From: Candidatus Thorarchaeota archaeon
GTDB taxonomy: Archaea > Asgardarchaeota > Thorarchaeia > Thorarchaeales > Thorarchaeaceae
NCBI GenBank assembly: GCA_011364905.1
Contig: RDNZ01000037.1
Coordinates: 1 to 29,146 of the forward strand
Length of the DNA stretch: 29,146 nucleotides
Direction of reading: 5' to 3'
Position numbers and translations under genes: made by a program. Every line of letters begins with the position of its first letter. Positions within the stretch are counted from its first letter, which is position 1. The notes beneath the pieces are model-generated. The model was not told the origin of the DNA, did no database searches, and saw only the letters and a program-made list of their open reading frames with translations. This document shows positions 1 to 29,146 of this stretch, one piece after another.

Positions 1-3000
1 CGATATTATCTCTGAAGAGGAATGTCTGAGTGGAGGTGTAGGCTTCATTACCAGCATTGTCAATTGCTACAATCTGATAGTTGAAGTTGTACCGTCCATC
101 CAGGGTGCGGGCGATATTAACCTCCCACATTCCAGATCCTTCATTGAAAGCCATTGAATAGTTCTGATTGTTGTCGATATCCCAAACCTTCACACCAGCG
201 AGATCGGAACCTCCACTGTCCGATACACTAGCCGCGATATGGACGTTATCTATGCCTGTAAGCGTGACTGCTGATTGCGTCGTTGCACCGAAAGAGGGAG
301 CCTCACCGTCGGACGACCCTGGAGAGATATATCCAACAAAAATCGGATCCACAGTTACAGCCCATCCATCCCATTGCGGAAATCCTAATACCGTATAGAA
401 TTGCGTTGATGAGATGGAAAATGTTGTCGCTGTTCGTCCTCCACCAGACACATATATTGCGCTCACGGCATCCAATGGGATAGTCTGTGCGTCCACGTTC
501 GTAGACATAGAGCTGTTCTTTGACCAATCATATGGAGCGCCACCCAGGCTCATCAGAGCCACATCGCTCAAGCTGCTAGTCATTGTAAAGTTATACGACG
601 ATGCCGCTTGATCGTTTGTCAGTGGATCTCCTAAGTCGTTAACATACATGGCATCCGCGGGTATTCCTCCACTGGTCATCACAGAGAGGTCGCTGTAGAA
701 AGCCACTGCAAGACTTCTGCCTTCAAGGACATCATCACCGCCAGGAGTATACACTTCCCAGTCGCCGACTGTGATGTCAAACTTGACTTTGGCAATACCA
801 CTTGAATCAGTTTCATTGATTTCACCGTTGAAATGGACATCGATTGTGAACTCGTCTGTCAAGCACTCAGTTGGCCGTTCATCAAAATCGCGGAAGTCTG
901 ATCCGTAGTATGCATCTTCATACCAATCGAAGTAAGTCTTGACACCAAATGGATAGACTTGACCAGTTACATTGTTGAAAGTGACGCCAAAGTCGATTGT
1001 TTCATCAACATGCCTGTACTCAGAGTCAGTTGTATTGGGATTACCCCAACCCACACCTGGTGTGACGAAACTTACTGTTTCAACGTCTACTGGCATCCAG
1101 TAGTGAGTAAGCTCAGCATCGCCAAGTTGCTCAGATGAGATGTCCATGAAATTGTCATAGTTTGTATCGTTCCATGCAAACATCCCGGCATACTGGTAGG
1201 CAAGATTAATGTCCATCAGTTCTGAGTAAGTGGCATTGATGCTTACATCAGTGCTATACTGCTCATCAAGCTCCCACCAGAGCCAGCTCCATTCTTGGGA
1301 GTTGTCTTCAACCCAATCCCAACCCTTTGTTTGAGCTTCATTGACTACATCCTGGTACGTTCTGTTTTCGAACATCCAAGAGATGTCCCAATAACCGGGT
1401 CTTGGATTTCCGAATGAGTCGAACAGGGTATTACTCAATGCGCTGTATTCTGCAGGGGTCAAAAATGTACCATCAGTATGAGTCCAGACATTTAGCTGAC
1501 TCCAGTCATATGTCCAGTTGAATGTGACCATTCCTGTAAATGAATGCAGATGGAACTCATCAGCATATGTTGATGAATCAGGTTCCCAAAAGATGCTCAC
1601 ATCCAGATACTGCTGAGTCACATTGTAGTAATCGGTGCTTGAATGGATCTCTCTCACATAGAACTGGTCCGCAGTAGTGTCAAGATTTCCGTCTAAATCA
1701 AGAGCTCCTGTTAACGGATCAACCGTCCATACATCGTTGTCCCACATCCCAGAAGCTGGAACTCCGTAGACGATAGCTTCTTGGGAGCGAATGATGGAAA
1801 TTGGCAGAGGTTGATAGTCCAATTTCATACTATAGCCCTGGACTTTATAGGCTTGGTATATGACCTCATTGGCCCCAAAGGCATGGTACTCTGTTCCACT
1901 TACGTTGAAAGCCCATGCAGGGAAGTTAAACTCGAAGCTTTCAGGAGTTCGTTGAAGTTCAACAATCTCGTATCTCGAGCCGTTGAGTATTGACTGCAAG
2001 AAGAAGTAGTCATATGGAACAATGTTATCCTCAATGCTTGTACGGGTCATCCATTGGTAATAGTAGTCATCCCATTCATAGTATGTGACATTGTATTGTG
2101 TGACATTCCGGTATTGACCTTCAAAGAAGAACTGCCCGTTCCACGGGTCTCCAATAACGTCCTCAACAAAAACAAGTTGAGTAGAATAGTCCATCCATCC
2201 TTGCCATCCTCGATGGTTGCCATAAATGTCAATCATGTAATATCGATCGAGAACGGGTTTGTAGAGGTTTGATGGCTCTTCGACTGGATGGTCCATCTTT
2301 GAGTAGAAGAATGTGCCATTGGATAGTGTGATGTTGAGGAATGTCGCTCTCCAGGTCTTGTTATAGGAGTACTCCTCTTCGCTAGTAGTTTGCACCCAGT
2401 CATAACCTCGACCATCATCCCATTCCTGTATACGACTGGATTCGTACGATCCATCATAAACTCCAGTCTGAAGATTGAGCCATCCGTCATCTACAAATTC
2501 GTAGGTTTGTGTATCTCGATGGCCAAATGCAACAGACCAGCCTTTCTGATGAACTTCCGGTACCCAGATGCTACCGTTAGCAACAGTGGTCCACGGGAGG
2601 TTCATGTAGTAGTCACCGTAGTCATAGTTCAATTTAAACTGCGGATCCATACTCCAATCCGTTAGATTGTAGACCATTCCCGTATCAATCTGATAGACAT
2701 CGTACCAATATCCAAAGATTGGTTCATACTCTTGCATTGGCAGCATTAGCGCCTCATAAGGAGTACCATCAACGATGGCATATTCCTTGGCGAAGTAGTG
2801 ACCTGTTGCTGGATTGTAGATATTCTCAAGATTGTTCAGGTCCCAAGGACTCCACATTGGAATTCCAGGTGCAGGAAGCTGATATTTAGTCCCTGAAACT
2901 AAGGTATAGACATGTGAGTTTGTCATGAATTGAGGAATAAAGAAATCTTGCGACAGGTAATTACCAGTCATCAGTTCCCATGGCCAATCAAGAGTGTAAA

Positions 3001-5941
3001 GCTTTCCATCAGTCTTATTCCAATAGTGATATCCCCATGTTGGGTCCCACCAGAACTCTACAGGTGCAAAAGTATCATTTTGATACATCACATAGTGGTC
3101 AGGACCAAGATAATCTGGCCAGCCTCTCATGTAGAATGGTTTTGTTCCGTTAAGGTAAGTCACATAGGTAAAGTCGACCTTTGAAACCTGAACCACGTCA
3201 CGGAACTCAGATGTCCACCCGCTCCAGAATGTATTCCATGACCCAGCAATTGACGATCCATTCAGGGCGATCATGAAGTATTGATCATCCATACCTGTGT
3301 AATGAGGACTGTCGCTCCATGCAAGGAAGGAAGTTCCAGCCAGTGGCAACGTGATATTGTATAGAACAGCCACACTGCCTGAGTAAACTTGGATTTCTGT
3401 CCCATTTGTGAATTTGATGAAGTACTCCTCCTTGTCAGTGACATGGTTGTACTCCGACCTTATGTACGATTCCCAATTGCTTTCAAGATCGGTCATAAGA
3501 TACGGTGCCAGACTAATCTCTTGACCGCCAATCACGACAAATGGCACTTTCTCTCGCTGATAGAAGTCTCCTGTCTGGTTGTTTCTGAAGATCTCAGCTT
3601 TCACTGGTTCCTCCATGTATAGCTTGGTACCATTGAGATAGCTATACACCGTATTCTCAGTCCATCCAAGAATGGTGTGTTCGCCCCAGCCGGATTCATA
3701 GTCCTCAACCCAATTGAGTTGGCCATAGAAGTATTGCCACCGCCATTCGAGCTGTGGCATTGTAGGGTCCGGAAGAATATCAAACTCAATCCTGAGGTCG
3801 TGCCCCAGCAAAATACGATTCAGATTTGCCACATCAAGCCAGTGAACAGGCATTCTCAAACTAGGAGACCCATCTGCTATCCAACCGGGAGCCCAATCAT
3901 TCGCTACAAAATCCCAAGTCTTTTCTTCCCAATGCCACTGATCTGAAATCAATGTCCACTGTGTCTCCCAGCGACCTGGCATGACCTCCACCGACACCCA
4001 ATCCCAGTAGTCACCCTGAGTCCACTGATTTCGAACTGTTCGATTGAAGACACTAACAGTGATCCCTCCGAGAGAATCGATGCGAATCTGAATTTCGATT
4101 TCAGACCACTGATGCCAGTCATTTGTGCCATCAAATCCCCAATCATCTTGATATGCTTTCATGAAGAAACCAATACCGTCAATCTCTTGGAAGTAATCAG
4201 CGCCGCCTTGCAACAATGACTTAACTGTGAAGGGTTCTGCGACATCTGTTTGAAACATCCAGTCTGGTTCATATGGTTCACCACCATGAGTCAGTGTTAC
4301 AATTGAAACAGGCGACTCAACTGCAAGTTCTTCTAGCAACTGATAAGCTGCTGCGGCCTCAGGAGAAGCTAGCGGTAATTGCGACTTTGGAGCTAAATTG
4401 CGTCCATGGATATCGCCGACCATTTCGCGGATATGCAGGGGCTGACTTTCATCTCCACTGGTTGGTAAAACATCTTCTCCTATATGACCTCTAAAGGTCA
4501 CGACAATGTTGCCATTGTCCCAATACATCCCGCTTGTTGCTTCATTAACGATGAAGGGGAGCGGGATGCTCCCATCGACGGGCCATGGTTCATACTCAAA
4601 CCATCTAACGTTTTGCCAATGCTCGCCATACTCATCGATAATCCTAGTGGTGTTTTCGTATTCATAGGCGAGTAAGGTTGTGAATGTGTCAGTTGAAAAA
4701 TCATAGACCACAGCTGCCCGTCCCCACGCCCAGTTCGTCCACATTGATCCACCGTCCCAGAAGTTGTACTCCTTTCCTACGTCGATGTAGGTAAATCCAT
4801 CCTCAAAGTGAAAACCTTCTTTCTGTGTGGTCCAGTTTACAGTCTTGGTTGCATTCCAGACATAGGTTTCAGATGCATCATCGTATTCCCAGGCACCTGT
4901 GACCTCCTCGGTCACAGTATATGGACCATAAACCCAGTTCTGAGTGTTAATTTTGCTGGGGATATCAAACAGAACAGTGACATTGTTCAGGACTGTCCCA
5001 TTATTAATTGTAGCAGTCATATTGAAATCCAGACCACGTGTGGCGGAGTATAAGGTGTTGCCATCATCGGAAATTCTCTCCCATTCATAGTATCCGCCAA
5101 CAGCTTGGTCTACAAGGAAATCGAAGGTAGTCCCAATGATTCTTCCACTATTGAACTCCTCAAATCTGCTCTCAGCAAGGGAGTTGAAGGACTCGTCTTG
5201 AACTCCACAAGAAACTACATAGAACCCACCAATTGTGGATGAATTGAATCTTAGCCTAACATTAGCCCAGTAGGATTCCGCACCTGCGATATATGATGTG
5301 TATCCTGAATCCATCTCAGCAAAAGGATTGACTTCTGGTCCAAAGACCATGTCAATGGTGAAATTTGATGGGAGACCAGTGGGAGGTCCCTCAGGCCAGC
5401 TTGCATTTGTCGAGCTATAGAGCATCCATTGTGAATCAGGAATGTGATAATAAACCATCCACATTATTGGAGAATTCCCCTTCATTTGGAAATCTCCTTC
5501 GCTGTTTGCTAGGGCAGACATATTGAAGTATTGACCCGCAAGGTACACTCCAGTTGGTGTTTGACCGCCTAGAGCGTTATATGGAATTTCTACTCTGAAG
5601 TCGACATATTCGTCTATAGCGATCTCATCTGACCACTTGATCAAACTAGAGTCTGTAGTGTTTCTAGTATGCCAGTTTACGGTTGGGCCAAACCGATATC
5701 GATCTGAACTCCAAGTATCTATCCAAGTGTCACTCTCAGTTCCAAGGTCCCAGTCAACCCTCGTATAGTTGTCAGGATAATCAGCTAGCATTAATGGATT
5801 CTCTTCAAGAGTCGGATAAGAATTCTCCATTGATTCTTCCGTCGATGCGAGAATTGCTGGAGGAGTCATGAAAAGTGATAAGGAGAATAAGACGAGTGAT
5901 ACAAGCGAGAACGCTTTTGTGACGAATTTCGTTGTGTACAC
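1..5941 (-). CDS. Giant secreted/cell-surface glycoprotein (>=1980 aa, 3' end outside the window) with an Ig-like module at the window edge
   Basis: Manual translation from GTG 5941 (MYTTKFVTKAFSLVSLVLFSLSLFMTPPAILAS..., signal-peptide-like) stays open to position 1, which is why it is absent from the ORF track. It is W/Y/D/E/T-rich with few Cys and about 40 N-x-S/T sequons. The last ~100 aa (DGEAPSF...AIDNAGNE) look like an Ig-like/Big domain. Confidence 0.9.
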   Translation of the reverse strand, partial: MYTTKFVTKAFSLVSLVLFSLSLFMTPPAILASTEESMENSYPTLEENPLMLADYPDNYTRVDWDLGTESDTWIDTWSSDRYRFGPTVNWHTRNTTDSSLIKWSDEIAIDEYVDFRVEIPYNALGGQTPTGVYLAGQYFNMSALANSEGDFQMKGNSPIMWMVYYHIPDSQWMLYSSTNASWPEGPPTGLPSNFTIDMVFGPEVNPFAEMDSGYTSYIAGAESYWANVRLRFNSSTIGGFYVVSCGVQDESFNSLAESRFEEFNSGRIIGTTFDFLVDQAVGGYYEWERISDDGNTLYSATRGLDFNMTATINNGTVLNNVTVLFDIPSKINTQNWVYGPYTVTEEVTGAWEYDDASETYVWNATKTVNWTTQKEGFHFEDGFTYIDVGKEYNFWDGGSMWTNWAWGRAAVVYDFSTDTFTTLLAYEYENTTRIIDEYGEHWQNVRWFEYEPWPVDGSIPLPFIVNEATSGMYWDNGNIVVTFRGHIGEDVLPTSGDESQPLHIREMVGDIHGRNLAPKSQLPLASPEAAAAYQLLEELAVESPVSIVTLTHGGEPYEPDWMFQTDVAEPFTVKSLLQGGADYFQEIDGIGFFMKAYQDDWGFDGTNDWHQWSEIEIQIRIDSLGGITVSVFNRTVRNQWTQGDYWDWVSVEVMPGRWETQWTLISDQWHWEEKTWDFVANDWAPGWIADGSPSLRMPVHWLDVANLNRILLGHDLRIEFDILPDPTMPQLEWRWQYFYGQLNWVEDYESGWGEHTILGWTENTVYSYLNGTKLYMEEPVKAEIFRNNQTGDFYQREKVPFVVIGGQEISLAPYLMTDLESNWESYIRSEYNHVTDKEEYFIKFTNGTEIQVYSGSVAVLYNITLPLAGTSFLAWSDSPHYTGMDDQYFMIALNGSSIAGSWNTFWSGWTSEFRDVVQVSKVDFTYVTYLNGTKPFYMRGWPDYLGPDHYVMYQNDTFAPVEFWWDPTWGYHYWNKTDGKLYTLDWPWELMTGNYLSQDFFIPQFMTNSHVYTLVSGTKYQLPAPGIPMWSPWDLNNLENIYNPATGHYFAKEYAIVDGTPYEALMLPMQEYEPIFGYWYDVYQIDTGMVYNLTDWSMDPQFKLNYDYGDYYMNLPWTTVANGSIWVPEVHQKGWSVAFGHRDTQTYEFVDDGWLNLQTGVYDGSYESSRIQEWDDGRGYDWVQTTSEEEYSYNKTWRATFLNITLSNGTFFYSKMDHPVEEPSNLYKPVLDRYYMIDIYGNHRGWQGWMDYSTQLVFVEDVIGDPWNGQFFFEGQYRNVTQYNVTYYEWDDYYYQWMTRTSIEDNIVPYDYFFLQSILNGSRYEIVELQRTPESFEFNFPAWAFNVSGTEYHAFGANEVIYQAYKVQGYSMKLDYQPLPISIIRSQEAIVYGVPASGMWDNDVWTVDPLTGALDLDGNLDTTADQFYVREIHSSTDYYNVTQQYLDVSIFWEPDSSTYADEFHLHSFTGMVTFNWTYDWSQLNVWTHTDGTFLTPAEYSALSNTLFDSFGNPRPGYWDISWMFENRTYQDVVNEAQTKGWDWVEDNSQEWSWLWWELDEQYSTDVSINATYSELMDINLAYQYAGMFAWNDTNYDNFMDISSEQLGDAELTHYWMPVDVETVSFVTPGVGWGNPNTTDSEYRHVDETIDFGVTFNNVTGQVYPFGVKTYFDWYEDAYYGSDFRDFDERPTECLTDEFTIDVHFNGEINETDSSGIAKVKFDITVGDWEVYTPGGDDVLEGRSLAVAFYSDLSVMTSGGIPADAMYVNDLGDPLTNDQAASSYNFTMTSSLSDVALMSLGGAPYDWSKNSSMSTNVDAQTIPLDAVSAIYVSGGGRTATTFSISSTQFYTVLGFPQWDGWAVTVDPIFVGYISPGSSDGEAPSFGATTQSAVTLTGIDNVHIAASVSDSGGSDLAGVKVWDIDNNQNYSMAFNEGSGMWEVNIARTLDGRYNFNYQIVAIDNAGNEAYTSTQTFLFRDNI

Positions 5942-6093
5942 CTCAAGTGAATCTTGATTGGCTACCGCAGCATTGTAAGAAGAGTAGAGGCGTGCTCTAC
6001 CAATGTATTAGCAAAGCAAGACTGTTTCCGGACAACAATCTCGCGCAGCTTTGTCGCTAGCAGCGGCGCTTTTCCTAATCTTCCAAACCTTAG

Positions 6094-6101
6094 AATATAA
6101 G
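6094..6101 (-). promoter_or_regulatory. Possible TATA box (TTATAT) for the giant surface protein gene
   Basis: Minus strand reads CTTATATT about 155 nt upstream of GTG 5941. The BRE is weak. Confidence 0.3.
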
Positions 6102-6118
6102 ATTACGTCGAACAGATT

Positions 6119-6159
6119 GGAAAAGAAAAAAGGGGCTAGGAGCGGGTAAAAACCGCTCC
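6119..6159 (-). terminator. Hairpin plus U-tract terminator after the SpoIIM-domain gene
   Basis: GGAGCGG (6139-6145)/CCGCTCC (6153-6159) 7-bp stem just after the stop, followed on the minus strand by CCCCTTTTTTCTTTT. Confidence 0.65.
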
Positions 6160-6167
6160 AAAATGTA

Positions 6168-8900
6168 CTATGGCGTGACCACCATTAAAAAGACAATTGG
6201 CGTTATAAAAGCCTCAATCAGGGCGGCTATTACCAGGAAGAACGCAATCAATATGTAAGTTCTCCAGGTTCTCTCGTCACCTAAGAGAGCACGTGTCTTG
6301 GAAGGAAATGACGCCCAATCTTCAGTTTCTATGGTTGGCCAAAGATCTTTCGCAATTCTTATGGCGGCAGCGGCAGCCACCAGAAAGGTCGGAATCTCTA
6401 CTATTGCATGCGGGATTATCCTCGCAAGAAACTCCCAGAGACCATTGCCGCCTCCTACTGACAGTTGAATGATTGCAATCCCCCCAATGGTCAATGCTGT
6501 AGACAATACCTCTGCGATTGCTAAGGACATCAAACTGAACTTGATATACGTGAGGAGAAAGTCTTCTCCTTTTCCTCTTCCTATCAACCTGTAGCCACCA
6601 GCTATCAGGAGTGGAAGCACGACTAGTGCTATCAATGTGAATTGATCATCATAGACAAAATACTCAGCCGTGAAAACGAAGACGAAAAGAGGTAACCACC
6701 ATACACCAGAACCTTTGCCTCTCATACCACGCAAAGCAACAATCACTCCGCAGATAAGGAATAAAGATCCAAAGACTACCAGTGCCCTGAGACCTAGTTG
6801 TGTTACAAAACCCCATCGAGGATCAAAAGGATTGAATAATCCTCTTCTTGCATCGTAGGTCGTCCAAACGAGGCAGGCTGATATTCCTATGACAACTGAA
6901 GACAATGTCCAAGTGCCAACCATCTTCTCCGTTTTTGTTTTCTCAACACCCACAAACCATAGGACAGCCGCCCAGAATATTGGACCAATGACTAGCATCA
7001 ACAAGACACGAACCATATTGTGCTCCGCAAAAACGAAAAACCATCCAAATGGATTAGCTCTATCCAAGAAGTTTCCTGGCGGAGGAAGTACCCCCTCGAG
7101 GCCATCTGGTTGCCCAATTTCACTGAGCAAGCCCTGAAGAAGGTTAGTGACAAGAGCTGGATTTGCTATAATCACAGAAGTAATCCATACTCCCAGAATC
7201 GATACAATAAGGCCACCAAAGAACATGATGGCGGATTGAATCAAATCACGTTTGTGCACGCTGAGGAGTGGTCCAGCTTTCTCTCCAATGGTTTCCCGCC
7301 AGCTCTCTCTATACTTGAAGAAGTAAAGGATGAAGAGTGTGCTGAATACGAAGATTGGCAAGTTGAGGATGAACTGAGAAGCCAAACGCGCCCACTGTTG
7401 ATCTGCAGATGGAAGTTCAAGAACTGGTCGCAGTCTATTGAATATCTCTCCAGCATATGTTGCAGGAGTCAGTTTGAAGGAAACAATATAGTCCAAACCT
7501 GGAAACACATAATATGTCACCATGGATAGAGTCGCACCAGAAAAGAGTGCAAATGTTTCGATTCCGCCTCCGGTTCGTTTCCATACGTAGTGGCCTAGCA
7601 CTCCAAGAACTATTATCATAACAAAAGGTATCGCGAGCAGCAACAGCAACCAGATTGTTTCTCCTATCATCTGGGGATTGCTTATGGGATTGTTTAAAAC
7701 ACCTATAATGAATTCATCATCAACATCTCTGGGGAAGAAACGAAGGAGCCCGCGCCCAAAAGAGTAGTTCAAAGTTGCGGCAAACACTGCAGCAACAAAT
7801 GCCCCGGTAACTACTAATCCAGTTCCAATTCCAGCTCCAATATTCTTCAGAGCACCACCAAAATTCAATTCAGACAACTTTAACTTTCCTTTCGTCAGTG
7901 AGTCAAATGTCTTCTTGTAGAGAACAACAGCAAAATCCTCAACGAGTGGAAGAATCAGGATGGCAAAGATAATGGGAGGTACAGCATAGATGATTCCTGT
8001 GCTGTAGTAAGCCAAAAGTACATTGACAATTTCCGTAACAGGAACACCAGAAGTAAATGCCTGAAACACTTGTAATCCAACAAAACCAAATGTTAGGATG
8101 ATGTTGAGCCTAAAGAACCAGCCTAGCACTCCACGCATCATCTCTCCGCCAATGTCTCGATTTCCAAGACGGAGACCAGCCCCTTTGGCAATACGATTTG
8201 AAGCAGGATATCCAAATCTGTAAATCCAAGTCAGGAAGATCAAAATGTTCCACAGATACACATTTGGTGCTTGACCTCCAACGAAAGCAGGAATACTTCC
8301 AACGTAAATGGAAATCGATGGTACCAGTGTTGCGAGACCGATGATAAGATAGTCTCTCCATGCATCTCGCCATGCACGACTCTGAACCTCAGGATTCAAA
8401 GGCTGCGGCTCAAGGCCTTCGAATCGGATGTTTGATAATCGGTCGCCAAAACCAGTGTATCCATCACTCTCAGGTTCTTTTTTCGTAATGCTCCGTATAA
8501 CATTCTTGAATCTCATCTTTAGTGGATCTTGAAGTGCTAATTTCGCTGCAAGGACAAACATTCCAAAAAGCACAGCAAAGAAAGACACCATAACCCAGAT
8601 TAGATATTCCTGAAGAGATGTCACGAAGTGGAACAACATGTCTGTGAGGAGAAGCCACGATAAGACGCGAGTATCAACAAAGGGATCGAAGCCACCGCCT
8701 ACATCAACTGATAGGCGATAAATATTCAGCAAGAAGTATGTTACAGTCTTCAAGTACATTAAAACAATGAAAGCCTCAATGAACTTACTCTTTCGTTTTC
8801 CAAAGAAGAGTAGATACACCAACGTAACAACAAGAGGGGGTACGAACTCAAACATGATAGTGAGAAGCGTGAGGTCTCCTAGCGCCATTTCAATAACCAC
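6168..8900 (-). CDS. Large polytopic membrane protein with C-terminal stage II sporulation protein M (SpoIIM)-like domain
   Basis: 910-aa ORF with roughly 20 hydrophobic segments. The C-terminal IIPHAIVEIP...VIAALIEAFITP matches the SpoIIM family PHGxxE...AAxxExxxTP signature. The start could be ATG 8888. Confidence 0.8.
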   Translation of the reverse strand: MVIEMALGDLTLLTIMFEFVPPLVVTLVYLLFFGKRKSKFIEAFIVLMYLKTVTYFLLNIYRLSVDVGGGFDPFVDTRVLSWLLLTDMLFHFVTSLQEYLIWVMVSFFAVLFGMFVLAAKLALQDPLKMRFKNVIRSITKKEPESDGYTGFGDRLSNIRFEGLEPQPLNPEVQSRAWRDAWRDYLIIGLATLVPSISIYVGSIPAFVGGQAPNVYLWNILIFLTWIYRFGYPASNRIAKGAGLRLGNRDIGGEMMRGVLGWFFRLNIILTFGFVGLQVFQAFTSGVPVTEIVNVLLAYYSTGIIYAVPPIIFAILILPLVEDFAVVLYKKTFDSLTKGKLKLSELNFGGALKNIGAGIGTGLVVTGAFVAAVFAATLNYSFGRGLLRFFPRDVDDEFIIGVLNNPISNPQMIGETIWLLLLLAIPFVMIIVLGVLGHYVWKRTGGGIETFALFSGATLSMVTYYVFPGLDYIVSFKLTPATYAGEIFNRLRPVLELPSADQQWARLASQFILNLPIFVFSTLFILYFFKYRESWRETIGEKAGPLLSVHKRDLIQSAIMFFGGLIVSILGVWITSVIIANPALVTNLLQGLLSEIGQPDGLEGVLPPPGNFLDRANPFGWFFVFAEHNMVRVLLMLVIGPIFWAAVLWFVGVEKTKTEKMVGTWTLSSVVIGISACLVWTTYDARRGLFNPFDPRWGFVTQLGLRALVVFGSLFLICGVIVALRGMRGKGSGVWWLPLFVFVFTAEYFVYDDQFTLIALVVLPLLIAGGYRLIGRGKGEDFLLTYIKFSLMSLAIAEVLSTALTIGGIAIIQLSVGGGNGLWEFLARIIPHAIVEIPTFLVAAAAAIRIAKDLWPTIETEDWASFPSKTRALLGDERTWRTYILIAFFLVIAALIEAFITPIVFLMVVTP

Positions 8901-9027
8901 TCCGGGCGATATTAGAATATCAAATCAAATCCTTTAAAGAAAAAGGTTCGTTGGACAGACTTCAGATAAGTCCTGTTCTTATACATCAATCTAGCCAAAG
9001 AAAATCCTCAGAATCTCGTTGTCCTAC

Positions 9028-9039
9028 CGAAAGTTTAAA
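9028..9039 (+). promoter_or_regulatory. BRE plus TATA box of the ferritin promoter
   Basis: CGAAAG directly followed by TTTAAA, the canonical archaeal BRE/TATA arrangement, about 80 nt upstream of ATG 9118. Confidence 0.6.
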
Positions 9040-9117
9040 GATGACAGGATTAGCTATTGTGAAGTGAGATCAACTGAAAGTTGAGAGAAATCAACATGGA
9101 AGTTGAGGTGGATAATA

Positions 9118-9630
9118 ATGGAGATAAATCAGGAGCTGGTTGATGCAATAAACGACCAGCTGAATTTTGAACTATACAGCGGGTTCATCTACCTATCAAT
9201 GGCAACTTGGTTTGAGGAACATTACCTCTCAGGATTTGCCCATTGGATGGAGGTACAATATCAGGAAGAGTTTAACCACGCAATGAGATTCTATCGGCAT
9301 CTCACTGAACGCGGAGCAAGAGTAATCATGAAGCAGATTGATGCTCCAAAGACAGAATGGAATTCAGCCGCTGAAATTTTCGCTGAGGCATACCAACACG
9401 AAAAGATTGTGACTGAGAGGATCTATAAAATCGGCGAACTTGCACAAAAAGCAGGGGATCAATCAACCCAGTCGATGCTAATCTGGTTTTACAACGAACA
9501 GACCGAGGAAGAAAAGAATACCATGGAACTTCGTGACAAACTCAAGATGATAGGAGATTCTATAGCAGCTTTGATGCAACTAGATGCAATGGCAAGAGGT
9601 CGTCCACCGGCAGAGCCAGTTCCATCTTAG
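9118..9630 (+). CDS. ftnA: Non-heme ferritin
   Basis: INDQLNFELYS..Y, QYQEEFNHA, HEKIVT and NEQTEEE supply the ferroxidase-centre residues of prokaryotic Ftn. SD GAGGTG at 9105-9110 favours ATG 9118 over TTG 9103. Confidence 0.93.
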   Translation: MEINQELVDAINDQLNFELYSGFIYLSMATWFEEHYLSGFAHWMEVQYQEEFNHAMRFYRHLTERGARVIMKQIDAPKTEWNSAAEIFAEAYQHEKIVTERIYKIGELAQKAGDQSTQSMLIWFYNEQTEEEKNTMELRDKLKMIGDSIAALMQLDAMARGRPPAEPVPS

Positions 9631-9675
9631 TCAACAGCGCCATAAAACTGCACTGAATACATTACTGAGTTTCAC

Positions 9676-9712
9676 CCGGAGGGCAAGAAGCACCTCCGGA
9701 GACTAATTTTTT
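9676..9712 (+). terminator. Hairpin plus U-tract after ferritin
   Basis: CCGGAGG (9676-9682)/CCTCCGG (9693-9699) followed by AATTTTTT. Confidence 0.6.
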
Positions 9713-9792
9713 CCAACTCAGCGTAAATTCGCACAAGACGTAGACTACTTATGTGAGAATATCACCCGATTTTTCATCTGTGAGAGGATAGT

Positions 9793-11784
9793 ATGCTACC
9801 GGATGACATTATCAAAGCTGTAAGGCGCAATATTTCAGGAATCAGCGCAAAAGATTTTGCGACTGCAATTTCGAATTACCATAGAATTCAAGCAAGTCCA
9901 GGGTTCTCTGAGGCTATTGAGTATCTTAGGACAACAATTGCATCGAATTCGGACGCAAAGGTGAAACTTTTCGAATACCCTGCGGACGGCAAGATTGCCG
10001 CTGGAACTTGGAAAAACCCATTCGGTTGGGAAGCAAAAGAGGGGAAGCTCGATCTTCTAGTACCTGAAGAAAAAACGCTTGCAGACTATAGTGCAGAACC
10101 AATATCGTTGATTGCTCATTCAACATCAGCAGACATTGAAACTGATGTTGTTTATGTTGGCAAAGGCCTAACCGCATCTGACTATGAAGGGAAGGATGTG
10201 AAGGGGAAACTGGTTCTTACTGAAAGCCTTGCACGAAATGTCCATGATGTGGCGGTTCTCAAGTATGGTGCAGCAGGTCTGCTTACCTTTGTTCCACCTA
10301 GTGGGATTGATGAACTTGCAGAACTAAGACGGTACGACGCCATTTGGCCAAGCGCAGAGAATAAGGATAGAACTGCTTTTGGATTCTCACTCAAACAGGG
10401 CGATGGTGTGAAGATGAAACAATGGTTGCAGGAAAGCAAGGTAGTTACGGTGAAAGCAAAGGTCGACGCAGCCCTTGGTGTTGGAAAGATAAAGGTCCTT
10501 TCAGCTCTTCTGCCTGGAGAAGACCAGAACAAGGAAATCTGGCTTGCTGCTCACATTTGTCATCCCAAACCAGGTGCAAACGATAACGCTTCAGGAAGCG
10601 GCGCTCTGCTCGAAATCCTACGAGTTTTATCAAGTTTAATCAAAGCAGAAAAAATTCCGAAGCTAGCGTTCTCAATCAGATTTCTATGGATTCCTGAATG
10701 GTCGGGAACAATCCAGTTCATACACAACGAACAGGATATTCTCAAGCGCTGCATAGCAATGATAAATCTGGATATGGTCGGTGCCAATCCTGCAAAATCG
10801 GGATCAGTACTTCATCTATATAGAACTCCGTTCTCACTGCCTACAACGTTGAACAATGTTGTTCGATATTGGCAGAGGATTGAAGCAAAAGAAAAGGATG
10901 AGCGACTTGAAGGAGGAATGGTTGCACCGCTCCCATATCAGTATAGTAGATATTCTGCAGGCAGTGACCATTTCATGCTGACCGATAGCACTGTTAGAAT
11001 TCCAGCAGTGATGCTCAATCAATATCCAGATAGGTTTTATCACACATCAACAGACACTCCTGATAAATTGGATCGAAGGCAAATGGGATATGCTTCTCGA
11101 ATTGGAGCTTTGTCTGCTCTTTCACTGACACTTCCAAAACATGTCTATGAAGAAACCTTACTCACCGAGTGCAGGAATGAGTTTGTAGAGCTAATGCAGG
11201 AAGTGAGTATTCGTGGTGTGACCGAACTCTCACGATGCCTTGGTGATCCTGAAAAGATCTATCCAAGAGTTATTCGTTGGCTTGGTTTGGCTCATGATCT
11301 TGGCCAAGAAACTCTAGATAAAGCAACAAGTGAGTGGTCACTTATAGATGAGCAAGAATCTTTACGACAATCACTAAAGACAAGCCTGCAAATGGTCTAT
11401 ACGACTGAAATGGTAGTAGCAAGGAAGGCGTATGAAGGAGCCTGTGCAGAAGTTGGGATGGAAGCCAAGGAGGAAGACCAAATTCCACTTCATATGATAA
11501 GTTTCAGAACTGAAATCAAGAGGAAGTACACACATGCAATGAGTCCTGGTTTTATCATTAGAAGTCTTGGCGACAAAGGGCATGAATATAGAAAGATGAG
11601 TGAGGAGCGCGAGATGATTTTCGCATCCATTGATGAGATGCTTAATATGGCAAAGGAGTGGACATCGCTCGATGACATCTGGGACATGATATGTTTCCAA
11701 TTCAGAGACATAGAATCAGGCAAAATGATTGAAATCGTAAAGGACCTGACAGAAGCAGGAATCGTCGAATCCAGGAGTGTGTGA
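9793..11784 (+). CDS. M28-family metallopeptidase (DUF4910-like) with PA domain and C-terminal helical extension
   Basis: Zn-ligand motifs AHICH, GANDNASG, PEWSG, NLDMVG, GSDH and YHTSTD. The PA insert reads VVYVGKG...DYEGKDVKGKLVL. Confidence 0.85.
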   Translation: MLPDDIIKAVRRNISGISAKDFATAISNYHRIQASPGFSEAIEYLRTTIASNSDAKVKLFEYPADGKIAAGTWKNPFGWEAKEGKLDLLVPEEKTLADYSAEPISLIAHSTSADIETDVVYVGKGLTASDYEGKDVKGKLVLTESLARNVHDVAVLKYGAAGLLTFVPPSGIDELAELRRYDAIWPSAENKDRTAFGFSLKQGDGVKMKQWLQESKVVTVKAKVDAALGVGKIKVLSALLPGEDQNKEIWLAAHICHPKPGANDNASGSGALLEILRVLSSLIKAEKIPKLAFSIRFLWIPEWSGTIQFIHNEQDILKRCIAMINLDMVGANPAKSGSVLHLYRTPFSLPTTLNNVVRYWQRIEAKEKDERLEGGMVAPLPYQYSRYSAGSDHFMLTDSTVRIPAVMLNQYPDRFYHTSTDTPDKLDRRQMGYASRIGALSALSLTLPKHVYEETLLTECRNEFVELMQEVSIRGVTELSRCLGDPEKIYPRVIRWLGLAHDLGQETLDKATSEWSLIDEQESLRQSLKTSLQMVYTTEMVVARKAYEGACAEVGMEAKEEDQIPLHMISFRTEIKRKYTHAMSPGFIIRSLGDKGHEYRKMSEEREMIFASIDEMLNMAKEWTSLDDIWDMICFQFRDIESGKMIEIVKDLTEAGIVESRSV

Positions 11785-11787
11785 GGA

Positions 11788-12276
11788 CTGGAGTCAAGTG
11801 GCTGGCTATACGACAAGGTAGTATTTGCCGGCACATTTGACCATCTACACGAGGGCCACAAACATATCATCCGTACAGCTTTCAAGATGAGCAGGATGGT
11901 TGCATTCGGGCTAACAACAGACCAAATGCTCGCCTACAAGAGTGATAGAAAGCTCATTCAGCCATACGAGGAGCGCCATAAAGAACTCGAGAAGTTCATA
12001 CAATCGAATTTCGAGAAGGAACGAGCAAGCATATTTCCAATCGAAACAACTGAGGGCGGAGCAGACAAGATGAAAGACTTGGATGCGCTCATCGTTTCTG
12101 ACGAGATTGGTGTTGTTCAGAATGCATTTGACATAAACCAGAAGCGAATTGACAATGGACTCCGGAGATTTCACATCATCGTGATACCCCGAGTCCGAAC
12201 AAAGGATGGAAGACCGCTCTCATCATCTAGAATTCGACGCGGAGAAACTTTTCACGAGGATGAGCTCATCTATTAG
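11788..12276 (+). CDS. coaD: Archaeal/eukaryote-type phosphopantetheine adenylyltransferase (probable CTG start)
   Basis: The frame upstream of ATG 11887 encodes VVFAGTFDHLHEGH (HxGH motif). It continues with GLTTD, PYEER, DALIVSDE, IN.KR...GL and LSSSRIR.GE. The only start-like codon before the motif is CTG 11788, giving 162 aa. Confidence 0.85.
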   Translation: MESSGWLYDKVVFAGTFDHLHEGHKHIIRTAFKMSRMVAFGLTTDQMLAYKSDRKLIQPYEERHKELEKFIQSNFEKERASIFPIETTEGGADKMKDLDALIVSDEIGVVQNAFDINQKRIDNGLRRFHIIVIPRVRTKDGRPLSSSRIRRGETFHEDELIY

Positions 12277-13528
12277 GGAACGCTAGGTTTTCTGTGAACC
12301 TCTTTTTGAACTCTGGATTATCAGTCAACTCAATGTATTTCGCGATTGACGCAATTTCCTCAGCTTGCTTTTGGTAGTTCTGACGGTGCATTAGGTTAGC
12401 TCCGATACTTGCTCCTCCTTTCACTTGTTTCACATCAACACTGACTAAGTCTGGAAGTAAGCCAATTCGTATGGCATCGGAAATATTCAGATCTGAACCG
12501 AATACTCCAGTGAGGTAAAGAGTATCGATATCGGCTGGATTCAACTTCGCCTGTTTTAGAACTATACTGAGCGCAGAACGAATGGATGACTTTGATTGTT
12601 GAATCATGCGGATGTCTGGTTGGGTCAAGACAATGCTGGATTCAGTTGCGGATTCTGATGCGGTAGCTAGAACATAATGGACTATCGGTGTATCTGTGAC
12701 TAACCATGGTGTTTTCATTTCCCGATTAAACGATCCTCTGGAAAACAAAATTCCGGATTCTAACATACTGGCTATAGCGGAAATGACACCCGTTCCACAG
12801 ATTCCTGTAGGTTTTTCATCGCCTATGACATCGATGTGTGGTCGAGAGTCCAAAGAATCAATTAATACCCGATTAATCGCACCCACATCACCTGATGTCC
12901 CGTACTCTAATGACATGCCTTCAAATGCAGGGCCTGAAGCGGCAGAAGCAATCCAAATTTCATTCTCATTGATCGCTGCGATTTCTGTATTTGTGCCGAT
13001 ATCAATTGAAACGAGTTTCAATTCTGAATTAAAAAAGCCACTTGCCAGCATCATTGCTACAGCATCAGGACCAACAAATGATTCGATTACTGGAGGCGAA
13101 TAGCAAGTTGCATTGGCATGAAGATCTATCCCTACTTCAGTGGCCTTCTTCAATATAGCACCTTTATGTTCTGCAAGGTAGGGTGCTTTCAGAAGGGTCG
13201 AAGTAGAGAGTCCAAAGAATAGATGATGCATGACTGTGTTTCCAACTATCACAACTGAGTTGACTGATTCCCTATCGCAATTTGCCATATCAATAAGCCG
13301 AGTGATACCATCATTGACTGTCTTTCGCACAAGATTCATCATCACGTCGGCGTCATCTCGCTTACGAGCGAAATCTATGCGAGAAATCACTTCCTCCCCA
13401 AATTCACGCTGAGGATTTCTGAGTTTAATCTCTTCTCTGCTGTCTCCATCTTCCAAGCTAGTAAGTTGAAGTGTGATGTTTGTCGTGCCAATATCAACTG
13501 AGATTCCATACTTTCCTGGACTTTCCAC
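12266..13528 (-). CDS. ASKHA-type ATPase of the RACo/RamA (DUF4445) corrinoid-activator family, without an Fe-S domain
   Basis: Motifs DIGTT, NPQ..FG.EVISRI, GNTVMHHLF, DIGTNTEI, ASGPAFEG, GICGTG, TQPDIR.IQ.SK and G.FG are all present. Confidence 0.85.
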   Translation of the reverse strand: MESPGKYGISVDIGTTNITLQLTSLEDGDSREEIKLRNPQREFGEEVISRIDFARKRDDADVMMNLVRKTVNDGITRLIDMANCDRESVNSVVIVGNTVMHHLFFGLSTSTLLKAPYLAEHKGAILKKATEVGIDLHANATCYSPPVIESFVGPDAVAMMLASGFFNSELKLVSIDIGTNTEIAAINENEIWIASAASGPAFEGMSLEYGTSGDVGAINRVLIDSLDSRPHIDVIGDEKPTGICGTGVISAIASMLESGILFSRGSFNREMKTPWLVTDTPIVHYVLATASESATESSIVLTQPDIRMIQQSKSSIRSALSIVLKQAKLNPADIDTLYLTGVFGSDLNISDAIRIGLLPDLVSVDVKQVKGGASIGANLMHRQNYQKQAEEIASIAKYIELTDNPEFKKRFTENLAFPNR

Positions 13529-13555
13529 AGGAAATTTCCACGTCCTAAAATTGAT

Positions 13556-14008
13556 TCACCGAACTATCATCACGGGACAATGTGCGTCTCTCGCAACCTT
13601 GTCACTTATTGATCCGACAAACAGTCTGCGTATACCACTAAGACCACGTGAGCCAAGTATGATAACGTCGGTGCCTCTTTCACTTGCGATATTGATTATC
13701 TTGGATGCTGGGTCTCCATGTGTAATCATATCGATGGCTTCACAATTACAGTCGCTTGCAATGGTTTTTGCTCGAGCGAGAATGTCTTCTCCAACCTTCT
13801 GAAGAGCCAAGAAGGGCTGGTCAGAAACTGTGTCATGATAAGGTGTGGCTGACACTAACATGGGCACAACGTGAAGCAATACAACCTCTGCACCCAATGG
13901 AGGACCCATAGCACATGCATAACGAACTGCTTTCAGGGAGTGTTCAGAGCCATCAACTGCAACCAAAATGCTCTTGATCTTAACAGCATCAGCGTCCTCG
14001 TTCATCAC
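13556..14008 (-). CDS. Universal stress protein (UspA family)
   Basis: ILVAVDGSEHS..A at the N-terminus, G.P...I, and GSRGLSG.....VGSIS.KV...AHCPVMIVR (ATP-binding G-2x-G-9x-GS). Confidence 0.93.
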   Translation of the reverse strand: MMNEDADAVKIKSILVAVDGSEHSLKAVRYACAMGPPLGAEVVLLHVVPMLVSATPYHDTVSDQPFLALQKVGEDILARAKTIASDCNCEAIDMITHGDPASKIINIASERGTDVIILGSRGLSGIRRLFVGSISDKVARDAHCPVMIVR

Positions 14009-14169
14009 GCACTCTCTCTCGGCCCTCCAATGTGCTACGGACCTTATCTCTCTTTCCTATCTCCAGCAGCAAAACATCACTTGGAAACACTCGGCTGCTT
14101 TGAGTGAAAGACCCATAACTCTCCTAGCTCCTCATCATACCACATAATGCTTATCGAGGAAATAAGAAG

Positions 14170-14538
14170 ATGGGTCTCAATAAAATCAAAACTGAAGAAG
14201 ATGTGATACGAGCCACACTAGAAATACCAGGATACTCTGAGTTTGATAGCAGAGTCTACGCAGCCACTTTTGGGATTCCGAAAGGCAAAGTGAGCACATA
14301 TGGGAGAATCGCAAAAGAAATTGGGAGCCCCAAGGCATATCGGGCTGTAGCAAACTCACTTCATAGGAATCCACTCTTTCCTGTTGTTGCTTGTCATCGT
14401 GTTGTCAAGGAGGATGGAAGCTTTGGAGGCGACAGGAAAAGAGCAGAAGGAAGATGCAAGCACTGCGAGGACGAGGGAGTCCCGATTGAGAAAGGCAAGG
14501 TGAAGATGTCTAAAGACATCATTTTTCTAGAAAGGTAA
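14170..14538 (+). CDS. ogt: O6-alkylguanine DNA alkyltransferase (MGMT/Ogt family), C-terminal domain only
   Basis: IPKGKVSTYGRIA..IGSPKAYRAVAN....NP....VACHRVV, which retains the active-site Cys. Confidence 0.85.
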   Translation: MGLNKIKTEEDVIRATLEIPGYSEFDSRVYAATFGIPKGKVSTYGRIAKEIGSPKAYRAVANSLHRNPLFPVVACHRVVKEDGSFGGDRKRAEGRCKHCEDEGVPIEKGKVKMSKDIIFLER

Positions 14539-14632
14539 ACAGGTTTGCACTCTTGTTCTTAATCATAGGAGCGTGCATCCTCAATAACTCTGTATCTTTC
14601 TCCAAATCTCTGAAAGCCGTCTACTTCTGAGT

Positions 14633-16159
14633 CTATTCAAGGGAACTGAATTGGACTAAACCTTTCACCAGCCTACGCAGAGACTCCACAAGATGATCTT
14701 TGTGAACTCTGACTTGTTCCATCGAGTCTCGGTCTCTAATAGTGACAGTTCCATCTTCGAGCGTTGTGTAGTCTATTGTGACACAGAAGGGCGTTCCAAC
14801 TTCATCCTGACGTCGATACCGTTTCCCAATGGACCCGCCAACATCAAATTGAGACACAAAGCCAGCCTCCATGATATCATTGAAGATCTGCGTTGCAGGG
14901 CTTACTAACTCATCTTTGCCCATCAAAGGAAAGACCGCGACTTGAATTGGAGCTAACTCAGGAGGAAACTGAAGCCACTCCGTGTCGCGTTCATCACTCT
15001 CAGGTCGATATGAGTTGTCAAGCAAACAGAAAAGAGGTCTCTCAATCCCAAAAGCAATCTCAAGGACATTGGGAATAACAGGTTTCTTGTCCACCTTTAC
15101 ATGTAGTTTCTCCTTTGAGAATTCCTGGTGACGCGATAGGTCATAGTCGCCTCTGTCATGTACGCCGCAACATTCCACCCAGCCAAAGCTTTCGGTGTGT
15201 ATCTCAATGTCCCATGCATCAGCAGCGTAATGAGCCCGCTCTGTGGGAAGGTGTTGACGTAGTCGCATTTTATTCTCAGAAAATCCCATCTTTCGAAAGA
15301 TGTCGTACCCCAGATATACGCACCACGCGTAGGCAGGCTTTTGGAAGAATCCTTGCTTAATGGCATCAGATGTCTTTGTCATGACTGGCTTGAAGTTGCC
15401 TTTCTCTTGAGCCTGGTATGTGACCAGTGGAAGTTTCTCATTCTTTATGTCTTCAAACTGAGGCCACTCCATCTCATCCTTTTCTAGGAGGAAAATCTGA
15501 CCCTCAGTCTGTGTGAATTCTCGCAGACGAAGCATTCCCTGTCGCGGGGAGATCTCGTTTCGATACGCCTTGCCAATTTGAAAAACAGCAGCGGGAAGTT
15601 TGTCCCTGAAGAATGTGAGAAAACGCTTGAAGAGTAAATATGTGGTAGTTGCGGTTTCGGGTCTTAGGTATGCTTCCTGATTCAAACCCAAGCGAGTTTG
15701 CATCATAAGATTGTATGCCTTAACGGGACCAAGCTCACCCTTGCAGGATGGACAGACAAGTCCAATCTTTCTAATTGTTTCAGTGAGACCATCTGCAGTC
15801 TGACCAGCTATGTTTGTTTCAGGAAATTTCTCCAAGATCAGATTATCAGCACGATAAATCTGCCCACACTTGGTGCACTCGGTGACGGGATCAATGAATC
15901 CCTCTAAATGGCCCGATGCTCTCCAAACCTCCGCAGGGCTTACTGTTGGACACTCGACCTCCCAGAAATTCGCTCTTACGAAAGCGGCACGTATTTGATT
16001 CTCAAGTCGGTTCTTGAGCAATTTGCCAAGAGGACCCAAGTCGTAGAATCCAGAGCTGCCTCCATAAATCTCAGGTGATGGGCCCCAAATGAAACCGCGC
16101 TTTCTAGCTAGGCTCATTATGGTTTCATTGAAATCTCGCTCTGAACTCATCTTGCTCAA
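14633..16159 (-). CDS. glyS: Glycine--tRNA ligase, alpha2 (archaeal/eukaryotic) type
   Basis: EIYGG..GFYD.GPLG, ASGHLEGF.DP, YLRPETA, QIGKAYRNEISPRQG.LRLREF.Q.E, AHYA...WD, and anticodon-domain SIGKRYRRQDEVGTPFC.TID. The start is TTG 16159 or ATG 16150. Confidence 0.96.
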   Translation of the reverse strand: MSKMSSERDFNETIMSLARKRGFIWGPSPEIYGGSSGFYDLGPLGKLLKNRLENQIRAAFVRANFWEVECPTVSPAEVWRASGHLEGFIDPVTECTKCGQIYRADNLILEKFPETNIAGQTADGLTETIRKIGLVCPSCKGELGPVKAYNLMMQTRLGLNQEAYLRPETATTTYLLFKRFLTFFRDKLPAAVFQIGKAYRNEISPRQGMLRLREFTQTEGQIFLLEKDEMEWPQFEDIKNEKLPLVTYQAQEKGNFKPVMTKTSDAIKQGFFQKPAYAWCVYLGYDIFRKMGFSENKMRLRQHLPTERAHYAADAWDIEIHTESFGWVECCGVHDRGDYDLSRHQEFSKEKLHVKVDKKPVIPNVLEIAFGIERPLFCLLDNSYRPESDERDTEWLQFPPELAPIQVAVFPLMGKDELVSPATQIFNDIMEAGFVSQFDVGGSIGKRYRRQDEVGTPFCVTIDYTTLEDGTVTIRDRDSMEQVRVHKDHLVESLRRLVKGLVQFSSLE

Positions 16160-16374
16160 CTACTCAGCATCGTCGGTTGCTTGAGTCTTAAACCCTATGG
16201 TTATTGGATCTCATCTAGAATATTGGGATAGGTGATCTTCTCTTTACCAGTTGCGTATGAGTTAGTAGAGAAACTTGCAGACTCACTGTGTAAACAGTTT
16301 CTTTCATTAAAGATATTGAGGGCCATGCCAGCACTCTTTTATGGAATTAAAGAGGGATATTCAAAGAATGAGGC

Positions 16375-17643
16375 TTGACAATGGTTGACGATTCAGGGTT
16401 ATCCGGGTTCTACAGACTATCCAGAGAAGAAAGGGTGAAGAAGCTAAAGGAGGCTACTGGACTTGGTGATGAGGATTTAGGTCCACTTGTGAATCCTGGC
16501 GAGGTCGATATGAGTATACTTGACCATATGATTGAAAATGTGGTCGGAACAATGACGCTTCCGCTTGGAATTGCAACTAATTTTCTAATCAATGGCAAAG
16601 ACTACCTAATACCCATGGCCCTCGAGGAGCCATCCGTTGTTGCTGCTGCGAGCAATGCGGCACGAATGGCTAGACCGCATGGAGGTTTCACTGCTACTGA
16701 CACGGGACCAAACATGATTGCGCAAATCCAAGTCGTGGATGTCCCTTCGCCTGAGGAAGCGAAGTCAAAAATAATGGACACAAAAGATGCTCTTATTGAA
16801 TTCGCAAATGAGCAAGACCCGATTCTTGTGCGTTTTGGAGGAGGAGCCAAAGACCTCAGAGTGAGAATCTTTGACTCAAAGGTAGGTGTCATGCTCGTGA
16901 CTGAGTTGATCGTAGATACCCGTGATGCCATGGGAGCAAACGCAGTTAATACAATGGCGGAGGCTCTTGCACCTCGAATTGAGAGTATCACTGGAGGACG
17001 AGTCATCCTTAGAATTCTGTCTAACCTTGCAGAGTTTAGATTAATCAAGGCCAAAGCAACTTTCGATAAAGAAATGTTAGGCGGCGATGAAGTGGTTAAC
17101 GATATCGTTGCAGCGTGGGCATTTGCGGAAGCTGATCCTTACCGATGTGCCACGCACAACAAAGGTATAATGAATGGCATTGACGCAGTGGTAATTGCTA
17201 CCGGGAATGACTTCAGAGCAATTGAAGCTGGCGCTCATAGCTATGCCGCAATGAACGGGTACAGCTCTCTAACAAAGTACGAGAAGACACCAGAGGGACA
17301 TTTACTCGGAAGTATAGAGATACCCATGGCTGTCGGTCTAGTTGGTGGAGCAACCAAGATCCATCCAGCAGCCAGAGCAAGCGTCAAAATACTGGGAGTA
17401 AAAACAGCCACAGAGCTAGGACAAGTAATTGCGAGCGTGGGTTTGGCTCAAAACCTCGCTGCCCTTCGTGCCTTGGCCTCAGAGGGAATTCAGAAGGGGC
17501 ATATGGCTTTGCATGCCAGAAATGTAGCGGCGACTGCTGGGGCTCGAGGAGACCAGGTTGACATCATTGCAGAGAAACTTGTCAAAGAGAAGAACATCAA
17601 AGTTGAACGAGCTCAAGAATTACTTGCTGATTTGCAGAAATGA
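16375..17643 (+). CDS. mvaA: Class II (degradative/bacterial-type) hydroxymethylglutaryl-CoA reductase
   Basis: MIENVVG, EEPSVVAAAS, DAMGANAVN, ILSNL, THNKGIMNG, GNDFRA.EAGAH and GIQKGHM.LHA are class II HMGR motifs. Confidence 0.95.
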   Translation: MTMVDDSGLSGFYRLSREERVKKLKEATGLGDEDLGPLVNPGEVDMSILDHMIENVVGTMTLPLGIATNFLINGKDYLIPMALEEPSVVAAASNAARMARPHGGFTATDTGPNMIAQIQVVDVPSPEEAKSKIMDTKDALIEFANEQDPILVRFGGGAKDLRVRIFDSKVGVMLVTELIVDTRDAMGANAVNTMAEALAPRIESITGGRVILRILSNLAEFRLIKAKATFDKEMLGGDEVVNDIVAAWAFAEADPYRCATHNKGIMNGIDAVVIATGNDFRAIEAGAHSYAAMNGYSSLTKYEKTPEGHLLGSIEIPMAVGLVGGATKIHPAARASVKILGVKTATELGQVIASVGLAQNLAALRALASEGIQKGHMALHARNVAATAGARGDQVDIIAEKLVKEKNIKVERAQELLADLQK

Positions 17644-17658
17644 ACAAAGCAAGATGGT

Positions 17659-17682
17659 GTCGGGAGCACTCAGGCTCCCGAC
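17659..17682. terminator. Perfect 9-bp hairpin after HMGR (terminator or 3' stabiliser)
   Basis: GTCGGGAGC-ACTCAG-GCTCCCGAC, 15 nt after the stop. There is no U-tract directly after it on the + strand. Confidence 0.5.
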
Positions 17683-17870
17683 GAAGTAATTCCTAGCTAG
17701 TGATACAGGAATTTAGCCAGCAGGGCTAGTTCTCTCGCGACTCTTACATCTCTCCCTTCTCGCGAAACCTACACAGCACAATGCAGTATTATATACGTAA
17801 CCCGTATTTAAATTACACGTAAGCCAAAAAACATTTGTAATCACTAAGAGGTACGAGGTAACGTAAGAGG

Positions 17871-18023
17871 ATGAGGAAATTCGTCAAAGGTCGCTATGAA
17901 AACATCGCACATGCCGATAAATCGCAGAATCTACGTCAGAGCTACATTTTTGTAGAGCACAGACACCAAATGCACACCCTGTTCGGGCTCAGAGAAGATT
18001 CCGTCAGAGCAAAGAACGTGTAG
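17871..18023 (+). CDS. Possible small protein (50 aa)
   Basis: MRKFVKGRYENIAHADKSQNLRQSYIFVEHRHQMHTLFGLREDSVRAKNV*, preceded by GAGGT motifs and ending 11 nt before the next gene. No recognisable motif. Confidence 0.25.
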   Translation: MRKFVKGRYENIAHADKSQNLRQSYIFVEHRHQMHTLFGLREDSVRAKNV

Positions 18024-18034
18024 GTCGATATTGT

Positions 18035-18772
18035 ATGGATGACGAATGTGCTCAATGGGAACGCTTGGCCAACGAGTTTCTTGAGGCTGAAAAGTACTAT
18101 CAAGCTGCAAACCAATTCAAGAATGCAGCAAGCTGCTATCTTGACAGAGTGCATGAGATGACCACAAAAGCAGCTGAATACTATCACATGTATGCTGAAG
18201 AACGGGTAGAGAAGGACGACCATAGAGCTGCTGCTACGGCCTACCTTGAAGCTGCGACGCAATATCGACAAGTTAGTGATTTTTCCACAGCATTGACCCT
18301 CTATGAGAATGCGGCAAAAGAGGCGCTTCTTGAGAAAATGACTGAAACTGCAGCTCAAGCTTACTTGTGGGCAGCCTATTCCTGTCATAGGACAGGGAAC
18401 CGCGAATATTTCCTGACTGCCGCCGAGAACATGGGAGACCTCTATGATAAGGCTGCTAACAAGGCTATAGATGATGGGAATGCTGAAAGAGCGGTAATCA
18501 ATCTATCATTGGCCGCGATGGGTTTTGCCACGATTGAAAAGACTGCAAAAGCCAAAGAACTCATAGAAAAGGCGAAACAGATCATCACCAAAACAAGATG
18601 GGAGTGGCTACAGACCCTCTTATCGTTCAGCAATGCTCTGGCAGAGAATGACCTCGATGAAGCCGAAGACATGCTCACAGTCTTTGAGGAAGAGGAGGCA
18701 ATTGAGCAGGTTATGGGAGCTTGCCTTAGTATCAGGTCTGAGATTGAGAGGAAGAAGAAACGGAAGTCATAA
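18035..18772 (+). CDS. All-helical TPR/SNAP (soluble NSF attachment protein)-like protein
   Basis: Repeated AA..Y..AA helices (YYQAANQFKNAASCY, HRAAATAYLEAATQY, ETAAQAYLWAAYSC) resemble the alpha/gamma-SNAP helical hairpins. Confidence 0.6.
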   Translation: MDDECAQWERLANEFLEAEKYYQAANQFKNAASCYLDRVHEMTTKAAEYYHMYAEERVEKDDHRAAATAYLEAATQYRQVSDFSTALTLYENAAKEALLEKMTETAAQAYLWAAYSCHRTGNREYFLTAAENMGDLYDKAANKAIDDGNAERAVINLSLAAMGFATIEKTAKAKELIEKAKQIITKTRWEWLQTLLSFSNALAENDLDEAEDMLTVFEEEEAIEQVMGACLSIRSEIERKKKRKS

Positions 18773-18774
18773 GC

Positions 18775-20025
18775 CTATCCTACTCGCACCATGGAAGTTT
18801 TCACTGCTTCGTCACCTGATCGCCCATCGACAACTTTTGCCGTTACAAGCTCCTCGCCTTGACCAACAGCTTTGACAAAAGTCTGCAAACGGACATTTTC
18901 TCCGCTTCCGAGAAAATTGATTGTTTTCGAATCAATGCCGAATGATGTTTCAAGGCCGTCAGAAAGAGCCACAGTCAACTGGATATTTTCTGCAGGTCCA
19001 TCTCCCTCGTTAAACACAGTTATTTCGAATATTGCTTCGTCACCAAGGTTACAGGATACTCGTTCTGGTTTTAGGTCCACTGCGATTTTGGATGGAGCTC
19101 TAGCAATGCTAAACTCGAGTTTGTTGGTGTGTTTGTTTACAAGTACTTTGTCGCCTTCAAGGGTCACCGTGAGAGGGCCTATAGTACCCTCACCACTGAG
19201 GACTGGTTTGAATTCAAGCAACCATGATTCCTCTTTGGCAGGAGTCTGTTTGTATTCAGGTTCTTTCACAATTATGACACTGTTAGATAGTGCCAGCCGG
19301 TGATCAACGATTTGGACTTCTGCAGGGCATTTGTATCTTAACTCAATCTCAAGCGGCGCCTTTACATTGACTTCTTTTTGTGGGGGACCGGCCCATTCCA
19401 ATAGAATCTCTGTATCAATTGCGAGTTTCGTTGAGTTAACTAGAAAGTCTATGAGGGGCCGCTCAGGATCATTGGGCTTAACGCTCTTTGCAGTCTTCTC
19501 AAATTCCTTTTTGGGGACATCTACTCCCTCACATAATATCCTCGTGCATATCTCAGCCAGTGCATACATCGGATCTATCTTCGATGACGAGTCTTTCAGT
19601 CGCTTCTCGGCTTTACGCACCAAGTTGGTGGCCGTCCCAAAGTTTCTGGCTGCTAGATATCCAATTATTGCTATTCCTAATGACCGATTGGATTCTCTCG
19701 ATTTCTTCTCTCTTTCCAGATGATCAGATGATTCAGAATAGAGATTACCAGCCTCGTCGTAACGACCCTCCTGTAGAAGACACTCAGCGGCAGCAACTTT
19801 CATTTCTGCGCATCGAATGTGGTCATTATTTTCTAATGCATAGATAGAAGCCTCTCGAAAGTATTTCACAGCAAAGTCCGTTTGCTCAACCTCACAGAAA
19901 CAACGAGCGGCTTTCTCGTACTCAACGCTTGCATAATCAGGATAACCATCCTCAATTTCGACGAGTGCCTTCTCAACGTGCTTCTTTGCTTTCTTTACAG
20001 GATCAGACTTCAGGAAATTGAACAT
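18775..20025 (-). CDS. SNAP/TPR-like alpha-solenoid fused to two Ig-like beta-sandwich domains
   Basis: The N-terminal ~200 aa are helical (PDYASVEYEKAARCF, YDEAGNLYSES). The C-terminal half is beta-rich (FKPVLSGEGTIGPLTVT; ITVFNEGDGPAENIQL...LGSGE), CARDB/BatD/TRAPP-Ig-like. No signal peptide. Confidence 0.6.
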   Translation of the reverse strand: MFNFLKSDPVKKAKKHVEKALVEIEDGYPDYASVEYEKAARCFCEVEQTDFAVKYFREASIYALENNDHIRCAEMKVAAAECLLQEGRYDEAGNLYSESSDHLEREKKSRESNRSLGIAIIGYLAARNFGTATNLVRKAEKRLKDSSSKIDPMYALAEICTRILCEGVDVPKKEFEKTAKSVKPNDPERPLIDFLVNSTKLAIDTEILLEWAGPPQKEVNVKAPLEIELRYKCPAEVQIVDHRLALSNSVIIVKEPEYKQTPAKEESWLLEFKPVLSGEGTIGPLTVTLEGDKVLVNKHTNKLEFSIARAPSKIAVDLKPERVSCNLGDEAIFEITVFNEGDGPAENIQLTVALSDGLETSFGIDSKTINFLGSGENVRLQTFVKAVGQGEELVTAKVVDGRSGDEAVKTSMVRVG

Positions 20026-20181
20026 AGATTGGTCCCTCGAACTATAATTCTGGGCACAGGTAGGTCACCCAATACACGCTATATCGGTTTCGGCAGATAC
20101 TGAGTTTGCCTTGCAGCGAAAGAAGACAGTTTCGAAAGTTATTTTCGACTCAGTGTTAGCCAATTTGCTAGGGCGAATTTC

Positions 20182-21384
20182 ATGAGTAATGTTCCACCAT
20201 ACTGGAATGACCCTAATAGGGGCGGGTTCGATGTCTCGATAGAGAGAGTTGAGCAGGTCGGTACGTCTTATCATATTCAAATCAAAGAAGACATAATCAG
20301 ACCTTCAGGAGGGGGACAAGCAGGTGATAGAGGGAGCCTTACAATTGAAGACAGTTGTATTCCAATCATAGACACGATTAGCGAGTCTAATGGGATTGTG
20401 CTAGTATCAAGTGAAGAACCGTCCCCCGGACATGAAGGCCAACTTGAGATTGATATGGAATGGCGACAATCAATGATGAAGAATCATACTGCTGAGCATC
20501 TTCTCGCTTCCATCATCAAGAAGAAGAAAGACGTAGCAGTTGGACAACTCTGGATAGATGGCGATCATGGGTCAGTCGAGTTACTGGGAGAAAACATCGA
20601 GCTTGATACAATCTTTGAGGCAGAAGCAGAAGTATTGGACATAATTGAGAGGAACATGCCGGTTGAAAGCAACTTTGTCGACTCAAGGGAAGTGGATTCA
20701 ACAATTAGAACTCGTGAGGGGCTCACAGAAAAGCACGAAAAACTCAGAGTAGTTACAATAGGTGAGATTGATAGCTGCGCCTGTTCTGGAATCCATGTAT
20801 TGCATACTAAGGACATTGGATTCTTTAAAATCCTGGATGTAAAGAAGAACGAAAGAAGCACACACATTGAATTCGTTACAGGAACAAAAGCAGGTCAGTA
20901 TGTTTCGGATATCTACAACATGGCACTTCGACGGAGGTATTCGTATCCGTTCGAGATGGAGCAACTAGGTGCTGTCCTAGACAAAGCCAAACAAGCAATT
21001 GATATCAAGCAGGAGTTGATTGAAAAGATAATCAACTTGTTAACAGAATCATCCTCGGTTGAGCAGATAAATGGAGTAGGCTTTAGACACGAGTATCTTC
21101 CAGGCTTTGACTCAAACACCTTAAGCATCTTAGCAAATCAAATGACTTCAACAAAACCACTTGTTCTATTGTTGTTCGCTCCTGGCATCAAATCACACTT
21201 AATTCTTCGAGTATACAACATGCCGCAGGAGGCCTCCTACTACATCTCTGATGCGGTAAAGCAAGTTGGGGGGAAAGGCGGAGGAAAAACGGATTTGTTC
21301 TCTGGAGGTTTTACAGAGGTTGTCGATCCTGTTGAAGTGTATGAGAGGTTGATTCAGTCAATTCAAAAGTTGATTAGACAATAA
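20182..21384 (+). CDS. alaX: Free-standing alanyl-tRNA editing protein (AlaX, long form with C-terminal DHHA1/C-Ala domain)
   Basis: GGGQAGDRG, the editing motifs HTAEH and CSGIH, and C-terminal GGKGGG. No aminoacylation domain. Confidence 0.85.
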   Translation: MSNVPPYWNDPNRGGFDVSIERVEQVGTSYHIQIKEDIIRPSGGGQAGDRGSLTIEDSCIPIIDTISESNGIVLVSSEEPSPGHEGQLEIDMEWRQSMMKNHTAEHLLASIIKKKKDVAVGQLWIDGDHGSVELLGENIELDTIFEAEAEVLDIIERNMPVESNFVDSREVDSTIRTREGLTEKHEKLRVVTIGEIDSCACSGIHVLHTKDIGFFKILDVKKNERSTHIEFVTGTKAGQYVSDIYNMALRRRYSYPFEMEQLGAVLDKAKQAIDIKQELIEKIINLLTESSSVEQINGVGFRHEYLPGFDSNTLSILANQMTSTKPLVLLLFAPGIKSHLILRVYNMPQEASYYISDAVKQVGGKGGGKTDLFSGGFTEVVDPVEVYERLIQSIQKLIRQ

Positions 21385-21444
21385 TGCTGGAAGCACAAAG
21401 ACAGTTATTTCAACGCGAGTTATATTTCCCGTTTTTCAAACCAA

Positions 21445-23067
21445 TCAATAATCTGTGAATTCCCAATGAATCTGAAATACTGACATTGTTGGTCTTCCTC
21501 CGCCAACATGAACCTCCGGGGGAATAGTGACTGTGTATACTTTCTCCCATGCGTTGTGCGGTAGAAAAAAGGTGAAGTAGACAAATAGATCATCGAAGTA
21601 AACAATGTAGTTGCATCCATGATTTCGAAGATAGGATAGTGTTTGTCGCGTCGTCATATTCCCATGAACAATATCAGGACTCACGAGTCCTGCTAGATCA
21701 ATCATTGATCTGTTTGAAAAGAATCTAAGCGCCCCAGCATCATGTGTTGCAAACACTGCATCCTCAGGTGTGTTCTCTGCGAGCCATTGCCCAATGTTGA
21801 CTTGAAGGTCATTCACAGTTTTTGCTGCTTTTCCGTAGTAGGTGGCTTGATCCATGTACTGAGGAATAAGGGGTACAACCAGAACCATAACAGCGAGAGA
21901 AACGGCAATGAGTTTGGTCTCTTCCCGGTCGAAGAAATGCAAGATGCCAACGAAAACGATGTCAAAGATCCAGGCAGTCACAATTATCGCAGCCAGAAAG
22001 AATAGATCAAAGACCGGAAGTAGATATCGGTTATTGTTAATGAGAGATGCATAAGGAGTTGTCAACCTGTACATGACCGTAAGTACGACAGGAAACATCC
22101 ACGGAAATGGCTTGCTTTTGACGATCATAACGACACCAATAAACACTCCAACCAGAAGGAAAGGCATTTGCCCTACGAAAATCGTCCACCAAAAATTCCA
22201 AGCATCAATTTCTGACGCTGTAGGCGTATGTACCTTGGCATAGAATGTATCAGGCAGCGGCAGCCCCGTAACATTCAGACAATACATGATCCAGGGTAAG
22301 ACTACTAGAATTGCCAAACCGGCGGATGCGAACAGAGTCACGATACGTTTCTTATTCACCTCTCCCTTGTGAACCAACAGAGCGAACCTGATAGGGACAC
22401 CAAGCGCAACGATGATGCCTTCAGGTCTCGAGAGATATGCCATGCCAACAAGTACTCCCAGAAGTAAATCGTATTTCATATCCGCTTTGTCCAGAATTAT
22501 AATCGAGAGCAGCAGAATGAACACAAAAAGAGGCGTTTCCATTCCTGATAGCATTAACCATGTGTTTCGCGGGATAATCACAAAACCAAGAACTGACAAC
22601 ATGCCCCATGTAATGCTTTCAGTATAGTCGAATACAATTTTTCCCACCATGAAGGTGGAGGCAACGTAGAACAATATCGATATACTATATACTCCCCATA
22701 CTTGACCAGTTACATCAGTTGAGAGATAGAATACACTGGAAAGCAGTATTGACCAGAGAGGACTAGTTGAACCTGTACTTGGATACCCAGGAGAGTACTC
22801 CCAAGGGTGCCCTTCGAAGATAGTTCTGGCAAATTGAAGGTGTATCCACGAATCATCCAGTGTGAATCCAGGAGTTGTGTATGACAACATCGTTGACAGG
22901 TAATAGATACATGAGAACCCCACTGCAAAAGCGGCAGTGACTAGGAGTATGAGATCTTCTCTGTTTCTTTTAATCCATTGACGGACTCTTGGAGTATAAC
23001 CTTCTGAAACATCATTCTCTTGACCAACTCCATTGCGGTCAGAAGGCTTTGTCATCTCATACACCAC
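21445..23067 (-). CDS. GT-C fold integral-membrane glycosyltransferase (ArnT/PMT-like)
   Basis: First loop LDDSWIH.QFAR, G.TSPLW, SGMET.L, RPEG and RYLLP, with a soluble C-terminal DAGA..FFS....IDLAGL. About 11-12 TM helices. Confidence 0.8.
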   Translation of the reverse strand: MVYEMTKPSDRNGVGQENDVSEGYTPRVRQWIKRNREDLILLVTAAFAVGFSCIYYLSTMLSYTTPGFTLDDSWIHLQFARTIFEGHPWEYSPGYPSTGSTSPLWSILLSSVFYLSTDVTGQVWGVYSISILFYVASTFMVGKIVFDYTESITWGMLSVLGFVIIPRNTWLMLSGMETPLFVFILLLSIIILDKADMKYDLLLGVLVGMAYLSRPEGIIVALGVPIRFALLVHKGEVNKKRIVTLFASAGLAILVVLPWIMYCLNVTGLPLPDTFYAKVHTPTASEIDAWNFWWTIFVGQMPFLLVGVFIGVVMIVKSKPFPWMFPVVLTVMYRLTTPYASLINNNRYLLPVFDLFFLAAIIVTAWIFDIVFVGILHFFDREETKLIAVSLAVMVLVVPLIPQYMDQATYYGKAAKTVNDLQVNIGQWLAENTPEDAVFATHDAGALRFFSNRSMIDLAGLVSPDIVHGNMTTRQTLSYLRNHGCNYIVYFDDLFVYFTFFLPHNAWEKVYTVTIPPEVHVGGGRPTMSVFQIHWEFTDY

Positions 23068-23238
23068 AATTTAGGGTCGTCAAGCATGTCAAGACTATAT
23101 GTCTTTCGAGCCCAAGATACTTTCGGACATCTCTCTCACCGCGTTTGGCATACATCCAAGCAGAGCTACATGCTGAATAATTGACTTAGCATAATTAGTC
23201 CTTGAAAGAATGGGTCTATTTTCAGATAGGGGAAGGCA

Positions 23239-24378
23239 ATGGCTCTCGATCATTTCCGAACAACACAGCTGCAGCTCGGGGAGGCTGTGTCAGGTCGGTC
23301 CATTACAGCGTTTAGTCCACCCGGTATTGCTATAGAAGCTGCGAAATATCCCGTCCTGATGGCAGGTGTTTTGGCTTCAACTGAGGCTTCAGAATATCTC
23401 TCCATATTCGACCATCCAGAAGCTTGGATGGGTTTAGACAGAGAAGCTGTCATATCCATGCGACGACGTTTATACAAATTCACTGTTGCAGTCGATGCAC
23501 GTAGATTAGAACCATCAGACATCGTACAGGCTCTGCAGACAATAGCCCTATCAGTCAGCCCCGTAGCAATAGAGATCGAAACATCCAACCTTCCCCAAAA
23601 GAATCTGCATCCACTCGGAGGACAGTTGCCTACAGGTTCAGAAGTTGAGATTTCAGCATTAGATATTATATCCAAACCCGAAATCAGTCGGGTTGCCAAG
23701 CAGATAACTACTCTTGATGTCCCTGCCTCGGAAGCTGCATGGAAACTTCTTGATTATGATTACACCCTCGACCAAGTGGTGCGGATGATGTCTGTTGGTC
23801 TACTCGGTCGTCTGGACAACAGAAGATTCGTTCCTACTCGTGGAGCTTACAAAGCTGTGATTGACGCTTATGTCAGTCGTGTTCTGATGGAGCTTTCGGA
23901 CAAACCAATTTCTGATTCATTTAGGGTCGCGAGGTCGGAGTTCTATGGGGAGAACTTCGCTATTTTCTCGCAACCAGGAGAGCCAAGAGTGGACTATTTC
24001 AGGATTGAAAGAACACCAAAGGGATTTGAGCGAGATGTGAGCCTCGAAGGAGCCAAGAATATCACAATTGACTCTAAGACATCGGTCTACGCGGATAATG
24101 CCAGATTCTCTACCTATCGAGATCTTGTTAAGCAAGGAGAGTCCGCACACGTTTCAATTTTTCATTACGCTAGAAACAATGCTAACAATATACTCGGTCC
24201 ATGGGTAGTACGTGCTGGAGTAAAGGCTGCTTTGAACTCTGACCAATTCTTCTTTGATACACAAGAAACTGCTGTTGGTGTGCTAGATTCCATACTCTCT
24301 CCACATATCAATATCTGGACAAAAAAGGAATCACTTCTAGATGAATTCGGTGGTGAGTTCAAGACCATCGAGAACTAA
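23239..24378 (+). CDS. Divergent Nre (DUF650/DUF651) archaeal DNA repair family protein
   Basis: SPP.......YP, D.PE.W, SVGLLG....RRFVPTR and GPWVVR..VKAA align with Nre motifs. The N-terminal Zn finger is absent. Confidence 0.7.
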   Translation: MALDHFRTTQLQLGEAVSGRSITAFSPPGIAIEAAKYPVLMAGVLASTEASEYLSIFDHPEAWMGLDREAVISMRRRLYKFTVAVDARRLEPSDIVQALQTIALSVSPVAIEIETSNLPQKNLHPLGGQLPTGSEVEISALDIISKPEISRVAKQITTLDVPASEAAWKLLDYDYTLDQVVRMMSVGLLGRLDNRRFVPTRGAYKAVIDAYVSRVLMELSDKPISDSFRVARSEFYGENFAIFSQPGEPRVDYFRIERTPKGFERDVSLEGAKNITIDSKTSVYADNARFSTYRDLVKQGESAHVSIFHYARNNANNILGPWVVRAGVKAALNSDQFFFDTQETAVGVLDSILSPHINIWTKKESLLDEFGGEFKTIEN

Positions 24379-24408
24379 AAATGGGAGAATGAAAAAAAAG
24401 AGGGGGAT
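24379..24408 (-). terminator. Oligo-U terminator for the Zn-ribbon gene pair
   Basis: The minus strand reads CCCCCTCTTTTTTTTCATTCTCCCATTT shortly after the stop at 24423. Confidence 0.5.
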
Positions 24409-24422
24409 GTGTAAGCAGTTGC

Positions 24423-25412
24423 CTACACACGCTCTTTGGCTTCTTTACTAGAAGCACCTTTGTACATCAAGACCAAACCGATAACAGCCAAGAGACCACC
24501 TGAGATGAGACCACCAACTGGGAACAAAGTTGGAAGTGGTAGTCCAATGACATCAGAGAGAGCTAGCAAGATTAGGCCTACACCAATAAGGAGCATGATT
24601 AGACCAGCACCAATTCCACCCGCTCTGAATGCCATCGAGCGCGGATACTCGCTTTCAATCACATATCCTGTGGGAGCAGAAACGGAAGCCTTGTACTTCT
24701 TGTTGCCATATCTGTATTCAAGTTCCCAAACAGGAACATGAATCAGAAATGTTTCACCAACATCGATCTTATCATCTCTTGATTCAATCTTGCTCACTTC
24801 CTGCAGGACTAGTTTTGTCTGCCTGTCGAGAGCAATCTGTCGAGCCATCTGCTTGGCTTGTTCCTCAGACAAGTTGCTGTGGAGAACTTTCCCATCATAT
24901 TCCTCAGCATGAGCATGGCTGAAGTACTCTTTTGCACGAGTCGGAATTGGCTGGTTACGCACATCCTCGTCGATGTCCTTCACAGCAGCAATATTGATCT
25001 CATGCCTTCTTGTGAACGCACCAGACTCGGGTTTCATGAAGAATTCAATCCGCTTGTAAGCGCCTCTTCGTTGGGGCCACTCGTTGTAGAAGTTGGCATC
25101 CCGACCAAGTCCGCGGTACTCTGTTTGAGCATCGACTCTACTAATCCAAAATGGATACCATATCTGCTGATACTTGACGAAATTAGCAGCTACAGGTAGG
25201 TCTTCGGGAACACCAAGCTGCTTCGAAACCCAGTCTAGCAATGTAGTCTGAGCTTCATGTTGATCGAAGTGAACTCGAATCATGTAGTGGTCCTTGAACT
25301 TGACGCCTTCTTTTGTCTGTGCAGTACCACAGTACGGGCAGATTAGGAGAACATCACCAGGACCAGTTTCAAAGTCTGCATCGCAAAACGCACATCTTGC
25401 CATTTCAATCAC
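24423..25412 (-). CDS. Zn-ribbon membrane-anchored protein (YdjG-like), paralog 2
   Basis: CAFC...CPYC, WYPFW, HVPVWELEYRYGNKKY.A.V...TG.V and two C-terminal TM helices. The GTG start overlaps the upstream TGA (GTGA). Confidence 0.7.
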   Translation of the reverse strand: MIEMARCAFCDADFETGPGDVLLICPYCGTAQTKEGVKFKDHYMIRVHFDQHEAQTTLLDWVSKQLGVPEDLPVAANFVKYQQIWYPFWISRVDAQTEYRGLGRDANFYNEWPQRRGAYKRIEFFMKPESGAFTRRHEINIAAVKDIDEDVRNQPIPTRAKEYFSHAHAEEYDGKVLHSNLSEEQAKQMARQIALDRQTKLVLQEVSKIESRDDKIDVGETFLIHVPVWELEYRYGNKKYKASVSAPTGYVIESEYPRSMAFRAGGIGAGLIMLLIGVGLILLALSDVIGLPLPTLFPVGGLISGGLLAVIGLVLMYKGASSKEAKERV

Positions 25413-26443
25413 CCCTTCTTGGTGCGCTGAGTCATTATCAGCACCCTGAACCCTGCGAATGTCATGATTATTCCAATTATCACAGCTGCGATTCCGAGAA
25501 CCATTTGCATGGTGACATCTGCGGTCATTCCTATATTGAAGACTTCACCGCCAACACCAGCTACAATAATTCCAATCAGGCCCATTAGTGTCCACATGAT
25601 CCTTTGACCACGTGTGATTGGAATCTCTCCAAGGATCACTTTCCCAGTGTTTCCATCAATCGCCGCTTTGTAGAGGTCGCCTTGGAATTTGTATCGGATT
25701 AATGAAAACGGTGCTTGCAGGTAAGTCGTTCCACGCACATTTGTGGTAGTCCGACAGTCAAAAAGCTCAGTCAGGCCGCTAGCAGCTTGCGAACGGTGTC
25801 GATCAGCCACACGACCGTGAACAGTCTTTTCGAATTCCTCTGACCCTATCTCTGCGTTTAGCATATCTGGTCCAAGATCCTTTATTTTCTCAAAGTCGTA
25901 TTGTACCGTTTTTGCTAGATTGATACAATCAAGATACTCCTCGAGACCGTAGAAGCGAGCACCTTTACGGGCTAATAATCGCTCATCAGTATCTGTATGA
26001 AGTTCATCCTGAACTGGTTCGTAACCTGTTTCGTAGTCAGTATACGTTTCAGTTCTAGTGTGTCCATCAGAATCTCTAACAGTCCGAGTCTTTTGAACCG
26101 GCACCTGGACAGTCCTGTACCCTTTGTAGTAGGAGTCCGCCTTGACCTTCGATGTCCAAATAGGAACGAAAATCAAGCGGTTCTCGACGACCTTTACGCC
26201 TTTGACCAAGGACTTGTTCATGCCCTTGTTCTTGTCTAAGAATGCATTGAAGCCCTGCATTCGCTCGTCAGCATCTACTGCAGGTTCCATCAAATGGTCG
26301 CCAATAGCTTTTCCTTCTATTGTGCTGGTACTGCCACAATACGTACAAGTGATAACAACGTCATCGGGTCCGGTCTTTACATTGCCATTGCAGACTGGAC
26401 ACTTGAACATGTCCGCTGCTTCTGCTTCTGAACCCATTATCAA
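25409..26443 (-). CDS. Zn-ribbon membrane-anchored protein (YdjG-like), paralog 1
   Basis: CPVC...CTYC, FVPIW, APF..IRYKFQGDLYKAAIDGNTGKVILGEIP and two C-terminal TM helices. Confidence 0.7.
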   Translation of the reverse strand: MIMGSEAEAADMFKCPVCNGNVKTGPDDVVITCTYCGSTSTIEGKAIGDHLMEPAVDADERMQGFNAFLDKNKGMNKSLVKGVKVVENRLIFVPIWTSKVKADSYYKGYRTVQVPVQKTRTVRDSDGHTRTETYTDYETGYEPVQDELHTDTDERLLARKGARFYGLEEYLDCINLAKTVQYDFEKIKDLGPDMLNAEIGSEEFEKTVHGRVADRHRSQAASGLTELFDCRTTTNVRGTTYLQAPFSLIRYKFQGDLYKAAIDGNTGKVILGEIPITRGQRIMWTLMGLIGIIVAGVGGEVFNIGMTADVTMQMVLGIAAVIIGIIMTFAGFRVLIMTQRTKKG

Positions 26444-26485
26444 ACTCTCCGGAGTCTGTATCTAGAGGCAGTTCGTGTCATAGGC

Positions 26486-26498
26486 ATTTAAGACTTCG
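26486..26498 (-). promoter_or_regulatory. Probable TATA/BRE for the Zn-ribbon operon
   Basis: The minus strand reads CGAAGTC-TTAAAT about 45 nt upstream of the start, with an SD-like GGAGAG before TTG/ATG. Confidence 0.4.
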
Positions 26499-26601
26499 TC
26501 ACATGGCCAATTCATCCATTAATCGCCTTCTCAGGGGTACTCCCACTGAAGTTGAAGAGAAGCCATGGTTAGACGTCACGACCTACCTTCGTAATTTCAT
26601 G

Positions 26602-27297
26602 CTAAACAAGATTCTCTCTTCTGTACTCAGTGAAGAACAAAACCACGATTGCTGTCAGTCGCAGGAAGTAAACCGCAAGAAAAGGTGAGTCAACGAGAAA
26701 ATACTGAAATGCACTTGTCGCTATTCCAATATTCGACCAAACAAGCGGATACATCACAGAGCCAACGATAGGTTCCAGTACCATTAGGATGATGACAATG
26801 TTCAGAAGCACTGGTTTCTTGATCTGATATCTCGTTGTTCGGAGAATCAGCGCCAGTATAACAGCTCCCCCCACTGAGATTGCAGCATCTATTGCCAAGA
26901 TGAATTCGAAGCTAATTGAATAATTAGTGAGATTATAGAGGACTCGGTATAAATCAAAAGACAATGGATAGAGCATTACAAAAACAAACAAGAGACTGTA
27001 TTTTCCGTCAGATGATACAATAACAGCGTAAAAACCCAGAGCAACAAGCATCGCTGGTAAAATGTAATATTCCCCTAAAAGATTCATGAGTGTAACTACA
27101 GGCTGCATAGCGTCCCAATCCACTGGGTCTATATTGTATATTCTAATATACTCCAGATAAACACCTGTGTGGACAGCCCATAGTACAATCGTAGATGCTA
27201 TACCAATGATTCCAAGCACAATCAATGCTTGGTGAGTCTTTTTGTTGAGTTGACTCGTACTACCGTCAATTGGAACTGGAATTGATTCTAATGCCAC
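26602..27297 (-). CDS. Hypothetical integral membrane protein (~6 TM)
   Basis: Hydrophobic ORF. GTG 27297 follows an SD-like GGGGTGG; the ORF track start is TTG 27336. Confidence 0.6.
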   Translation of the reverse strand: MALESIPVPIDGSTSQLNKKTHQALIVLGIIGIASTIVLWAVHTGVYLEYIRIYNIDPVDWDAMQPVVTLMNLLGEYYILPAMLVALGFYAVIVSSDGKYSLLFVFVMLYPLSFDLYRVLYNLTNYSISFEFILAIDAAISVGGAVILALILRTTRYQIKKPVLLNIVIILMVLEPIVGSVMYPLVWSNIGIATSAFQYFLVDSPFLAVYFLRLTAIVVLFFTEYRRENLV

Positions 27298-27363
27298 AAA
27301 TACCACCCCGCAATCTGCTAACCTGTAAATCCTCAAGATAAATGTTCGGTATTTTCAGCAAGT

Positions 27364-28512
27364 TCATCTACGAATATCCTCGCGGAGCCGCGAGGCCGAG
27401 AATTCCTCAACTCGATCCTTGACTTCTTCTCGAGCAGCTTGATGTTTCTCAAGAAACTCCATCATCATCGGAGCCAGAATTTGTTTACACTCTCCGCAGA
27501 GAATCTCTCCACCGCGACATTTCTTCTCAATATCAGCGAGGTCTTTATCATCAGGCATGAAGAGGAAGTTGTAATACTTGAAAACACTACAGATGTCAGG
27601 ATTGGCACCAAGTTTTCGCTGTTCCTCAACCGTTGTCCGACCACCAGTAAATGCAGCCATGACCTTCTTCTTGGCCATCTTAGGAGTATCAGTTGTAAAT
27701 ACAGCGGACATCGGATCGGATGATGACATCTTCCCACCCTCTTTCAAACCAGGAACAAATGAGCATTGAATACTTGCAGGTTTATAGTATCCGAGTTTCT
27801 CAGCTATATCCCTTGTTACACGCCAGAAGGGATCTTGATCGATTGCGCACGGAATGATACAAGGAGTCTTCTTCCCATATATCCAGGAGTGGATAAACGC
27901 AGGCGCAGCTTGGATGGCGGGATGCCAAGATGAGCCTATGTTTGTGCTGTTGTCAAAACCGAACACAGCTTTTACTGTAGAAAAGGTCACTTTCCTAGCC
28001 ACCTCTACAGCTATCTCATAGAGCAAGTCAATGTGTTCAATATCTTGGATGATGTAGGTGTTTTCTGGCTTGAAACCAAGAGCGAGTAGATCCAGTGTGT
28101 TGTCATAGGTGTATTTCCGAACATCGTCCAAACTTAGGTGTGGCTCAAAGAAGTACTTCTCATCATTCGTCATTTGGAAGTACAGTCTTGTGTCGAATTT
28201 CTCCTGCATCCATTTTGTAAACATCCACGGAACAAGATGACCAATGTGAGTGATTCCACTCGGACCTCGACCTGTGTAAAGGACAAATTTGTTATTCTTA
28301 TTGTACTCGTCAAGTATCCAATCAAGGTCTCTATGAGAGAAGAAGAGCTCTCTTTCGAGGAGAACATGTTTCTCCTTAGTTATCTCATAGATTCGTTCTC
28401 TGAGCTGTTTTGTTATTCGCTCAGTTCCAAACTGCTCAATGAGACGATCATAGTCGACAATTCCTTCTACTTTCCAAGGTGTAACTACGAAATCATCTTT
28501 GTCTTCGCCCAT
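27364..28512 (-). CDS. trpS: Tryptophan--tRNA ligase, archaeal/eukaryotic type
   Basis: VTPW.V.G.VDY..L...FG, YTGRGPSG..HIGH, IDQDP.WR and KMSSS. ATG 28512 lies about 25 nt after a TTAAA box. Confidence 0.96.
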   Translation of the reverse strand: MGEDKDDFVVTPWKVEGIVDYDRLIEQFGTERITKQLRERIYEITKEKHVLLERELFFSHRDLDWILDEYNKNNKFVLYTGRGPSGITHIGHLVPWMFTKWMQEKFDTRLYFQMTNDEKYFFEPHLSLDDVRKYTYDNTLDLLALGFKPENTYIIQDIEHIDLLYEIAVEVARKVTFSTVKAVFGFDNSTNIGSSWHPAIQAAPAFIHSWIYGKKTPCIIPCAIDQDPFWRVTRDIAEKLGYYKPASIQCSFVPGLKEGGKMSSSDPMSAVFTTDTPKMAKKKVMAAFTGGRTTVEEQRKLGANPDICSVFKYYNFLFMPDDKDLADIEKKCRGGEILCGECKQILAPMMMEFLEKHQAAREEVKDRVEEFSASRLREDIRR

Positions 28513-28669
28513 TTGGATGCCTTCCTTTGAGATGTTTAAGAGCCAAGGGTTTTGGTTTTCCAATTAAGCATGGTGGTTGAAATCGGTTTTGTTAGACAAA
28601 CGGTTACTCTAAAAAGGAGTAAAACACTGAATGTTGACCATTGCTCTGCACGATAAAGGAGAATGCAAG

Positions 28670-28924
28670 ATGCGTATTGAGGAATATGAGTTCGAAGAGG
28701 AGAAAACACTCACAAACTTGGCTGACCTCCTCATTGAAATTGCAGAACAGATTCGCGCTGGAGAAAGATTAGAACTCCCGATGCCAACATTGAAAGAAGG
28801 GGTTATTGATATTCCTATAGGAGAACCCATCGAAACTGGCATAGAGGTAACAATTCGGAAACACTTCATACACGTTGATCTTTCATTGGCATGGAGAAGA
28901 ACTGATAGGGAGGAGGATCAATAA
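28670..28924 (+). CDS. Amphi-Trp domain protein
   Basis: LADLL.EIAEQI..G followed by beta strands ending LSLAW near the C-terminus. SD AAGGAG lies before ATG 28670. Confidence 0.7.
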   Translation: MRIEEYEFEEEKTLTNLADLLIEIAEQIRAGERLELPMPTLKEGVIDIPIGEPIETGIEVTIRKHFIHVDLSLAWRRTDREEDQ

Positions 28925-29146
28925 TGTCCTCTGGACCTTTAGAAAAGGACACTATCCTTGGTCAGATAGCAAATGTACTTGAAGTCCAAGAGAAAATAGG
29001 CGAGTATATTGAAAAAAGACTATGTCTTTCATGCGAGGAATTGATAGATGAAGAATGGGAGAACAGACGAAAGGATGCGTTCAAATTTGTCCGAGGCTTG
29101 GTCGACAAGTACGCATTTTCTAAGAAACTACCTAGGAATGAACTTG
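28924..29146 (+). CDS. Hypothetical protein, partial (runs off the window)
   Basis: The ATG overlaps the upstream TAA (TAATG) and the frame is open to the end: MSSGPLEKDTILGQIANVLEVQEKIGEYIEKRLCLSCEEL... Confidence 0.6.
   Translation, partial: MSSGPLEKDTILGQIANVLEVQEKIGEYIEKRLCLSCEELIDEEWENRRKDAFKFVRGLVDKYAFSKKLPRNEL

Follow-up and report, generated by a model that had tools for sequence, protein, structure and literature searches.

The locus studied here raises the question of whether an archaeon can encode relatives of SNAP, the protein that belongs with NSF and the SNAREs to the core of eukaryotic vesicle fusion, or whether the two genes concerned code for ordinary TPR proteins. In the literature open to search we found nothing relevant on SNAP, Sec17 or PF14938 in Asgard archaea, and SNAP is missing from the Asgard trafficking lists reported there, which include ESCRT, TRAPP, COPII, adaptin domains, small GTPases and prototypic SNAREs. 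The two genes lie tail to tail in a 29,146-nucleotide stretch of Thorarchaeota DNA (hereafter the window). Gene A occupies positions 18035-18772 of the plus strand and encodes a protein of 245 aa, while gene B occupies positions 18775-20025 of the minus strand, stop codon included, and encodes a protein of 416 aa. Direct reading of the sequence places the TAA stop codon of A at 18770-18772, followed by ‘gc’ at 18773-18774 and by the stop codon of B at 18775-18777 (cta on the plus strand), so that a spacer of 2 nt separates the two convergent stops, exactly as a preliminary description of this DNA had reported. Both are real genes, since each is strongly conserved (more than 100 clusters). We infer that both products are cytoplasmic, as had been suggested earlier, and this is consistent with their composition: neither contains a signal peptide or a membrane segment, the maximum Kyte-Doolittle mean over 19 residues is ~1.1 with no hydrophobic stretch, and both proteins are acidic (pI 4.8 for A and 5.2 for B). 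A scan of the locus for bacterial-type promoters and terminators, a model that is inapplicable to archaea, returned sites that were no commoner than in shuffled sequence.

The predicted structures (AF2) show an all-helical A with 12 helices (pLDDT 95.2), and a B (pLDDT 91.7) with 10 helices in residues 9-204 that are followed by two beta-sandwiches at 206-310 and 314-415. The preliminary description had both proteins built from helical hairpins, which holds for A throughout and for residues 1-205 of B (19411-20025, minus strand), but not for residues 206-416, which fold into two Ig-like domains. The first of these (residues 206-311; 19093-19410, minus strand) has its strands at 206-308 and carries G283-P284, which are invariant columns in the Asgard-wide B alignment. 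The second (residues 312-416; 18778-19092, minus strand) is probably of the MG/CARDB/DUF11 type; its scores against DUF11 (22.6 bits, cut-off 24.6) and TIGR01451 (19.6, cut-off 24) both remain below the cut-off, and it superposes on the MG domain of complement C3 and on alpha-2-macroglobulin with Z ~12-12.8 and rmsd 2.2-2.4 A over 100 residues (VIA). As a tandem, the Ig-like domains have structural matches to the C-terminal barrels of transglutaminase and factor XIII as well as to alpha-2-macroglobulin. To our knowledge, no SNAP carries two Ig-like domains as B does.

For the helical domain of B, the relationship to SNAP was assessed by Pfam, by profile searches and by structure. The single B sequence of the window reaches 21.5 bits against Pfam SNAP, under the cut-off of 25, and SNAP is the Pfam family matched by most members of the B family (11 of 19). 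Against the PDB, the signal went from E 9e-4 with a profile built from Thor sequences only to 9e-11 with an Asgard-wide profile, which retrieved gamma-SNAP (9e-11 and 2e-10) and Sec17 (2e-8 and 5e-7); depending on the SNAP considered, these outscored every other natural TPR protein by 1e2 to 1e6. The gamma-SNAP-like motif that had been pointed out in B was recovered by the same type of search, with ...GYPDYASVEYEKAARCF of B aligned to ...KPDY-DSAASEYAKAAVAF of gamma-SNAP. When the B profile was run against 1.84e9 proteins, canonical SNAPs appeared at E 7e-17 to 3e-11 with ~175 contiguous positions matched, and they were the only proteins of ~290 aa among the best 150 matches; a full-length PF14938 domain was present in all ten of the recovered SNAPs that were tested (68-299 bits). 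Profile-to-profile alignment (hhalign) matched the domain to SNAP over 175 columns (99.1%, E 6e-19) and reached into the C-terminal helical bundle of SNAP, which is not a repeat; the domain covers approximately SNAP residues 96-272, equivalent to a SNAP without roughly its first third. At the structural level (VIA), the best match of the domain was Sec17 (Z 18.3, rmsd 2.8 A, 152 residues), while gamma-SNAP aligned with Z 14.7 and rmsd 2.7 A over 187 residues. Owing to internal repeats, B can be set against SNAP in more than one register (8-102, 24-188 or 96-272), which leaves its exact alignment ambiguous.

A single-sequence match to Pfam SNAP proved non-specific and was rejected as evidence, as hairpins of the SNAP type also occur outside SNAPs: PF14938 has matches in 4 of the 14 control prokaryotes and in at least four other ORFs of this genome, and some of the Asgard proteins with higher scores are plain TPR_12 proteins. 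It could thus be argued that A and B are ordinary TPR proteins, that B is a fusion of TPR and CARDB/DUF11 modules, and that the likeness to SNAP reflects a hairpin subtype or convergence without specific common ancestry. Such an explanation would fit the cross-matching of the Pfam SNAP model to bacterial and archaeal TPR proteins, the designed consensus-TPR arrays, for which the B profile gives E values down to 1e-7, the long archaeal TPR arrays whose summed B-profile scores are equal or higher (84-123 bits with PF14938), and the general TPR-like hairpins of LGN/Pins, whose TPR domains attain Z 15-16.7 against B and 14.1 against A. However, SNAP is the sole or commonest Pfam family for the orthologues of A and B, the contiguous match extends to the non-repeat bundle, the SNAP signal rises with profile diversity, and superpositions are at 2.7-2.8 A for gamma-SNAP and Sec17 compared with 4.6-6.3 A for Pins and LGN; nor are the LGN/Pins and TPR_12 proteins preferred by the A and B sequence profiles. 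Generic TPR proteins match TPR_12 much more strongly than SNAP, and TPR_12 proteins from the same genomes behaved differently from A and B in the same searches, in that those touching Pfam SNAP had LGN and consensus-TPR as their best PDB matches, with SNAPs absent or far lower. We therefore regard an ordinary TPR origin as unlikely. The earlier suggestion of a SNAP-like rather than a generic TPR character was upheld strongly for the helical domain of B (by profile, hhalign and structure) and moderately for A, and Sec17 was the best structural match of both, ahead of LGN.

The evidence for A runs along the same lines. The A protein of the window scores 25.5 bits against Pfam SNAP (cut-off 25), which is its top-scoring family, and SNAP is the sole Pfam family matched by its orthologues. 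Its profile has alpha-SNAP as best match in the PDB (E 4e-4) and aligns by hhalign both to the canonical SNAP profile (95.8%, E 8e-9; A 5-117 to SNAP 36-132) and to the helical domain of B (94.4%, E 9e-8). Foldseek returned Sec17 as the top match (E 4e-5), and structural alignment (VIA) gave Z 15.6 over 219 residues for Sec17 and 14.9 over 205 residues for gamma-SNAP. We are moderately confident that A is a weaker and more diverged SNAP relative than B. The structural lead of the SNAPs over LGN is just ~1-1.5 Z for A.

We estimate a probability of roughly 60% for the reading that A and B are soluble, cytoplasmic TPR-like proteins of the SNAP branch that act as scaffolds, with B consisting of a shortened SNAP-like domain plus two Ig-like domains and occurring in several Asgard families, and A being a free-standing, more diverged form detected in the Thorarchaeia order alone. 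Gene structure, conservation, fold and SNAP-specific homology are shown by the data, and protein binding as a scaffold is inferred as the most likely function of the two proteins. The SNAP-like domain would bind an elongated helical or coiled-coil partner in its groove, in the way that SNAPs sit on SNARE bundles, and the Ig pair of B would offer a second docking surface, which would make B a bivalent scaffold. A may pack next to B on the same partner, much as adjacent SNAP protomers do in the 20S complex.

The distribution of the two genes differs. A was present in 70 of the 76 genomes of its own family and in the single genome of the sister family, and the other 224 Asgard genomes sampled held just three weak partial matches; beyond these, A was detected in the Thorarchaeia order alone. 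B was present in 72 of the 76 genomes, and other Asgard families carry full-length relatives of 412-442 aa; cultured Lokiarchaeia are among the archaea that encode B-like proteins. Ten of these relatives were matched with hmmsearch E values of 1e-12 to 1e-31 over profile positions ~5-400, the two weakest relatives align over the Ig half only, and Asgards outside Thor carry B without A. The N-terminus of B is conserved and hydrophobic/basic in character. Across 16 genera of the family, 68 of the 70 A-bearing genomes have the two genes convergent and adjoining (match ends at most ~60 nt apart). That the pair is conserved together, as originally proposed, is thus true within the family, but it is not diagnostic: synteny extends to the whole housekeeping block around it (HMG-CoA reductase - A - B - AlaX-like - Nre), and the adjacency is broken in the sister family, where the two genes share a strand and are separated by 6.7 kb. 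The neighbours in the window are glycyl-tRNA synthetase, HMG-CoA reductase, an AlaX-like protein, a PMT_2 glycosyltransferase and Nre, whereas B is accompanied in other Asgards by a family-3 glycosyltransferase, an M24 peptidase and ferredoxin. No neighbour was shared between the lineages examined, and in none of them was an AAA, GTPase or trafficking gene located near A or B. Gene neighbourhood was consequently discarded as evidence on function, since the genes next to A and B have housekeeping roles and differ between lineages.

Like the SNAP family (alpha-, beta- and gamma-SNAP, Sec17; PF14938), A and B form an antiparallel sheet of helical hairpins and are soluble and acidic, and for the B domain the likeness takes in the C-terminal helical bundle too. 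They are nevertheless not canonical SNAPs. Neither has the full-length SNAP architecture, a free-standing protein of ~290 aa: the B domain (10 helices, ~200 aa), which is fused to the Ig-like domains, and A (12 helices, 245 aa), of which only residues 5-117 align by profile, are both shorter. A search of 301 Asgard genomes yielded no full-length canonical SNAP (best match 58 bits over model positions 32-178). In SNAP and Sec17, a hydrophobic N-terminal loop inserts into the membrane; the B-family alignment instead has a 6-residue deletion opposite ‘sfmkwk’ of gamma-SNAP, the other B registers begin past the SNAP loop, and the alignment of A to SNAP starts at position 36 of the latter. The free acidic C-terminus of SNAP, with its conserved Leu, activates NSF, whereas the tail of A is basic (...ERKKKRKS) and B has no free acidic, Leu-bearing end, its helical domain running straight into the first Ig domain. 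In the genome of this archaeal host, which is only 81% complete, no SNARE domain passed the cut-off of 26.8 bits, the best match scoring 15 bits, although SNARE motifs are short and divergent. One CDC48_N protein, the usual single archaeal Cdc48 (contig 26, near 27268), was detected in this 81% complete genome and no separate NSF. As the parts for working with NSF and SNAREs are missing from A and B, a role in trafficking is unproven.

These features bear directly on the function put forward in the preliminary description, namely that A and B are a pair of adaptors which bring a Cdc48/NSF-like AAA ATPase to a coiled-coil substrate in archaeal membrane remodelling, as a forerunner of the NSF-SNAP-SNARE system. 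The SNAP-specific homology in both proteins would suit this role, as would the Cdc48 with its CDC48_N domain, the convergent pairing throughout most of the family and the Bet3-type TRAPP genes of the genome. However, the membrane loop, the NSF-activating C-terminus and a SNARE match above cut-off are all missing, and the sole Cdc48_N match is an ordinary one, Cdc48 being universal in archaea and unlinked to the A/B locus. In addition, convergent genes are not transcribed together, the adjacency belongs to a wider syntenic block and is gone in the sister family, B exists without A in non-Thor Asgards, and AAA or trafficking neighbours are lacking. The adaptor proposal thus found no support and appears rather unlikely to us, and any link of A and B to an AAA ATPase or to a membrane is speculative. 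We also consider it quite unlikely that the Asgard-wide B family and its Thor-specific relative A both share an ancestor with eukaryotic SNAPs and already serve as substrate adaptors of a Cdc48/NSF-type AAA ATPase on coiled-coil complexes; if this were true, a precursor of NSF-SNAP disassembly would have been in place in archaea and would predate SNARE-based vesicle fusion.

The architecture of B as a whole suggests a different comparison, since in large TRAPP subunits and adaptin appendages a helical solenoid is likewise followed by Ig-like domains at the C-terminus. B might in that case be a small protein related, by descent or in function, to the large TRAPP subunits (TRAPPC8-11, Trs120/130) or to adaptin appendages, working with the Bet3-like TRAPP core of Thor, whose Bet3 genes are present in this genome on a different contig. 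With the whole B model, the top Foldseek match was 7u06_A, a large TRAPPII subunit (E 1.5e-10, 615 columns), but this match has a TM of 0.31 and an rmsd of 19.8 A, and it fell outside the best 50 of the re-aligned matches (VIA), which implies Z <11.2. A protein-language-model search scored TRAPPC11 clusters at 0.80 and TRAPPC8 clusters at 0.78, under the lead threshold of 0.9, and one of 19 family members has a weak TRAPPC13_C match (E 1.5e-5) and another member of the family a weak Alpha_adaptinC2 match, while the B of the window matches no TRAPPC Pfam family even at E up to 10. B is, moreover, found in Asgard families well beyond Thorarchaeia. We regard a TRAPP relationship as very improbable, and as it was not borne out by the best 50 re-aligned matches or by Pfam, we retain it as an architectural likeness only. 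Bacterial BamD+DUF11 proteins, which would suit an ordinary TPR origin of B, have the same order of helical repeats followed by Ig-like beta-sandwiches; however, these and the large TRAPP subunits are 2-3 times larger than B, have no family-level sequence match to it and superpose poorly over their whole length.

A protein that is conserved Asgard-wide and contains a specifically SNAP-like helical domain would point to an archaeal history for the SNAP fold, and B would be a concrete target, soluble and easy to express, for studying the partners that this kind of domain had in the time before SNAREs. If A and B are scaffolds only, the SNAP fold would be reusable outside the NSF cycle, for which the huntingtin-associated protein 40 (HAP40) of animals, a SNAP-like TPR protein, provides a precedent as a SNAP-type scaffold without NSF or SNAREs. 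HAP40 shows no sequence-level link to B (E 0.4-0.6 with the Asgard-wide B profile against the PDB) and, unlike B, it is devoid of Ig domains and restricted to eukaryotes. In structure, it is among the top matches of both proteins, with E 1e-4 for A (Foldseek) and Z 13.1 at an rmsd of 2.6 A for B (VIA).

Two convergent genes, A (18035..18772, + strand, 245 aa) and B (18775..20025, − strand, 416 aa), lie where the preliminary description placed them, their stops separated only by the bases ‘gc’ at 18773-18774 as read from the sequence. Both products are acidic (pI 4.8 for A and 5.2 for B) and, as had been claimed for cytoplasmic proteins, carry neither a signal peptide nor a hydrophobic segment. 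Their description as proteins built of helical hairpins holds for the whole of A (12 helices and no other fold element, AF2, pLDDT 95.2), while B is helical in residues 1-205 only, its 10 helices being followed by two beta-sandwiches at 206-310 and 314-415 (AF2, pLDDT 91.7). B-family proteins from across the Asgard archaea start with a short conserved motif that is hydrophobic at first, then basic, and closes with DP. It reads MFNFLKSDP in the window (B residues 1-7, 20005-20025) and MSFIRRILGVDP or MGLFSKDP in other members, and a lysine-rich first helix comes after it. DUF6435 is weakly matched on residues 1-21 in 5 of 19 family members, and the motif may serve in docking or in contact with a membrane.

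A and B are real, conserved genes, each with well above 100 clusters of homologues, almost all of which bear the label Thorarchaeota, at identities of 63-98% for A and 52-98% for B. Among the 301 genomes sampled from the phylum, A was found in 70 of the 76 genomes of the window’s family (Thorarchaeaceae) and B in 72, and both in the single genome of the sister family. Searches for A in the other 224 Asgard genomes gave three weak partial matches and nothing more. For B, at least five further Asgard families encode full-length relatives of 412-442 aa that share its three-domain layout. These presence counts make B an Asgard-wide family, with A seen only in the Thorarchaeia order. A 234-aa protein of Candidatus Heimdallarchaeota (P0253, JSV04_07670, on a 3.16 Mb contig) has the SNAP-like domain alone and matches the B-domain profile over its full length (E 9e-35) without Ig domains, and is therefore either a stand-alone form or the result of a gene split.

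The literature searched contained no description of SNAP-like proteins from Asgard archaea, and SNAP is not among the ESCRT, TRAPP, COPII, adaptin-domain and GTPase components listed by Eme et al. 2023 (PMC10307638). As single sequences, A and B score 25.5 and 21.5 bits with the Pfam SNAP model (cut-off 25), which also finds matches among further ORFs of the same genome (several) and in 4 of the 14 prokaryote genomes that served as controls; such matches are insufficient, and profiles and controls were therefore used. With a Thorarchaeota-only profile of B, gamma-SNAP was the sole PDB match below E 0.1 (E 9e-4), and with the Asgard-wide profile it reached 9e-11 (Sec17 2e-8), an increase with profile diversity that true homology predicts. 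The profile of the helical domain alone matched gamma-SNAP at 2e-10, Sec17 at 5e-7 and alpha-SNAP at 5e-6, against 1e-4 or worse for the best other natural TPR proteins and 1e-7 for designed consensus-TPR arrays, the latter reached only through summed weak repeats. Run against 1.84 billion protein representatives, this profile ranked its own family first, followed by long multi-repeat TPR arrays (5-12 matched stretches) and by proteins of ~290 aa whose matches span as many as 175 contiguous positions (E 7e-17 to 3e-11), all 10 of those tested being canonical SNAPs (PF14938, 68-299 bits, full model). In hhalign, B 7-183 aligned with SNAP 96-272 of 296 (99.1%, E 6e-19), extending into the non-repeat C-terminal bundle; the SNAP alignment used here was chosen from the profile’s own matches, but the PDB results do not depend on it. 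The gamma-SNAP motif named in the preliminary description was recovered as well, HMMER aligning ...PDYASVEYEKAARCF of B with ...PDY-DSAASEYAKAAVAF of gamma-SNAP. Structure comparison of the B helical domain placed Sec17 of the 20S complex on top (Z 18.3, rmsd 2.8 Å over 152 residues, and also Z 17.2 over 185 residues), with gamma-SNAP superposing at 2.7 Å over 187 residues (Z 14.7) and Pins/LGN at Z 15-16.7 but with an rmsd of 4.6-6.3 Å.

This preference is specific, because TPR_12 controls prefer LGN or consensus-TPR. With the Pfam SNAP model, one 292-aa TPR protein encoded in the same genome outscores both A and B (35.9 bits), yet it reaches 94.9 bits with TPR_12, and its PDB matches at E 0.01 or better include LGN/Pins and no SNAP; likewise, the top ‘SNAP’ match of the phylum scan is a TPR_12 protein (151 vs 84 bits) whose PDB search puts consensus-TPR and LGN first. 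The SNAP likeness of the proteins is genuine. Since long archaeal repeat arrays also carry SNAP-type hairpins (PF14938, 84-123 bits), it is safer to place the proteins in a SNAP branch of TPR-like repeats than to claim orthology. Several such hairpin blocks occur in P0266 (1312 aa), P0268 (751 aa), P0276 (494 aa) and at loci L041-L044, one of these long proteins also having BatD/DUF11-like and DUF835 domains, and frames of 1200-1370 aa with such blocks are common in one Asgard family. A 244-aa protein in another Asgard genome (G028, L040:1456-2190, +) scores equally with SNAP (68.9 bits) and TPR_12 (67.1 bits), has a weak N-terminal MIT match, and is possibly a further candidate for a small SNAP-like adaptor.

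The case for A is weaker than that for B, yet consistent. SNAP ranks best in Pfam as the sole family below E 0.1 and is the only family matched by A orthologues, and the best PDB sequence match is alpha-SNAP (E 4e-4). In hhalign, A 5-117 aligned with SNAP 36-132 (95.8%, E 8e-9). Foldseek put Sec17, alpha-SNAP and the SNAP-like HAP40 on top, and the highest VIA scores went to Sec17 (Z 15.6) and gamma-SNAP (Z 14.9), with a lead over LGN of only ~1-1.5 Z. The profiles of A and the B domain are themselves related (94.4%, E 9e-8), and the initial observation of a SNAP-like pair was largely right.

That the pair is conserved together proved true within the window’s family, where, in 68 of 70 A-bearing genomes from 16 genera, A and B converge and no more than ~60 nt separates the ends of their matches, the two exceptions having gaps of ~0.2 kb and ~1.2 kb (the latter in one genus, L037:5847-7003, genome G063). 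It failed beyond that family: in the sister family the genes share a strand, and 6.7 kb that includes an AlaX-like gene separates them (L036:5991-12714, genome G112), and other Asgards have B without A. The genes HMG-CoA reductase, A, B, AlaX-like and Nre are syntenic as one block, and convergent genes cannot share a transcript; with the sister-family separation and B occurring without A, adjacency is therefore weak evidence of joint function. Neighbours of A and B are housekeeping genes, both in the window and in other lineages. Elsewhere in the window lie a 1980-aa ORF that extends past the window end (2-5941, −) and a 910-aa ORF with a C-terminal SpoIIM match (6168-8900, −). In one non-Thorarchaeota Asgard family, a B-like gene adjoins a small DUF5752 protein and a conserved 718-aa protein for which Pfam gave no match (L032:3814-5970, +; L035:7616-9793, −).

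From the SNAP likeness it had been proposed that A and B are AAA-ATPase (Cdc48/NSF-like) adaptors in membrane remodelling. SNAP serves NSF through a hydrophobic loop and a free acidic, Leu-bearing C-terminus, and these features are absent from A and B: profile alignments place a deletion in the B family opposite the loop of gamma-SNAP, the B helical domain runs into the Ig domains without such a C-terminus, and A ends in a basic tail. Searches of the 81%-complete genome gave no SNARE domain above cut-off and a single CDC48_N protein, the usual Cdc48, and no canonical SNAP was found in the 301 Asgard genomes sampled. The mechanistic interpretation is thus unsupported, and we consider an adaptor role improbable. 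The best reading is a putative cytoplasmic protein-binding scaffold, in which a helical partner would sit in the SNAP-like groove and a second surface for docking would come from the Ig pair of B; that a SNAP fold can work without NSF has a precedent in HAP40.

The fold of B 312-416 matches macroglobulin/CARDB-type sandwiches, namely alpha-2-macroglobulin and the MG domains of C3 (Z ~12-12.8, rmsd 2.2-2.4 Å), and its sequence scores just under the DUF11 cut-off. The two Ig-like domains together are similar to the barrels that occur in tandem in transglutaminases and factor XIII. With whole B, Foldseek ranked 7u06_A, a large TRAPPII subunit, first (E 1.5e-10); Atlas gave clusters of TRAPPC11 (0.80) and TRAPPC8 (0.78). 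Against kinship stand a poor superposition with 7u06_A (TM 0.31, rmsd 19.8 Å), which fell outside the top 50 after re-alignment, and the lack of any TRAPPC family in the Pfam search of B; we read B and the large TRAPP subunits as sharing domain order, not kinship. On contig 57 of the same genome (~73.1-74.8 kb), a 292-aa TPR_12 protein (L002:1060-1938, −) adjoins a 233-aa Ras/Arf-like small GTPase (L002:2049-2750, −), and two Bet3-type TRAPP genes (106979-107368 and 109841-110218) lie ~33 kb from this pair.
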